A stretch of 64,000 bases of DNA from an uncultured Bifidobacterium sp. (GTDB lineage: Bacteria > Verrucomicrobiota > Verrucomicrobiia > Limisphaerales > JADJPG01), in NCBI GenBank assembly GCA_964491875.1, contig CAZBIC010000004.1:52669-116668 (forward strand), written 5' to 3'. The position numbers were made by a program, and so were the translations under genes. This document shows, piece by piece, positions 1 through 64,000 of this stretch (the stretch's first letter is position 1; the number at the start of each line of letters is the position of its first letter). A model generated the notes under the pieces. The model did no database searches, had not been told where the DNA came from, and saw only the letters and a list, made by a program, of their open reading frames with translations.

Positions 1-2807
1 TACAAACCGTCGAGCGCCGCGCCGTCGCCATGCTGGCCGTCGTCGAACATCGCGACGTTGACTTCGTTGCTGAACATCACGCGGTAGACGAGGCGAACGC
101 TGTCGATTGGGAAGAAGGTGGGCGCGACGCGGGCGGTGACGATGATTTCGTCGGTGTCGCCGGGCAACGAGGGCAGATGCGCCACGTCAGAGAGCAGCGG
201 ACCGACGGCGCTGCCACCGGCGCCGTTTTCTTCGCCGGGCGACGGCGGAGAGAAGTAGCGTCGCGCGTTGGGATCCAAGGCGACGCTGCTGGCGGTGAGT
301 TCAGGACGGATGAGGAAATCGCCGTCGCTAGCGCTGGCGTTGAGGCCGTGAATGGCGAGGACATTGGCGCCGGGCTGGAGCAGTCCGCGGAATGTGGTGA
401 GATTGAACTCGTCGAAGTTCATCACGTCACCATCGGAACGCGATTGGGCGGCGGCGGAATTCCATTGTGGGGTGGCAGGGGCGTTCGCGCTGGCGACCGG
501 CTGACCGTTCAGATACGCCACAAATCCGTCATCGTGCTGGAGGCGGAGATTGAGAAACTGGATGGCGGCGGGATTCGTGACGGTGAATGGAAGGCGAAGA
601 TACGCGGAGGCGTTTTGATCCTTCATCGCAGATTGAAGGCTCGACGTCAGGTAGGGCGAGAGGGTTGGCCGGCCGCGGATGGTGGCGGTAACGAACGAGC
701 GATCACCGCCGTCGCCATATGCGCCGCCGAAGCCAGCGGGTTCGAGCACGATGTCGATTGGGTCGCCGGCTTGCACGCCGTTGATGGTCACGGAGCGGAA
801 GGTCGGGCTGGAATTCGTGCCGGGCAGGGTGATGGCGTCGCGCTGGTTGCCGTTGTGGAAGACGCGCGCGGAGACGCCCGCGCCGTTTGCGTCGAGCTTC
901 AGCACGCTCCAGTCAACAGTGATGCTTCCGCTGACTTCGCTGATCCAGCGGCGAACGACCCAGTGCTGTGGGCCGGCGTTGATGCCGTTCGGGTTCATCA
1001 CGCGCTGGCCGATCTCGGTCGACGGCGGATCGCCGTTCCACCAATCCCACGAGGCGCCGTCCCAGAAATTGTTTGTGCTATGCGGGCCGTTGTTGCGGGG
1101 GAACGCTACGAAGTTGGTCGCGCGATAGATCGGAGCGGCGGCGTTGGTGCCGCCATCGAAGTAGCCGTAGAACCAGTTGTTCTCGCCCTGAACTCCGGAG
1201 AAGGACCAGTCGGCAACGGAGTCCGCCACGACGGTGAGGGAGGGATCGGATGTTTCGAGATTCGCGGTAAAGACCGTGGAGTCGCACTCGCTGTCCGAGC
1301 CGCTGCCGGGATCGAGCACGAAATCCACTCGTGAGCCGAGCCGTGTGGGAACCGTCACGGAATACGTGTCGCTGCTGACGAGGGCGGCGCGTTGGAAGAC
1401 TTCGTTTCCGTCGACGAAGATGCGCGCGACGGTGCCGTCGCCGCAGGGCGCGGGCGTAGTGTCGATCCAGCCGCCGGAGAAGCGAACGGTGAGGGGCGAA
1501 CTGTTCGTGGTGGCGAGGTACCAGTAGCTGATGGAGTAAATTTGTCCGGCGGCAAGGCCGGGAATGTTTTGCCAGATCGAGGAGCTCTGGGTGGTGCCGC
1601 CGGCGGTGGAAATGATGCGCAGGCTGCGATTGCCGTTGCGTTTGACGGTGGTGGAGAGTGTGGAGTTGGTCAGGTTGGGCGAGACGTTCCACGGTGGGGA
1701 AAGTGTGGGGCTCTCGAAGTCGCCGTTGGGAATCAGGTTGGCGCCGCCGTCGGGGTTGAGCCCGGCGACGAGTTTCAGGTCGTCGATGTAACCTTCGCCG
1801 AGGCCGGCCAGATAAACGTAAATCAAGCTGCTGCTCGCGACGCCGACGGCGGTGACGCGCACCCAGTCGCTCGTATGGGAAATCGTCCCGGAAATGCGGA
1901 GCGGTCCATCGAACTCGGAAACGTAGCGGCGGATGGCCCAGTGTTCCGGGCGCCCGAACGACAAATTCACGCCGGTGGGCCGGCCGCCCTGGGCGTTCAG
2001 TTCCGTCTCGGCGTCCGGCGTGAGCCATTTCCAACGCGAGCCGTTCCAGAGATTCGCGGCGAACGGAATGAAGTTCGCATCCTGATAAATGCCGTCGTCG
2101 TCCGCGATGCGGGACCAGTAGCCGTAGGACCAGTTCGCTTGACCCTGCACGCCGGAGAAGTCCGTGACGGAATTCGCGATGCTCGTCGGGACGAACGGTG
2201 TTTCGCCATCGGTTTCGAAACCGACGCCAGTCGCGGCCGTTGTCCAAGAGGAATCGTCGAAGCCCAGAGCCGTCCACGAATCGCCGAGCGCACCGTTCTG
2301 CGGGACTAGGACACGGGCGCTGGCGCCTAGGGGAACCAACGTGGTGGTGGTTTCCTGCAAGGTGATGCCGTAGGAGACGCCGCTGATTTGCACCGGATAG
2401 GAGGGCGCAAATTCGGAGACGATGTTGGTGCCGTCCGGTTTGACGAGCGCGAGGTATTCGCCGTCGGCGCTGAGTCGGAAATCTGTGTGCAAGGTCGCTC
2501 CGGGGACGCGGCGATCTTTCCCGGACGCGAAGACGATCAGATAACCATTGGGCGGAAGATTGGTGGCCGGAAACCGCCAGGCGTTGGCCAGAGTGGAGCG
2601 ATCGGAGAGACGCCAGTCCAGGAGGTTGACGGTGCTGGCGCTGGCGTTATGGATTTCAATCCAGTCGGAGAAATCCCCGTCTTCGTCGGTGACGGGTCCA
2701 TCATTGGCGGCCATGAACTCGGTGATGTAGACCGCTTCTTGGGCAACTGAGGAGGAGACGGTAACCAGCATGGTTACGACGACGCCGAACAAAACAAGCA
2801 GGTGCAT
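1..2807 (-). CDS. Large secreted lamin-tail-domain (LTD)-like protein, N-terminal >935 aa; C-terminus lies beyond the window start
   Basis: Absent from the ORF track because it has no stop inside the window. Hand translation from ATG at 2807 gives MHLLVLFGVVVTMLVTVSSSVAQEAVYITEFMAANDGPVTDEDGDFSDWIEIHNASASTVNLLDWRLSDRSTLANAWRFPATNLPPNGYLIVFASG, a signal peptide followed by an LTD-type motif. The same frame is still open at nt 3 (..VRLVYRVMFSNEVNVAMFDDGQHGDGAALDGL). No other minus-strand ORF is reported in this frame, and + ORFs 30..1334 and 1392..2309 look like antisense shadows. Confidence 0.7.
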   Translation of the reverse strand, partial: MHLLVLFGVVVTMLVTVSSSVAQEAVYITEFMAANDGPVTDEDGDFSDWIEIHNASASTVNLLDWRLSDRSTLANAWRFPATNLPPNGYLIVFASGKDRRVPGATLHTDFRLSADGEYLALVKPDGTNIVSEFAPSYPVQISGVSYGITLQETTTTLVPLGASARVLVPQNGALGDSWTALGFDDSSWTTAATGVGFETDGETPFVPTSIANSVTDFSGVQGQANWSYGYWSRIADDDGIYQDANFIPFAANLWNGSRWKWLTPDAETELNAQGGRPTGVNLSFGRPEHWAIRRYVSEFDGPLRISGTISHTSDWVRVTAVGVASSSLIYVYLAGLGEGYIDDLKLVAGLNPDGGANLIPNGDFESPTLSPPWNVSPNLTNSTLSTTVKRNGNRSLRIISTAGGTTQSSSIWQNIPGLAAGQIYSISYWYLATTNSSPLTVRFSGGWIDTTPAPCGDGTVARIFVDGNEVFQRAALVSSDTYSVTVPTRLGSRVDFVLDPGSGSDSECDSTVFTANLETSDPSLTVVADSVADWSFSGVQGENNWFYGYFDGGTNAAAPIYRATNFVAFPRNNGPHSTNNFWDGASWDWWNGDPPSTEIGQRVMNPNGINAGPQHWVVRRWISEVSGSITVDWSVLKLDANGAGVSARVFHNGNQRDAITLPGTNSSPTFRSVTINGVQAGDPIDIVLEPAGFGGAYGDGGDRSFVTATIRGRPTLSPYLTSSLQSAMKDQNASAYLRLPFTVTNPAAIQFLNLRLQHDDGFVAYLNGQPVASANAPATPQWNSAAAQSRSDGDVMNFDEFNLTTFRGLLQPGANVLAIHGLNASASDGDFLIRPELTASSVALDPNARRYFSPPSPGEENGAGGSAVGPLLSDVAHLPSLPGDTDEIIVTARVAPTFFPIDSVRLVYRVMFSNEVNVAMFDDGQHGDGAALDGL

Positions 2808-2915
2808 GAGAGGAAAGCGTTAGGGTTGTTGGCCGAGCGAGTGCGACGATGGCAGAACCCTTCGCGCAAGTCACCTGACAAAGCGCCGTAGCGTGAGAAT
2901 TATCGCCGCGCTGAG

Positions 2916-3656
2916 CTAAGGGTTCACCGTTTTGTCGGCGGCGGGCTTCTGGAAGACGATGATGTGTTGGCGGGGAAGGATGGCGATCGTTTCGACCCAG
3001 CGCAGGGGCAGGGCGGACATTTCCTTCTTCACCTGCGCCTCGGTCATCTTGTGCAGCGGCTTGATGGGCACGGCCGGATCTTCGCCACGGAACTCAACGA
3101 AGACAACGCGACCGCCGGGTTTCAACGCGCGCGTGATGGCGTCCATCATCTCGAACGGAAATTCGAACTCGTGATAGACATCCACCATCAACGCGAGGTC
3201 GACGGAATTCGACCGGAGCTTGGGATCGCTGACGGTGCCGAGGACTGGTTTCACGCTGGTGATCCCGGCCTGATGCATCTGGTTGGTCAACAGGTCGAGC
3301 ATTTCCGGTTGGATCTCCACGGCGAGGACGGAGCCGGTCGGGCCGGTTTTCTTCGCGAGCCGACGCGTGAAGTAGCCGGTGCCGGCGCCTATGTCGGCGA
3401 TGACGTCGCCGGGCTTCACCTTGAGTTCGCCCACGAGTTTCTCGGTATGCTCCTCCTCGTCGCGCTCTGGACGTTCCAACCAGTCGGCGACCTGGTGGCC
3501 CATCACGTGGGAAATTTCCCGGCCCATGTAAAACTTGCCGATGCCGTCGCGGCTGTGTTCCTTGCGGAACTCGTAGCGATTGGTGGCGGTGGATTCGGCG
3601 GCGATGACGGACACCACCCAGTGCAGGCCGAGAAACGCTGCGAAGAGAGCACGCAT
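2916..3656 (-). CDS. Class I SAM-dependent methyltransferase with N-terminal signal-like segment
   Basis: ORF 246 aa. SAM-binding motif I VIADIGAGTGYFTRRLA and post-I/II motifs (VLAVEI, GGRVVFVEF). Hydrophobic N-terminus FAAFLGLHWVVSVIAA. Confidence 0.85.
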   Translation of the reverse strand: MRALFAAFLGLHWVVSVIAAESTATNRYEFRKEHSRDGIGKFYMGREISHVMGHQVADWLERPERDEEEHTEKLVGELKVKPGDVIADIGAGTGYFTRRLAKKTGPTGSVLAVEIQPEMLDLLTNQMHQAGITSVKPVLGTVSDPKLRSNSVDLALMVDVYHEFEFPFEMMDAITRALKPGGRVVFVEFRGEDPAVPIKPLHKMTEAQVKKEMSALPLRWVETIAILPRQHIIVFQKPAADKTVNP

Positions 3657-3711
3657 GACGGATGGTTGGCGCGGTCACGGAGTGGATTCAAGCCTGCGCT
3701 GCGTTCGGCGA

Positions 3712-5013
3712 ATGGAAGCATGGTTGCCTCGGCGTTGGATTTGCTCTACAGAGCGGGTGGTGAAATCGACGAAGTTCATTCTGCTGCTGGCGCTCCTGAA
3801 TCTGGGAGTGGCGGCGGGCGTTTTGTACTACGTCTTTCGAACGCCAACGCCCACCGCAGTGACGCCAGAGTCGGCAGAATTGGTTCCGAGCGCTCCCGCG
3901 GAACTGGAAGCGGCCCCGGTTCCCGTGACCGTGGAGAAGGTCGTGTTGGTGACGAACCAGTTCCGCTGGGTGCAACTCGAGTCGGAGGATTACAAGACCT
4001 ACATCGCGCGACTGCGATCGATCGGCTGTCCGGAGCAGACGATTCGCGACATCATCATCGCGGATCTCGACAAGTTGCTCGCACCCGAGGTGGCGTCCGC
4101 GCAGGGGCGCCGGAAGGATTTGAAGTATTGGCATTCAGAAGAGGAGGAGATGCTGAACGACGTCGATCCGCGTGAAGCGTTCCGCAAGCAGCGCGACATC
4201 GACAAGCGCAAGCGCGACATCATCCGCGAGTTGGTGAACGCCGATCTGTTTCGCGAGCGGATGAAGACGAGCGGACAGGAGGATTACTACGAGCGTCGGC
4301 TGGGGTTTCTGGCGGAGGAACGTCGGACGCAAGTGCGCGAGGTTTTGGAAAAGTTCGACGAAGCTGAACGAAAGATTCAGGACAAGGACAGTCTGGAGCC
4401 CGTGCCGCTTTCCGTGATGGACCGGACAAAGCTGCGTCTGCTTCGCCAGCAGCGCGAAGACGAAATCAAAGCGCTGATGTCACCGCAGGAGAAGCAGCAG
4501 TATGATCTCTGGCTTTCGCCGACGGCGAATGAAGTTCGCCACGCAATCTATGGAATGCAGGCGACCGAGCAGGAGTTCCAGACCATTTATCAGGCGCGCA
4601 AGGCGTATGAGGAAACCTGGGGACAGCGCGACCCGGACTTGCTTGATGCGGCGACGCGTCAGCGAATGGAGGAGGCGCACGGGGATATGGAGGGGCAGAT
4701 TGAACAAAGCCTCGGCCCGGAACGTTACGCGGAATACAAGCGCGGTCAGGATCACGATTTTCATCTGCTCAGCTCATTGGCGACGCAATACCAGCTGCCG
4801 AAGGACAGGGTGGCGGAGGTTTACAGTTACAAGGTAGAGGCGAACAACTATCGCCAGCAGGTGAAGGCCAGCTCCGAGATGACGCCGGAACAAAAGCTGG
4901 CGGCGATGAAGGAGATTGCCGCTGAGAGCCGCAAGACGGTCGCTGCCGCGCTTGGGCCGAAGGCTTTCAATCATTATCTGAGGACGGGTCAGGCGACATG
5001 GCTGGATGAGTAG
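3712..5013 (+). CDS. Membrane-anchored, charged helix-rich hypothetical protein
   Basis: ORF 3580..5013 trimmed to ATG 3712, since the upstream part overlaps the divergent methyltransferase start. One TM helix (KFILLLALLNLGVAAGVLYYVF) followed by a long E/R/K/Q-rich region. No family recognised. Start uncertain (GTG 3757 is also possible). Confidence 0.6.
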   Translation: MEAWLPRRWICSTERVVKSTKFILLLALLNLGVAAGVLYYVFRTPTPTAVTPESAELVPSAPAELEAAPVPVTVEKVVLVTNQFRWVQLESEDYKTYIARLRSIGCPEQTIRDIIIADLDKLLAPEVASAQGRRKDLKYWHSEEEEMLNDVDPREAFRKQRDIDKRKRDIIRELVNADLFRERMKTSGQEDYYERRLGFLAEERRTQVREVLEKFDEAERKIQDKDSLEPVPLSVMDRTKLRLLRQQREDEIKALMSPQEKQQYDLWLSPTANEVRHAIYGMQATEQEFQTIYQARKAYEETWGQRDPDLLDAATRQRMEEAHGDMEGQIEQSLGPERYAEYKRGQDHDFHLLSSLATQYQLPKDRVAEVYSYKVEANNYRQQVKASSEMTPEQKLAAMKEIAAESRKTVAAALGPKAFNHYLRTGQATWLDE

Positions 5014-5146
5014 CTATCTAAGGAGCTTTTCATCGCTTGGTTCTATTGGCTTGTCAGTGTTTGGTGCCGCTCGTATAAGCCCGACCGTGCAACGCAGTTC
5101 ATTGGCGCAATCTAGTTCGTTGAAACCGTTCTCCCGCTAAATCCCC

Positions 5147-5920
5147 ATGCTGGCCCGAAGAGTTATTCCCTGTCTGGACGTTCACGGTGGTCAGGTCACG
5201 CGCGGCGTGCAGTTCGGCAAGGCCGAGGCTGGCGAGCTGCGCAATGTGGGCGATCCGGTCGAACTCGCTTTGCGTTACAACGAGCAGGGCGCGGACGAGA
5301 TGGTGTTCTTCGACATCACGGCGACGGCGCACGGGCGGGGGACGATCGTGGATGTGATCGAGCGCACGGCGGACCAGTGCTTCATGCCGCTGACGGTCGG
5401 CGGCGGCATTCGCACCGTGGACGATATGCAAACGATGCTGCGTGCGGGAGCGGACAAGGTGAGCATCAATTCCTCCGCCATCGCGACGCCGGATTTGATT
5501 CGCACGGGCGCGGAGAAGTTCGGCAGCCAGTGCATCGTGGTCTCCATCGACGCAAAAAAAACGGGCACCGACAAATGGGAGGTTTTTGTGGCGGGCGGGC
5601 GGAAGGCAACCGGACTCGACGCCATCGAATGGGCGAAGAAGGCCGTGGCACTGGGAGCAGGGGAGATCGTGCTAAACAGCATTGATGCGGACGGAACAAA
5701 GGCGGGCTTTGACCTCGTGGTGACGCGGCGCATCAGCGAATCGGTCGGCGTGCCGGTCGTGGCGAGTGGTGGCGCCGGGACGTTGCAGCATATGGCGGAT
5801 GTGCTGAATGAAGGCAAGGCGGACGCGGTGCTGGCCGCGAGCATTTTCCATTTCGGAACGTATACCGTGGGCGATGTGAAACGGTTCCTCGGTGAACGAG
5901 GAATTCCGGTCCGCCTCTAG
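5147..5920 (+). CDS. hisF: Imidazole glycerol phosphate synthase cyclase subunit HisF
   Basis: 257 aa. [24 protein letters not shown] and ASGGAG motifs, with full-length HisF-like organisation. Confidence 0.95.
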
Positions 5921-5952
5921 CACGGGTTTCAACGGTCCTTTGACCAGCTTCC

Positions 5953-6372
5953 ATGAACGATCTCATTCAAACCCGTTGGCTTCCCATCGCGCTGCTTGTC
6001 GGTTCGAACGTTTTCATGACGTTTGCGTGGTACGGACATCTCAAGCACAAGGATCAGCCGATCTGGCTGGTAATTCTCGTGAGCTGGGGCATCGCCTTCT
6101 TCGAGTACTGCCTGATGGTGCCGGCGAATCGTTGGGGTAGCGGACGCTATACGGCGACGGAGTTGAAGATTATCCAAGAGGTTGTGACGTTGACGGTCTT
6201 CAGCGGCTTTGCGGTGGCTTACCTCGGAGAGAAGATTCGATGGAATCACGTAGCGGCGTTCCTTTGCATCATCGCGGCGGTCGGGTTTACGTTTTTGCCG
6301 AAGTCGGATCGAACATCGAACGCGGTACAAGCGGAGCAGGGCGAGCGGGCGAAAACGTTGCCGAAACCGTGA
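5953..6372 (+). CDS. DMT-superfamily small membrane protein (DUF486 type)
   Basis: 139 aa and 4 TM. SNVFMTFAWYGHLKHK ... SWGIAFFEYCLMVPANRWG is characteristic of the DUF486/DMT family. Confidence 0.8.
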   Translation: MNDLIQTRWLPIALLVGSNVFMTFAWYGHLKHKDQPIWLVILVSWGIAFFEYCLMVPANRWGSGRYTATELKIIQEVVTLTVFSGFAVAYLGEKIRWNHVAAFLCIIAAVGFTFLPKSDRTSNAVQAEQGERAKTLPKP

Positions 6373-6434
6373 CGCCGTCGCGAGCGAGAATTCCAGACGT
6401 GACTTGAGGCAGGCGCCATTTCATTGTCCGGCCT

Positions 6435-7085
6435 GTGCGAAGTGTGTTTTTAGGTTTTCTGTTCGGGATGATTCTTGGAGCCTCCTCGGGCTGTAAACCG
6501 GAGCAGTCGACGTCGGCGAAAAGCAATGCAACCACTCCAACAAACGAAGGTGCAAAAACTGTGAGCGCAAATACCAACGAAGTGGCGGTGATCAAAACGA
6601 GTGCGGGAGAAATGGTCGTTGAATTCTGGGCCGATGTGGCGCCGAAGACGGTCGAAAATTTCAAGAAGCTGTCGAGGGATGGCTTTTACGACGGCACGGC
6701 GTTTCACCGAATCATCAAGGGATTCATGATTCAGGGCGGCGATCCGTTTACAAAGGACGCCAGCAAGGAAGCGTTCTGGGGCACGGGCGATCCAGGCTAC
6801 AAACTCAAGGCGGAGTTCAACGATCGTTCGCATCAGCGCGGCGTGCTCTCGATGGCGCGCTCGCAGCATCCGGATTCGGCCGGCAGCCAGTTTTTCATTT
6901 GCCTCGGTGACGCGAGTTTCCTCGACCGGCAATACACGGCCTTTGGCAAAGTGATCAAGGGTGACGATGTGCTCGGTAAGATCGGCGATACTCCGGTGAA
7001 GGCGAGCGGCGGCGAGGCGAGCAAGCCAACGGTGCGCGTTGCGGTTGAAGGAATCAAAATTGTTCCCGCGAACACCGTTCAGTAA
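6435..7085 (+). CDS. Cyclophilin-type peptidyl-prolyl cis-trans isomerase, predicted lipoprotein
   Basis: GTG start. Lipobox LGASSGC. Cyclophilin motifs FHRIIKGFMIQGGDP, GVLSMARS, GSQFFI. Confidence 0.9.
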   Translation: MRSVFLGFLFGMILGASSGCKPEQSTSAKSNATTPTNEGAKTVSANTNEVAVIKTSAGEMVVEFWADVAPKTVENFKKLSRDGFYDGTAFHRIIKGFMIQGGDPFTKDASKEAFWGTGDPGYKLKAEFNDRSHQRGVLSMARSQHPDSAGSQFFICLGDASFLDRQYTAFGKVIKGDDVLGKIGDTPVKASGGEASKPTVRVAVEGIKIVPANTVQ

Positions 7086-7119
7086 AGCCCACGGCAGCGA
7101 GGGAACACTCTGATTCGAC

Positions 7120-7314
7120 ATGACCATCGACCAGCTGACACAGATTTTGGGTCGGCTCGGATGTCCGGAAGGACGGGCGGCGGAAATGGCCGCTCATTTG
7201 GATAAGCGCGCCAGGCAACTCGCCGAGGCGCAAGGTCGCACTTACGAAGAGTCCCTCGCACATCTCTTGAACTTGATGAAGCAAGGCTGGGCCGCGAAGG
7301 AACGCGGTTTGTAG
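7120..7314 (+). CDS. Small hypothetical protein (64 aa)
   Basis: Fills an otherwise empty gap between the PPIase and Nudix genes on the same strand. Non-repetitive helical sequence. No family recognised. Confidence 0.4.
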   Translation: MTIDQLTQILGRLGCPEGRAAEMAAHLDKRARQLAEAQGRTYEESLAHLLNLMKQGWAAKERGL

Positions 7315-7338
7315 CCGGACCTTTTCGGAAACATCTCC

Positions 7339-7890
7339 ATGATCAAACCGTGGCCCCAGACAAACTCGACCGCTCTCGGTGATTACCGGATCTTCAAGGT
7401 TCGTTCCGATGAAAAGGTTTCGCCGCGCACGGGGAAGAAGCATGATTTCTATGTCATCGAGTGCGTGGATTGGGTGAACGTGATTGCGATTACGCCGGAT
7501 GAGAAGTTGGTGATGGTGGAGCAATACCGACACGGCTCGAACACGGTGGAGCTGGAGATTCCTGGCGGCATCATGGATTCCTCGGATGCGTCGCCCGTGG
7601 CGACCGGTGTGCGCGAGTTGCGGGAGGAGACGGGATTCGAGGGCGAAGGCGCGCGACTGCTTGCGAGTGTCTTTGCCAATCCGGCGATCATGAACAACTC
7701 CTGCCATACGGTGATGATTCCGAATTGTTCATTGAAGCATCCTGTCGAGTGGGACAGCGGCGAAGACATGGTGACGCGCTTGGTGCCGATCGCGGAAATT
7801 CCTGGTCTGGTCGCTTCCGGCAAGATCCGGCATCCGCTGGTGGTGGTGGCCTTGTATTACTTCGAATTGGACCAGCGCAAGCAGTGCTGA
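7339..7890 (+). CDS. NUDIX hydrolase (ADP-ribose pyrophosphatase-like)
   Basis: Nudix box GGIMDSSDASPVATGVRELREETGF (GX5EX7REUXEEXGU). Confidence 0.85.
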   Translation: MIKPWPQTNSTALGDYRIFKVRSDEKVSPRTGKKHDFYVIECVDWVNVIAITPDEKLVMVEQYRHGSNTVELEIPGGIMDSSDASPVATGVRELREETGFEGEGARLLASVFANPAIMNNSCHTVMIPNCSLKHPVEWDSGEDMVTRLVPIAEIPGLVASGKIRHPLVVVALYYFELDQRKQC

Positions 7891-8003
7891 GGCGGTTTTG
7901 GTAGTGCCGGGGAGGACGATTCTTCTTTCACGAGGGGGTGGATTCTGCGTTTATCTCACGCGCCGTTTCCCGATTCCCGGGGACGCTGTTTACAAAACTG
8001 ATT

Positions 8004-9215
8004 ATGAACACGATCTCGACTGTCTTACTGAAACCCGGCGAAGCCGACCGCGTCCTCGCCGGTCACCCCTGGATTTACCACGGTTCGCTTCTCCGACTGA
8101 CCCAACCTGCTGTGGACGGCGATCTCGTTCAGGTCAAGGATCACCGTCAGCGGTTGCTCGGAGTCGGGTTCTACAATTCCAAGTCGAAGATCAATGTCCG
8201 GATGATTGCGCCGGATCGTGTCGAGGTGGATCGCTCGTTCTTCATCGAGCGCATTCGTGCGGCGTTGGATCTGCGGCAACGGTACATGCCGGGAGCGAGT
8301 TCGTTTCGGGTGGTGAATTCGGAGAGCGATCAACTCAGCGGATTGATCGTCGACAAGTACGAGGATGTTCTCGTGGTGCAAACGTCGGCGCTCGGCATGG
8401 ATCGTCGCAAGGCGGACATCATTGTCGCACTGCGCGAGATCTTTTCTCCCCGCGCCATCGTGGAGCGCAACGAAGTGGCGTCGCGGAAATTTGAGGGACT
8501 GCCGGATGCGAGCGGCGTGGTTTTTGGGGACGCTCCGGGCAGCATTCAGGTGAAGCTGAACGGTTTGTCATTCGAGACGGATTTGATCGCGGGTCACAAG
8601 ACAGGACTTTATCTCGATCAGCAGACGAACTACCGGCTGGTGTCCGAGTTCGTTCCCAAGCTGAAGAATGCGCAAGTGCTGGATTGCTTCAGCTTCCTGG
8701 GAGGCTTCGGTCTTCACGCGGCCAAGGCGGGCGCGGCCAATGTTCATCTTCTTGATCAAAGCGCGGATGCCATTGAGGCCGGAAAGCGTAATGCAAAGGC
8801 GAATGGCGTGGAGGCGAAGTGTTCCTTTGAGAACGTGAACGTCTTTGACTGGCTGAAGGCTCAGACGACGGCGAAACCGAATGAGAAGGTACTGCCGCGG
8901 TTTGATTTGCTCGTGCTCGACCCACCGTCGTTCACCCGCAATCGCGCCGCCGTGCCCGATGCGTTGCGTGGCTACAAGGAAATCCACATTCGCGCCCTGA
9001 AGCTCTTGAAGCCGGGCGGGGTGCTGGCGACGTTCTGCTGCTCACATCACGTCACGACGGAGCTGTTCCAAGATGTCATTCTTGCGGCGGCCTACGATGC
9101 GCGAAAGCTATTGCGGCGCGTGGCGACGTACGGCCAGTCGCCGGATCATCCGGTGATTCCGGCGATTCCGGAGACGGAGTACTTGAAGGGCTTTGCTTTC
9201 GAGATCGTTCGCTAG
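8004..9215 (+). CDS. rlmI: 23S rRNA (cytosine-C5) methyltransferase RlmI-like, PUA + class I SAM MTase
   Basis: ORF 7938..9215 trimmed to ATG 8004 (MNTISTVLLKPGEADRVLAGHPWIY). SAM motif VLDCFSFLGGFGLHAA. DLLVLDPPSF catalytic-region motif. Confidence 0.8.
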   Translation: MNTISTVLLKPGEADRVLAGHPWIYHGSLLRLTQPAVDGDLVQVKDHRQRLLGVGFYNSKSKINVRMIAPDRVEVDRSFFIERIRAALDLRQRYMPGASSFRVVNSESDQLSGLIVDKYEDVLVVQTSALGMDRRKADIIVALREIFSPRAIVERNEVASRKFEGLPDASGVVFGDAPGSIQVKLNGLSFETDLIAGHKTGLYLDQQTNYRLVSEFVPKLKNAQVLDCFSFLGGFGLHAAKAGAANVHLLDQSADAIEAGKRNAKANGVEAKCSFENVNVFDWLKAQTTAKPNEKVLPRFDLLVLDPPSFTRNRAAVPDALRGYKEIHIRALKLLKPGGVLATFCCSHHVTTELFQDVILAAAYDARKLLRRVATYGQSPDHPVIPAIPETEYLKGFAFEIVR

Positions 9216-9526
9216 TCGGGACTGCGAGTCTCAAAGCTCGTTTCGCCTCAAAACAGGACAGTTGTCCCGCTGCGTGTCGCACTTTGACTCGGACAATTTG
9301 CCGGGCTTGGTTCGACAGCGGCGCGGAACGGCAAATCGATCCGGTGCCGGAGGCAAAGTTGGCCGGTCCACCGGGGTGCTTTCACGGCTGGATTTTTGAA
9401 TCCGCACTTTTGTGAAAGCGCCGGTCAGCGTGCTGTTAGCTGCGGTCGAGCGGCTTAAAGCCTGCGGTTGGCGTGCGTTCCCGGGATTCGCAGGGAGGCG
9501 ACGGGCGTTGTTAACAGACTTGAGAG

Positions 9527-9542
9527 TGTCCCGCGCGGGACA
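9527..9542. promoter_or_regulatory. 16-nt perfect palindrome TGTCCCGCGCGGGACA, possible regulator site
   Basis: Exact dyad symmetry read directly from the sequence. It lies 5 nt upstream of the sigma54-like element. A related half-site context (GGACAGTTGTCCCGC) occurs at 9256-9270. Confidence 0.3.
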
Positions 9543-9547
9543 GTCCT

Positions 9548-9563
9548 TGGCACCTCAGCTGCT
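9548..9563 (+). promoter_or_regulatory. Candidate sigma54 (-24/-12) promoter upstream of pilM
   Basis: TGGCACctcagCTGCT against consensus TGGCAC-N5-TTGCW, with correct GG-to-GC spacing (11 nt). The -12 GC sits 18 nt before the pilM ATG (9579), which would give a near-leaderless mRNA. Confidence 0.35.
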
Positions 9564-9578
9564 AAACCCATCCTTGTT

Positions 9579-10655
9579 ATGGGTGTGCCGTTTATTAGCA
9601 GCCACGCCAAGCGGCGTGATCAAGTGGTCGCCGTCGATCTGGGTGCCCGGACGACCAAGGCGGTCCATGTGCAACGTCGTGGCGAGAAATTCAATCTGGT
9701 CAACTTTGCCCTGATTGATTCTCCGGCGATCGAGAAGAACTCGTCGCCGGACGTGTTGGGAGATCATCTCAAGAATGTGTTTCGCGCCCTCGGCTGCAAG
9801 TCGAAGCAGGTGACACTCGCCTTGGGGGACTGCGATACGGTCTTCAGACAGGTCGAAGTGCCGTTGATGCCCGTCTCCGACCTGCGACGTATGCTGAAAT
9901 TTAACGCCAAGTCGTACTTGCAGCAGGACTATCCCGACCATGTCTTCGACATTCAATATGACATCGCCCTGTCCTCGCAGGGAAAAGCGGGCGACGCTGC
10001 CAAAGCGGTGGCGAGCGGCCAGAAGCAGAAGGCGTTTGTCGGAGGGATTCGCCAGCAGACTTTGAGCGGACTGCAGGCCGCGGCCAAAGCTGCTGGACTG
10101 GTAGCTGATCATGTAGTTCCGGGTGCGGTGGGGCCGGTGAACGCGTTTGAGTTGGCCGAACCGGATTCGTTCACGAAAGAGGTCGTTGCCCTGGTGGAAC
10201 TGGGATTCAAGAGCACGGCCATCACGATTTTGGATTGCGGGGAAATTCGTCTGAATCGAGTGGTTGCCATCGGTGGAGACCGTTTGACCGCCGGGCTCGC
10301 CGAATCGTTGGGCATCAGTTATCAAGAGGCTGAGAATATCAAGGTGGGCATGGCGACGGAGGTTGCCCAAAACCTTGAGCCGCTCATCCATCCTCTGGGC
10401 CGTGAGCTTCGTGCTTCGATCGATTTCTTTGAGAACCATCACGACAAGGCTGTGGGCAAGGTGTTTCTGTCCGGTGGCTCCGCCTGTGGTGAATTGATAA
10501 TCCAATCGCTGCAGACCGAATTGATGGTGCCGTGCCAGACCTGGAGTTCCACAAAGTTTCTTGAACTGACACTCCCTCCGGAGCGCATGGCGGAGGTGGA
10601 GCAGCTCGGCCCGAAATTATCGGTGGCCATTGGCGCCGCGGCTGCGTCGTTCTGA
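9579..10655 (+). CDS. pilM: Type IV pilus assembly protein PilM (actin-like ATPase fold)
   Basis: ORF 9468..10655 trimmed to ATG 9579. VVAVDLGARTTKAVHV, ALVELGFKSTAITIL and FLSGGSA motifs. Followed by pilNOPQ. Confidence 0.85.
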   Translation: MGVPFISSHAKRRDQVVAVDLGARTTKAVHVQRRGEKFNLVNFALIDSPAIEKNSSPDVLGDHLKNVFRALGCKSKQVTLALGDCDTVFRQVEVPLMPVSDLRRMLKFNAKSYLQQDYPDHVFDIQYDIALSSQGKAGDAAKAVASGQKQKAFVGGIRQQTLSGLQAAAKAAGLVADHVVPGAVGPVNAFELAEPDSFTKEVVALVELGFKSTAITILDCGEIRLNRVVAIGGDRLTAGLAESLGISYQEAENIKVGMATEVAQNLEPLIHPLGRELRASIDFFENHHDKAVGKVFLSGGSACGELIIQSLQTELMVPCQTWSSTKFLELTLPPERMAEVEQLGPKLSVAIGAAAASF

Positions 10656-10673
10656 TTTCCAGCAACTCAACCT

Positions 10674-11354
10674 ATGCCAATTCGCATCAATCTACTGGCC
10701 GAGGCGCACGCCGCGGAGGACGAACGGAGAAGGGATCCTGTCAAGCGCGGTGGTTACGTCGCGGCATTCATCGTTCTCTGCGTGGTTCTCTGGGCGGTAA
10801 TGCTCCAGTTCAAGGTCGCCAGCGCCAAGAGCGAACTTGGGCGGCTTGATGCAAAGTGGAAGACGATTGAGAAGAATTACCAGGGGGCGGTCAATGCCCA
10901 GAAGGCAAGTCTCGATGTCGATCAACGCCTGGGTGCGCTTCATCAGATGACGACCAATCGTTTCCTTTGGGGAAATGTGCTGAACGCGTTCCAGCAGACG
11001 TTGGCCAACATCGAAGGCGTGCAGGTGGTCAAGCTCAGGACGGAGCAAACCTATTTGATCGGTGAAGGCACGGCGGCGCGCACCAACGGTACGACGGTAA
11101 TTCCGGGCAAGCCGCCCACGTCGACGGAGAGAGTCTCCATGACAATTGAAGCCATGGATGTGAGTGCACAACCGGGGCGTCGCGTGAACCAATTCCGCGA
11201 GTCAATCGCCGCGGTCCCGTTCTTCAAGGAGGTTTTGAACAAGACCAATGGTGTGATGTTGCTAAGCCGCTCAGCTCCGCAGAACAGCGCCAACGGCACG
11301 CACTCGTTTGTGATGTTCAGCCTGAAGGCGACCTTCCCGGAAAAGACCCGCTAA
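10674..11354 (+). CDS. pilN: Type IV pilus assembly protein PilN-like
   Basis: N-terminal PIRINLLA motif and a single TM helix (YVAAFIVLCVVLWAVML). Position directly after pilM. Confidence 0.75.
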   Translation: MPIRINLLAEAHAAEDERRRDPVKRGGYVAAFIVLCVVLWAVMLQFKVASAKSELGRLDAKWKTIEKNYQGAVNAQKASLDVDQRLGALHQMTTNRFLWGNVLNAFQQTLANIEGVQVVKLRTEQTYLIGEGTAARTNGTTVIPGKPPTSTERVSMTIEAMDVSAQPGRRVNQFRESIAAVPFFKEVLNKTNGVMLLSRSAPQNSANGTHSFVMFSLKATFPEKTR

Positions 11355-11355
11355 G

Positions 11356-11958
11356 ATGAAAAATTTGCCAAAAGAGAAGCGTGATCGCCTGATCCTCCTA
11401 GTGATCGGCACCTTGGTGGTGGTCGTAGGTCTCTACTATGGCTTGATTACGATGCAGCAGAAATCGCTGCAAGAGACGGCCAAGAAGAAGATCGAACAGG
11501 AAACGAAGCTCGGCAACGGCCAGCGAATTGTGGGCAACTCAGCGAAGTTTCAAGAAGCGCTGGATGCCGCCACGGCCAAGGTGAAGGCGATTGAATCCAC
11601 GATGCCTTCTGGAGACATCTACTCCTGGATTATTCTTACGATCAATACCTTCGTAAACTCGTTCAACGAGACTCATCAATCCCACATCGATATTCCCCAG
11701 TTCAGCCGTGAAGTATCGTGTGACATCGGAATGTTCGGCAAGTTTCCCTATCGCGCCGCTAGTTTTGTGCTCCGGGGTACGGCGCACTACCATGACTTTG
11801 GACGCTTCGTCTCGGACTTCGAAAACACATTTCCATACATGCGGATTCAAAACATTGATCTCGAACCTAGTCCGGTGACCAGTTCTTCGAGTCCGGACGA
11901 TGTAGAACGGCTGCAGTTCAAGATTGAAGTAGTCACTCCAGTGAATGTTCCGAACTAA
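11356..11958 (+). CDS. pilO: Type IV pilus assembly protein PilO-like
   Basis: Start is 1 nt after the pilN stop. N-terminal TM (LILLVIGTLVVVVGLYYGLI) plus a coiled-coil. Call is positional. Confidence 0.6.
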   Translation: MKNLPKEKRDRLILLVIGTLVVVVGLYYGLITMQQKSLQETAKKKIEQETKLGNGQRIVGNSAKFQEALDAATAKVKAIESTMPSGDIYSWIILTINTFVNSFNETHQSHIDIPQFSREVSCDIGMFGKFPYRAASFVLRGTAHYHDFGRFVSDFENTFPYMRIQNIDLEPSPVTSSSSPDDVERLQFKIEVVTPVNVPN

Positions 11959-11973
11959 ACCCGAGGAGCTGCC

Positions 11974-12438
11974 ATGAGTCATACCATTTTTCACGTTTTC
12001 ATACTGGCGGGTGTTTTTATCTCTGGTTCAGCCGGCATCGCTGCGCCGGGAAACACGATCGCCGACGGATCGCCTCTCGCCCCGGCGGGCGCGCCACGTT
12101 CCACGTTTGTGAACGAGCCGGCGGAAACGGGATTCGGAAAGGATCCGTTTTATCCTAAGAGCACCCGGCTGACGCGCAGCAAGGTGACGAAAACTGAGGT
12201 GGACGTTCCTCTTCCTCCCGATTTTCCGACGGAATTGGTCCTGAAGGGAATCTCCCTTGTCGCAGGCAAGAAGCTCGCGATCATCAATTACCTGACTGTC
12301 GCCGAGTTGGAGGATTTTTCCATCCGGGTTGCCGGCAAACAAATCAAGGGGCAGTGCCTGGAGATCAAGGAAAAGAGCGCGTTGGTGAAGGTGAATGGCA
12401 TCACCAAGGAAATTCCGCTCCGTCCGGGTCTGCAATAA
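11974..12438 (+). CDS. PilP-like pilus assembly protein
   Basis: Signal/anchor sequence and a small beta-rich C-terminal domain. Sits between the pilO-like gene and the secretin. Call is positional. Confidence 0.5.
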   Translation: MSHTIFHVFILAGVFISGSAGIAAPGNTIADGSPLAPAGAPRSTFVNEPAETGFGKDPFYPKSTRLTRSKVTKTEVDVPLPPDFPTELVLKGISLVAGKKLAIINYLTVAELEDFSIRVAGKQIKGQCLEIKEKSALVKVNGITKEIPLRPGLQ

Positions 12439-12491
12439 ACATTTTATCAACATTCATACACGAAACGATTTAGTTCCTAACCACCACCACT

Positions 12492-14120
12492 ATGAACAAG
12501 AAACTCACAGCACTCATCCTCGGTCTTGCGACCAGCGGCCTGACCTCCTATGGCCAGGATAACAATCCTCCACCTCCTCCGCCGTTGGACAACGTCAAGC
12601 CTGCCGAGACGCCAACGGTGACCTCGCCCGTGGTGTCTCCCGTGGTCGAAGTTCCGGCTGCGACTCCGACCGTGCCTGAGTCGACGCCGGTGGTTGCTCC
12701 GGTTGATGGCGCTGTGACGGTTGCCGCCCGGGAGACCGCTGCTGCACAACCTTCCGGTGGTGCTGCCAGCAAGGCGGAAGAGACAGTTCCATTGATTGTG
12801 ATTGATGATGTTCCGCTGACCGATGCGATTCGCAATCTGGCGCGCCAGTCGGCGTTGAACTTTCAGTTTGATCCTCGCGTCACGACTTCCAACCAACCGA
12901 ACGTCAGCATTCGATTCGAGAATGTCAGTGCACAGGAAGCGCTGCTGGCGGTGCTCGACAACTACAGCCTCGTTCTGGTGAAGGACAACAAGTCGAAAAT
13001 CGCCCGCGTGACAATCAAAGATCCGAAGGCTGAAGATCCGCTCGTGGCGAAGATCGTGCAGTTGAAGTACAGCGAGCCCACCAATCTGGTTGGTATCGTC
13101 AAGACGACGCTCTCCAGCCGCAGCACCGTGGTTGCCGATGCGCGAACGAGCCAGCTAATCATCAATACAACGGAGAAGGAAGTGGATGGAGTATTCAATC
13201 TGATCAAGACGTTGGATACTCCGACCAAGCAGGTGTTGATTGAGGCCAAGTTGATTGAAACCTCCAAGGCGCCCAGTTCGATCAAAGGCATTGATTGGAG
13301 TGGTACTCTTTCGGCTCAGAAGTTCGCATTCGGCAACAATACTCAGTCAAAGCCGGGTGAAGATAAGGAAAGCGATAACAAACCCCTGGCTACACGGTGG
13401 CCTCGTGTGATGGTGGATACTGCAAAGGGATTCAATCCGGCTACTGCGTTCCTCGACGCTGATGGCGTCAGCGCGGTGTTGTCCTTCCTGAACAGGGATA
13501 CAGATACGGAAGTTGTCGCGACGCCTCGTGCCGTCACCTTGGACAACCAGACGGCGACCCTGTCCGTTACGCGTGCGTTTCCCATCTTCCAGGTCACGCC
13601 GGGTTCGGCCAACTCGCCGGCTGGTGCCACGGTTACATACACCAACCTTGGTGCGATTCTCTATGTCACGCCGCGTATTGCTGCTGATAACAACGTCTCC
13701 CTGAAGGTTGTTCCCGAAGTGTCGAACATCGATGGCCGCGATGAGCAGACCCTCAATGGCCAGCCGAATACTGCGAACATCTACGCCATTCGCCGTATTG
13801 AAACATCGGTGATGATTCCTAGCGGCAGCACTCTGGTCATGGGCGGTTTGGTGAATGATACCCGCACCAAGAGCTTCACCAAGGTGCCTCTTCTCGGTGA
13901 CATTCCGTTCGCAGGCCTCGCATTCCGCAAGGAAGGAAAAACCCGCAATAAGCAGAACCTTCTGATATTCGTTACGCCGACGATTGTTGACGACGGCGAT
14001 TATCAGGCCAACGCCAGCGGACGTGTCTTTTTGCAGAGTCGTCCGACGGAGTCTCCTGAGCCGAAGGAAACCGCATGGGACAGCGGCAAACCTCACGATT
14101 GGACCCAACCCGCCCGCTAA
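12492..14120 (+). CDS. pilQ: Type IV pilus secretin PilQ
   Basis: Signal peptide, Pro/Thr/Val-rich linker, and secretin C-domain PLLGDIPFAGLAFRKEGKTRNKQNLLIFVTPTIV. Confidence 0.9.
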   Translation: MNKKLTALILGLATSGLTSYGQDNNPPPPPPLDNVKPAETPTVTSPVVSPVVEVPAATPTVPESTPVVAPVDGAVTVAARETAAAQPSGGAASKAEETVPLIVIDDVPLTDAIRNLARQSALNFQFDPRVTTSNQPNVSIRFENVSAQEALLAVLDNYSLVLVKDNKSKIARVTIKDPKAEDPLVAKIVQLKYSEPTNLVGIVKTTLSSRSTVVADARTSQLIINTTEKEVDGVFNLIKTLDTPTKQVLIEAKLIETSKAPSSIKGIDWSGTLSAQKFAFGNNTQSKPGEDKESDNKPLATRWPRVMVDTAKGFNPATAFLDADGVSAVLSFLNRDTDTEVVATPRAVTLDNQTATLSVTRAFPIFQVTPGSANSPAGATVTYTNLGAILYVTPRIAADNNVSLKVVPEVSNIDGRDEQTLNGQPNTANIYAIRRIETSVMIPSGSTLVMGGLVNDTRTKSFTKVPLLGDIPFAGLAFRKEGKTRNKQNLLIFVTPTIVDDGDYQANASGRVFLQSRPTESPEPKETAWDSGKPHDWTQPAR

Positions 14121-14183
14121 TGGATGAGTGGCAGTGCTTCGATTGAAGTAATAACGAGCAGCTTCCAACTCAATTAAAATACC

Positions 14184-15032
14184 ATGAAAAATAACTTCCT
14201 TCAAAAACGGCTCCTGTCGATCGCCGGCCCGGCTGTGGCCTTGGTGATTGCCGGTGCGGCCGTCCAAACTCGGGCGGCGGCCTTCGATTCGCCAGTCGGT
14301 GACTGGGATTTCTCTTTCACCGGATCGGAGAAGGGCGTCGCGCAAATCACGTTCCTCGGTGACAACACCCTGACGGGTTTTGAAATCCTCACTCCGGGAA
14401 AGCCATTGTCCAGCGGGACAGTGCCAGACACGAATCCTCGTGGTGGCATATTCAATGAAACGACTGATCCCCGGACCGGTCAGCCGAACTCCGGTTCTTC
14501 AGGTACTAATAAGTTTGTTTGGGGCGGGGTCCTCATCGACGGATACTGGGGTTTCGATTCTAAGGGAAAAGTTGTCGGCACGGTGACATTCACCTCCTCA
14601 GCCAGCACCAATGGGATGAGTTTCATCGGCACAGTGACGGCGGGCACTCGAATGACGCTTCGCGCTTCCGATGAAACCGGGGGAATGATCTACCGTGGCG
14701 TGCCGCGCGTGGGTCTTACGGATATTTCCGGTGACTACACGGCCTCTGGAAAAAAGGGTCGGTCCCGTCACAATGGTTTCTTCACCCTGAGTGCTTCGGG
14801 TGATCCGAATATCTATGAAGTCGTTGCGCACGGACCGGGCTACGATGGTGCTGGTTTCGCTTTGCTGACGTCGAACAACAAGCTCGGCATCTATTACGAA
14901 ATCGGTGAGACGAATCCCGCGATCGTTGCCCTTAGCGGTTCGTTTAATGCCACGCGCTTGAAAGGTTCTATAAGCGGGACCGATGGAACGAATAATATCT
15001 CGCTCAAGCTCATTCAGCCGCAGCTCGACTGA
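14184..15032 (+). CDS. Secreted hypothetical protein, last gene of the pilMNOPQ transcription unit
   Basis: Signal peptide (LLSIAGPAVALVIAGAAVQTRAAA) and a Gly/Thr/Ser-rich, beta-type sequence. No family recognised. A strong terminator follows. Confidence 0.6.
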   Translation: MKNNFLQKRLLSIAGPAVALVIAGAAVQTRAAAFDSPVGDWDFSFTGSEKGVAQITFLGDNTLTGFEILTPGKPLSSGTVPDTNPRGGIFNETTDPRTGQPNSGSSGTNKFVWGGVLIDGYWGFDSKGKVVGTVTFTSSASTNGMSFIGTVTAGTRMTLRASDETGGMIYRGVPRVGLTDISGDYTASGKKGRSRHNGFFTLSASGDPNIYEVVAHGPGYDGAGFALLTSNNKLGIYYEIGETNPAIVALSGSFNATRLKGSISGTDGTNNISLKLIQPQLD

Positions 15033-15058
15033 CCGTTGCCAAGAATTCCTCCGCACAA

Positions 15059-15083
15059 GCCGCCCGGAAACGGGCGGCTTTTT
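15059..15083 (+). terminator. Rho-independent terminator, likely bidirectional
   Basis: GCCGCCCG-GAAA-CGGGCGGC followed by TTTTT. It lies between the convergent 14184..15032 (+) and 15083..16537 (-) genes. Confidence 0.8.
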
Positions 15084-16537
15084 CATTGGATCGCCAGCCC
15101 CTGACGGATGCCGAATTTCTCCACCCGTTTGCGCAGGGTGGCGCGCGTAATGCCAAGCAGTTTGGCGGCTTGAACCTGGTTTCCCTGAGTTTCAATAAGC
15201 GCTTGAATGACCAACTCGCGTTCGACGGCAGGTATCACCTTGAGCTTCGAATCCAAACGGGCCCGGTGGAATAGAGCCTTGGCCAGAGTGGCGACATCTG
15301 CGTTCTCGAGGCGTGCGACACTGTTTGAATCGCCGGAATGAGAGTCGGTGGACGCCGCCTGATGGCGCGGAGTCGTGAGCTCAGGAGGGAGATCGGATGG
15401 CAGGATGGCGTCTCCTTTGGTGACCACCAACGCGCGGCGCATCACGTTCTCGAGTTCACGCACGTTGCCTGGCCAATGGTAGCCTTCTAGGAGGGACAGG
15501 ACGTCTTGGGAGATGGATTTCGGTGACTGGCCTTGTTCCTGGGCAAACTTCTTCAAGAAATAGTTTACCAGCAGGCGGACATCTTCGCGGCGGTCGCGCA
15601 ACGGGGGCATCGCGATGCGAACGACGTTCAGGCGATAGAACAGGTCTTCCCGGAACTCCTTCGTCGCCACAGCCGCCTCCAGCGGCTTGTTGGTCGCGGC
15701 GATGACGCGGACGTCGACCTTGATGGGTTGGTTTCCACCGACGCGTTCGAACGTTCCCGATTGCAGCACGCGCAGGATCTTTGTTTGCGTGGCGAGGGTC
15801 ATGTCGCCGATTTCGTCGAGGAAGATCGTGCCGTGATTGCATTGCTCGAACTTGCCGATGCGCTGGTTGGTCGCGCCCGTGAACGCGCCGCGTTCGTGGC
15901 CGAATAGTTCGCTCTCCAGCAAGTTCTCTGGAATGGCAGCGCAGTTGATGGCGAGGAACGCTTGCCCCGCCCGCTGGCTGTGACTGTAGATTGCTCGCGC
16001 AACGAGTTCCTTGCCGGTGCCGCTCTCTCCCGTGATCAGCGCGGTCGCGTCCGAGGCGGAAAGCTGGCCGATAAGCTTGAAGACATTCTGCATCTGCTCG
16101 CAGCGGCCGACGATGCCGAGATCGTAATCTTCGGATTCCAGCAGCGGCTGATACGAGACGACCTGCTTCATCGCGCGTGCGGCCTTGAGGGCATCGAAGA
16201 CGATTTGTTTGAGCTTCGGCACGTCGAACGGTTTGAGCAAATAGTCGTAGGCGCCCAGTTTCATCGCCTCGATCGCGGTCTGCGTGGTGCCGTAGGCCGT
16301 CATCATGATCACGGGCAGCTTGGCATCGAGCTGGCGGAGACGGCGGAGCGTTTCGAGACCGTTGATGCCGCCCATGCGGATGTCCATGATCACCAGATTC
16401 GGTTTCAGCTTGGGGATGATGCGGAGACTTTCCTCGCCACTGGTGGCGGTGGTGAGCTCAATTTCCGGTGAATCAAAGATTCGTCGGAATGAGTATTGAA
16501 CGTCGGCTTCGTCGTCGATCAGAAGTAATTTATCCAT
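15083..16537 (-). CDS. Sigma54-dependent response regulator (NtrC family enhancer-binding protein)
   Basis: ORF trimmed to ATG 16537 (MDKLLLIDDEADV). REC domain, AAA+ GESGTGKELVARAIY, ESELFGHERGAFTGA (GAFTGA loop), and C-terminal Fis-type HTH AAKLLGITRATLRKRVEKFGI. Confidence 0.9.
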   Translation of the reverse strand: MDKLLLIDDEADVQYSFRRIFDSPEIELTTATSGEESLRIIPKLKPNLVIMDIRMGGINGLETLRRLRQLDAKLPVIMMTAYGTTQTAIEAMKLGAYDYLLKPFDVPKLKQIVFDALKAARAMKQVVSYQPLLESEDYDLGIVGRCEQMQNVFKLIGQLSASDATALITGESGTGKELVARAIYSHSQRAGQAFLAINCAAIPENLLESELFGHERGAFTGATNQRIGKFEQCNHGTIFLDEIGDMTLATQTKILRVLQSGTFERVGGNQPIKVDVRVIAATNKPLEAAVATKEFREDLFYRLNVVRIAMPPLRDRREDVRLLVNYFLKKFAQEQGQSPKSISQDVLSLLEGYHWPGNVRELENVMRRALVVTKGDAILPSDLPPELTTPRHQAASTDSHSGDSNSVARLENADVATLAKALFHRARLDSKLKVIPAVERELVIQALIETQGNQVQAAKLLGITRATLRKRVEKFGIRQGLAIQ

Positions 16538-16621
16538 GCCAGTGCGAGTTAGTGATACGTGATGCCGGGGAGCTGGAAAGGAAATAATTGGAACTTCGCT
16601 CCGGCTTCCGACCAAAGCGGG

Positions 16622-17722
16622 TCAGGCACCGCGGGTTTGTTCGAGATTGATCGGGACAATGTCTTTCCGGTCTTTCATGGTCAGATAGACCAACCCTCCG
16701 ATAAGGCTCCAGAAAAGACTGCCGGCGTAGGCGAGCAGGGAAAGTGACAGCGCGGCAGTGGGATCGACGCCGATCACATAAAGCATCTGCACGAACATAT
16801 TCTCGCGGACTCCGAGGCCATTTGGAGAGATCGGCAGGGCAGAGATGCAGATGACGATGGGAACGGCGACGAACATGACCGTCGTTGAAACAGGAATGTT
16901 CATGCCGCGCGCGAGAACGATGAATTGTGCGACGCAAGCTGTGTTAAGGAGCATCGACGTGGTGAGTGACTTGACCACGAACCCACGGGATTGGCCGAAC
17001 AGCTTGCAGGAGTCGAGCGTTCGCTCCAGCCATTCGCCCTTCGGGAGCCTTCTCAACCAATCGCGGGCGCCGGACCAGCGTCGCGATACACCGCCCCAAA
17101 AGGCGGTTCCTAGAACTACGGAGCCGGAGAGCATCATGAGGACGACGATTCCCGCCATCGGACGAATCCACGAGTCCCTCGCGATCAATTCGGTGTTGAA
17201 TACCATCATGGCGGAGGCGAAGAGCAGCATCGCCCAGAGTCCAATGAGGCGATCCACCACGACGGTGAGGACGGCGTTCGTCTTTTTGTTCTGAGCGTCA
17301 CGCACTGCGTACCACGCCTTCATCAGGTCGCCGCCGTTCGAGCCCAACAGCACTGAGTTAAAGAAATGGGCTACAAATGAAATTTGCGTGATCCGCTGCC
17401 AGCTGACGTTCAGGCCTTGTGCTTGCAGGGCGAATCGCCACCGCACCACGCCAAGGAACAGGGTGGAGCCCATGAAGAGCAGTGAGATGACGAAATGGAG
17501 GCGGGGAACTTTCGTGAGCGTGCGTCCCAGTTCACCGGGACCTATGGCCCAACCCTGACGCCACTGCTCCGTGCGGGGAAGTTCATTGAACGCTATCTCG
17601 CCCTCCTTTTCGAGGGCCTTGTGCTTTTCGCGCGCTTCGTTGACGAAAATGCTGTGAAACACCCAGACGAGCAGCAGGAGGCAAAGTCCAATCCTCCATG
17701 TCTTTTGCCACAGTTTCTTCAC
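16622..17722 (-). CDS. Flippase-like membrane protein (lysylphosphatidylglycerol-synthase TM-domain / UPF0104 type)
   Basis: GTG start. About 8 TM helices, N-terminal KKLWQKTWRIGLCLLLLVWVF. General resemblance to the UPF0104 family. Confidence 0.7.
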   Translation of the reverse strand: MKKLWQKTWRIGLCLLLLVWVFHSIFVNEAREKHKALEKEGEIAFNELPRTEQWRQGWAIGPGELGRTLTKVPRLHFVISLLFMGSTLFLGVVRWRFALQAQGLNVSWQRITQISFVAHFFNSVLLGSNGGDLMKAWYAVRDAQNKKTNAVLTVVVDRLIGLWAMLLFASAMMVFNTELIARDSWIRPMAGIVVLMMLSGSVVLGTAFWGGVSRRWSGARDWLRRLPKGEWLERTLDSCKLFGQSRGFVVKSLTTSMLLNTACVAQFIVLARGMNIPVSTTVMFVAVPIVICISALPISPNGLGVRENMFVQMLYVIGVDPTAALSLSLLAYAGSLFWSLIGGLVYLTMKDRKDIVPINLEQTRGA

Positions 17723-17735
17723 TCGGATACAGGTG

Positions 17736-18650
17736 CTATTCGGAGCCCCAAATCGACTTCAGCTTCTCAATGCCACCTTTGGCATCCGCTGGACTCAGAG
17801 ACGGGCTGAGTTCGAACACTTTCAGGTGATCGGGTTTCACCAAGGGCTTGAGCGCTTCCCAATCGATGGTGCCCTTGCCGGGCGGGCGATGATCGCGCCC
17901 TGGAAATTCAACATCATGCACGTGGAACCCGTAGAGGCGCGCCTGCATGGATTCGAGATGGGCCTTGTGATTGATGAAGCCGAGATTCTCTTTGATCTGC
18001 GCATGCCCTGTGTCGTGCCAGTAAACGACGGTGGGATCGCGAAGCTCGCTCATGAACAGCGAGTAGTCGCTCTCGAACGGAATTTCCTCGAGCGCCTCGC
18101 GATTCTCGATGCCTAGCTTGATGCCTCGGGGTTTGGCTTCGTCCACGATGCGACGTATGGACTCCAGCGCGTTCTCCATGTAACGAGCCTTCTTCTTTTC
18201 GCGGACCTCGCGCACTTCGCGGCAAAGCTTTTCAAACTTGGGGGAATCCTTTTTCCCCTCGCCGACCATTTCGATCAACGTGTCGGTGTAGTCCTTCATG
18301 TCGACGCAGCCGGTGTGAAGGACGACGAGTTTGGCCTTTACCCGGACGGCGGTCTCCAGCGTCTTCACCGTGTGTTTGAAGGCGCTCTCGCGTTCGCGGC
18401 GATCTTCGGACGAGAACTTGTAGATGTTCGGCGCGGCGCGATCGACGCCCATGGGCAGGGGGCAAAAATTGTGGAGGCTGGAAATCTTGATTTCGCCGGC
18501 TTCGACGGCTTCAAAGATACCCGGCAACAGGCTGATGCGGATGCCGTGGCTCAATTCGGCATACTCGAATCCCAGATCGCGAATCTCGCGCAACATGGCG
18601 CGGCCATCGGTGTGGCGATGCGAGTTCCAGCAGGTCGACAACGAATACAT
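17736..18650 (-). CDS. Sugar phosphate isomerase/epimerase (xylose-isomerase-like TIM barrel)
   Basis: 304 aa. FEYAELSH, KLVVLHTG, KLGIEN and WHDTGHAQ metal-ligand-type motifs typical of the AP-endonuclease-2/XI-like TIM barrel. Confidence 0.8.
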   Translation of the reverse strand: MYSLSTCWNSHRHTDGRAMLREIRDLGFEYAELSHGIRISLLPGIFEAVEAGEIKISSLHNFCPLPMGVDRAAPNIYKFSSEDRRERESAFKHTVKTLETAVRVKAKLVVLHTGCVDMKDYTDTLIEMVGEGKKDSPKFEKLCREVREVREKKKARYMENALESIRRIVDEAKPRGIKLGIENREALEEIPFESDYSLFMSELRDPTVVYWHDTGHAQIKENLGFINHKAHLESMQARLYGFHVHDVEFPGRDHRPPGKGTIDWEALKPLVKPDHLKVFELSPSLSPADAKGGIEKLKSIWGSE

Positions 18651-18740
18651 ACGAGACGGAATTTAATGCAAAATGGTCTGGGGACAAAGCGCGGACTGGA
18701 AGACGGGCCCAGGGCCGCAGTCGTTTCACCTCCAAGCGCC

Positions 18741-18780
18741 AATAAAAAGCCGGGTGGGGATTTCAAGGCCCACACCCGGC
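18741..18780 (-). terminator. Rho-independent terminator downstream of rpsU
   Basis: The minus strand reads GCCGGGTGTGGGCCTTGAAATCCCCACCCGGC followed by TTTTTATT. Confidence 0.7.
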
Positions 18781-18807
18781 ATGCAAAGTTCGGACAATCG
18801 GAAGTGA

Positions 18808-19005
18808 TTACAAGTCGGCGTAACGCGCAGCCAGCATCGCGGAGAACCGCGCTACCTTTTCCTTACGGCGGCGACGTTCACTCGGCTTTTCAAAATGCCG
18901 GTGATTACGAACTTCTTTCAGGGTGCCTTCGCGGTCGATTTTCTTTTTCAACCGGCGCAACGCCCGATCCACTGATTCACCTTTTTTTAACCTGATTTCG
19001 GTCAA
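18808..19005 (-). CDS. rpsU: 30S ribosomal protein S21
   Basis: 65 aa. TEIRLKKGESVDRALRRLKKKIDREG...HFEKPSERRRRKEK. TTG start, with an in-frame stop 3 codons upstream. Confidence 0.9.
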   Translation of the reverse strand: MTEIRLKKGESVDRALRRLKKKIDREGTLKEVRNHRHFEKPSERRRRKEKVARFSAMLAARYADL

Positions 19006-19211
19006 CTTAACTCACTTCCTTCCTGGGACGGGAAGCTGGAACTCATGCAACAACTGCAAAGCCCGCTTCAAGTCGGGCCGGAAGCGTATGAATCGGGGTG
19101 GGGGTTGTCAACGGTCAAAACCGGATCGTTTGATCGATCGGAACCTCAGTTCCCTGACAACGGCGCTTGCAGAATGCGAACTCCTGTCTTACGGTCCGAT
19201 CAGTAGAAGCC

Positions 19212-19622
19212 ATGTGCAAAGTTAACTCTTCCCTGTATTCGCAGAGTCTCCCGGAGCCCCGGCGGGACGCGGGCGGCCAGTCTCACTGGATTCCAAACAC
19301 GGATGTTTACACCTCGGAGGAGGGCTTGGTCGTCAAGGCAGAGCTCGCAGGAATGCGCCGTGAAGACCTGGAGATTTCCGTCGATGGCAACCGACTGCTG
19401 ATCAGCGGGCAGCGCCAGGACGGTTGCCGCAATCCCGGTTGCAAGTTTCTGGTGATGGAGATCGATTACGGCGCGTTTGAGTGTGTGATTGAGATCCCGC
19501 CTGGCTACGATCTGTCGAACGCCAAGGCGTCTTACCAGAACGGTTTCCTCCGCATTGACGTTCCGCCGGCAGCCAAGCCGGTTTCCAAGACCGTTTTCGT
19601 TCACATTTCGGAGACTCAATAA
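19212..19622 (+). CDS. Hsp20/alpha-crystallin family small heat-shock protein
   Basis: ORF 19167..19622 trimmed to ATG 19212. WIPNTDVYTSEEGLVVKAELAGMRREDLEISVDGNRLLISGQR ... GFLRIDVP. Confidence 0.85.
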   Translation: MCKVNSSLYSQSLPEPRRDAGGQSHWIPNTDVYTSEEGLVVKAELAGMRREDLEISVDGNRLLISGQRQDGCRNPGCKFLVMEIDYGAFECVIEIPPGYDLSNAKASYQNGFLRIDVPPAAKPVSKTVFVHISETQ

Positions 19623-19676
19623 TCCTCTCCGAATTCTCCGTGGCCTCGGAGCAACCATACTCAGAACCGCTCATCG

Positions 19677-22082
19677 ATGGGCTCAGATACTGAATTCATT
19701 CGTATACTTGGGTCCGCATCCGACCAAGAAGCCACTGAAACTCCGGCTCCGAAGCCGCCTCCAAAGGCCCTGCCATCGACGCTTCCCGTGCTTGGCCTCT
19801 CGGACATCGTTATTTTTCCCGGGATGGTCGCTCCTCTGCTCGTCGATACCGCGCAAAGCATCCGGCTTATCGATGATGTCGTCGAAGGCGATCGCCTGCT
19901 GGCGTTGGTGCTCCAGAAGAAGCCTGATGTCGAATCACCGCTCCCGGACGACCTTTACCAATATGGTTGCGGGGCGCGGGTGATGAAGATGCTGAAGTTC
20001 CCTGACAACACCGTTCGCGTGTTGGTGGAGGGTCTCTGGCGCGTGCGCATCACCGAATACGAATCCCAGGATCCTTACCTGCGAGCGAAGGTCGAAGTTC
20101 TCAAGGAACTGTCCGTCGATTCAGTGGAAATGACGGCCCTGGCGCGCAACGCACACCGGCAGTTTCAGGAAATCATCAAGCTCAACCCGGCACTCCCGGA
20201 TCAGGTCAAGATTGCCGCGATCAACACCGAGGCCGGCGGCAACCTCACCGACCTCATCGCGGCGAATCTCAATCTCAGCCTGGACGAGCGGCAGAAGTTG
20301 CTGGAGACGACCGATGTCAAAGAGCGGCTGAACCGCCTGCAGCCGCTGCTGAATCGCGAGCTCGAAGTCTCCACGCTCAGTTCCAAGATTCAGAACGACG
20401 TCGCTAGCACGATGGCGAAGAACCAGCGTGATTTCTTTCTGCGCGAACAGATTCGCGCGATTCAGCGTGAGTTGGGCGAAGCGGACCCGGTCGCGACTGA
20501 AGCCAACAACCTGCGGGAGCAGGTCGAAAAGGCCGACTTGCCGGATGAGGTTCGCAAAGTCGCGTTCAAAGAGATCGAACGCCTCTCGCAAATGTCGCCG
20601 GCGGTCGCGGAGTATACGATTACCCGCACCTATCTCGACTGGATCCTCGGTCTCCCTTGGAACAAAACCAGCGAAGACACGATCGACATTGCTGCGGCGG
20701 AGCGGATTCTCGACGAACAACACTTTGGCTTGGAAAAGGTAAAAGAGCGCCTGCTCGACTTCATCGCCGTCATCAAGCTCAAGAAAGACATCAAGGGCCC
20801 GCTCCTGTGCCTCGTCGGCCCTCCCGGCGTCGGCAAGACATCGCTCGGCAAAAGTGTCGCCGACGCGCTTGGCCGCAAGTTCGCCCGTATTGCGCTGGGC
20901 GGCATGCGCGATGAAGCCGAGATTCGTGGCCACCGCCGGACGTACGTCGGCGCCATGCCGGGCCGGATCATTCAGACGCTCCGTCGTGTGGAGACGCGCA
21001 ATCCGGTCATCCTGCTCGACGAGATCGACAAGCTCGGTTCCGATTTTCGCGGCGATCCGTCGTCGGCGTTGTTGGAAGTCCTCGATCCGCAGCAGAATCA
21101 CACCTTCACGGATCATTACCTCGATCTTCCCTTCGATCTGTCACAAGTCCTCTTCATCACCACGGCCAACTGGCTCGATCCGATTCAGGCTGCGCTCCGT
21201 GATCGTCTTGAGGTCATCACGCTGCCGAGTTACACCGCCTTCGAGAAGCTCCAGATCGCGAAGCGATACCTCGTGCCTCGTCAGTTGGAGGAGCACGGTT
21301 TGGCGAAGAAGCGGGTGAAGTTTTCCGACGCCACCCTTCGGCAGTTAATCACTGATTACACGCACGAAGCTGGCGTGCGTCAGCTAGAGCGCGAGATCGG
21401 CACGCTCACCCGGAAGGCGATTCGAAAGATTGTCGGGCGGAACGGCGACGCCGGACCGATTGCCATCGAGTCGAAAGCGTTGCCCGATTATCTCGGCCAG
21501 CCAAAGTTCGTTTCCGAAGCCGCCGAGAAAATCACGGATGCCGGCATCGCAATGGGACTCGCTTGGACTCCGGTTGGTGGCGAGATACTTTTCATTGAAG
21601 CCACACGCATGCCGGGCAACGGGAAGTTGACCCTGACCGGTTCACTCGGCGACGTGATGAAGGAGAGTGCGCAGACGGCGCTCAGTTATCTGCGCAGCAA
21701 TGCGAAGCAGCTGGGCATCGACATGTCCGACTTCGACAAACACGACTTGCACATCCATGTGCCGGCCGGGGCGACGCCGAAGGATGGTCCAAGCGCCGGT
21801 TCAACGATATCTGTTGCGCTGGCGTCCGTGCTGACGCGACGGTTGGTTCGCTCTGATCTCGCGATGACCGGCGAGATCAGCCTGCGCGGGCGAGTGCTGC
21901 GGGTGGGTGGCATCAAGGAGAAGGTGATGGCCGCCGCGCGTTCCGGACTGAAACAGGTCATCCTGCCGGCCCAGAACAAGAGCGATTGGGCGGAAGTGCC
22001 GGACGAGGTTCGCAAGAAGATGAAAGTCCACTTTGTGGAGCACATCTCTGAACTCATCCGGCTCGCACTTCGTCCGAAGTGA
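19677..22082 (+). CDS. lon: ATP-dependent Lon protease
   Basis: 801 aa. LON N-domain, Walker A GPPGVGKTS, Walker B LLDEIDK, and protease active-site region PKDGPSAG. Confidence 0.95.
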   Translation: MGSDTEFIRILGSASDQEATETPAPKPPPKALPSTLPVLGLSDIVIFPGMVAPLLVDTAQSIRLIDDVVEGDRLLALVLQKKPDVESPLPDDLYQYGCGARVMKMLKFPDNTVRVLVEGLWRVRITEYESQDPYLRAKVEVLKELSVDSVEMTALARNAHRQFQEIIKLNPALPDQVKIAAINTEAGGNLTDLIAANLNLSLDERQKLLETTDVKERLNRLQPLLNRELEVSTLSSKIQNDVASTMAKNQRDFFLREQIRAIQRELGEADPVATEANNLREQVEKADLPDEVRKVAFKEIERLSQMSPAVAEYTITRTYLDWILGLPWNKTSEDTIDIAAAERILDEQHFGLEKVKERLLDFIAVIKLKKDIKGPLLCLVGPPGVGKTSLGKSVADALGRKFARIALGGMRDEAEIRGHRRTYVGAMPGRIIQTLRRVETRNPVILLDEIDKLGSDFRGDPSSALLEVLDPQQNHTFTDHYLDLPFDLSQVLFITTANWLDPIQAALRDRLEVITLPSYTAFEKLQIAKRYLVPRQLEEHGLAKKRVKFSDATLRQLITDYTHEAGVRQLEREIGTLTRKAIRKIVGRNGDAGPIAIESKALPDYLGQPKFVSEAAEKITDAGIAMGLAWTPVGGEILFIEATRMPGNGKLTLTGSLGDVMKESAQTALSYLRSNAKQLGIDMSDFDKHDLHIHVPAGATPKDGPSAGSTISVALASVLTRRLVRSDLAMTGEISLRGRVLRVGGIKEKVMAAARSGLKQVILPAQNKSDWAEVPDEVRKKMKVHFVEHISELIRLALRPK

Positions 22083-22086
22083 TACG

Positions 22087-22824
22087 ATGCGCGTCGCCAT
22101 TCTGTTGCTCAGCCTGGTTGCGGTAACTACAGTTCGCTCGGCCGAGAGCAAGTCCGCTGTCACTCCATTGCCACTGCCGGATCCGGATCGTGCCGGGCAG
22201 GAACTGGCGGCCAAGTTGCGCGATGCCATGCCGGAGGCGGATTCGAGTTTCAGCGGCACCTTTCAAATCACCACTTCGGACGATACGATTCGCATCGTTC
22301 CAATCACCTCGACGATCACCGCCACCTCAACGAATTGGACGGTGACGTATCGAGCCACGCCGACGAATGGCGCGTTGCCCGAAGTTCTCACCATCCTTCA
22401 CACACCCGGCCAGCCGAGTCGTTATTCCCACTCGGTGGGAACGGCGCCAGTCCAGCCGGTGAATTTGGCTGCGGCGTTTGCGGGCTCGGATTTCTCGATC
22501 ACGGACCTCGGATTGGAGTTCTTCCACTGGCCCAAGCAGCGCCGCGAGAAACACGAGATGCGGCACAGCCGGAATTGTCATGTGCTCGAAAGCGTCAGCG
22601 GCAATCCCTCGACTTCCGGCTACGCGCGAGTGATGAGCTGGGTGGACATCGAGAGCGGTGGTATTGTCCGCGCCGAGGCCTATGACAAGGCCGGCAAGAA
22701 GGTGAAGGAGTTCAAGGTCGGCCACTTTCGGAAGGTCGATGGACGCTGGCACCTGGAGAGCATGAAGATCTGGACGCCAACCACCGGCCAGGAGACGGAG
22801 TTGAAGTTCGATTTGAACAAGTAG
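22087..22824 (+). CDS. Outer-membrane lipoprotein-sorting (LolA-like) protein
   Basis: ORF 22033..22824 trimmed to ATG 22087 (MRVAILLLSLVAVTTVRSAES signal peptide). C-terminal RVMSWVDIESGGIVRAEAYDKAGKKVKEF...GRWHLESMKIW resembles the LolA-like family. Confidence 0.6.
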   Translation: MRVAILLLSLVAVTTVRSAESKSAVTPLPLPDPDRAGQELAAKLRDAMPEADSSFSGTFQITTSDDTIRIVPITSTITATSTNWTVTYRATPTNGALPEVLTILHTPGQPSRYSHSVGTAPVQPVNLAAAFAGSDFSITDLGLEFFHWPKQRREKHEMRHSRNCHVLESVSGNPSTSGYARVMSWVDIESGGIVRAEAYDKAGKKVKEFKVGHFRKVDGRWHLESMKIWTPTTGQETELKFDLNK

Positions 22825-22888
22825 CCGCCCGCCTGATTTTTCTGCGTGCCGCGTGTGACATCTGCCGGCGAGCGCTGTCGAATCAGTG

Positions 22889-23479
22889 ATGTCAGCCCTG
22901 ATCACCGAAAACCCTGTGGAGCCCGCACCCGAGACATCGAGCGAAACCACCGCCGCGGGACGTGTCCCGCTGGAACCGCCGGAGCTGGAGGCGATCTACG
23001 AGGAGCATTCCCGCCCCGTTTATTATCTCGCCCTCCGCATGCTCGGCGATCCCACTCAGGCCGAGGATGCTACCCACGATGTCTTCCTGAAGGCGTATCG
23101 CAAGCTCGGTGATTTCAAAGGCAACTCCAGCATTCGCACCTGGCTGTATCGCATCACCATCAACCACTGCCAGAACCTCCTTCAAACCTGGCACCGCCGA
23201 AACATCCACGGCACCGATGACGAGGCGGTCTGGGAACGCGCCGCCGGCACCAGCGACAGTCCGTTGCGCGTGCTGGAAACGAAGGAGCTCGGCCAGCGCA
23301 TCCAGAAATCCCTCGACGCCCTTCCGGAAGAATACCGCCTGCTGCTCCTGCTCGTCGCCGACGAGAAGCTGAGCTACGACGAAGTCGGCGCCTTGACCGG
23401 CCAGAGCAGTGACGCCGTGCGCGGCAAACTGCATCGGGCTCGCAAGACCTTTGCCGCCGCCTTCCACCAGACCGCCTGA
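22889..23479 (+). CDS. ECF-type RNA polymerase sigma-70 family factor
   Basis: Region 2 (YYLALRMLGDPTQAEDATHDVFLKAYRKL...WLYRITINHC) and region 4 (LPEEYRLLLLLVADEKLSYDEVGALTGQSSDAVRGKLHRARK). Confidence 0.85.
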   Translation: MSALITENPVEPAPETSSETTAAGRVPLEPPELEAIYEEHSRPVYYLALRMLGDPTQAEDATHDVFLKAYRKLGDFKGNSSIRTWLYRITINHCQNLLQTWHRRNIHGTDDEAVWERAAGTSDSPLRVLETKELGQRIQKSLDALPEEYRLLLLLVADEKLSYDEVGALTGQSSDAVRGKLHRARKTFAAAFHQTA

Positions 23480-23506
23480 CCTCCCACGCCCAACCACAAG
23501 ACCACC

Positions 23507-23737
23507 ATGAACCGACCCACTTCCAAGCTGAATCAGCGCCAGCACGAAGAAACCGTCTCCCAACAACAGAGCGCCCAGGAAACCGTCACGGTCGAATTCG
23601 CCACCGCCGAGGAAATGCTCCGTCACGATGCGGGGCAGGCAGCGGTGCCGCCGGCCGTGGCGGAGCGATTGCAGCGTTCCATCGCGAACGAGCCGAAGCC
23701 ACAACCGTCCTGGTGGCAGCGACTGTTCAAGGGCTGA
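23507..23737 (+). CDS. Small hypothetical protein downstream of the ECF sigma; possible cognate partner
   Basis: 76 aa, with no TM helix and no zf-HC2 Cys/His motif. The position is typical of an anti-sigma, but sequence support is absent. Confidence 0.4.
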   Translation: MNRPTSKLNQRQHEETVSQQQSAQETVTVEFATAEEMLRHDAGQAAVPPAVAERLQRSIANEPKPQPSWWQRLFKG

Positions 23738-23841
23738 TTCCGCGAACGAGTTTGAACTGTGCGGTTGCGAAATGTCCTCCGCCGGGCGACAGATAGCTGA
23801 ACCCGGACGGACGAGTTAGAACATCGACTGGTGGGCCATTG

Positions 23842-25395
23842 ATGACGCCATCCCTCACATCCAGCATTGCTGCGGAGATCGAAACCCTCATTCGCGCCCG
23901 ATATCCGATTCTTTATCTCGTCACCAGCGAGGAGCTGCGCGCCGAGCAAATCATCGCGGAGGTCGCGCAGCGGCGACAGAAGAAGGTCTTCGAGTGGAGC
24001 TGCAGTACGGGCGTCGTGCCGGCCGGAGCGTCCATCCAATCGCAGAAAAGCCGCAATGCCGCGACCCGCGAACCGCTGGCGGCACTGGAGCAGGTCATCG
24101 AACAAATCGAGCCCGCGATTTTTGTCTTCAAGGATTTTCATCCCTTCCTCACGCGGAACAATCATCTCGTGACGCGTCGGCTTAAGGAAATCGCGCTGCA
24201 CTTGAAGAACAGCTTCAAGACCATCGTGATCATTTCGTCGGTGCTGGAGATTCCAGTGGAACTGGAAAAGGAGATCACCGTTCTCACCGTCCCGTTGCCG
24301 TCCCGCGAAGAGCTTGAGTTGTTGCTCGCCAAAATCCTCGATGACGTGAAGCAGTTCAAACACGTCTCCATCGAGCTCGACCCCGCCGGACGCGAGCGTC
24401 TTCTGCAGGCGGCGCTAGGCCTCACGCAGGGCGAGGCGGAGAACGTCTTCGCGAAGATCATTGTGAAGGACCAGCGCCTGAGCGCGGATGACGTAGGCGA
24501 AGTCTTTGCCCAGAAACAGCAGATCATCCGCAAGAGCGGTCTGCTGGATTACTATGCGGCCAGCGAAAGCTTCGACCACATCGGCGGTCTCGCGGTGCTG
24601 AAAGACTGGCTGAACAAACGTGCCGTCGCGTTCAGTTCCGAGGCGCGCGACTTTGGGCTCCCGTCGCCAAAGGGCATCCTGCTCCTCGGTGTCCAAGGCT
24701 GCGGTAAGAGTCTTTGTGCGAAAGCCGTAGCCAGCCACTGGCAGCTGCCGTTGCTCCGCTTCGACATGGGACGGATGTTCGGCAGCCTCGTTGGTTCTTC
24801 TGAGGAGAACGTGCGTCGCGCGATCTCTGTCGCGGAATCCGTCGCGCCGGCGATTCTGTGGGTGGACGAAATCGACAAAGCGTTCGCTGGCTCGCAGAGC
24901 TCCGGCGGCGCGGATGGCGGAACGGCGGCCCGCGTTTTCGGCACGTTCCTCACTTGGCTTTCGGAGAAGAGCGCGCCTGTTTTTGTGGTGGCGACGGCGA
25001 ACGACATCTCGCAGCTGCCGCCCGAACTGCTGAGGAAAGGGCGCTTCGATGAAATCTTCTTCGTTGATCTGCCATCGCCCGAAGAGCGCACGGAAGTCTT
25101 TCGGATTCACCTCGCGAAACGAGGTCGCGATCCGGAGCGTTTCGACATCGCGGCGATGGTGGAGGCGAGCCGGGATTTCAGCGGAGCGGAAGTCGAGGAG
25201 GCCATCATCAGTGCGCTCTACGAGGCGTTCTATGGCCGGGAAGAATTGCAGACGGCGCACGTCTTATCTGTACTGGCCGAGACGGTGCCGCTGGCGCGCA
25301 CGATGGACGAGCAGATCGGCCAGTTGCGATCGTGGGCGGATGGTCGGGCGCGGAACGCCAGCGTGCCGCGTGGCGCGCGGAGTTCGGAATCCTAG
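23842..25395 (+). CDS. AAA+ ATPase (classical AAA clade, single C-terminal AAA module with ~260-aa N-domain)
   Basis: Walker A GVQGCGKS, Walker [12 protein letters not shown], second-region/Arg-finger [31 protein letters not shown] 23842 is 1 codon inside the TTG-started ORF. Confidence 0.85.
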
Positions 25396-25424
25396 CGGAA
25401 GCTAAAGACGGAAGGAGAACGGTT

Positions 25425-25706
25425 ATGTGGAAGTCCTTTGCAGAACACTTCAAGGAATGTGGTCGCCACAGTGGCGGATTCTTTTTGCTGGGGCTATTAG
25501 GCGCGCCGTTGTGCGCCGCGATGGTATCAATGCTGGGCCCGTGGACAGCGAATCTCCTCTGGGCAACGTGGGCAGTGCTCTTTGCTCATGGATTCGTGAA
25601 GTTCGTCCATCAATGGCGCCACCCGGTGCGCCTCGGAAGATTGCCGCCTTTGTCGCGACACGATTTGCGGGTAGCCCGGTCCAAGCTCATGAAGTGTCGA
25701 AACTAA
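25425..25706 (+). CDS. Small two-TM membrane protein
   Basis: ATG 25425 preceded by GGAAGGAGA. Hydrophobic helices GGFFLLGLLGAPLCAAMVSML and LLWATWAVLFAHGFV. Alternative-frame ORFs in the track lack such features. Confidence 0.5.
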   Translation: MWKSFAEHFKECGRHSGGFFLLGLLGAPLCAAMVSMLGPWTANLLWATWAVLFAHGFVKFVHQWRHPVRLGRLPPLSRHDLRVARSKLMKCRN

Positions 25707-25802
25707 CCCAGACGACCTCCGCCGCATTGGCCGGGCGAATTTTTCGCTCGCGCCCACGGCCCGTTTGGCGTTCCAGTAATCCCACCAGCCGCCAATACTG
25801 CC

Positions 25803-26576
25803 ATGAGCCGCTTCGCCAATCTTGAGTTCAACGACGAATCGAAGGGCCGTTCGCAGCAAACCCCCGTCAATACCGACGCCGACCGTCATAGTGCCGAGGC
25901 GCAAACGGCGTTCGAGCGCGCCGACTTCGAGCAGGCGCTCCGCTCCTACTCCCGGGTGTTGGAGCACAATCCCCAGCATGTGCCGGCATGGACGGGCCAG
26001 GTCCGGGCGTTGATCGAGCTCGGGGAATTTCAGGAAGCCCGCCTCTGGGCGGACAAGGCGCTCGAACGTTTCCCCAGCGATCCCGAACTGCTCGCGGCCA
26101 AAGGCGTCGCGCTCAGTCGCTGCGGCGATCTGGATGACGCGCTGACCTTTTCGGATGCGAGCATCGCGGAACGCGGCGACACGCCCTACGTCTGGCTGGC
26201 GCGCGGCGATGTCCTGCTTGCCCGCGGCGAGAAGCGGGCGGATTACTGTTTCGACAAGGCACTCGGTCTGGCCGCGGCGGATTGGTTCATCGCGTGGCTG
26301 GCGGCGCGCATCCGGGTGTTCTACAAGCAATTCACTCTCGCGCTGAAGTTCGCGCAGCAGGCGCTGGAGCTGAAGCCGGACAACGAGGTGCTCTGGCTTT
26401 GCGCGGGTCGATGCCAGAAGGAACTGGGCTTGATTGGTCCGGCGCGAAACTCGTTTCAACAAGCGCTCCAACTTCACCCGCGCTGGCACGAAGCCGAGCG
26501 TGCCATGAGCAGTCTGGCTGAGACGACGATGGTGCAAAGGCTCGGCGGGTGGTGGAGAAGGCAGACGAAGAACTAG
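25803..26576 (+). CDS. TPR-repeat protein
   Basis: Repeated 34-aa TPR-like units (e.g. FEQALRSYSRVLEHNPQHVPAWTGQVRALIELGEFQEA; LALKFAQQALELKPDNEVLWLCAGRCQKELG). Confidence 0.7.
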   Translation: MSRFANLEFNDESKGRSQQTPVNTDADRHSAEAQTAFERADFEQALRSYSRVLEHNPQHVPAWTGQVRALIELGEFQEARLWADKALERFPSDPELLAAKGVALSRCGDLDDALTFSDASIAERGDTPYVWLARGDVLLARGEKRADYCFDKALGLAAADWFIAWLAARIRVFYKQFTLALKFAQQALELKPDNEVLWLCAGRCQKELGLIGPARNSFQQALQLHPRWHEAERAMSSLAETTMVQRLGGWWRRQTKN

Positions 26577-26633
26577 GAGGCGAGTATTACTACACTGACA
26601 CTCATTCGAGATATCCTGCTCTGGCTTGCGGTA

Positions 26634-26801
26634 ATGTCAGCCGTGGTTGTTGCATTTTGGATTTTCCCACGCTTGTTCCTTGCTCAGTTCTCTCCACTGA
26701 TCTGGCAGAGCGTTAAGCGCCATCCAGTCCTTCATCTCCTTTGGGGAATAACCGGATTTCTGGTATTCTATTTATTCTTCAAAATCCTGATCCCAAAATA
26801 G
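26634..26801 (+). CDS. Possible 55-aa two-TM mini-protein (below the ORF-track length cutoff)
   Basis: Hand translation: MSAVVVAFWIFPRLFLAQFSPLIWQSVKRHPVLHLLWGITGFLVFYLFFKILIPK*. The frame is open from the TPR gene stop (26576). It lies in a visibly AT-richer patch. Confidence 0.3.
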   Translation: MSAVVVAFWIFPRLFLAQFSPLIWQSVKRHPVLHLLWGITGFLVFYLFFKILIPK

Positions 26802-26858
26802 TCCGAAACAAAATGATGACAACTGCTCTAAATGCTGGTCACCCGACACTTTGACTAA

Positions 26859-27920
26859 ATGACCCACACCCCTCTCGACAGCCTTCTCGCCACGGCGCAG
26901 GAATATAATGCGTCGGACCTGCACATTATTGCGGGCGTGCCGCCGGCGTTTCGCGTGAACGGCGAGATCATCCTCGCCGAGAGCGATACGTTGATGGAGT
27001 CAGACGTCGACGAGATGGCGTTTCAGATGTTGAACGAAGCGCAGCGCGACACTTTCGAGCGCGAATGGGAGCTCTGCATTTCCATGCGTCATCCGATGGT
27101 TGGCCGTGTGCGAGTCACGTTTTACAAACGCAACGGTCATCCGGAAATGAGCTTCCGCTTTTGCGGCGAACGCATCGCCACGCGCGAGGAACTCGGTCTG
27201 CCGGCGAAGATCGATGAGCTGGTCCGCCGGCCGAACGGGCTGTTTCTCATCACTGGCCCGACTGGCGCGGGCAAGACCACGACGCTCAATTACCTGGTCG
27301 ATCTCATCAACCGCGAGCGGCGTTGCAAGGTGGTGACGATCGAGGATCCCATCGAGTTCGTGCATCAAAACAATCGCGCGATCGTGGTGCAGCAGGAGGT
27401 GCTCACGGATGTGCATTCGTTCAACCGCGCGCTCATCCACGTGCTCCGCCAGGATCCGGATGTGATCGTCGTCGGTGAAGTGCGCGATGCCGAGGCGATC
27501 TCGACGGTGCTGACCGCGGCGGAAACCGGTCACCTGGTGCTGGCGACGATGCATTCGCCGAACGTGGCGCATGCATTGGAGCGTATCACTGGAATCTTCG
27601 AGGGCAGCGCCCAAAGACAGGTGGTGTTGCAACTCGCGAATTCATTGCAGGGAATCATCGCCCAGGATTTGTTGCCGAGCGCGGACCGGACGCGTCGCGT
27701 GCTCGCATATGAATTGATGATGGCGAACAATGCGGTGCGGAATCTGATTCGCGAAAACCAACTGCACTTTCTGGAGAACACGATGCAGACGGCGGCGAAG
27801 GAAGGCATGATGCTGATGGATAATTGTCTATACGATCTCTACTGCAAGTGCGCCATCAGCTACGACACGGCGATGAGCCGCGCGCGGCATCCGGACCGGA
27901 TCAGCCGCAAGAAGGATTGA
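26859..27920 (+). CDS. pilT: Type IV pilus retraction ATPase PilT
   Basis: Walker A GPTGAGKTTT, Walker B/Asp box VVGEVRD, His box TGHLVLATMHS, and PilT-type AVRNLIRENQ motif. Confidence 0.9.
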   Translation: MTHTPLDSLLATAQEYNASDLHIIAGVPPAFRVNGEIILAESDTLMESDVDEMAFQMLNEAQRDTFEREWELCISMRHPMVGRVRVTFYKRNGHPEMSFRFCGERIATREELGLPAKIDELVRRPNGLFLITGPTGAGKTTTLNYLVDLINRERRCKVVTIEDPIEFVHQNNRAIVVQQEVLTDVHSFNRALIHVLRQDPDVIVVGEVRDAEAISTVLTAAETGHLVLATMHSPNVAHALERITGIFEGSAQRQVVLQLANSLQGIIAQDLLPSADRTRRVLAYELMMANNAVRNLIRENQLHFLENTMQTAAKEGMMLMDNCLYDLYCKCAISYDTAMSRARHPDRISRKKD

Positions 27921-27923
27921 ATC

Positions 27924-29141
27924 ATGGAAATGTCACTGCGCATCGCGTGGGGAGTTTTCGTTTTGCTGGCGGTCGCCACCGTCGTGGCGTGGATTATCTG
28001 GCGATTGCTCAAGAACAGCACGGATCCGGCGGCGCTGCTGTTCCGCTGGGTCATGTCCGTGGTGATACTTGGTGGCGGCTTTTATTTCATCAAATGGATG
28101 ATGGGACCAAACCCGGCAGCGCAGGAGCAGATCGCCGCCGTCCTGGCCGGAGCGGTGATTGGCCTCATCTTCGCGATTCTCTGGCTTCCGGCCATCATCG
28201 AGAAAGTCTCTGAAACCATTGGCACGCTTTTCACCGGTGGAAGTGAGCCTCCACCGCCGGAGCCATTTTACTCGCCGGCCATCGCGATGCGAAAGCAGGG
28301 CAAGTTTCGCGAGGCGACCTACGAAGTGCAGCAGCAGCTCGCGCGGTTTCCGAACGATGTCACCGGGCAGATGATGATGGCCGAGATTCAGGCGACAGAC
28401 CTGAACGATCTGCCGGCGGCCCAGTTGACGATTGAACGTTTGTGCCACCAGTCCGGCCATTCCGCGCCGCAGATTGCGAATGCCTTCAATGCGCTGGCGG
28501 ACTGGCATCTCAAGGCGCTGAACCCGGATGCGGCGCGCATTACCCTGGAGAAGATTATCGCGCGGCTGCCTGGCACCGAGCAGGCGCTTCTGGCCGAGCA
28601 GCGCATCTCGCACCTGGCCAGCAAGGAGGCGTTGCAAGCGGCGCATGAACATCGCCCCATCGAGCTGCGAGCAGGCATCAAGGACATCGGGCTGATGAAG
28701 GATCCGCCGAAGGTTCTCCGTGCAGAGCGGAGTCCCACCGAAGAGGCGGCGGAGTTGGTGAAGAAGTTGGAGTTACATCCTGCTGACAACGACGCGCGCG
28801 AGAAGCTGGCGATGATTTATGCCGAGCATTATCAGCGGCTGGATTTGGCGCTCGATCAGCTGGAGCAGCTGGTGTCCGCTCCGAAACAATCCGGCAAGGA
28901 AGTGGCGCGTTGGCTGAATGTGATGGCGGACCTGCAGCTGAAACTCGGGGCCGACTACGACACGATCCGCGCGACCTTGCAGCGAGTGATTGATTTGTTT
29001 CCCGAGCTGGCGGCGGCGCAGCTGGCCCAGCAGCGCATTGAGTTGCTGCGGCTGGAGCTGAAGGGAAAAGAAAAGAGCCAAGTGGTGAAACTTGGCTCTT
29101 ACGAAAAAGACATCGGGCTGAAGAACCCGCCGCGCGCCTAG
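27924..29141 (+). CDS. Membrane protein with 3 N-terminal TM helices and a TPR-like helical C-terminal domain
   Basis: Starts 3 nt after the pilT stop. TM helices VFVLLAVATVVAWIIW, VMSVVILGGGFYFIKW and VLAGAVIGLIFAILWLPAI, followed by helical repeats. No family recognised. Confidence 0.65.
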   Translation: MEMSLRIAWGVFVLLAVATVVAWIIWRLLKNSTDPAALLFRWVMSVVILGGGFYFIKWMMGPNPAAQEQIAAVLAGAVIGLIFAILWLPAIIEKVSETIGTLFTGGSEPPPPEPFYSPAIAMRKQGKFREATYEVQQQLARFPNDVTGQMMMAEIQATDLNDLPAAQLTIERLCHQSGHSAPQIANAFNALADWHLKALNPDAARITLEKIIARLPGTEQALLAEQRISHLASKEALQAAHEHRPIELRAGIKDIGLMKDPPKVLRAERSPTEEAAELVKKLELHPADNDAREKLAMIYAEHYQRLDLALDQLEQLVSAPKQSGKEVARWLNVMADLQLKLGADYDTIRATLQRVIDLFPELAAAQLAQQRIELLRLELKGKEKSQVVKLGSYEKDIGLKNPPRA

Positions 29142-29554
29142 CGCTTCGTGGGCGTGGCGGGAGTCAGGTTGCCGCTGGCGAGGCGAACGGCGATTTGCTT
29201 GTCGATGAACGCAGCCATTTCCATGTCCGCGCCGCCGGCTTTCCCGCGGGCTTGAACGAGGATGCGAGTGGTCTTGGTGTCGAACTCCTCGACCTTCACC
29301 CACACGCGGCGCTCGTCGATGCTGGCTTCGAGCACGTTCTTCAAAGTGTCTTCACTCACCAGAGTCCCCTGATGTTTGAGAACATCCTTGGCAGCGGCCC
29401 AGAGTTCGGCAGGAGTGCGGTCATAGCGACCTTCGACGCGGTCGCGAACCATCGGCACACCGGCGCGGTGACGACCGTCAATTGTCTCCACGCAGCCGGT
29501 CAAACCGAAGGCTGCAACGGCAAGAGCCAGCGATAAAATCCATTTCAATTTCAT
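29138..29554 (-). CDS. Small lipoprotein (DUF3568-like)
   Basis: ORF 29138..29926 trimmed to ATG 29554: MKLKWILSLALAVAAFGLTGC (lipobox). The upstream part of the ORF is Arg/Pro-rich junk. Confidence 0.7.
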   Translation of the reverse strand: MKLKWILSLALAVAAFGLTGCVETIDGRHRAGVPMVRDRVEGRYDRTPAELWAAAKDVLKHQGTLVSEDTLKNVLEASIDERRVWVKVEEFDTKTTRILVQARGKAGGADMEMAAFIDKQIAVRLASGNLTPATPTKR

Positions 29555-29642
29555 GGCAGGTGATGTCAGCAGAAAGTGCCGAGCCGTCAAGCATCGTTTT
29601 GAAAACCGCGAGGAAACGCCTGTGGAATCAGGCTGGAACAAC

Positions 29643-30014
29643 TCAGGAAGTTGGCTCGTCGGTTGCCTCCGGGGTTCGCCGGGGCAGCATGAGGACGGCG
29701 TTCTCCGGGGCGGGGCAGACCTGCTGGCAAATACCACAACCGGTGCAGACCTCGGGCACCACCATCGGGATGATCTGCGAGGCGTGCAGGGCGCCGGGTT
29801 CCGGACAGCGTTCGACGCAAATGGCGCAGTAGTTTTCGAGCGCGAGACAATGGCGTCCCTGAATGACCGCCACCATGGGCACAGGCGGATTCGGGGCGGT
29901 CGACGGCGAGGTTCCGGCGATGGCATGACCGACGGCTTTCGCTCCGTCGCCGGTGGCCTTCAACGGCCGGGCGAAGAGCGAGAAGAGTCCGCGTCTGGAA
30001 AATCCTGAGCTCAT
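29643..30014 (-). CDS. 4Fe-4S dicluster ferredoxin-domain protein with twin-arginine-like N-terminus
   Basis: ORF trimmed to ATG 30014 (MSSGFSRRGLFSLF). Cys motifs CAICVERCP and CTGCGICQQVCP. Confidence 0.75.
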   Translation of the reverse strand: MSSGFSRRGLFSLFARPLKATGDGAKAVGHAIAGTSPSTAPNPPVPMVAVIQGRHCLALENYCAICVERCPEPGALHASQIIPMVVPEVCTGCGICQQVCPAPENAVLMLPRRTPEATDEPTS

Positions 30015-30205
30015 GACCGCCGCAACTTTGCCGGAAAAGTGTCCGAGTGGCGAGTTCGGAATCGTAGTTCGCTTAGCTTTCGCGCGATGGCTCGCGCGGG
30101 GCTCTGCCGCGATCCATCTTGCCTTGAGTCGGTGGAGTCCTAGACTTTGCGCACGCTGCTGACGTCGCGGAGCAAGTAGTTCCCTGCGCTGCGGCGGACA
30201 CAATC

Positions 30206-31207
30206 ATGATCCGCTCATTCGCGTTCACGACTCAGGGCAAACTGCACAGCAAGGACATTGAGACATTTCTCATGCCCACGCTGCTGGCGGATACGAATCT
30301 TTTTCTGTGGGTCGATCTGGAAAAGCCGACTCCGGAGGAAAGCCGGCTGATTCTCGAGGAGATTTTCCACTTCCACCAGCTGTCGATCGAGGACTGCGTT
30401 TCCGTGAGTCCGTCACCGAAGGTCGAGGAATACGTCCCGAAGGATGAGGACAAGTTCTCGCCGTATCTCTTCATGGTGATTCACGCGGTGGACTACAGCC
30501 GCAAGGACGGAGTCTTCGCGACGAGTGAGCTGAACTTTTTTCTCGGGAAGAACTTTCTGGTCACGTTCCACGAGGTTCCGCTGCGCAGTGTCCAGCAAAC
30601 CGAGGAACGTTGTTTGAAGAGCACTGTTCACATCGCGCGCGCGCCGGATCGGGTGGCGCATACGTTGTTGGACGGCATCGTGGAAAACTACAAACCCGCT
30701 CTCGACGAGCTGGCGTTTGAGATCGCCGAGCTGGAGCAGAGGGTGATTGAGCACCCGTCGCCCCGGTTACTGAACAAGATCATTCAGATCAAAAAGGAGG
30801 TGCTGCATCTCCGGCAGATTATTGGCCCGCAGCGCGAGGTGTTGTCCCGGTTCGCCCAAGGCGAGTTCAAGCTCATCCGTTCTCATTTGGTGCCATACTA
30901 CCGCGACGTCTACGACGGGTTGTTCCACATCGCGGAACTGGCGCAGAGCTACACGGATTCGCTCACCGGTTTGCTGCACATTCACCTGAGCATGTCGTCC
31001 AACCAGACGGGCGAAGTGCTGAAGGTGCTGACGCTCATTACGCTGATTACGACTCCCGTTACCATCGTGGGCACCTGGTATGGAATGAACTTTGGCGAGA
31101 GCATGCCGGAGTTGCACCTGAAGTATGGATATGAACTGGCGATCGCGATCACCGTGGTCTCGACCGCGCTGATGTGGTGGTGGTTCAAGAAAAGGAAATG
31201 GTTCTGA
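30206..31207 (+). CDS. corA: Magnesium/cobalt transporter CorA
   Basis: 333 aa. YGMNF signature (GTWYGMNFGESMPEL) between two C-terminal TM helices. Confidence 0.9.
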   Translation: MIRSFAFTTQGKLHSKDIETFLMPTLLADTNLFLWVDLEKPTPEESRLILEEIFHFHQLSIEDCVSVSPSPKVEEYVPKDEDKFSPYLFMVIHAVDYSRKDGVFATSELNFFLGKNFLVTFHEVPLRSVQQTEERCLKSTVHIARAPDRVAHTLLDGIVENYKPALDELAFEIAELEQRVIEHPSPRLLNKIIQIKKEVLHLRQIIGPQREVLSRFAQGEFKLIRSHLVPYYRDVYDGLFHIAELAQSYTDSLTGLLHIHLSMSSNQTGEVLKVLTLITLITTPVTIVGTWYGMNFGESMPELHLKYGYELAIAITVVSTALMWWWFKKRKWF

Positions 31208-31243
31208 GTGGTGTTTTGACGGGCGCGAACATTTGCTGAGCTC

Positions 31244-32497
31244 ATGCCTCCTCCGAAATCCAGCTTCCTCGACAAAGTTCTCGGGCGCATCGGGCGCCTC
31301 GACAAGGAGGGATTGCAGACGGTGGTGCAGCGCCTGGCGCGCGAGCGATCGTTTCTCGAAACGTTGTTCAACACGATCGAGGACGGCGTGCTGGTGGCGG
31401 ATGAGACGGGGCGCGTGCTGTATTTCAACCAGGCGGTCACGCGACTGCTTGGGATGCAGGAGGGGCAGTCGGAAGGACAGCACGTAAACCAGTTCCTGCC
31501 GGATCTCGACTGGGAGAAGCTGGCGAAGTTCGACAAGACCGGCGGCGTAAAAGTGACGAGGCACGAGTTCGAGGTGGAGTATCCGCGGCCGCGACTGTTG
31601 AGCCTGTACGCCGCGCCGCTGGATGGTGAGGCGATCGGCAGTTCCGGCGTGGCGCTGATTTTACACGATGCGACGGAGGCGCGGCAGAAAACGCACGAGG
31701 CGATCGAAACTGAGCGCATCCAGGCGTTGACGCTGCTCGCGGCCAGTGTCGCACACGAGATTGGGAATCCGCTCAACGCGCTGCACATTCATCTGCAATT
31801 AATGGAGCGCGAGTTGAAGAAGCTGGGCGCGGTGGTGGGCGAGCCCGCGGCGAACTCAATTTCTGGACGAAGGAAGCCCAAGGGTGAATCAACGGGCGCG
31901 GATGCGGCGGAGATTGCGCACAAGCTGGAGAAGTATCTGGCGGTCTCCAAGGGCGAGATTGTGCGGCTCGATTACATCGTGACGCAGTTTCTGCAGGCGA
32001 TTCGGCCGTCGGTGCCGCAGCTGCGGCTGTCGTCGTTGAACGATGTCGTGCGCGAGACGCTGGAGTTGCTGCGGCCGGAGATCGAGAATCGCGGAGTGAC
32101 CGTGAAGGAGAAGCTGGCCAAGCAACTGGCGGCGAGTCCCATCGATCCGGCGCAGATCAAGCAGGCGTTGGTGAACTTGATCAAGAACGCGGTGCAGGCG
32201 ATGACCAAGGGTGGCGTGCTGAGCATCACTACGGATTCCGGGGTGGACGGCGTGGTGGTGAGCATCGCGGACACGGGCGGTGGGATTCCGCAGGAACAGA
32301 TCAACCGAATCTTCGAGCCATTCTATACAACGAAGAAGAAGGGGAGCGGCCTTGGGTTGATGATTGTGCAACGGATCGTTCGCGATCACGGGGGGCGTAT
32401 TGATCTGGAGAGCCACGTGGGGAAGGGGACGACGTTCCGCATCTGGCTTCCGCTTTATGAACGGCGGACGAGGCTGCTGGAGGCGAGGCATGACTGA
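31244..32497 (+). CDS. Soluble PAS-domain sensor histidine kinase (NtrB-like)
   Basis: PAS (LFNTIEDGVLVADETGRVLYFNQA), H-box LAASVAHEIGNPLNAL, N box LIKNAVQAM, and G boxes DTGGGI and GSGLGL. No TM helices. Confidence 0.85.
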   Translation: MPPPKSSFLDKVLGRIGRLDKEGLQTVVQRLARERSFLETLFNTIEDGVLVADETGRVLYFNQAVTRLLGMQEGQSEGQHVNQFLPDLDWEKLAKFDKTGGVKVTRHEFEVEYPRPRLLSLYAAPLDGEAIGSSGVALILHDATEARQKTHEAIETERIQALTLLAASVAHEIGNPLNALHIHLQLMERELKKLGAVVGEPAANSISGRRKPKGESTGADAAEIAHKLEKYLAVSKGEIVRLDYIVTQFLQAIRPSVPQLRLSSLNDVVRETLELLRPEIENRGVTVKEKLAKQLAASPIDPAQIKQALVNLIKNAVQAMTKGGVLSITTDSGVDGVVVSIADTGGGIPQEQINRIFEPFYTTKKKGSGLGLMIVQRIVRDHGGRIDLESHVGKGTTFRIWLPLYERRTRLLEARHD

Positions 32498-32566
32498 TTT
32501 GCGAATTTCGGGAATAGTCCTACGCTCCGACCAGTCCGACGGATTCATCGAGACACAGGATTACTG

Positions 32567-33946
32567 ATGGCCATGAACAAACCAATGCTCCTCATCGTGG
32601 ATGACGAGAAGCCGACGCGCGAAGGGTTGCGCGCCGCGCTGGAGGATCGTTACGACGTCTACATCGCCGAGGACGCGGCGGCCGCGATGACATTGTTGGA
32701 GCAGGAGCATTTCGATGTTTTGCTGACGGACTTTCGGTTGCCGAACGAGGATGGGATGAAGTTGATCGCGCGCGCCAAGTCGCTCTCGAAGCCTCCCATC
32801 TGCATCTTGATGACGGCCTATGGTTCCGAGGAGGTCGCGGTTCAGGCGATGAAGAGCGGTGCGGATGATTACATCGCGAAGGGCCGGATGCAGATCGATG
32901 AACTGGAGATGCGAATCGCGCGGGCGATGAAGGGCCAGACGCTGGAGAAGGAGAACGTCTCGCTCCGGCAGCAGCTGGATTCAAAGTTCGGCGTGGAGAA
33001 TTTGATCGGCGAATCGGTGCCGATGCGGGCGGTAGTGGACAAGGTTCGGCAGGTGGCGCCAGCGCGGGCGGCGACGGTTTTGATTCTCGGTGAGAGCGGC
33101 ACGGGCAAGGAATTGATTGCAAAGGCGATTCACCAACTGAGCCCGCGCTCGAAGCAGTCGATGGTGACGGTTCACTGCGCGGCCTTGTCGGCGACGCTGC
33201 TGGAAAGCGAGCTGTTCGGCCACGAGAAGGGATCCTTCACTGGCGCGCACGAGCGACGTATTGGCCGGTTCGAGGAGGCGAATGGTGGAACTCTGTTTCT
33301 CGACGAGATCGGCGAGATCGACGCGAGCACGCAGGTGAAGCTGCTACGTTTCCTCGGTGAACGAACTTTTGAACGAGTCGGTTCGAACAAAACTTTGACT
33401 TCAGATGTGCGCTTGATCACGGCGACGAACAAGAACCTCGCTGAAATGGTTAGGGCCGGAACGTTCAGAGAGGACTTGTACTTCCGCCTGAAGGTGGTGG
33501 AGATCAAGCTGCCGCCATTGCGCGAACGTCGGAGCGATGTGCCGCTCTTGGCGGGGGCGTTCTTGCGCGAGTTTGCGCGTGAAAATCAGAAAGTGGTGAA
33601 GACGATCGCGCCCGAGGCGATGTCGCTGCTGACGAATTATTCGTGGCCGGGCAATGTGCGGGAGCTGCGGGCGGCGATCGAGGGTGCCGTGGTGCTGTGT
33701 CGCGGCGATGTCGTCACCGTCGAGGATGTTCAAGACTACGTTCGCAACCCGGAACTGATGAACGCCGGAACTTCTGTTTCCGGGGCGAGCGGTCCGATTG
33801 AGACGGTGAAGGATGCCGAGAAGCAGCTAATAGTGCGGGCGCTGAAGGAGGCGGAAGGGAACCGGACGCTGGCGGCGAAGCGGATTGGGATGAGTCGCCG
33901 GACTCTGCACCGGAAGATTCACGACTACCAGCTGGAGCATTTGTGA
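32567..33946 (+). CDS. Sigma54-dependent response regulator (NtrC family)
   Basis: REC (LLIVDDEKPTREGL...TDFRLPNEDG), AAA+ GESGTGKELIAKAIH, ESELFGHEKGSFTGA, and C-terminal HTH AAKRIGMSRRTLHRKI. Confidence 0.9.
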   Translation: MAMNKPMLLIVDDEKPTREGLRAALEDRYDVYIAEDAAAAMTLLEQEHFDVLLTDFRLPNEDGMKLIARAKSLSKPPICILMTAYGSEEVAVQAMKSGADDYIAKGRMQIDELEMRIARAMKGQTLEKENVSLRQQLDSKFGVENLIGESVPMRAVVDKVRQVAPARAATVLILGESGTGKELIAKAIHQLSPRSKQSMVTVHCAALSATLLESELFGHEKGSFTGAHERRIGRFEEANGGTLFLDEIGEIDASTQVKLLRFLGERTFERVGSNKTLTSDVRLITATNKNLAEMVRAGTFREDLYFRLKVVEIKLPPLRERRSDVPLLAGAFLREFARENQKVVKTIAPEAMSLLTNYSWPGNVRELRAAIEGAVVLCRGDVVTVEDVQDYVRNPELMNAGTSVSGASGPIETVKDAEKQLIVRALKEAEGNRTLAAKRIGMSRRTLHRKIHDYQLEHL

Positions 33947-34185
33947 GGTGCGCCTCGATTGGCGCGGCAGGGTTCAAGTATTTTTCCTGGATTCTGAACG
34001 GAATCGGCGAAATTCAATCAAAGGAGAGTAATCCACAGGCTCAGGCTGTCTGGAAATCACGCCGATGAGTTCTCGTGTGCCCGGAAACGGGATTTAAAAT
34101 TTGACAAGCCCATGCTGCGTCCATACAAACCGTGGCGATTTGCCGGGCCGGAATTGGGAATTTCTTGAAGTACCGTGATTTGAAC

Positions 34186-35412
34186 ATGAAGAGAGCCGTC
34201 GTTGCCGCCGGGGCGCTTGCCTTGGGTGCGGCGGGGCTCCACGGAGCGAGTGTCACAGATGCGCTGACGGCTCAGGAAAAAGACAAGAGGTGGCTTCTGT
34301 CTGGATCGCTTCGAAATTTTTTCGACGACAACATGTTCAACTCGCCATCCGCGACGGCGGAGTCGAGTTTCGGAGTGGAGGTCAAGCCGGGCATCGCTCT
34401 CAATCTTCCTCTTGAACGGACTTTGCTCACCGCTTCGTATGATTATTCGATGAGTTTCTTTGAAGCCCGGAAGGACAACAAGGTCGACCAGACTCATCAG
34501 TTTGACGGTCGACTGGACCATAAATTTTCTGAGCGCTATGAACTAAGTGTCACTGAAAACTTTGTGGTTTCGGATGAGCCTGGGGTTGGCAAAGGGCCGC
34601 AGAATGTATTTCGCAGTCGTGCGGATGCAAGCAACTCTCGAAATGTGTTCGGAGCTGAAGCCACCATCTTTGCCAGTCCGACATTTGGCTGGCTATTGGG
34701 CTACGGCCAATACTGGCAGGATTATACCTCGGTCGAGTACTCAAAAACCCTTGATCAGTCGACTCACCGGGCCAATCTCGACGCCCGATGGTTTTCAGGG
34801 GAAAGCACACTTTTGTTTGCCGGATATTTGATCGGCCACACGGAGTATACCTACGGTCGCCTTTTAACCTGGGATGGAGGGAGCGAGGTATACGCGAGCA
34901 TTAAAAATAATAGTTTTCATCGGTTTTATTTCGGCGCCAGGCACAAGCTGAGTACACGGACAGACCTGTCGGGTAGAGTTGGTTTTCAATACACAGATTA
35001 TTACAACCAGTCCGAGTCTGCCATCAGTCCGTACGTCGATGGGAACGTTACCCACAAGTATGCGCCGGGTAGTACCATTTCTTTGGGTGCTAACGTGGAG
35101 CGATACGCTGCCGATGTTACCGGTGCACTGGATCAATTGATTGCGAGTGGCTATCTGAGCGTTGCTCACCGGATTACTCCGAGAATCACCGGATCGGCAG
35201 ATTTTAGGGTTCAACGCGCCACGTTCAACGGCGGAACGATAGATGGTGAGTCTGACTACTACTACCCGATAACCTTGGGAGCGGAGTACAAGCTTCGCGA
35301 GAACTTTTTTGCCACCTTGAGCTACACGTGGAGCAAGCTTTCCTCCGGTCGGGAGTCTGCGGGTAACTTCAACCGGAATCAGGTTTATTGGGGTGTGAGG
35401 CTTTCGTATTAG
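34186..35412 (+). CDS. Outer-membrane beta-barrel protein (BBP2/OmpL-like, polysaccharide-locus associated)
   Basis: ORF trimmed to ATG 34186 (MKRAVVAAGALALGAAGLHGAS signal peptide). Alternating beta-strand pattern and C-terminal aromatic ...YWGVRLSY. Confidence 0.6.
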   Translation: MKRAVVAAGALALGAAGLHGASVTDALTAQEKDKRWLLSGSLRNFFDDNMFNSPSATAESSFGVEVKPGIALNLPLERTLLTASYDYSMSFFEARKDNKVDQTHQFDGRLDHKFSERYELSVTENFVVSDEPGVGKGPQNVFRSRADASNSRNVFGAEATIFASPTFGWLLGYGQYWQDYTSVEYSKTLDQSTHRANLDARWFSGESTLLFAGYLIGHTEYTYGRLLTWDGGSEVYASIKNNSFHRFYFGARHKLSTRTDLSGRVGFQYTDYYNQSESAISPYVDGNVTHKYAPGSTISLGANVERYAADVTGALDQLIASGYLSVAHRITPRITGSADFRVQRATFNGGTIDGESDYYYPITLGAEYKLRENFFATLSYTWSKLSSGRESAGNFNRNQVYWGVRLSY

Positions 35413-35457
35413 TGGTGGCCTCAAGTCAGTTGCGGTAGCATTCAATCTAGCAAGCAT

Positions 35458-37614
35458 ATGGAAACGACAAAGTCTTTTGAAACGCCTGAAGAGGCCAAAC
35501 TGCATTTTCTGGATTACTGGCGCATTGTCCGGGTGCGCAAGGCGGTGGTGCTCGCGGTGTTTCTGCTTGTTACGATCACGACGACCTTGGTCACGTTCAT
35601 TCTCCCTCCGACGTTTGCGAGCACGGCTCGCATTTCCGTTCAGCGCGATACGACGGACGTGCAGGGTGTGAATCTCGGCCAGGGCTCCGGGCAGAGCTAC
35701 AGCGTCTACGACTTTGCGTTCTGGATTCAGACCGAGTTCGAAAAAATTCAATCCAAGATGATCCTCTACCCGGTCATCACCAATTTGGATCTGCACATCA
35801 AGTGGGGGGAAAAATACAAGGAGGGCGCGCTGCGGATGGACACCACGTTCGCCATGCTGAAACGAAAGATAGATGTTACCCAGTCACCCCGTACCAGCTT
35901 GATTGAGATCAAGGCGTTCAGTGACGATCCGAACGAGGCTGCCGCGATCGCGAATCGAATCGCGGATGTGTACCGCGAGTCACGAACCAATCTGTGGCTC
36001 GAGATGTCCTCCCGTGGCTTGGAGGCATTGAATGCCGAACTTGCCAGCCAGACGGCGGTGATTACCAACCTTCAGAAAGAGGTGTATGACATGAAGGAGC
36101 TGTACGGTATTTCAGATGTTGATTATCAGCAGGGAATGTCTGTGGCGACTGTCGAAGCTGGTATTTTGCAGACTCTGGATCGACTGCGGATCGAAACCCT
36201 GAAGGAGTATGAAAAACAGAATGCGACCTACAACCAGCTCACCAACTACACACGGGTCGAACTCAAACGGTCGATGTTGACCGTGGTTCCCGATGTGTTG
36301 CTTGGGAACCTGCTTCAACTGCTCTCGACCGAAGAGGGGAAACTGGCGCAGATTACGAACTCGCTCTCGCTGGATCACCCCGACGTAAAAGGCATTCGCG
36401 GCACGATCGGAGTGCTGAACGAACAGATCGACGGCAAGCTGGACGGAATTATGCGCGGCCTGGAGGCAAACGTGAACGCCAAGCGGGCTGAGCTCAATGC
36501 CGTTACCCAGGAACGGGAGCGAGCCCTTACCAACGATATTTCGAAGGCCGTAGCGCGCAGTCCGTACAACCAGAAAAAGCGGGAACTGGAGAGTTTGATG
36601 GTTGCCCGGGATAAACTCAAATCGCGTATCATCGAGGAAAAAGTTCAGGCGGCGATTCCCAAAACGGCCATCGTTCAGGTGATTGATCGTGCCGAGCCCG
36701 AGATATACCCAGTCAAGCCTCGCAAGATGCTCAATATCGCACTCGGCGTGATTGTCGGTCTTGTCGTGGGCATCGGTGTCGCGTTCTTCATTGAGTATCT
36801 CGATACGAGCGTGAAGACGATTGATGATGTCGAGCGGGCGATGCAGGCTCCGGTGCTGGGCGTCATTCCGCAGAATGTGGGGTACCTCATCTCCGAGGGG
36901 CCGGACAGTCCTCATGCCGAAGCCTACCGCGTGTTGAGAACGAACATCCTGTTCTCGCTCAAGGATCCGAAGCTGAACACCATCACGGTGGTCAGTGCTG
37001 GCGCCGGTGAAGGCAAATCAACGACGATCTTCAACCTCGCGACGGTGTTCGCCCAGAACGGTTCGCGGGTGATCATTGTCGACTCCGACCTCCGCCGTCC
37101 AAGCGTCCACAAGATTCTCAAGGTGTCGAACTCGGTAGGTCTCACGAATTACCTGCTCAAACAGAACACGCTCGAAGAGGTGATTCAGACCACTCCGCTG
37201 CCGACGTTCGATTTCCTGCCCAGCGGCAAGCTGCCCAGCAGTTCGATGGGTGTGCTCAGCTCGGCGCAGATGAAGGAGCTGATCCGCGATCTCAAGCGTC
37301 GTTACGACTACGTCTTTTTCGATTCGCCGCCGATCATGGGTGTCAGTGACGCCTCGATTCTCGCGAGTGAAGTTGATGCCGTGATGCAGGTGGTCCAATA
37401 CCGCCGTTACCCGCAGCCGATGACCATTCGCGCCAAGCAGATGATTGAGAAGGTCGGCGGCAACCTGCTCGGCATCGTGCTCAACAACATCAGCATGGCC
37501 AGCGACGAAAATTATTATTACTACAGCAGCGGCTATTATTACGAGGACGACAAGGAAGAGGGAGCTGACTCTGCGAAGTCGTCGGCCAAGAAGAATTCGA
37601 CGACGGAAGACTGA
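35458..37614 (+). CDS. Polysaccharide co-polymerase / BY-kinase (Wzc/GumC-like tyrosine autokinase)
   Basis: Wzz-type N-terminus with a TM helix, long coiled-coil, second TM, P-loop VVSAGAGEGKSTT, VIIVDSDLRRP, and C-terminal tyrosine cluster NYYYYSSGYYYEDD. Confidence 0.85.
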   Translation: METTKSFETPEEAKLHFLDYWRIVRVRKAVVLAVFLLVTITTTLVTFILPPTFASTARISVQRDTTDVQGVNLGQGSGQSYSVYDFAFWIQTEFEKIQSKMILYPVITNLDLHIKWGEKYKEGALRMDTTFAMLKRKIDVTQSPRTSLIEIKAFSDDPNEAAAIANRIADVYRESRTNLWLEMSSRGLEALNAELASQTAVITNLQKEVYDMKELYGISDVDYQQGMSVATVEAGILQTLDRLRIETLKEYEKQNATYNQLTNYTRVELKRSMLTVVPDVLLGNLLQLLSTEEGKLAQITNSLSLDHPDVKGIRGTIGVLNEQIDGKLDGIMRGLEANVNAKRAELNAVTQERERALTNDISKAVARSPYNQKKRELESLMVARDKLKSRIIEEKVQAAIPKTAIVQVIDRAEPEIYPVKPRKMLNIALGVIVGLVVGIGVAFFIEYLDTSVKTIDDVERAMQAPVLGVIPQNVGYLISEGPDSPHAEAYRVLRTNILFSLKDPKLNTITVVSAGAGEGKSTTIFNLATVFAQNGSRVIIVDSDLRRPSVHKILKVSNSVGLTNYLLKQNTLEEVIQTTPLPTFDFLPSGKLPSSSMGVLSSAQMKELIRDLKRRYDYVFFDSPPIMGVSDASILASEVDAVMQVVQYRRYPQPMTIRAKQMIEKVGGNLLGIVLNNISMASDENYYYYSSGYYYEDDKEEGADSAKSSAKKNSTTED

Positions 37615-37677
37615 GATCCCGAAGCCCGTTCCAAATTGTGATTGGCTCAAGAGCCCGCACGGTTCAGCTTAACGATT

Positions 37678-38319
37678 ATGACACTGACTAGTCTGAAACA
37701 AATCTTCGCATGGAGCGCGCTGGTAGTGCTGCTGATCGCTCTCGCCGGATGCTCCACCACGGGTGGTGGGAATCAATCTCCTCCGCCAGCTTCACCGACG
37801 ACGATGGGAGGGACGAACGGCGCCACCGCTGATGTAGATCAATTCTCCCGGCTGCGCGTCGGCGATTTGATCCTGATCAACTTCAGCGACATCCAGATGC
37901 CGCCCCCGAAGCAAGAGGTCAACATTCCGGACAGTGGCGTCATCACCCTGCCGTTCAACGTCCACGTTAAGGCTGACGGCAAGACGACCACCGAACTGGA
38001 GAAAGAAATCCGTGACGCCTATGTCCCAAGCCTCTTTGTCAACCTGACCGTCACGGTCCGGACGGAGCAGCGTGTTTACTACGTGGACGGCGAGGTTCGA
38101 CGATCCCAGTCCTGGCCGTATATAGGCGAGACAACTGTCCTGCGCGCGATTGCGAATGCCGGCGGTTTCACTGAATTCGCCAACCGCAAAAAGATCGAGC
38201 TCCGTCGGCAGAACGGCCAGAGGTTCTTTGTGAACTACTACAAGGCCTTGAAAGATCCCAAGCTGGATCTGCCGGTATATCCCAACGATCACATCATCGT
38301 CGGCAAGAGTGCCTTCTAA
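37678..38319 (+). CDS. Polysaccharide export protein (Wza-like, Poly_export + SLBB)
   Basis: ORF trimmed to ATG 37678. Lipobox LIALAGCS. LRVGDLILINF and YYVDGEVRRSQSWPYIGETTVLRAIANAGG motifs. Confidence 0.8.
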   Translation: MTLTSLKQIFAWSALVVLLIALAGCSTTGGGNQSPPPASPTTMGGTNGATADVDQFSRLRVGDLILINFSDIQMPPPKQEVNIPDSGVITLPFNVHVKADGKTTTELEKEIRDAYVPSLFVNLTVTVRTEQRVYYVDGEVRRSQSWPYIGETTVLRAIANAGGFTEFANRKKIELRRQNGQRFFVNYYKALKDPKLDLPVYPNDHIIVGKSAF

Positions 38320-38709
38320 GTGGTTCAACTCGACATTCTCTCCGGAAGCAAGGCGGGCCATCGCACGGTGGTCCGCCAGTTTCCTTTCAGCCTCGGACGT
38401 TCAGCCCAGGCGCAACTCCGGGTTGAAGACTCCGGAGTCTGGGATCATCATCTCGAACTCGCTCTCCTTCCCGGCGAAGGCTTCGTTTTGAAGTCTTCCA
38501 GCGCGGGCGCAACGCTCCTAAACGGCGAACAAATTCAAAGTGCCTTGCTTCGCAATGGCGATTTGGTCGAAGCAGGATCGGTGAAAATGCGTTTCGGTTT
38601 CAGCCCTATCAGCCAGTCGACACTCCGCGTCCGTGAAGTCGCCACCTGGCTCGCGCTCGCCGCTCTCTGCCTCGCCCAGGTTGCGTTGATCTACTGGCTG
38701 ACGGATTAA
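38320..38709 (+). CDS. FHA-domain protein with C-terminal TM anchor
   Basis: GTG start abutting the Wza-like stop. FHA-like [25 protein letters not shown]...NGEQI...[14 protein letters not shown]-terminal helix [21 protein letters not shown]. Confidence 0.7.
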
Positions 38710-38716
38710 CCGTCAG
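38698..38716. terminator. Hairpin spanning the convergent stop codons of the FHA gene and purH (possible bidirectional terminator, no U-tract)
   Basis: CTGACGG-ATTAA-CCGTCAG, a 7-bp stem, read directly from the sequence. Confidence 0.3.
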
Positions 38717-40266
38717 TGCCGGAAGTGCCTCAAGCCGGTGAACACCATCGCGATGTCGTGCTCGTTCGCGGCCGCGATTACTTCCTCGTCCCGCATCGAA
38801 CCACCCGGTTGAATCGCCGCCGTCGCACCTGCCTTCGCCGCCGCTACCAATCCGTCTGCGAACGGGAAAAACGCATCGCTGCACACCACGCTTCCATTGA
38901 GCGACAATCCGGCTTCACCCGCCTTCCACACTGCGATGCGGCTCGAATCCACGCGACTCATCTGACCGGCCCCGATGCCCAGCGTGCGACCTGCGCCCGC
39001 GTAGACAATCGCGTTCGACTTCACGTGCTTCACCACGCGCCAGCCAAAGAGCATCGTGTCCATCTCGGCGGCAGTCGGTTGGCGTTTCGTCACCACCTTT
39101 ACATCTGCGGCGGTCACACGACGCACGTCGCGTTCCTGGGCGAGGAAAGAGTCCGCGCCGACACTGCGCACATCGAGGGAGCCTGGCGTCACCGGATTCT
39201 TCAGCACCTTCAGCAGGCGCAGATTCTTCTTCTTCTGCAACAGCGCTGCCGCTTCCGGGGTGAAATCCGGCGCGATGATTACTTCGCTGAAGATCTCCGC
39301 GATGGCCTCCGCGCAAGCGAGGTCAAGCGGTTGGTTCACCGCGATGATTCCGCCGAACGGCGCCTGCTTGTCCGTCGCGTATGCGTTGTCCCACGCCTCA
39401 CGCAGGTTGCCGCCCTGGCCGACCCCGCACGGATTTGTGTGCTTGAGAATGGCCAGCGTTGGGCGTTCGCCGTCGAACTCCGCGATCAAATTCGCCGCCG
39501 CCGTGAGATCAAGAATGTTGTTGTACGAAAGCTCCTTGCCGTGGAGCTGCTTGAAGTAATCAGCGAATCCGCCGTAGAGCGCGGCCTTTTGGTGCGGATT
39601 CTCGCCGTAACGCAACGGTTGCGCGAGCTTGGTCTGGATGCTGAGCGCGGGCGGGAGCGAGGACGCACCTTCAACCGCGAACACCTTCGCCAGGTGCGAG
39701 GCAATCGCCGCGTCGTAGGCAGACGTACGGGCGTAAACCTTCGCGGCGAGCTTGCGTCGCAGTTCCAGCGTCGTGTCTCCATTGGACTGAACCAGCGCGG
39801 CCACTTCGGCGTAGTCCGCCGGATCGACGATCACCGTAACGCTGTCGTGATTCTTCGCCGCGCTGCGCAGCATGGAAGGCCCGCCGATGTCGATGTTCTC
39901 GATCGCGTCGTGCAGCGTGACATTCGGCTTGGCGATGGTCTGTTCGAACGGATAGAGGTTCACCACCACGAGATCGATCGGCGGAATGCCGTGCTTGGCC
40001 ACCGCGGCTTCATGCTCGGCGTTGCCGCGGATGTGCAGCAAGCCGCCGTGAACCTTCGGATGCAGCGTCTTCACGCGGCCGTCGAGCATCTCGGGAAAGC
40101 CGGTGTAGTCGCCCAACTCAATGACCTTGAGGCCGGCCTCGCGCAGGGCCTTGGCCGTGCCGCCGGTGGAGATGAGCTCCACGCCCGCCTGGGCGAGCGT
40201 TTGGGCGAAGGGTACCAGGCCCGACTTGTCGAAAACGGAGAGCAGCGCGCGTTGAATCTTTGCCAT
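38713..40266 (-). CDS. purH: Bifunctional AICAR transformylase / IMP cyclohydrolase PurH
   Basis: ORF trimmed to ATG 40266 ([18 protein letters not shown]). [16 protein letters not shown] and C-terminal GLRHFRH. Confidence 0.95.
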
Positions 40267-40381
40267 AAAAGAGACGGAGAAAATCTCCACCACACGCCGC
40301 CGCGTCAATGGAAGAATCTGCGGAACGGGGGTAGGAGACTGAGCGTGATGAAGTAAAAGCGGCAATTGAAGAACGCCCGTC

Positions 40382-40418
40382 CTCACCCCATCCCTCACCA
40401 TGAGAGGGCCGGGGTGAG
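40382..40418. repeat. Degenerate member of the CTCACCCC/GGGGTGAG hairpin repeat family
   Basis: CTCACCCCatCCCTCaccatgaGAGGGccGGGGTGAG, nested inverted repeats, lying between the DUF1501 stop and the purH start. Confidence 0.5.
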
Positions 40419-40431
40419 AGCGGACCAATCC

Positions 40432-41892
40432 TCAAGTCACCACAGCCTTCACCACGTTGCCGTGGATGTCCGTCAGGCGATAACGCCGGCCCTGGTGCTT
40501 GAAGGTCAGTTTCTCGTGATCAATGCCAAGCTGGTGCAACACCGTCGCCTGGAAGTCGTGGACATGGACCGGGTCGATGACCGCGTTGTAGGAGAAATCA
40601 TCCGTCTCGCCGTAGCTCATGCCCGGCTTGAAGCCGCCGCCTGCCATCCAAATCGTGAAACAACGCGGATGATGATCGCGCCCGTAATCGTCCTTCGTCA
40701 GCTTTCCTTGCGAATACGCCGTGCGCCCGAACTCGCCGCCCCACACCACAATCGTGTCATCGAGCAGCCCGCGTGACTTCAAGTCCGTCACCAGCGCCGC
40801 GCACGCCTGATCCGTCTTCGCGCACTCGTTGCGAATGCTGCGCGGCAATCCACCGTGATGATCCCAGCCTTGGTGGTAGAGCTGGATGAACCGCACATCG
40901 CGCTCAGCCATGCGCCGTGCGAGCAGACAATTCGCGGCGAACGTGCCGGGCTTCTTCGCGTCGTCGCCGTAGAGCGCGAACGTCGCGTCGGATTCCTTCG
41001 AGACATCCATCACGTCCGGCACGGAGGTCTGCATCCGATAAGCCATCTCATACTGCGCCACGCGCGAGTTGATGTCCGGATCGCCGAGGTCGTTGTATTG
41101 CACCTCGTGCAGCTCCGCGAGCCGGTCGAGCAGCTTGCGCCGGCTCTCCGCCGTCACGCCGGCAGGGTTGTTCAGGTAGAGCACCGGGTCCTTGCCCGAG
41201 CGGAACTGCACGCCCTGATGCAGCGACGACAGAAAGCCATTTCCCCACAAGCGCGAGTAGAGCGGCTGGTCGCGATTCGCGTTCTTGGAAATCAGCACCA
41301 CGAAAGCGGGCAGATTGTCATTCGCGCTGCCGAGACCGTAGCTGAGCCACGCGCCCATCGAGGGACGCCCCGCAATTTGCGAGCCGGTCTGGAAGAACGT
41401 GATGGCCGGGTCGTGATTGATGGCCTCGGTGTGCAGCGATTTGATGAAGCACAGGTCATCGACGATCTTTGCCGTGTGCGGGAGCAGTTCGCTCACCCAC
41501 GCGCCGCTCTTGCCGTGCTGCTGGAACTTGAACGCCGAACCCGCCAGCGGCAGCGACGACTGGTTGCCCGACATGCCGGTGAGCCGCTGTCCCATGCGCA
41601 CCGACGCCGGCAGCTCCTGGCCGTTCAACTCGTTCAGCTTCGGCTTGTAGTCGAAGAGATCCATTTGCGACGGCCCGCCGCTCATAAAGAGATAGATCAC
41701 GCGCTTGGCCTTCGGCGCGAAGTTCGGGAAGCCCGGCAGCCCCTGATACGGATTCGCGCTCGCGACCGCCGTGCGCGCCGCCTGAGCAGCGGGGTTGAAT
41801 AATCCCGCCAGCGCCACGCCGCCCAGCCCGAGGGCGAAGCGCCCGAAGAAGTCGCGCCGGTTCATGCCGAAATTGAGGTGGTTGCAGTTCAT
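40432..41892 (-). CDS. DUF1501 domain protein (sulfatase-like, Tat-exported)
   Basis: Tat motif [18 protein letters not shown]. Length and overall sequence character match the DUF1501 family that partners DUF1549/DUF1553 proteins. ATG 41892 is 2 codons inside the TTG-started ORF. Confidence 0.85.
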
Positions 41893-41953
41893 AGACAATA
41901 CTTCGTGAAAGTGATCTGGCTGTGTGATGGAGAATGCATAGAGTGCGGAAGTC

Positions 41954-42598
41954 TCAATCCCATGGGACTTCTGGTTTCAGTGCATATCGCGTAAATCTCC
42001 CGAAGTTGTTGAAAGAAACAATCTCTCTCGAATACTTCATCATTCTGCAAAGCTCAAAGACTGGGCGGATGTAGTCACCTTTTATGCCGGTCCCAATCAG
42101 AACGGCCTTAATCTCGGCTTTGATGAATTTGAATTTTTCGTCATGGCCAAAAACTAATCGATACTCCTCCTCGTGTTTCCAATGATGCGACTTAAAACGT
42201 AGTCGATCCTTCGTTCCGGCTTTCTCAAGCGGAGACATGTCTTCAAGGTATTCCACTTTAATTAAATCGTGCTCAAATGGTGTCATGTCTAACTCCAAGC
42301 AAATGCCGGAATGTCCATTTCCATAATATGACCACATCAGAATCGATTCCGGATTTGCCGAGAAGCAACAGACCCGAAAACGATCTACTTCATCTAGCGA
42401 TGCTAGAGCAAATTTGACTGATTCGTCGAATTTGGACGAGGCGTTCGTGGTGTCTTTCGAGCTTGGTTGCGATACTCCGAATAAGCCCTCCAATGGATCA
42501 TTCAGCTCAGATGCATTCGGGCAATACAGTCGCTTGGTAAGGAGAGTGTCTGCGACGTGGACGAACGGCTCTAGGTTTTTGAACTTGTAGAGAATCAC
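41954..42598 (-). CDS. DUF2971 family protein (function unknown), low-GC gene
   Basis: GTG start. [10 protein letters not shown]...[15 protein letters not shown] and [26 protein letters not shown] match the DUF2971 signature pattern. Markedly AT-richer than its neighbours. Confidence 0.7.
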
Positions 42599-42849
42599 TT
42601 GAAGAAGGGTATTGGTCGTTCGCCGAGGTCTGAAATGCCGTCACATAACAGCACGGGACGTGGCACCAGGTAATTGATTCCCGAAACAGATCCAGCCCTG
42701 AAGGGGCGGAACAAACTTGAATCGTCCGTCGTGTCGCCCTGACAGGGCTCACGACTCTCCGCGACCCCGAACTCAGGGCGTTGCCCTGGGCTGTCATCTC
42801 GCGCCCCTTCGGGGCTGGGGAAATGCTCATCGCGGAGCGATGGGGTGAG

Positions 42850-42912
42850 GGTAGCCGTGGGCTTCAGCCCACGGTAAGGCGCCGAACCACACCCGCGTCG
42901 CGTAGCGACGCC
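42850..42912 (-). repeat. ~62-nt double-hairpin element, copy A (inverted relative to copy B)
   Basis: The reverse complement GGCGTCGCtacGCGACGC-N20-CCGTGGGCtgaaGCCCACGGCTACC aligns with copy B. Confidence 0.7.
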
Positions 42913-42940
42913 TGACCTTCCACCACGACCCACATTCATC

Positions 42941-43002
42941 CGTCGCTCCGCGACGCCACCGAGCCGCACGTCCTCCACCGTGGGTTCAAACCCACGGCTA
43001 CC
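42941..43002 (+). repeat. ~62-nt double-hairpin element, copy B
   Basis: CGTCGCtccGCGACGC-N21-CCGTGGGTtcaaACCCACGGCTACC. Confidence 0.7.
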
Positions 43003-43181
43003 GTCGGTGCCTCGCTCCGCGAGGCGGGCGGAAATAGTTGAACAGCACTTCATCGTATGGTCGGAAGTTCAGACGGTGAACCTGCTCTGTTCATTGCAGA
43101 AATATCCGGACTCCGCCGTTCGCAATCAAGCCCACCGTTCCTGGTCTCTGCGTTTCGGTGGCGGGTTGGCGTGTCGTCGTT

Positions 43182-43223
43182 CTCACCCCTCACCCCGGCC
43201 CTCTCCCCGTTGAGGGGAGAGGG
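43182..43223 (+). repeat. 42-nt repeat, copy a
   Basis: CTCACCCCTCACCCCGGCCCTCTCCCCGTTGAGGGGAGAGGG. Contains an internal 10-bp stem CCCTCTCCCC/GGGGAGAGGG with loop GTTGA. Confidence 0.9.
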
Positions 43224-43374
43224 GGCGTGGAGGGCGTCTTTTGTTGGTTCATCGTTCAGTGCCGCGCTCGTTGCATTTTTGCTTCGCTGTGAATTTCGTA
43301 TCGGTGTGCAAAACCCGAAGCGCCACGAACGCGGCGACGTATGTTCGATCCTCAACGCGGTCCCATCGCGAACT

Positions 43375-43416
43375 CCCTCTCCCCTCAACGGGGAGAGGGC
43401 CGGGGTGAGGGGTGAG
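43375..43416 (-). repeat. 42-nt repeat, copy b (exact, inverted)
   Basis: Exact reverse complement of copies a and c. It is 151 nt from copy a and 24 nt downstream of the DUF559 stop codon. Confidence 0.9.
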
Positions 43417-43440
43417 GCGGTTCGTGTGATCCCCATCTGC

Positions 43441-43938
43441 TCAACGCACCTTCGGCGGCATCCGATTCGGTCGCAGCGGCACCTTCGCATCCGGCGGAGG
43501 CAGCGGCCAGGTGCGCGACCGTGCTTCCGGCGTTACCGGCACGTTCTCCGGATGCGGCGCGCGTTCCTGCAACAGCAGCCACAAATTCTCTTTCACCATT
43601 TCCGGTTGCTGGCGCACCTGCGAGTTCCAGAACCGTTTCGTCACGATGCCGCGTGAGAGCAGATACGCTTCCTTGGCTTCATCCCGCTGCTGCTGGTCGG
43701 GGAATCCATGTTGTCCACCGTCCAATTCGAGCGAGAGCTTTGCCTCCGCGCAATAGAAGTCCAACGTGTAACGGCCGAGCGGATGTTCGCGACGGAACTT
43801 GTAGCCCGCGAACCGACGGTCGCGCAGCAACCGCCACATCCTCCGCTGCGGCTCGGGCATCTTTTGACGCAGAGCGCGGGCGCGGTTGGTGGGATTCCTT
43901 CGAGGAGCGGAAGGTTCTGGTAGTTTCTCACCCCTCAC
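43441..43938 (-). CDS. DUF559 (Vsr-like endonuclease fold) domain protein
   Basis: NRARALRQKMPEPQRRMWRLLRDRRFAGYKFRREHPLGRYTLDFYCAEAKLSLELDGGQH is the DUF559 signature. The maximal ORF (to 44028) runs through repeat copy c, so the start is uncertain (GTG 43938 inside the repeat, or ATG 43860). Pro-rich C-terminal extension. Confidence 0.7.
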   Translation of the reverse strand: MRGEKLPEPSAPRRNPTNRARALRQKMPEPQRRMWRLLRDRRFAGYKFRREHPLGRYTLDFYCAEAKLSLELDGGQHGFPDQQQRDEAKEAYLLSRGIVTKRFWNSQVRQQPEMVKENLWLLLQERAPHPENVPVTPEARSRTWPLPPPDAKVPLRPNRMPPKVR

Positions 43939-43968
43939 CCCGGCCCTCTCCCCGTTGAGGGGAGAGGG
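43927..43968 (+). repeat. 42-nt repeat, copy c (exact)
   Basis: Identical to copy a over 43 nt (TCTCACCCC...GAGAGGG). Overlaps the 5' end of the DUF559 ORF. Confidence 0.9.
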
Positions 43969-44024
43969 AGCGCGAACGACGGCTTCGGTCGAGGCATGGC
44001 CTTCACCGCGTTTGGAGTGTTCGC

Positions 44025-47000
44025 TCACCGCTTCAAAATCGCCTCGTCAAAGTTCATCACCGCGCTGGCCACCGCAGCAGCGGCGGCGAGTTCGGCGCGA
44101 TCGAGTTTCGGGTCGATGGCTGATTCGCCAATCTTCAGCGAAGCCTCGGCATTGGCCTTGTCCGCACGGAAGAGGGCGAGTTGATCGTCGCGCAGCTTTT
44201 GCAGGATGCGGAGCTCGCGCGTCGTCGGCTTGCGTCCGGTCAGGAGGCGAAATGTTTCCGTCACCTGTTCCCGCGGCTCACCCGGATTTGACTTCAGCAC
44301 CTGCTCGCCGATGCGGCGGGCGGCTTCGAGCATCTGCGGGTCATTCAGCAGCACGAGCGCCTGGAGCGGCGTGCTCGTGGGCTGACGCCGGACGACGCAC
44401 GTGTTCCGCTCGGATGCGTCGAAGGTCGTCATCATCGGGTGCGGTGCGGTGCGTTTCCAGAACGTGTAGAGGCTGCGGCGATAGAGTCCTTCTCCTTTGT
44501 CCGGCGTGTAGCTGGAGCCAGCGGTGTCTTCCCAAATGCCCTCGGGTTGATACGGCTTCACGCTCGGGCCGCCGAGCTTTTGGACGAGCAACCCGGACGC
44601 CGCGAGCGCTTGATCGCGCAACATTTCAGAGGTGAGACGCGTCTTCGGTCCGCGGGCGAGGAGCTTGTTGTCGGGATCGCGCGCGAGCAGTTCCGGGCTA
44701 GCCTCCGACGATTGCCGGTAGGTAGCGGACGTTACGATGAGTTTGCAGAGCGCCTTGAGGTCCCAACCGATTTCCATGAAATGCATCGCAAGCCAGTCGA
44801 GCAATTCAGGATGCGTAGGCAGCGCGCCCTGACTGCCGAAATCTTCCGCGGTGAGCAAGAGGCCGTGGCCGAAGAAGTTCTGCCAGTAACGGTTCACGAG
44901 CACGCGCGCGGTGAGAGGGTTCTGGCGGTCGACGAACCATTGTGCGAGGCCAAGGCGATTGCGCGGGAGCTTCGGATTCATCGGCAGGATGTTCGCCGGC
45001 GTGTCCGGCTCGACGGTCTCGGCGCGCTTGTCGTATTCGCCGCGCTTGAGGACGTAGGTCGGACGCGGCGTCGGCAAATCGCCCATGCCCATGATTTCAG
45101 GGATGCGGTTGATGAAGTTATTCTCGTCGTCGCGGAGTTTCTTCAGTTCGGCGAGCTGCTTCGCGAAACCTTCGTCGGCGGTGGCGAGATAGTAATCCAA
45201 CGCCGCAGCGCGCTCGGCGAACTGCAGGCTACCATTCACCGTTGGAAAGGCGCCCCCTAGTTCGTGCATCTCCACCGCACTCAGCCGGCGGTTGAAGACC
45301 TTCAGCTCGTCGATCATGCCGTCCTTGAATCCGCGGCTGCGGAAGCGCGCGGCGAGCGCGAGCGGCTGGCCGTTCGCGAATTCCTTGGTGAGCTTGTCTT
45401 TCTCCACCTCCGTGGCGGCGGTTTGACCATTGACGAAGAGCTTCAGACCCGCGGCGCGGCTGGAGCCGTCGTAGGTGACGCCGACATGGGTCCACGCGTT
45501 GAGCGGGAGTTTGTCCTTGGTGCGGACCTTGATGGCGTTGCCGGGCCAGAAATGAATCAGACCGAAGCTGGCGTGGCCGTCTTCGAGCACGAGTTGATAG
45601 CCTTGGTAGCCGGAGTCAGAACCGGCTTGCTGATGGTGCAGCACGACAATCTCGGGCAGTTCCTCGGAGGGGTTGATGTAGAGGCTGAATGAGAACGGAT
45701 CGGTGCGTTTGAAGTCCGCGAACTTGTCGATGCGCACAGAGTTTTCGCCATCAAACTGGAGCGCCTGACCGAATCGACCTGTCACGCTCTTCGGGCCTTC
45801 GGAGAGCTTCGCGTGGAAGTTCGTCGCGGCCAGATTGCGCGATGTGGTGTTCGTGACATTGTCGAATGAGTAGTGGCCGATCAACCCTCTCTCAGTCCCG
45901 AAGGAAGGAAATCTTTGTCGAGAGGAGGCGTCCTTCGGCTCCGGGGATTCCCCTCTCCTCACTCCTGCGTCATGGGGCGAGGGAATGGTCGCACGCGCTG
46001 AGGCGTTCGACGCTTTGGCTTCAGCCAGCCACTTATCAAACGCCGGCTTGGCAGAATCTCGATACGTCTCCAGTTCCTTTTCCTTCGAGGCGACCGCTTG
46101 CTTGAGCGCGCGGTGTTTCTGCTCTTCGCCGTCCTTGTAGAGCAGCGTGGTCGGCGTCGGGATGGCGTCGGTGAAGTGCGAGTAGAGGCCGGATTCGTCG
46201 GTCGAGTTGAAGAACGCGAAGAGGCGGTAGTAATCTTTCTGCGAGATGGGATCGTATTTGTGGTCGTGACAACGCGCACACTCCATCGTGAGCCCGAGGA
46301 ACGCGCCCCCGAGCGTGTGGACGCGGTCAGCGTTGTATTCGACTCGGAACTCTTCGTTCACACTGCCGCCCTCGTTGGTCTGGCGATGCAGGCGGTTGAA
46401 CGCTGTCGCGACTTTCTGATCCTGCGTGGCGTCCGGCAGGAGGTCGCCGGCGAGTTGTTCGATGATGAACTGGTTGATGCGGATGTTGCGATTGAACGAT
46501 TTGATGACCCAGTCGCGCCACGGCCAGAGGTGATTGATGCGGTCGGCCTGATATCCGTAGGTGTCCGCGTAGCGCGCGACATCGAGCCACTCAACGGCCA
46601 TGCGCTCGCCGTAGGCCGGCGACGCGAGCAATCGGTCCACGACCTTCTCGTAGGCGGTCGATGATTTGTCGGTGAGGAAGGCATCCACCTCGGCGGGCGT
46701 CGGCGGCAGGCCGGTGAGATCGAGGCTCACGCGGCGGAGGAGACGTTCCTTCGTGGCTTCCGGGGCAGGCTTGAGCTTCTCGGCTTCGAGCTTTGCGAGG
46801 ACGAAGCGGTCGATATCGTTGCGCGCCCACTTGCGGTTCTTCGTTTCGGGCACGGCGACATTGCCGACGGGGATGAATGCCCAGTGCTTCTTCCATTCCG
46901 CGCCTTGCTCGATCCATTTCTTGAGCAGCGCGATTTCGTCCGTGCTTAGCGCGAGATTCGCTTTTGGCGGGGGCATGACTTCGTCGGGATCGGTGCTGGT

Positions 47001-47312
47001 GAGGCGATGCAGCAGTTCGCTCTTTGCCGGGTCGCCGGGCTTGATGATGAACTTCCCGTCCTCCAGCGCCTTAAAGGCGCCTTCCGGAGTGTCGAGGCGG
47101 AGCTTGCCTTTGCGCGCCTTCTCGTCGGGGCCGTGACAGAAAAAGCAGCGGTCCGAGAGCAGCGGCTTGATGTGGTAGTTGAAATCGACGCGAGCCGGAA
47201 GCGGCGCGGCAAAAGAGGGCAGTGCCGCCAACATGGCGGCTCCCAACGTGACAAGGAAGCGGATTGGTCGGGAACCGGCGTTCTCAGTGGTACCGGGGCT
47301 GTTCATGGTCAT
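44025..47312 (-). CDS. PSCyt1 / DUF1549 / LamG-like / DUF1553 protein (planctomycete-type cytochrome c domain protein)
   Basis: Signal peptide, then heme motif CFFCHGPDEKARKGKLRLD. DUF1549-like region (RRVSLDLTGLPPTPAEVDAF), CARCHDHKYDPI, and DUF1553-like C-terminus. Start is ATG 47312 or 47306; the track ORF extends to 47384. Confidence 0.9.
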   Translation of the reverse strand: MTMNSPGTTENAGSRPIRFLVTLGAAMLAALPSFAAPLPARVDFNYHIKPLLSDRCFFCHGPDEKARKGKLRLDTPEGAFKALEDGKFIIKPGDPAKSELLHRLTSTDPDEVMPPPKANLALSTDEIALLKKWIEQGAEWKKHWAFIPVGNVAVPETKNRKWARNDIDRFVLAKLEAEKLKPAPEATKERLLRRVSLDLTGLPPTPAEVDAFLTDKSSTAYEKVVDRLLASPAYGERMAVEWLDVARYADTYGYQADRINHLWPWRDWVIKSFNRNIRINQFIIEQLAGDLLPDATQDQKVATAFNRLHRQTNEGGSVNEEFRVEYNADRVHTLGGAFLGLTMECARCHDHKYDPISQKDYYRLFAFFNSTDESGLYSHFTDAIPTPTTLLYKDGEEQKHRALKQAVASKEKELETYRDSAKPAFDKWLAEAKASNASARATIPSPHDAGVRRGESPEPKDASSRQRFPSFGTERGLIGHYSFDNVTNTTSRNLAATNFHAKLSEGPKSVTGRFGQALQFDGENSVRIDKFADFKRTDPFSFSLYINPSEELPEIVVLHHQQAGSDSGYQGYQLVLEDGHASFGLIHFWPGNAIKVRTKDKLPLNAWTHVGVTYDGSSRAAGLKLFVNGQTAATEVEKDKLTKEFANGQPLALAARFRSRGFKDGMIDELKVFNRRLSAVEMHELGGAFPTVNGSLQFAERAAALDYYLATADEGFAKQLAELKKLRDDENNFINRIPEIMGMGDLPTPRPTYVLKRGEYDKRAETVEPDTPANILPMNPKLPRNRLGLAQWFVDRQNPLTARVLVNRYWQNFFGHGLLLTAEDFGSQGALPTHPELLDWLAMHFMEIGWDLKALCKLIVTSATYRQSSEASPELLARDPDNKLLARGPKTRLTSEMLRDQALAASGLLVQKLGGPSVKPYQPEGIWEDTAGSSYTPDKGEGLYRRSLYTFWKRTAPHPMMTTFDASERNTCVVRRQPTSTPLQALVLLNDPQMLEAARRIGEQVLKSNPGEPREQVTETFRLLTGRKPTTRELRILQKLRDDQLALFRADKANAEASLKIGESAIDPKLDRAELAAAAAVASAVMNFDEAILKR

Positions 47313-47553
47313 TGCGGATATAGCTTTGATGGGACCGGAAGCTGCGTATTCGGAATATTCCTGGAGCGTATTCATCAATCCCACAACGAGAAAGATGCTA
47401 ATGGAAAATTCAGGTCCTCCGATTCAAGCGGTGTAGCGGTCGCGTATCAAGGCGCGAAAGCTCGGTTGCCGGGTCAACTTAGGTGGGCCAGGGGCGAACC
47501 GGTTGTCATTCGAAACGATCTCTTGTCAGCCAGGGGCTGGCAGGTGTGGGCAA

Positions 47554-49683
47554 ATGATCAAACGATTCACCGAGCAACGCGGCCGTTCACTTGGAGTCAC
47601 CTTCAAGGAGGCCGTTTCCATTGTGGGCGCGGGCTGTGCCCGTTTTACCCGCCGATTTTCCGGCCACGCTTCGTCGCGGCCGATTTCATCCTCCGTATCG
47701 GGAGATGCCAATTCCGAGTCTCAATCCTTCGAGCTGGTCGGTGCAGACCAATTCTTGTCCTCACCCGCAATTGATACGCTCAAGGAGGGCGAAGCCATTC
47801 TTCAGGAAGTTTCCCAGAGCGTTGAGAAATGTTTCCTCGGCCTGGGTTACGTGCTGGAGAAACTGCCGGGGGTGAGCGAGCGGCTGGTTAAACAGAGCCA
47901 GCGATACTCCGAAGTTTCATCCGGACGCGCCTCGGGCAATGCGACATTTGAAGAGACGATTCAGCTGATTGAGGAACCGTTGGCGTTCATTGACCAGAGC
48001 CAGGACGAAGTTCGGAAGTTGATTGGCGCACTGGAGGAATTGCAGCAGCGAATTCATCGCTTGATTGCCTCCGAGGATTCGTTGAACCGGGCCGTTGCTC
48101 CGCTGACCTATATCCAGACTTTGTTCCGGGTCGAATCCACCGGATTGCCCCACGCCGTGCAGCAAATGTTCCTCGCGTTGACGGAAGACATCGAGCGGCT
48201 GCACGAACGGGTGAGCCAGACCTTCGGCGAAAAGTTCGCCGTGCTGCGCGTCGCCAACAAAACCATCCAGCGCGTCGCCAGCCAACTGCGCGAAGAGATT
48301 CGTTCGAATGGCACGGCCTTGCGCGACCAGCGAAAGAAGGTCGAGGCGGCGCTCGCCCAGCTGAATCTCGATCTCAAAGCCAACGAAGCACGTGGCGTCC
48401 AGTTGAACAGCGTGAGCCGGGTGATTGAACGGGAGGCGGGCATGCTCGTCATCAGCCTCCAGGCGCAGGATATCGTGAGCCAAAAGCTGGCGCACATCGT
48501 TGGGGCGCTGTCACAGGTGCAAGCGCGGATGACACCCGAAACGTGGCTGGCGCCGCGCGAAAGCGCCCGGCAGGACATCGCCTACTGCGCGGTTTCCAGC
48601 CGGCTCCAGGCGACGCAGCTTGAAGGTGTGGGAGTCGATCTCGACCAGGCCCATCAGCAGATCGAGCGGGCGACGGTCGAGATCGGAACGCAGGTTCGCA
48701 AACTGGAGGAAGACTACCTGGGAACGGACAGCCGGCAGCAGAATGCCGCGGGCACGGACGCATTGATTCAGGTGCTGCTCGATACGATGGCTGAGGTTCG
48801 CGCCATGAGCGATCGCGCGGTGAATTCCGCGGAGAAAGCGTTCGCGGCGATCAGTCCGATTGGCGGCATGGCCTCCAACCTAACCGGCGTGATGCGGCAG
48901 CTCTCGGCGCAGATTCATTTGATCGCGCTCAATGCCCAGGTCCAGGCGGCGCACAATTGCGGCGGGACCGGCCTGGAAGTGCTGGCGTCGAGCACGGCGA
49001 CGATCTCCATCGAGACGAGCGAGATCAGCGAACGCGTGGCGAGCGGCGTGGATGCGTTGACCGAGGAATTGAACCGTCTCGTGGCGGCCTTCGCGAAGTT
49101 GCGTGATGACGGCGCGACGCAGCGCGATCGCATGTCTGCTCTCGGCCGGACCAAGGAGGGCGAACTGAACTCGATTCGCGAAGGGACGGGGAAGGAGTTG
49201 GGTGCCCTGCGCGAAAGCGTTCACCAGATCCGCGGTCATCTGGAGTCGATGGAGAAGGAGAACCAACTGCCGACCATTGCTGGCGAGAAGCTCACCCGGC
49301 TGTCCGAAGTGCTGGTGGCAGCCGCGAACACGATGGAGGCACCGCTCAAAAGCGCCGGCGTTGTCATCAATCCAGCGTCGTTCTCGGCGGAGCTGTCCAA
49401 GCGCTACAGCGTCGCTTCCGAGCATGAACTGCATCGGCGGTTCTTCAACGAGCCCGGCGCCAAGGCGTCACCTGCGCCGTCATTGGCCAGCAAGCAGACG
49501 GACGATGACATCCTCTGGGGCGATCCCTCCACGGAGTCCGCGCCCGCGGTGTCCGACCCGGCGGCAACGGTCCCGATTCGGGGCGACACGGTCGTGGTGG
49601 CGGTTGGCTCCGCTTCGAATGAAGCGACCGCCGCTGAGAAGAAGAAGGACGAATCACTCGGGGACAATGTTGATCTCTTTTGA
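47554..49683 (+). CDS. Soluble coiled-coil protein with a degenerate MCP-signalling-like segment, first gene of the che cluster
   Basis: ORF trimmed to ATG 47554. No TM helix. LSAQIHLIALNAQVQAAHNCGGTGLEVLASS aligns without gaps to the canonical tip [32 protein letters not shown] of the neighbouring MCP but lacks EAARAGExGxGF. Also contains LQAQDIVSQKL (DxxxQ). Confidence 0.65.
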   Translation: MIKRFTEQRGRSLGVTFKEAVSIVGAGCARFTRRFSGHASSRPISSSVSGDANSESQSFELVGADQFLSSPAIDTLKEGEAILQEVSQSVEKCFLGLGYVLEKLPGVSERLVKQSQRYSEVSSGRASGNATFEETIQLIEEPLAFIDQSQDEVRKLIGALEELQQRIHRLIASEDSLNRAVAPLTYIQTLFRVESTGLPHAVQQMFLALTEDIERLHERVSQTFGEKFAVLRVANKTIQRVASQLREEIRSNGTALRDQRKKVEAALAQLNLDLKANEARGVQLNSVSRVIEREAGMLVISLQAQDIVSQKLAHIVGALSQVQARMTPETWLAPRESARQDIAYCAVSSRLQATQLEGVGVDLDQAHQQIERATVEIGTQVRKLEEDYLGTDSRQQNAAGTDALIQVLLDTMAEVRAMSDRAVNSAEKAFAAISPIGGMASNLTGVMRQLSAQIHLIALNAQVQAAHNCGGTGLEVLASSTATISIETSEISERVASGVDALTEELNRLVAAFAKLRDDGATQRDRMSALGRTKEGELNSIREGTGKELGALRESVHQIRGHLESMEKENQLPTIAGEKLTRLSEVLVAAANTMEAPLKSAGVVINPASFSAELSKRYSVASEHELHRRFFNEPGAKASPAPSLASKQTDDDILWGDPSTESAPAVSDPAATVPIRGDTVVVAVGSASNEATAAEKKKDESLGDNVDLF

Positions 49684-49744
49684 CCGCATGAACGCGACTC
49701 TCCACTGGAATTCGATTTTTGAAACTGAGTAGCCAACTGGAATC

Positions 49745-50113
49745 ATGAGCAAGACCATCATTACCGTCGACGACGCAGCCACGATGCGAAAAATGATCTC
49801 GTTCACCCTCAAGGGAGCGGGACACGAAGTATTGGAGGCGGCGGATGGCGTCGAAGCACTGAAGACCCTGCAGACCCGGGCAGTGGACATGGTGATCACC
49901 GACGTGAACATGCCGAACATGGACGGCCTCACGCTCACCCGCAGCCTGCGCGCGCTACCGCAATTCGCCCGCACGCCGATTGTGTTGCTTACCACGGAAT
50001 CCGCCCCGGAGAAGAAGGCCGAGGGCAAAGCGGCGGGAGCGACCGGCTGGATCGTGAAACCGTTCCAACAGGATCAATTGCTGGCGGTCGTCGCCAAAGT
50101 GCTCGGGCCCTAG
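49745..50113 (+). CDS. cheY: CheY-like single-domain response regulator
   Basis: 122 aa. IITVDDAATMRKM, VITDVNMPNMDG and GWIVKPF. Confidence 0.9.
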   Translation: MSKTIITVDDAATMRKMISFTLKGAGHEVLEAADGVEALKTLQTRAVDMVITDVNMPNMDGLTLTRSLRALPQFARTPIVLLTTESAPEKKAEGKAAGATGWIVKPFQQDQLLAVVAKVLGP

Positions 50114-50140
50114 AAACCACGAACAACACTTCCACCTGCC

Positions 50141-52501
50141 ATGCCAACCAACGAAGAACTTCAGAAGCAGCTGATTCAGGATCTGCTCGTCGAGAGCAAC
50201 GAGGGGCTTGATCGGTTTGATCGGGAGATGCTCGCCCTGGAAAAGGGCCAGGCCACTCCCGACACGCCGAACATCATCTTCCGCGTCATCCACACCATCA
50301 AAGGCACGGCGGGCTGCCTCGGCTTGAGCAAGATCGAATCGGTCGCGCACGTGGGTGAAAATCTCCTGAGCCTGCTCCGCGAGGGCAAGGTGACGGTGAC
50401 GCCGCCGTTGATCTCCACGCTGCTCGCCTACGCGGATGCCTTGCGCGCCATGCTGAGTTCATTGCGCGATGAAGGCAACGAGGGCAGCGAGGATTACTCG
50501 GCATTGCTCAAACAACTTCAGGATTTGCAGACCGCGTCGTCTGCTACTTCTACGGAAACGATCCCGGCGCCGCAGGCAGCTGCACCCGTTGCTGCGCCGG
50601 CCGCGTTGCCCCAAGGATGGGGACTCTTCGATGATGAACCGGCTCCGGCCACGCCGGCCGTGACTCCGGTTCTGTCTGAGGCTGTGGCCCCGGCGCCGGT
50701 AATCGAGCGCGCACCAGTCGTCGCGCCGGTGACCGCGCATGCGCCCACGGGAACGCCGGGTCCCTCGCATCCGCCGGGTGAAGGTGGCGCGCGGGCGACG
50801 TCCGCGGCGGATACCGCCATTCGCGTGAATGTGGAGCAGCTCGACAAACTGATGAATCTCGTGGGCGAACTCGTGCTGGCCCGCAATCAGATCGTCCAGC
50901 ATTCGGCGCTTATTCAGGATAATTCGCTCATCGCCGCATCGCAGCGGCTCAACATCATCACCACCGAATTGCAGGAAAGCGTGATGAAGACGCGGATGCA
51001 GCCGATCGGAAATGTCTGGGCCAAGTTTCCGCGCATCGTGCGCGATGTCGCGGGCGAGCTCGGCAAGAAGGTGCAGCTCGTCATGGAAGGCAATGAGACG
51101 GAGCTGGACCGCACGATCATTGAGGCGATCAAGGATCCGCTTACTCACATCATCCGCAACGCGATCGATCACGGCATTGAGACGCCCGAGGTGCGGCGGG
51201 GCGGCGGCAAACCGGACGAAGGTTTGTTGATCCTGCGCGCCTTTCACGAGGGCGGCCAGGTGAACATTGAGATCATGGATGATGGTCGCGGCATCAATAT
51301 TTCGCGGGTGAAGGAGAAGGCGCTGCAACGGGCGTTGATCACAGCGGAGCAATCCGCACGTATGAGCGACCGGGAGGCCTTCAATCTGATCTTCCTGCCG
51401 GGCTTCAGCACGGCGGAGAAGGTGACCAATCTCTCCGGTCGCGGCGTCGGCATGGACGTGGTGAAGACGAACATCGAGAAGATCGGTGGCTCGGTGGATT
51501 TGCTCAGCGAGGCGAATGCGGGAACGACGATCAAGATCAAGATCCCGCTGACGCTCGCCATCATTCCGGCGCTGATTGTCACGAGCGGCCGCGAGCGTTT
51601 TGCCATTCCGCAGGTGAGCCTGCTGGAACTCGTCCGGCTCGAAGCGGAGCAGGCGAGGAAGGGTATCGAGAAGCTTTACGGCGCGCCGGTCTACCGGTTG
51701 CGCGGTCAGTTGTTGCCGTTGGTTTATTTGAACAAGGAATTGGAACTGGGCGGCGCATCCTCCACTGGAGGCGCGGTCGATGAGGCGGTGAATATCGTGG
51801 TGTTGCAGGCGGACGGACGCCAGTTCGGCATGGTGGTGGATGAGATCAACGACACGGAGGAGATCGTCGTGAAACCTCTCGGTAAACAACTAAAGGGACT
51901 GACGTGCTTTGCCGGCGCCACCATCATGGGCGACGGCCGGGTGGCTTTGATTCTGGATGTGGTGGGCCTGGCCCAACACGCGCAGGTGATTCGCGAGGTT
52001 CGCGATCGTTCGATGACCGAGAAGAACAAGGGCGATGCTCGCGCGAGCGAACGGCAGACTCTGCTGCTGTTCGATGTGGGCGAGGGAGCCCGGATGGCCA
52101 TCCCGCTCTCGATGGTGGCGCGGTTGGAGGAATTTCCGCGCAGCCAGATCGAACGCTCCGGAGCGCACGAGGTGGTTCAATACCGGGGCCAGATTCTCCC
52201 ACTGGTGCGCGTGTCCGACTATGTGCGGACGGTGGCCGAGGCGACTGGGGGCGGAACGGATCTCATGCAGGTGGTGGTCTATTCGGAGCAGGGCCGGAGC
52301 ATCGGATTGGTCGTCGGCTCCATCAACGACATCGTGGAGGAGGCGGTGACGGTGAAACGCGATTCCGCGCACGATGGCATTCTCGGTTCGGCCGTCATTC
52401 AAAACCGCGTCACCGATCTGCTCGATGTGGCGGCGGTAATTCGTTCGGCGGATCCGAGCTTCTACTCCAGCAGCCGAACTCCTGTGGGGCTCGCCGCGTG
52501 A
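50141..52501 (+). CDS. cheA: Chemotaxis histidine kinase CheA with two C-terminal CheW-like domains
   Basis: Hpt RVIHTIKGTAG, Pro/Ala-rich linker, HATPase HIIRNAIDHGIE / DDGRGI / GRGVGMDVV. Then two CheW-like segments (RFAIPQVSLLELV..., then LLLFDVGEGARMAIPLSMVARLEEF...). Confidence 0.95.
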   Translation: MPTNEELQKQLIQDLLVESNEGLDRFDREMLALEKGQATPDTPNIIFRVIHTIKGTAGCLGLSKIESVAHVGENLLSLLREGKVTVTPPLISTLLAYADALRAMLSSLRDEGNEGSEDYSALLKQLQDLQTASSATSTETIPAPQAAAPVAAPAALPQGWGLFDDEPAPATPAVTPVLSEAVAPAPVIERAPVVAPVTAHAPTGTPGPSHPPGEGGARATSAADTAIRVNVEQLDKLMNLVGELVLARNQIVQHSALIQDNSLIAASQRLNIITTELQESVMKTRMQPIGNVWAKFPRIVRDVAGELGKKVQLVMEGNETELDRTIIEAIKDPLTHIIRNAIDHGIETPEVRRGGGKPDEGLLILRAFHEGGQVNIEIMDDGRGINISRVKEKALQRALITAEQSARMSDREAFNLIFLPGFSTAEKVTNLSGRGVGMDVVKTNIEKIGGSVDLLSEANAGTTIKIKIPLTLAIIPALIVTSGRERFAIPQVSLLELVRLEAEQARKGIEKLYGAPVYRLRGQLLPLVYLNKELELGGASSTGGAVDEAVNIVVLQADGRQFGMVVDEINDTEEIVVKPLGKQLKGLTCFAGATIMGDGRVALILDVVGLAQHAQVIREVRDRSMTEKNKGDARASERQTLLLFDVGEGARMAIPLSMVARLEEFPRSQIERSGAHEVVQYRGQILPLVRVSDYVRTVAEATGGGTDLMQVVVYSEQGRSIGLVVGSINDIVEEAVTVKRDSAHDGILGSAVIQNRVTDLLDVAAVIRSADPSFYSSSRTPVGLAA

Positions 52502-52523
52502 ACCTCCCAACCCCTTTCAATTT

Positions 52524-52955
52524 ATGAACGACAGCAAACAGTTCTGCACCTTCTTCATCGACGGTCTGTTCTTTGGCGTCGAGGTGCTGAAGGTCCAGGA
52601 AGTCATCCGTTACCAGCAGATGACGGCAGTCCCGCTCGCGTCCCGCACGATCGAGGGGCTGATCAATCTCCGCGGCCAGATCGTCACCGCGATTGACCTG
52701 CGACGCCGGCTCGATTTGCCGCCGCGTGGCGAGGAACAACTGCCGATGAACGTGGTGGTGCGCAGTGACGACGGCGCCGTCAGCCTGCTCGTCGACGAGA
52801 TCGGCGACGTGGTGGAAATCCACGACGACGTCCGTGAGCGTCCGCCGGAGACGCTGCGCGGAGTCGCGCGGGAACTGGTGACTGGCGTATACAAATTAAA
52901 GGAGCGCCTGCTGCTCATTCTCGACACGGAGAAGACGGTGAACCTCGCAGCCTGA
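52524..52955 (+). CDS. cheW: Chemotaxis coupling protein CheW
   Basis: 143 aa. FCTFFIDGLFFGVEVLKVQEVI...GLINLRGQIVTAIDLRRRL. Confidence 0.9.
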   Translation: MNDSKQFCTFFIDGLFFGVEVLKVQEVIRYQQMTAVPLASRTIEGLINLRGQIVTAIDLRRRLDLPPRGEEQLPMNVVVRSDDGAVSLLVDEIGDVVEIHDDVRERPPETLRGVARELVTGVYKLKERLLLILDTEKTVNLAA

Positions 52956-53068
52956 ACGATTCCGACATGACCAAGCTTTACTCCCAAAGCCCTTTCGCCC
53001 AAACCGGCCATCGCGTCGAGGGCGTGTTCCACAATTACTGACCAACAACAAAACAAAATACCAAAGCC

Positions 53069-55450
53069 ATGAAAGCCACATCCCCGAGTCCCGTCCGACG
53101 CAAGAATGGAGCGCCGCGCGCCAGCCGTCCCGTCGACGCCCGTCAAAGCCGCGAAGAAGAGTTGAGCATCCTGCGCGGACAGGTCGAAGCCATCCACAAA
53201 TCGCAGGCGGTGATCGAGCTGGAGCTCGACGGCACCATCGTGCGCGCGAATGAGAATTTTCTGAAGGTGGTCGGCTACACCGAGACCGAGGTGTCGGGCC
53301 AGAATCACAGTTTCCTCGTCGATGCCGCGCGCCGCGCGAGCGCCGATTACCAGGAGCTCTGGAACAATTTGTCGCGCGGCCTGACCCAGAGCGGAGAATA
53401 CCGGCTCGTGGGGCAGGGCGGTCGCGAATGCTGGTTCCAGTTTACCTATCATCCCATTCCCGGCACCGATGGAGGGGCCACGACGGTTGTGGCGGTTGGT
53501 TACGACGTCACTGCCCAACAGAAGCTGCGCGAACAGTATGCTGAACTGAAGGTGCGTTCGGACATCATCGACATGACGAGCATCGTTTCCGAGGCGGATC
53601 TCAAGGGTGACATTCTCTGCATCAATCAGAAGTTCGTGGAAGTGTCCAAATACAGCCGCGAGGAGCTGATCGGCAAAGGCCACAATACGACGCGCCATCC
53701 GGACATGCCGAAGGACGTTTTCAAGGAAATGTGGTCGACCATTGGACGCGGGAAAGTCTTCCGCGGCGTGGTGAAGAACCGCGCGAAGGACGGCTCGCCC
53801 TACTACGTCGATGCTGTGATCGCGCCCGTGCTGGGTGAGAACGGCAAGCCCAAGAAGTATGTGGGCGTGCGCTACGACATCACGCAGTTGGAACTGGAAC
53901 GGCAGAACATGAAGGGCGTGCTTTCCGCCATTAACAGCGCGTATGCCTACATCGAGTTCGACACTCAGGGAAATGTCACCGCGGCCAACGAGAACTTTCT
54001 GAAGACACTTGGCTACCAGCTTGACGAGATAGTGGGCAAACATCATCGGATGTTTGTGGAACCGTCCTTTGCAGCCACTGGGACCTACCAGCAGTTCTGG
54101 ACTGACCTGGCGGCTGGCAAAATTCAGGCCGACACCTTCAAGCGTGTGACAAAAGACAAGCGCGAGATCTGGATCCAAGCGGTCTATGCCCCCGTAAAGG
54201 ACGAGATGGGGCGAGTCACCAAGATCATCAAGATTGCGACAGACGTGACGGAAGCGAAGGTTTCGGCCACCAACAGCAAGCGGCAGTTGGACGAGATTAA
54301 CCGGACCCAGGCGGTGATCGAGTTCTCGAACGATGGCGTGTGTCTGTCGGCCAACGACAACTTCTGCAATTGCATGGGGTATCGGCTGGAGGAAATCAAA
54401 GGCCGGCACCACAGCACTTTCGTCGAGCCGCAGTACCGGGAGAGCGCGGAGTACCGCCAGTTCTGGCGCGACCTGAACGATGGAAAGTTCCAGACCGCGG
54501 AGTACAAGCGCATTGGCAAAGGTGGCTTGGAGGTCTGGATTCAGGCGACCTACAATCCGATGTTCGACATCAACGGAAAGGTCAATCGGGTCGTGAAGTT
54601 CGCGACAGACATCACCGCGCGCAAAGTGGCGGAACAGAATTTGAAAAACACGCTGACGGCGGTGAATCAAAATGCGCAGGCTCTTGCCAGCGCTTCCGAA
54701 GAGCTGACAGCAGTCAGCCAGCAGATGAGTTCGAACTCGGAAGAAACTGCTGCGCAATCCAACGTGGTGGCCAGCGCGTCCGAGCAGGTGAGCCGCAATG
54801 TCGCCACCGTGGCGACGAGCGCCGAGGAAATGAGCGCCAGCGTGAAGGAGATTGCGAAGAACGCGAATGACGCGGCGCGAGTGGCGACTGAGGCGGTTTC
54901 AGTGGCCAGCAGCACCAATGCGACGGTGGCGAAGTTGGGGGAAAGCAGCATTGAGATCGGTAAAGTAATTAAGGTGATCACAAGCATCGCCCAGCAGACC
55001 AACCTGCTTGCGTTGAACGCGACCATCGAAGCGGCGCGAGCGGGCGAGGCCGGGAAGGGTTTCGCGGTGGTGGCGAATGAGGTCAAGGAACTGGCCAAAC
55101 AAACCGCCACGGCAACCGAGGACATCAGCCAGAAGATCGAGGCCATTCAGACTGATACCAGAGGCGCTGTAACTGCGATCGATCAAATCAGCAAAATCAT
55201 CGGCCAGATCAATGACATCTCCAATACCATCGCCAGCGCGGTGGAGGAGCAGTCGGCGACCACCAACGAAATCGCTCGCAATGCCAGTGAGGCCGCAAAG
55301 GGCAGTACGGAGATCTCGAAGAACATCGCCAATGTCAGTCTGGCGGCCAAGAACACCACTGAAGGCGCCAATAACACCCTGAGCGCGGCGACCGAGCTTT
55401 CCAAACTGGCAGGAGAGCTGCGAGGTGTGGTCGAGAAGGCCAAGCTGTAA
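53069..55450 (+). CDS. Cytoplasmic methyl-accepting chemotaxis protein with about four PAS/PAC modules
   Basis: No TM helix. Repeated PAS-like blocks ([22 protein letters not shown]..., [22 protein letters not shown]..., [22 protein letters not shown]...). Canonical tip [35 protein letters not shown]. Confidence 0.9.
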
Positions 55451-55530
55451 GACCCCTTGGTGAGGTGAACGGGGGCTGAATTGCCCCTGTTTACCGACCC
55501 GTTCCGTTCGTTTGATTCCGTCTAGGAAAT

Positions 55531-55908
55531 ATGAAGATGCTAGTTGTTGATGATTCCAAAGCCATGCGTGTTTTTTTGAGCAGTCTGGCTGGTAAGCTTG
55601 AGTTTGTTTCGGAGGAAGCCGAGGACGGTCGTGCCGCGTTGGATCTTCTTATCAAGAACGATCCTCGCCAGCCGTTCGACATTGCGCTGGTGGACCTCAA
55701 TATGCCTCACATGAACGGTATCGAGTTCATCCAGTTCGTCCGTCGCAACCGCCAGTATAACCACGTCAAATTGATGGTAGTAACCACGGAGAATTCCATG
55801 GAGACACTGGCCTCCGCCATTGAGGCCGGGGCCGACGATCTTTTGATGAAGCCGGTGACCATGGAGTCGCTCACGGAAAAGCTGACGATCTTGGGCTTGG
55901 TGGCTTGA
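55531..55908 (+). CDS. Second CheY-like response regulator
   Basis: 125 aa. MLVVDDSKAMR, ALVDLNMPHMNG and LLMKPV. Visibly lower GC than its neighbours. Confidence 0.85.
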   Translation: MKMLVVDDSKAMRVFLSSLAGKLEFVSEEAEDGRAALDLLIKNDPRQPFDIALVDLNMPHMNGIEFIQFVRRNRQYNHVKLMVVTTENSMETLASAIEAGADDLLMKPVTMESLTEKLTILGLVA

Positions 55909-55938
55909 AAAGTCTGAGCTGAGGAACAACTAAAAACT

Positions 55939-57027
55939 ATGCCAAAGATCAGAGTGCTGGTGGTGGATGACGCGGTGGTGATGCGGAAGATGATCACCGA
56001 GGTGCTGGCTCGCGACAGTCAGATCGAAGTCATCGGCTCGGCTCCGAACGGAAAGGTCGCCTTGCAGAAGATTCCACAGGTGAATCCGGATTTGATCACG
56101 ATGGATGTCGAAATGCCGGAGATGGACGGCATCGAAACACTCCGCGAGATTCGAAAGATCTATCCGAAGCTGCCGGTGATCATGTTCAGCACGCTGACCG
56201 CCAAGGGGGCGAGCACGACGCTGGACGCCCTCACGATCGGCGCGACGGATTACGTGACCAAGCCGGCGAACGTGGGCTCGGTGACGGACGGCATCAATCG
56301 CCTCGAGGCTGAGTTGATCCCCAAGATCAAGGCTCATTGCAAGCACCTGCGAGTGGCCGAGCCGCCCGGTGAGCACACGGCGTTCATCTCGCGGTTGAAG
56401 CCGATCGCGTTTCCGCCACGTGCCCGCGCCAAATCGATTGATATCGTGTGCGTCGGGACGTCGACCGGTGGTCCGAATGCGCTGGCCGAGGTGTTCAAAT
56501 CATTCCCCGCAGATTTTCCGGTGCCGATCGTGGTGGTGCAGCACATGCCGCCGATGTTCACGGCGTTGCTGGCAGAGCGGCTGGCGGCGAACACGGCGAT
56601 TCGCTTTCACGAGGGACAGCACGGACAGCTGGTTGTTCCCGGGCATGGCTACATTGCCCCCGGCGGCAAACACATGGAGGTGAAGCGCGAGGGGCTGCGG
56701 ACGGTTCTGCAGCTGCAAGACGGTCCTCCGGAGAATTCGTGTCGTCCCGCGGTGGACGTTTTGTTTCGCAGCGTCGCGGCGACCTACGGCGGGAATGTGT
56801 TGGCGGTGGTGCTGACGGGAATGGGGCAGGACGGCTTGCGGGGTTGCCAGCATCTTCGTGAGGCGCATGCGCAGGTGATGGCGCAGGACGAAAAGTCGAG
56901 CGTCGTATGGGGCATGCCAGGTTGCGTGGTGACCGCGGGGCTCGCGGATCAGGTCGTGCCGCTGGACCGGGTGGGCGGGGAGATTGTTCGAAAGGTTAAG
57001 GAGTCGCGCCGGGCGTGTGCGGCGTAA
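55939..57027 (+). CDS. cheB: Chemotaxis response regulator protein-glutamate methylesterase CheB
   Basis: REC (VLVVDDAVVMRKM...MDVEMPEMDG) plus the methylesterase domain GTSTGGPNAL, VVQHMPPMFT and TGMGQDG. Confidence 0.95.
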   Translation: MPKIRVLVVDDAVVMRKMITEVLARDSQIEVIGSAPNGKVALQKIPQVNPDLITMDVEMPEMDGIETLREIRKIYPKLPVIMFSTLTAKGASTTLDALTIGATDYVTKPANVGSVTDGINRLEAELIPKIKAHCKHLRVAEPPGEHTAFISRLKPIAFPPRARAKSIDIVCVGTSTGGPNALAEVFKSFPADFPVPIVVVQHMPPMFTALLAERLAANTAIRFHEGQHGQLVVPGHGYIAPGGKHMEVKREGLRTVLQLQDGPPENSCRPAVDVLFRSVAATYGGNVLAVVLTGMGQDGLRGCQHLREAHAQVMAQDEKSSVVWGMPGCVVTAGLADQVVPLDRVGGEIVRKVKESRRACAA

Positions 57028-57918
57028 ATGGGCAATTGGGCATTCACTGCATCCAACCACCATCAAACTTACCTAATGTCGATCGCTCCCGAAAATTTCC
57101 GCTTTATCCAACAGTTCGCACGAGACTCCGCCGCCATCATTCTGGAGCCGGGCAAGGAGTATCTCGTGGAGTCCCGACTGACTCCGCTCGCGCTTCAGGC
57201 CGGATTCGCCTCGCTGGATGAGTTTGTCTCCCGATTGCGGACGAATCCATTGCAGACGTTGTTCCATGACCAGGTGATCGATGCGCTGACGACGAATGAG
57301 ACTTCGTTCTTCCGGGATTTCCATCCGTTCGAGACGCTGCGCAATCAGTTGATTCCCCTGCTGATCACCCGTCGGGGGCCGATGCGCAAACTCAACATCT
57401 GGTCGGGCGCGGCATCCACCGGGCAGGAAGCCTACAGCATCGCGATGATCATCCGTGAACATTTCCCGGAGCTGCGCGACTGGCAGGTGTCCATTCTGGG
57501 AACGGATCTTTCGCCCACCGTGTTGAGCCAGGCGAAGGAAGGGGCTTACTCGCAGCTGGAGGTGAATCGTGGCCTGCCGGCGCCGCTGCTGTTGAAGTAT
57601 TTTACCAAGGTGGGAACGAAGTGGGTGGTGAAAGACGACCTCAAGCGGCTCGTGGAGTTTCGCCAGATGAACCTCTTCAAACCGTGGCCGATCCTCCCGA
57701 TGTTTGATTTGGTTCTGCTCCGGAATGTGATGATCTATTTCGACATTGAGACGAAGAGGGAGATTCTCAGGCGCATCCGGAACTGCATTCACCCCGAGGG
57801 ATATCTCTTTCTGGGAGCCGCCGAGACAACCATCAATCTCGATCCCAATTGGGATACCCTCACCATGGGACTCTCAACGCTGTACCAGCACAAAGCGGCG
57901 CTGCCGATTGCGGCGTAA
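57028..57918 (+). CDS. cheR: Chemotaxis protein methyltransferase CheR
   Basis: FRFIQQFARDSAAIILEPGKEYLVESRL and the SAM motif IWSGAASTGQEAYSIAM. ATG 57028 abuts the cheB stop; an alternative start is ATG 57076. Confidence 0.9.
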   Translation: MGNWAFTASNHHQTYLMSIAPENFRFIQQFARDSAAIILEPGKEYLVESRLTPLALQAGFASLDEFVSRLRTNPLQTLFHDQVIDALTTNETSFFRDFHPFETLRNQLIPLLITRRGPMRKLNIWSGAASTGQEAYSIAMIIREHFPELRDWQVSILGTDLSPTVLSQAKEGAYSQLEVNRGLPAPLLLKYFTKVGTKWVVKDDLKRLVEFRQMNLFKPWPILPMFDLVLLRNVMIYFDIETKREILRRIRNCIHPEGYLFLGAAETTINLDPNWDTLTMGLSTLYQHKAALPIAA

Positions 57919-58096
57919 AGGCGGTCGGTGGGGGAAACGACTGGTTCGTCGCGACGCGCCCTCACGGTCATAGGGGCGGTGAATTCCAACTGCAGCGGAG
58001 TTACTGCGCGGGGTTGTCGACCTTGCTGCTGCCCAACTCCACTCCGGCTAAATATCCGCTCGATATCGTGCGTCCAACGCTCCACATTTACAAAAC

Positions 58097-59293
58097 ATGT
58101 CGACCATTGAACGCACCATCTCGGTGAGTTTCCGGCACCGGATTCATTTCACGCGAAATGTTTTCGGCCTCGGTAATTCCGTGCTGAAAGAAGTTCTCAC
58201 TGGCGAAGGCCATCAAGCTCCGAAGGTGCTCGTGGTGCTCGACGAATCCCTGCACAAGGCTCAGCCCGCGTTTTCTTCGCAGATTGAGACGTGGTTCAAT
58301 CATAACTCTCAGATCGCGCGCCTAGTTTGCCCGCCCATCGTGCTGGAAGGCGGAGAGCGGGTGAAGAACTCCTATTTTCACGTCTCAGAGATCCAATCGC
58401 AAATCGACCGGTATCACATCGATCGCCACTCCTATGTCATCGCTGTGGGCGGCGGCGCCGTGCTGGATCTGGTCGGGCTCGCCGCTGCCACGGCGCATCG
58501 CGGAGTCCGGCATATACGCCTCCCGACCACAACCCTGAGCCAGGATGACTCCGGCGTGGGCGTGAAAAACGGGATGAATGCCTTCGGGAAAAAGAACTTC
58601 ATCGGCACGTTCGCGGTGCCGTGGGCGGTGATTAATGACTTCGAGTTGCTCGCGTCGCTTTCACCGCGTGACAAGCGGGCGGGCTACATCGAGGCGGTGA
58701 AGGTGGCTTGCATCCGGGACGCGAAGTTCTTTGAAGCAATTGAGCAGGATGCCGTGAAACTGCGGGAGTTCGATCCGGACGCGATGGAGCGACTGATCGT
58801 CCGCAGTGCCGAACTGCATGTGAACCACATCGCGACGTCGGGCGATCCCTTTGAAATGGGCTCGGCGCGGCCGCTGGATTTTGGTCACTGGGCGGCGCAC
58901 AAGCTCGAGCAGATCTCGGAGTATCAGATTCGTCATGGCGAAGCGGTGGCCATTGGCATCGCCCTCGATGTGGTGTATTCGCGCCGCAGCGGGTTCCTCG
59001 ATGCCGCGAGCGCGGAACGCGTTCTCGCGCTGATCGAGAATCTCGGCTTTGATATCTTTGCGAACGAATTGCTGCACGTCGACTCCGAGGGGGCGCTGAT
59101 GGTTTTGAAGGGACTGGAGGAGTTCCGTGAACATCTCGGTGGGCGGCTCACCATCACGTTGCTGAGTTCGATCGGGTGCGGGTTTGAAGTTCACGAGATG
59201 CATTCGTCGCCCGTCGTGGCGGCGATTCATGAACTGGAGGAACGCGCGCAGCGCAAAGTCCAGGCGCGCGTCGTATCCATGTTCAAACGCTGA
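58097..59293 (+). CDS. 3-dehydroquinate synthase family sugar-phosphate cyclase (EboD-like)
   Basis: 398 aa. VIAVGGGAVLDLVGLAAATAHRGVRHIRLPTTTLSQDDSGVGVKNGMNAFGKKNFIGTF, plus metal-ligand region HGEAVAIGIALD, as expected for the DHQS/sugar phosphate cyclase fold. Confidence 0.8.
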   Translation: MSTIERTISVSFRHRIHFTRNVFGLGNSVLKEVLTGEGHQAPKVLVVLDESLHKAQPAFSSQIETWFNHNSQIARLVCPPIVLEGGERVKNSYFHVSEIQSQIDRYHIDRHSYVIAVGGGAVLDLVGLAAATAHRGVRHIRLPTTTLSQDDSGVGVKNGMNAFGKKNFIGTFAVPWAVINDFELLASLSPRDKRAGYIEAVKVACIRDAKFFEAIEQDAVKLREFDPDAMERLIVRSAELHVNHIATSGDPFEMGSARPLDFGHWAAHKLEQISEYQIRHGEAVAIGIALDVVYSRRSGFLDAASAERVLALIENLGFDIFANELLHVDSEGALMVLKGLEEFREHLGGRLTITLLSSIGCGFEVHEMHSSPVVAAIHELEERAQRKVQARVVSMFKR

Positions 59294-59304
59294 TCGCGCC
59301 GCGC

Positions 59305-60702
59305 ATGAAACGCACGGCGGTTATCAACGTGGTCGGCCTGACGGAGTCGCTGCTCGGCGCTTCGACTCCGCATCTGAATGCCTTCCTGAAGCGGGGAAAA
59401 CTTTCCCACATCGCCCCGGTGATTCCGGCTGTCACCTGCACTGCGCAATCTACTTATGTCACGGGCCGGATGCCCGGCGATCACGGCGCGGTGGCGAATG
59501 GATGGTACAACCGCGAAATGGCGGAGGTGCAGTTCTGGAAGCAGTCGAACCATCTCGTGGAGGGGCCGAAGATTTGGGATGAGCTGCGACAGGCGGCGCC
59601 GGGCTTCACCTGCGCAAAGCTGTTTTGGTGGTACAACATGTATTCCACCGCCGACTGGTCGATCACCCCGCGGCCAATGTATCCGGCGGATGGACGCAAG
59701 GTGTTCGACATCTACACGCATCCGATGCCGCTGCGGCACGAGATCAAGAAGGACCTCGGGGAGTTCCCGTTCCCGACGTTCTGGGGACCCGCGGCAGGCA
59801 TCAAATCGCCGCAGGGCGGGCCCGATGCTGCGTCGCGTTGGATCGCGAATTCAGCGAAGTGGATTGAAGACAAGCATCGCCCGACGCTGAGTCTCGTTTA
59901 CCTGCCGCACCTCGACTACAACCTGCAGCGGCTGGGACCGAAGCATCCGGACATTCAGGCGGACTTGCGGGCCATCGACGAGATCGTGGGCGATCTGATT
60001 CGGCACTTCGACCAGCGCGGAGTGAAAACTATGGTGTTGTCCGAATATGGCATCACGCCCGTGGACACTCCGGTTCATCTGAACCGCGTCTTGCGCGAGA
60101 AGGGCTGGATCACCATTAAGGACGAGCTGGGGCTGGAACTTTTGGACTGCGGCGCGAGTCGGGCGTTTGCCGTGGCTGATCATCAGGTCGCGCACGTTTA
60201 CTTGAATGATCCTTCCATCGAATCCGCCGTTCGTGCGCTGATCGAGAAGCAGCCGGGAGTGGCGCGAGTGTTGGGTTTCGCCGAGAAGGCAAAGATGGGA
60301 CTCGACCATGCGCGCTCGGGAGATCTCGTCGTGCTGGCGAAGGAGAACGCGTGGTTTACTTACTATTACTGGCTGGATGATGCGCTGGCGCCGGATTTCG
60401 CGCGCTGTGTCGATATCCATCGCAAGCCAGGGTACGATCCGGTGGAGTTGTTTTTGGATCCGACGCTGAGCGTTCCCAAATTGAAGATCGCCTGGCGGTT
60501 GCTGAAGAAGAAACTGGGCTTCCGCATGTTGATGGATTTAATCCCGCTCGACGCCACGCTGGTGAAAGGGTCGCACGGAATCATTCCGGCGAGTCGTGGT
60601 GATTACCCGGTGCTGATCGCGGATGGAGGACTGACGTCCACGTCTGAACCGATCGCGCCCACCGAGGTTTATCAGATGATCAAGCGAAGCGTCCTCGGCT
60701 AG
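59305..60702 (+). CDS. Alkaline-phosphatase-superfamily nucleotide pyrophosphatase/phosphodiesterase (EboF-like)
   Basis: 465 aa. VINVVGLT, PAVTCTAQSTYVTGRMPGDHGAVANGWY, LVYLPHLDY and KGSHG motifs of the type I phosphodiesterase family. Confidence 0.8.
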   Translation: MKRTAVINVVGLTESLLGASTPHLNAFLKRGKLSHIAPVIPAVTCTAQSTYVTGRMPGDHGAVANGWYNREMAEVQFWKQSNHLVEGPKIWDELRQAAPGFTCAKLFWWYNMYSTADWSITPRPMYPADGRKVFDIYTHPMPLRHEIKKDLGEFPFPTFWGPAAGIKSPQGGPDAASRWIANSAKWIEDKHRPTLSLVYLPHLDYNLQRLGPKHPDIQADLRAIDEIVGDLIRHFDQRGVKTMVLSEYGITPVDTPVHLNRVLREKGWITIKDELGLELLDCGASRAFAVADHQVAHVYLNDPSIESAVRALIEKQPGVARVLGFAEKAKMGLDHARSGDLVVLAKENAWFTYYYWLDDALAPDFARCVDIHRKPGYDPVELFLDPTLSVPKLKIAWRLLKKKLGFRMLMDLIPLDATLVKGSHGIIPASRGDYPVLIADGGLTSTSEPIAPTEVYQMIKRSVLG

Positions 60703-60952
60703 GTCCAGTCGGGAAAAGAAAAAGCGGGCGAAAGCTTTCCCAGCCCCGGCGGCTGGACACGACTCGCTGAAGTGCGCTTTCAGCTCGTCCTGGCTTCGGC
60801 CCGCTCCAACACAAACCAACCCAAACACAGACGCACGGTTGCTTTTTAGCACTGCCAGTGCCAGCGGATGGGAAGTGCCAAGATTGTTGACGCTCATGCT
60901 CAAAATCGGACGCGAGCGCGAGTTGTCCTGTCCAGACCCGGGACAGCGTGCC

Positions 60953-62473
60953 TCAGTTTGAGACAAGGTTGCCGGCGGCGTTGACCTCGGCGTCGAACAC
61001 CGCGGTGCGCACGGCTCCGTTGATCTTCACCTGAACCCACAGCCGGTAACGACCGGGTTTCGGGAACTCGTAGGGGAAGGCGAGCGGTTGTTGGGGCAGG
61101 TTGCCGCTCGGAGGTTGGCAGAGTTGTTCCATCATCTCGGGAGTGATCCGGCGCGGTGGTTTGTCGCCGGCGCGAATTTGAAATACTTGCTGTGCGGCGA
61201 CGGACAGGTTTCCCGCCGGGTGAAGATGGGTGAACACCGCGCCGTCATCGCGGCGGATGGCCATGTGACCAAGCATCCCCATGTAGGCGTCGAGCTTGGA
61301 CAACGAGCCGTCTGACTCATGAATCGTGAAGCGCAGGGTGGTTTCGCGACGGACGACGGTTGGCTCTTTCGCGTCCCAGCGCATGACACGTCCGTCGTCG
61401 AGATTGAACTCGAACGGCTTCGATGTCTTCCCCAGCGCCGGCCCCGTGAACCACGAATCGTCCGGATCGGGCGAAACCTTCGGCTCACCAGATCCCGCGG
61501 CAGGAAGTTCGGGAACCGTTGTCGTCGCGGTCAGCGTTTGGGACAAGCCGCTTTCGTGGGTGACATCGGCGTAGAGCCGGTAATTGCCCGGAGGCATCGA
61601 CGGAAGGGCTGCTTCGAACGATCGATGCGAACGCCGGATGGGATGTAAATGGGCGAGCACATCGAGCTCTGGTTCGCGCACCATGAAGACGTGCATGAGT
61701 TTGCCGTGATCGGGCACCAAGCCGGGCCACACGACGCGAGTGTCGTTGGTGAGGATGTTGAGTTGCGCGATGCGCTGGCCGCCTTCGATGCGGACTTTTA
61801 CGTCGCACTCCACGGGTTGATACATCTTGTTGTTCCGGTAATCGCCATCCTCGGCGTTCCACCAGGCGCGTCCGCCCGCGATGGCGAGCGCGAGCAGGAC
61901 CGCCGCGCCCACGCCCGCACCGCGACCGAGCCAGCGCCGGTTGCTGCTGGGCGAAGCACCGGGTTCGAGGACGCTTTCCCGCACGCCTGCGGTAACGACA
62001 GTGACTGCGAGCGTGAAGAGCAGCACGCCGAGGGCGATGAGGATGACGGCAAGGGTTCCGGACATCGGCAGGCGCTGGGTGGCGAGGGAATTGACGGGCA
62101 CAATGAACTTCGAAGTGCCGTTGGCGGTTTCGACTTCGACGTGAACACTGTAAGCGCCGAGCGCCATCAGCCAGAGCTCCGCGTGGTATAGGTTCGGCTC
62201 TCCTTCAACCGGCTTCGCGACATCGGGTGGCGGAGCGCCATCCACACCGGCGCGCCAGTGAACGGGCAGGGCGGTGACGCGTTTCACGCCGTTGGTGAGC
62301 ACGCGGACGTCGATGGTCGCCAGCCCTGGCACCACGCCGGGCGGGCGGATGATGACTCGCACCGGCACGGGCGGAGCAGTGCTTTCGTAAACGACGTTCA
62401 GGCTGCCGATGTGCGCATTCGCCAACGGAGCAAACGCGAGCCAGAGCCAGAACAGAAACCAGGGGCGCGTCAT
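60953..62473 (-). CDS. Hypothetical exported/membrane protein with N-terminal His after the signal peptide, two central TM helices and duplicated HLHP motifs
   Basis: ORF 60953..63025 trimmed to ATG 62473 (MTRPWFLFWLWLAFAPLANA|HIGS). The upstream part of the track ORF overlaps the next gene and is Arg-rich junk. Motifs GKLMHVFMVREPELDVLAHLHP and MLGHMAIRRDDGAVFTHLHPAG. Confidence 0.65.
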   Translation of the reverse strand: MTRPWFLFWLWLAFAPLANAHIGSLNVVYESTAPPVPVRVIIRPPGVVPGLATIDVRVLTNGVKRVTALPVHWRAGVDGAPPPDVAKPVEGEPNLYHAELWLMALGAYSVHVEVETANGTSKFIVPVNSLATQRLPMSGTLAVILIALGVLLFTLAVTVVTAGVRESVLEPGASPSSNRRWLGRGAGVGAAVLLALAIAGGRAWWNAEDGDYRNNKMYQPVECDVKVRIEGGQRIAQLNILTNDTRVVWPGLVPDHGKLMHVFMVREPELDVLAHLHPIRRSHRSFEAALPSMPPGNYRLYADVTHESGLSQTLTATTTVPELPAAGSGEPKVSPDPDDSWFTGPALGKTSKPFEFNLDDGRVMRWDAKEPTVVRRETTLRFTIHESDGSLSKLDAYMGMLGHMAIRRDDGAVFTHLHPAGNLSVAAQQVFQIRAGDKPPRRITPEMMEQLCQPPSGNLPQQPLAFPYEFPKPGRYRLWVQVKINGAVRTAVFDAEVNAAGNLVSN

Positions 62474-63663
62474 CGTTTGACCTTTGCCATCCAGTTGCCG
62501 ACGGCGAGGCCGGCTCCGGTCATCACGAGGGCGAGGCCCCAGGCGACGGCGGCGGAGGCGGGCGTGAGTCCGTCGCGTTTGACGTTCCAAAACCGGTGCC
62601 AGTGATCGCTTGGTTGATCCGCAAAGGTGAAGAAGCCGCTGCCGTTGAAGAACCAGTTTTTCGCCTCGGGCGAGATGAGATACTCGGAGAAATTCCACTG
62701 CGTGAGCAGGAAGAGACCGGTGAATGCGGTCGCCAGAAGGGGAATCAGCACGAGGTCCCGCTTCCAGCCGCGGCCACGGCCAATCCAGCGGAAGATCAGG
62801 TCCATCGCGACCGCCGGCACAATGAGCAGGAGCGGGAACGCCGGCGGCACCATTGCCTTCACGGGATTGTAGATCGGCGCGAGCATCGGCTGCGCAGGGA
62901 AGAGCGGGAGAATCCAGACGCCGAGACAAGTGAGTGCCATATAGATTCCAGCGATGGTGGTTGTGGGCCAGGAGAGCTTGGACGCCCGCGCCATGGCGAC
63001 CAGGAAGAACGGATAGAGCCCGCACGAAAGTTGGTAGAACGCCCTGCCGTGTTGCTGATTCGGCAGGCTTTTCTCCGTCACCATGATCGCGGCGAGGCAG
63101 ACGAGAATTCCAGCAGAGAAAGCATAGAGCCAGCGGCCGCCGGCGTGATGATCGTTGGCGGTCCGATTCTGGTAGCCCAGCACGAGCAGCAGTCCACCGA
63201 CGACGTGAAAGTACATTCCGGCGGCGAGGACGGAATGCGGCGGGCTCAAGATCTCGACGTCGAGGCCGTAGGCGTCATGCCACCAATTGTCGAACGGCGC
63301 GCTCGTCAGCATTGCCAGCGCGCCCCAGATGGTCACCCACGCACCGAGCGGACCGCGAAATCCCCACACGCGCACACCTGACTCGCGAATGGTGGGGTCC
63401 GAAGAAAACGTCGCGCGGAGCACGAGCCAGCCGGAGAGGAATCCGCCGAGGCTTCCCCCGAGATGAATGCAGATGTGGGCGGGCGTCCAGAAGGTGTCGC
63501 GACCGATCGTTGAATGCCACGAGATGTCCCAGACAATGCCGACGAGAATGCACGTGGCCGCGAAGACGATCAGCGGGCAGTACCAAGGGGTGCGGGCCTG
63601 GCTGCGCGCTTCCGATGAAGCGAGCGACGAATCAAGAGCGCCGAGGGTCGTGCTGCTTTGCAT
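62470..63663 (-). CDS. Polytopic membrane protein of unknown function with conserved-looking Trp/His motifs
   Basis: About 10 TM helices. WDISWHSTIGRDTFWTPAH, FDNWWHDAYG and SPPH. The stop overlaps the downstream start (ATGA). ATG 63663 is 4 codons inside the TTG-started ORF. Confidence 0.65.
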   Translation of the reverse strand: MQSSTTLGALDSSLASSEARSQARTPWYCPLIVFAATCILVGIVWDISWHSTIGRDTFWTPAHICIHLGGSLGGFLSGWLVLRATFSSDPTIRESGVRVWGFRGPLGAWVTIWGALAMLTSAPFDNWWHDAYGLDVEILSPPHSVLAAGMYFHVVGGLLLVLGYQNRTANDHHAGGRWLYAFSAGILVCLAAIMVTEKSLPNQQHGRAFYQLSCGLYPFFLVAMARASKLSWPTTTIAGIYMALTCLGVWILPLFPAQPMLAPIYNPVKAMVPPAFPLLLIVPAVAMDLIFRWIGRGRGWKRDLVLIPLLATAFTGLFLLTQWNFSEYLISPEAKNWFFNGSGFFTFADQPSDHWHRFWNVKRDGLTPASAAVAWGLALVMTGAGLAVGNWMAKVKR

Positions 63664-63762
63664 AGCGCACGACAATTACCGAAAACGGCTGGGGCTGGAT
63701 ATGGAAAACTGGGCGACTACGGAACGAAGTTCTCGCCGGTCAATTCGCGGCGCAGACGATGA

Positions 63763-63972
63763 TTAGGCGTCGACCTTTTCGTTTTTCTTGATCGGACTGA
63801 ACCGGGCGCCGGATGCGGGAGATTGCGTCGACTCGATGCGGCGCTCGAGCATTTCCAATTGATGGCGTGCCTGCATCAAGCCCATGTAGGCGAAGAGGAC
63901 GGAAGCCAGTCCGAACGCGGTGCAGAGTCCCCAGTATGAGACGGAGACCACGGAACTACCGCCCTGCAACAC
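63763..63972 (-). CDS. Possible small membrane/coiled-coil protein; start may lie nearer the window end
   Basis: 69-aa ORF with one hydrophobic helix (YWGLCTAFGLASVLFAYMGL) followed by a helical polar tail. It lies close to the window edge. Confidence 0.3.
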   Translation of the reverse strand: MLQGGSSVVSVSYWGLCTAFGLASVLFAYMGLMQARHQLEMLERRIESTQSPASGARFSPIKKNEKVDA

Positions 63973-64000
63973 GCCCTGAAGGGCGGTCTGACCCGCGACG

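Follow-up and report, generated by a model that had tools for sequence, protein, structure and literature searches.

Known repeat and nuclease systems

The BoxC motif, also named PIT (potential intrastrand triplex) or TM/TMECO motif, has been catalogued in E. coli and other bacteria since 1992 (Bergler 1992; Hoyne & Maher 2000, 2002; Holder et al. 2015, PMC4666352), and was first reported in the envM (= fabI) paper. Its consensus is CCCTCNCCC-loop (N3-6)-GGGNGAGGG-N3-GGGNGAGGG, that is, a hairpin followed by a mirror-repeat tail. Copies are dispersed across many phyla, are mostly intergenic, are often paired in inverted orientation and are associated with locally variable DNA, marking unstable genome sites in E. 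coli. Triplex formation in vitro was shown for the E. coli sequence by Holder 2015, which also cites in vitro work showing that triplexes block polymerases, and earlier work (Hoyne and Maher 2002 for the latter point) that found no in vivo footprint of the triplex and no promoter or terminator activity. No function, origin or mobilising protein is known for the motif, and transposases or integrases were "never found" near it in that survey. In REP/REPIN-RAYT systems (Bertels & Rainey 2011, PMC3116915; PMC3337134), short palindromic repeats in tens to hundreds of copies are associated with a usually single-copy gene encoding an IS200/IS605-type HUH (Y1) tyrosine transposase. DUF559 (PF04480), which includes E. 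coli YcjD, is a very common small nuclease-fold family with no assigned function; N. gonorrhoeae NGO0050 (PDB 3HRL), the only close solved structure, is a structural-genomics entry, likewise with no assigned function. I-Bth0305I (Taylor et al. 2011, PMC3239194; PDB 3R3P) is a Vsr-like ("EDxHD") homing endonuclease.

Repeats and DUF559 gene in the window

The window (the whole 64-kb stretch of DNA analysed) was examined because an initial annotation had noted three exact copies of a 42-nt repeat, two of them bracketing a DUF559 ORF. This observation was correct. The 42-mer CTCACCCCTCACCCCGGCCCTCTCCCCGTTGAGGGGAGAGGG is present exactly at 43182-43223 (+; copy a), 43375-43416 (-; copy b) and 43927-43968 (+; copy c), with no further match at up to 3 mismatches in the window and 0 matches in 100 dinucleotide-preserving shuffles (0 expected by chance). 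Copies a and b are exact inverted repeats 151 nt apart, giving a 235-bp unit, and copies b and c are exact inverted repeats (44 nt if 2 more bases are counted) with 510 nt between the arms, giving 594 bp. The features are as follows.

43927..43968 (-): TM/BoxC copy c. On the gene (minus) strand it reads hairpin then tail (CCCTCTCCCC-TCAAC-GGGGAGAGGG-CCG-GGGTGAGGG-GTGAG), with the tail pointing into the DUF559 gene. It contains a GTG (43936-43938) in frame with the ORF, preceded by the Shine-Dalgarno-like GGAGAGGG.
43441..44028 (-): DUF559 (YcjD-like, predicted Vsr-fold) nuclease ORF at its longest extent (195 aa). The Pfam domain covers residues 47-151, about 43576-43890. The start GTG at 44026-44028 overlaps the stop of the upstream PSD1 gene (GTGA). 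The canonical clade start codon is AGG here (43897-43899).
43375..43416 (+): TM/BoxC copy b. On the gene strand it reads tail then hairpin, 24 nt after the stop codon (43441-43443). It is the inverted partner of c, bracketing the gene, and of a, forming a doublet.
43224..43374 (no strand): 151-nt spacer of the a/b doublet.
43182..43223 (-): TM/BoxC copy a, the outer member of the downstream doublet, in the same orientation as c on the gene strand.
40381..40419 (no strand): degenerate relative, a palindrome made of the tail part only (CTCACCCCATCCCTC ... GAGGGCCGGGGTGAG), 13 nt downstream of the stop codon of the DUF1501 gene.

The 10-bp stem with loop GTTGA folds at -12.4 kcal/mol as DNA (z = -2.7), and the degenerate element, which is real, folds at -15.1 kcal/mol (z = -3.7). 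An Rfam search at E up to 1 over 40000-45000, and at gathering thresholds over the whole window, returned no family for the 42-mer, only the unrelated Acido-Lenti-1 nearby. No intrinsic terminator or sigma-70 promoter pattern was found in 42600-44200.

Identity and distribution of the repeat

Comparison with the published consensus showed that the 42-mer is a type-B (CCG second loop) copy of the BoxC/PIT/TM motif and thus not a private element of this locus. The copy reads CCCTCTCCC-CTCAACG-GGGAGAGGG-CCG-GGGTGAGGG. With strict 9-nt stems the first loop is 7 nt, one over the published range, but the extra C and G pair, which gives a 10-bp stem and a 5-nt loop. An exact 31-base core (CCCTCTCCCC-N3-9-GGGGAGAGGGCCGGGGTGAGG) is present in at least 120 genome stretches from Verrucomicrobiota, Planctomycetota, Acidobacteriota, Alpha- and Gammaproteobacteria, Myxococcota, Dehalococcoidia and others, and in 21 viral-contig stretches, with more than 30 different loop sequences and no conserved flanks; the motif mostly occurs singly.

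Among 330 distinct motifs, changes are matched between the hairpin arm and the tail. At position 1, C-G.G occurs 260 times and x-A.A 51 times, and triad compatibility is 0.943 against 0.896 in 500 shuffles (maximum 0.902), which is only indirect support for an intrastrand purine-motif triplex. Across all loci, adjacent motifs almost always alternate in orientation, with 187 inverted against 17 direct neighbouring pairs.

The reading of exact identity as a sign of recent copying does not hold, since the identical 42-mer also occurs in other organisms' DNA: in the Verrucomicrobiia and Limisphaerales MAG loci L054, L074 and L085, and in DUF559 loci L147 and L203, whose proteins are only 77% and 50% identical. 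The identity reflects lineage-wide constraint or homogenisation, not only recent copying.

Association of the repeat with DUF559 genes

To determine whether the repeat marks DUF559 genes, loci selected by the motif were inspected, and it does not: a DUF559 gene lies nearby in only 1 of 21 viral stretches (L011) and about 1 of 120 genome stretches (L124; another, L051, has one 2.7 kb away), so that about 99% of sampled copies are not next to DUF559. The reverse association is very strong. In 80 metagenomic loci chosen with a core-only protein alignment, a "+" motif lies within 150 nt upstream of the core in 51 of 75 (68%), and an inverted "-" motif within 170 nt downstream in 56 of 73 (77%). 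In far flanks of more than 1 kb from the same loci, 13 motifs were found in 306.7 kb, so about 0.3% is expected per window (binomial p about 1e-109 and 1e-121), although the 80 loci are not phylogenetically independent and these p-values overstate the support. The upstream motif lies mostly 54-75 nt before the conserved core, and the downstream one clusters at 19, about 76 or about 90 nt after it. Motif variants are clade-specific, and the two flanking copies of a gene carry the same variant. The initial annotation had set genome-wide scatter without positional bias toward DUF559 as grounds for refutation; this is half fulfilled, as the repeat is scattered but the positional bias at DUF559 genes is extreme.

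The relative L001 (93%-identical protein, same genomic position) has a doublet-gene-doublet arrangement, and L004 (52% identical, unrelated gene neighbourhood) has the same layout with different loop sequences. In E. coli K-12, which has 23 BoxC sites, ycjD has a decayed motif across its stop codon and a type-A BoxC 167 nt downstream, before fabI. Motif-like units also lie next to DUF559 in Neisseria (N. gonorrhoeae, L228), Azospirillum, Sinorhizobium, Deinococcus, Photobacterium and Sphingomonas, while three of 11 named organisms show no motif. Of 24 more distant DUF559 loci (mostly 37-45% identity) in viral contigs, only two show the full bracketing layout. The association is therefore clade-restricted, and universality across PF04480 was rejected. 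In the literature examined, no paper linking the repeat to this nuclease was found.

The predicted nuclease

The ORF matches PF04480 at 103.4 bits against a gathering cutoff of 20.6 (E = 8e-30). All family-invariant residues are present (D60, E71, D73), as is the nearly invariant H77. The AF2 model has pLDDT 81.5, and a Foldseek search gave 3HRL (DUF559) as the top hit (E = 9e-8, TM 0.88 on the target), followed by the I-Bth0305I catalytic domain 3R3P (E = 4e-4, probability 1.0, TM 0.78 on the target). Similarity to the Vsr fold is only moderate (1VSR, E = 0.065, TM 0.41-0.49). A profile comparison by hhalign against E. coli Vsr was too weak to call orthology (E = 0.15, probability 0.4), and the neighbouring genes scanned are PSD1/PSCyt, DUF2971 and DUF1501, with no Dcm-type methyltransferase or repair operon context. 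The protein is not an equivalog of E. coli YcjD (NCBIfam PRK09767, 87.6 bits against a curated cutoff of 218). In the defence-system libraries only a weak partial DpdF match was obtained (E = 4.5e-7 over 53 residues), judged to be a shared nuclease core.

The canonical ATG is lost in the window: alignment column M14 is M in at least 90% of homologues and R in the window, so this copy may be decaying. In L001 the motif is out of frame and 52 nt upstream of a normal ATG. In a clade of 212-aa homologues, gene callers read through the motif in the same frame ("GERAGVRG"). Gene callers translate the motif into spurious N-terminal extensions ("SPLNGERAGVRGE", "LSPSEGERAGVRG") and call ORFs on the wrong strand over real DUF559 genes.

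Variation at and around the cassette

In L001 the gene sits at the same position, right after the PSD1 gene, so it has not moved recently, and the cassette is not demonstrably mobile now. The a-b spacer is orthologous to the downstream doublet spacer of L001 but inverted relative to the gene, and L001 has a motif in frame inside PSD1 where the window has none. The close relative L242 (DUF1501 95% identical, same synteny) has no DUF559 and no motif between PSD1 and DUF1501, and the cassette is also absent at the adjacent PSD1-DUF1501 pair in L240; the junctions are not clean insertions, because other DNA differs too. Spacers of 42 hairpin-facing doublets are unrelated across loci, and only doublets within the same locus match; upstream and downstream doublets of one locus are direct duplicates (L178 76%, L183 69%).

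In E. coli, ycjD alternates with the eef operon (eefRABCD) at one site (PMC12817139), and 3343 of 5426 genomes carry ycjD. Published motif counts are 13-30 in the Table S7 strains that we assigned to phylogroups A/B1/C, against 1-2 in B2, while the Eef paper reports ycjD in A, B1 and C and the eef operon in the lineages that lack it. This correlation follows phylogroup and may be plain shared ancestry, and phylogroup E strains (the eef operon is shown in ST11) still have 10-11 motifs. In ST131, which carries eef in place of ycjD, the fabI-side and sapF-side junctions show no clear BoxC and no duplication, only the shared sapF terminator hairpin, which does not define a target.

Interpretation

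The interpretation in the initial annotation, a minimal selfish cassette of homing-endonuclease-like or IS-like type with a/b as its non-autonomous derivative, was partly supported. The bracketing is not a local accident but a stereotyped architecture found widely at YcjD-like DUF559 genes, the predicted fold is close to a homing endonuclease catalytic domain, and the a/b pair does look like a gene-less derivative unit. Nothing IS- or MITE-like was found beyond the inverted repeats.

The 42-mer is a lineage-specific (Verrucomicrobiota) variant of BoxC/PIT/TM, consisting of a 10-bp G/C hairpin, a 3-nt linker (CCG, type B) and a mirror-repeat tail that could act as the third strand of an intrastrand triplex, and its three copies belong to a conserved module in which a small YcjD-like DUF559 gene sits between two inverted motifs with both tails facing the gene; outer partner motifs usually turn each side into a doublet. 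In the most likely model (probability about 0.55), the encoded nuclease would recognise the structured motif (hairpin, cruciform or triplex) and nick or cut at or near it, and recombinational repair or gene conversion between motif-bearing sites would then homogenise and spread motif units and doublets. The same activity would make motif neighbourhoods rearrangement-prone, and the gene would persist because it is embedded in its own recognition sites. This would be a REP/REPIN-RAYT-like partnership built on a different enzyme. The analysis itself demonstrates the identity of the motif, the module architecture with its statistical excess, the matching variants on the two sides of a gene, the presence or absence of the cassette among relatives, the inversion of the a-b spacer and an intact nuclease fold as predicted by the model. 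Binding or cutting of the motif by a DUF559 protein and a role of this in dispersal are inferences without experimental support. That most motif copies lie away from DUF559 is expected under this model, but equally under models in which the gene merely sits in motif-rich DNA.

Among the alternatives, the possible though unlikely view that DUF559 is a free-standing homing-type gene inserting at, or retained between, recombination-prone motif arrays spread by another process, without any role in making or maintaining the thousands of solo motifs, ranks next. It fits the I-Bth0305I-like predicted fold, the presence or absence of the cassette at fixed chromosomal sites, the duplicated doublets of L178 and L183, as expected after integration at, or duplication of, a resident doublet, the unusual variability of motif sites shown by Holder 2015, and the motifs that bracket unrelated small genes (L117) or sit in frame inside large genes (L092, L001). 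However, the matching of motif variants on both sides of each gene and their change with the DUF559 clade fit recognition by the encoded protein (though also a shared genome background), E. coli motif counts are lowest in B2, which per the Eef paper carries eef in place of ycjD, and no alternative dispersal enzyme is known. Somewhat less likely, the gene-proximal motifs would only control DUF559 expression, the 5' hairpin sequestering GGAGAGGG and supplying a GTG start and the 3' hairpin protecting the mRNA end, with the nuclease having an unrelated job and motif copies elsewhere doing similar things for other genes. The fixed motif positions, the ribosome-binding-site-like H2 (GGGGAGAGGG) followed by an in-frame GTG, the read-through in the 212-aa clade and the mRNA-stabilising role of REP elements agree with this, and a regulatory or structural RNA at the 5' end, which the initial annotation had offered as its alternative, is not excluded for these copies. 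It cannot explain the thousands of copies elsewhere, nor the outer partner copies, the alternating arrays, the matched changes in the non-pairing tail, or why this gene family in particular is bracketed across phyla; the arrangement in L001, the negative promoter and terminator scan and the published lack of such activity also speak against it.

A domesticated Vsr-like nicking enzyme that resolves hairpins or triplexes of TM motifs during replication, its gene flanked by motifs for autoregulation or by chance of origin, is improbable. It is favoured by the Vsr-like predicted fold, the reported polymerase block, the single-copy and syntenic gene, and the argument that RAYTs have likewise been domesticated (PMC5581495), but the gene is dispensable, being lost or replaced in close relatives and in 38% of E. 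coli genomes, its canonical start is mutated in the window, and no repair context was seen among the genes scanned. A classical IS (b..c) with its MITE (a..b) is already largely refuted. Exact inverted repeats do end both units, but the bases flanking a/b (..GTCGTT / GCGGTT..) and b/c are not duplicated, the only ORF is a nuclease of about 110-150 aa without a transposase or integrase domain, there is no conserved MITE body, the "terminal repeat" is itself a pan-bacterial motif, and the unit is at the same site in L001.

The repeat itself was already described, whereas its coupling to DUF559 makes the nuclease the first candidate partner protein for it. More broadly, and only tentatively, YcjD-clade DUF559 nucleases would be the long-missing partner enzyme of BoxC/PIT/TM repeats throughout bacteria, spreading, homogenising and destabilising the motif through nicking and recombinational repair. 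This would explain a repeat family without an assigned function or mobility enzyme since 1992 and give a widespread DUF family its function. The two are physically coupled from Verrucomicrobiota to E. coli, Neisseria and Deinococcus, which makes both questions testable. If the nuclease acts on the motif, this would be a second, independent example, with different chemistry, of the REP-RAYT type of long-lived, vertically inherited intragenomic replicator, and a natural protein that reads a non-B DNA structure.

Comparison with described systems

Relative to BoxC/PIT/TMECO, the window copies have the same architecture and almost the same bases, but carry a 10-bp stem, a fixed TCAAC loop and a 5-nt tail extension (GTGAG) typical of Verrucomicrobiota copies; the published work did not note that TMECO no. 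9 lies beside ycjD as part of a general pattern. Relative to E. coli YcjD and 3HRL, the window protein shares the Pfam family (3HRL matches the family profile at E = 2.5e-28) and the conserved D...E-x-D-G-x-x-H core, which aligns to the Vsr active-site region, but it is about 44% identical to YcjD over the core, has a proline-rich C-terminal tail of about 40 aa and is not a Vsr orthologue. I-Bth0305I shows that this small nuclease fold can serve a selfish, site-specific DNA-cutting role; its sequence identity is only 16%, it sits in a phage group I intron and it has an extra DNA-binding domain, while the DUF559 gene here is free-standing, bracketed by repeats and without a defined target site. 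With REP/REPIN-RAYT systems the module shares short palindromic repeats, functional units that are inverted doublets, clusters of alternating orientation, a gene itself flanked by the repeats, repeat variants that track the gene clade, and a gene that is vertically inherited rather than freely hopping. It would work like this family but is not a member of it, since the associated protein is a predicted Vsr/PD-(D/E)XK-fold nuclease whose link to the repeat is inferred, with homing-endonuclease-like rather than transposase chemistry in the proposed model, and the repeat carries a mirror-repeat (triplex-capable) tail and has no GTAG/CGTC head at either end.

Verification of the repeats and the enclosed gene

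The initial annotation described three exact copies of a 42-nt repeat, one pair forming an inverted-repeat unit and another pair bracketing a DUF559 ORF, and this description was found to be accurate. The features concerned are as follows.

43182-43223 (+), copy a
43224-43374, spacer of 151 nt between copies a and b
43375-43416 (-), copy b
43927-43968 (+), copy c
43441..44028 (minus strand), ORF between b and c, encoding a DUF559 protein
40381-40419, degenerate relative of the repeat

No other match to the 42-mer with up to 3 mismatches was present in the window, and none occurred in 100 shuffles. Copies a and b are perfect inverted repeats 151 nt apart, and copies b and c are perfect inverted repeats with 510 nt between the arms. 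The protein encoded by the enclosed ORF matched PF04480 (E = 8e-30, residues 47-151), its stop codon lies 24 nt from b, and one GTG inside c (43936-43938) is in frame. The hairpin part folds at -12.4 kcal/mol as DNA. The degenerate relative, which lies just after the DUF1501 gene, is a palindrome of the tail sequence only.

A second, unrelated palindromic repeat family fills the same intergenic region (42692-43022). Acido-Lenti-1 (RF01687) matched at 42772-42816 (+, 38.7 bits, above the gathering score) and at 42829-42874 (-, 25.3 bits), and inverted repeats were also found at 42830-42875 / 42977-43022 (46 nt, 80%) and at 42692-42708 / 42802-42818. A similar element occupies the PSD1 3' flank in L242, a syntenic relative.

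Identity and distribution of the repeat

The repeat consists of a hairpin H (CCCTCTCCCC / GGGGAGAGGG) and a tail T (CCG-GGGTGAGGG-GTGAG). On the gene strand the order is c (H-T), the gene, b (T'-H), the 151-nt spacer and a (H-T). To display its distribution, one genome per species was scanned for CCCTCTCCCC-N3-9-GGGGAGAGGGCCGGGGTGAGG, and at least 120 stretches were obtained, from Verrucomicrobiota, Planctomycetota, Acidobacteriota, Alpha- and Gammaproteobacteria (Rhizobium, Methylocystis, Rhodanobacter, Enterobacter, Klebsiella, Cedecea), Myxococcota, Dehalococcoidia and others, with a further 21 stretches in viral contigs. Loops differ and flanks are unrelated.

The element is the BoxC / PIT / "TM" motif described by Holder et al. 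2015 (PMC4666352), with the consensus CCCTCNCCC-N3-6-GGGNGAGGG-N3-GGGNGAGGG, in which types A and B have TTA or CCG as the second loop. The window copies are type B. According to that study there are 23 copies in E. coli K-12 and 3610 in 262 proteobacterial genomes, the motif forms a triplex in vitro, the DNA around it is variable, it has no known function, and transposases or integrases were never found nearby. In 330 distinct motifs gathered here, the purine arm and the tail change together at mirrored positions, G.G becoming A.A in 51 cases at position 1, and triad compatibility was 0.943 against at most 0.902 in 500 shuffles, which fits a constraint on the mirror repeat.

The exact 42-mer also occurs in the DNA of other organisms, at six further loci (L054, L074, L085, L123, L147 and L203), indicating that exact identity within the window, which the initial annotation took to argue for recent copying or strong constraint, is lineage-wide constraint or homogenisation and not simply recent copying. 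Homologues of the neighbouring DUF1501 protein are named Verrucomicrobiae or Verrucomicrobiota MAGs, so the window is most likely from Verrucomicrobiota.

Association between the motif and DUF559 genes

Starting from the repeat, there was almost no association, since only 1 of 21 viral stretches and 1 of the 120 genome stretches selected by the motif have a DUF559 gene beside it. Starting from the gene, the association was overwhelming. In the close relative L001, whose protein is 93% identical and which has the same position after the PSD1 gene, the arrangement is T'H-142 nt-HT, then 52 nt, then ATG-DUF559, then 30 nt, then T'H-about 135 nt-HT. In L004, the locus of a distant homologue (52% identical) in a different neighbourhood (BatA/VWA ... 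solute-binding protein), the arrangement is HT-gene-T'H-spacer-HT with different loop sequences. A second DUF559 gene of L004 (7486-7959, minus strand) lies on the strand opposite a called 266-aa "gene" (7333-8133) that has no Pfam hit, so that call is probably wrong, and further motifs lie inside other called genes of this locus (5894, 6210, 14094, 14195).

To obtain an unbiased sample, a core-only protein alignment containing no repeat-encoded residues was built and used to fetch 80 metagenome loci, with the peptides [GA]YKFRR[QE]H and LDF[YF]C[AP]EA as search patterns. With a motif detector of 27 specified bases and up to 3 mismatches, a "+" motif was found within 150 nt upstream of the conserved core in 51 of 75 loci, a "-" motif within 170 nt downstream in 56 of 73 loci, and both in 34 of 68. 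The flanks of the same contigs more than 1 kb away hold 13 motifs in 306.7 kb, which predicts about 0.3% per window (binomial p about 1e-109 and 1e-121). The loci are not phylogenetically independent, so the p-values are only a guide, but the effect size does not depend on them.

Upstream motifs lie mostly 54-75 nt before the core, while downstream motifs cluster at 19, about 76 and about 90 nt after it. Motif variants are clade-specific and the copies on the two sides of a gene share the variant, for example CCTTCTCCCC / GGGGAGAAGG / GGATGAGGG, and GGGGAGAGGA-TTG-AGGTGAGGG paired with CCCTCACCT-TAA-TCCTCTCCC. In some clades the inverted repeat extends about 20 nt further toward the gene. Neighbouring motifs alternate in orientation in 187 of 204 cases, as REPs do in BIMEs.

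Occurrence in named organisms

The E. coli K-12 gene ycjD (b1289) is a DUF559 gene between sapF and fabI. In its fabI-ycjD intergenic region (L146 5200-5420), the ycjD stop codon lies in the loop of a decayed motif hairpin (T'H), and about 50 nt of the 3' end of ycjD is duplicated downstream of the gene, followed by a decayed motif remnant and then an intact type-A BoxC before fabI. TMECO no. 9 of Holder et al. is listed between fabI and ycjD, and BoxC was first reported in the envM (= fabI) sequencing paper of Bergler 1992.

Further named cases were obtained by a tblastn search of the plasmid collection, in which some records labelled as plasmids are chromosome-sized. Motif-like units lie next to DUF559 in Neisseria gonorrhoeae (a "+" motif 96 nt upstream and an alternating array downstream), Azospirillum, Sinorhizobium, Deinococcus proteolyticus, Photobacterium (an array downstream) and Sphingomonas, where the gene sits between sufB and sufC, whereas none was detected in Novosphingobium, Pseudanabaena or Picosynechococcus. 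Long arrays of motif variants in alternating orientation lie next to DUF559 genes at L228 1987-2687 (N. gonorrhoeae), L234 1864-3295 (Photobacterium) and a further locus, L185 1-780, with periods of about 281, 148 and 227 nt, respectively. Among 24 more distant DUF559 genes (mostly 37-45% identity) in viral contigs, only the two closest (L243 and L248) show the full bracketing layout, indicating that the association belongs to the YcjD-like clade and not to all of PF04480.

Variation among related loci

The interval between the PSD1 and DUF1501 genes (window 40432-47384) is hypervariable among close relatives, holding DUF559 and DUF2971 in the window, DUF559, PDZ and a 196-aa ORF in L001, and a 512-aa ORF in L242. 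L242, whose DUF1501 protein is 95% identical and which has the same synteny (DUF748-PSD1 ... DUF1501-purH-FHA), has no DUF559 and no motif between PSD1 and DUF1501, and in another relative (L240) the two genes are directly adjacent. The DUF2971 gene next to the repeat zone (41954-42598, minus strand) is of lower G+C appearance and absent from the syntenic relatives, and is possibly another recent arrival in this interval.

The a-b spacer (43224-43374) is orthologous to the downstream doublet spacer of L001 (6914-7047), matching it at 80% over 65 nt on the same database strand although the genes are on opposite strands. It has therefore been inverted relative to the gene, as expected from recombination between exact inverted repeats. 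Upstream and downstream doublets of one locus can also be direct duplicates, as at L178 and L183.

A polymorphic motif was also observed inside coding DNA, where L001 (4824-4859) and L242 (3693-3741) carry a TM motif in frame inside the PSD1/PSCyt gene (peptide PSPLNGERAGVRGE), while the window's orthologue has unrelated sequence of similar length (about 45203-45246). At another locus, L092 (2428-2909), two TM doublets lie in frame inside a 916-aa ORF with an NADH-dehydrogenase-like (NuoE/NuoF-type) appearance, which is reminiscent of Rickettsia palindromic elements that insert into genes.

In E. coli, ycjD alternates with the eefRABCD operon at the same site (PMC12817139), and 3343 of 5426 complete genomes carry ycjD. 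Motif counts per strain are given in Table S7 of Holder et al. With the strains provisionally assigned to phylogroups, these are 13-30 in A/B1/C strains, 1-2 in B2, 6-7 in F and 10-11 in E. The Eef paper reports ycjD in A, B1 and C. This fits dependence on ycjD but follows phylogeny, so it is only suggestive. Inspection of the ST131 junctions gave no clean target site.

Features of the DUF559 protein

Close homologues start with MNPxxRARxLRQ, but in the window this ATG is AGG (43897-43899), as it also is in the 97%-identical homologue P0001. The window copy must therefore use the in-frame GTG inside c, the GTG at 44026-44028, which begins the longest ORF and overlaps the stop of the upstream PSD1 gene as GTGA (44025-44028), or the ATG at M27, or else it is decaying. 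The overlap suggests translational coupling or a decaying gene.

All family-invariant residues are present. The only close solved structure is 3HRL, an "endonuclease-like protein" from N. gonorrhoeae (E = 2.5e-28). An AlphaFold model (pLDDT 81.5) matched, in order, 3HRL, the catalytic domain of the homing endonuclease I-Bth0305I (probability 1.0, TM 0.78 on the target), RAP-domain mitoribosomal proteins, PvuRts1I/AbaSI and Vsr. The profile comparison with E. coli Vsr was weak but aligned the LDF aspartate with the Vsr D51 region, which is consistent with the older report that a YcjD profile detects Vsr (PMC1189080). The protein is not an equivalog of YcjD by NCBI's cutoff.

Interpretation and comparison with known systems

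The analysis establishes that the motif is BoxC/TM and that YcjD-like DUF559 genes are embedded, with fixed geometry, between inverted motifs across several phyla. The most economical explanation is that the protein recognises the motif, in a partnership like REP/REPIN-RAYT, in which the chemistry would be nuclease and repair (homing-like) rather than transposase chemistry, and solo motifs and doublets such as a/b would be the non-autonomous products. That the protein binds or cuts the motif is inferred from sequence and arrangement alone. The partnership is given a probability of about 0.55 overall, while the stronger claim that DUF559 drives motif dispersal is more tentative and is judged somewhat less likely than not.

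Other explanations remain possible, namely that the motifs are cis-regulatory hairpins only, that DUF559 is a homing gene that merely lands in motif arrays, or that it is a host repair nuclease. The initial annotation had proposed a minimal selfish cassette, either homing-endonuclease-like or IS-like, with a/b as its MITE-like non-autonomous derivative, and this interpretation was only partly supported. A classical IS or MITE is essentially excluded, since there is no target-site duplication, no transposase and no conserved internal body, and the "terminal repeat" is a pan-bacterial motif.

The repeat itself is already known. In the literature that could be searched, no paper that mentions DUF559 or ycjD, and none combining intrastrand triplex with endonuclease, links the two, and the main BoxC study reports finding no associated mobility protein. 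What appears to be new is the association of this repeat with a candidate partner gene, which is directly testable in E. coli K-12. The arrangement is rated as a proposed repeat and partner-gene system of the REP-RAYT type, from which it differs in having a different enzyme.
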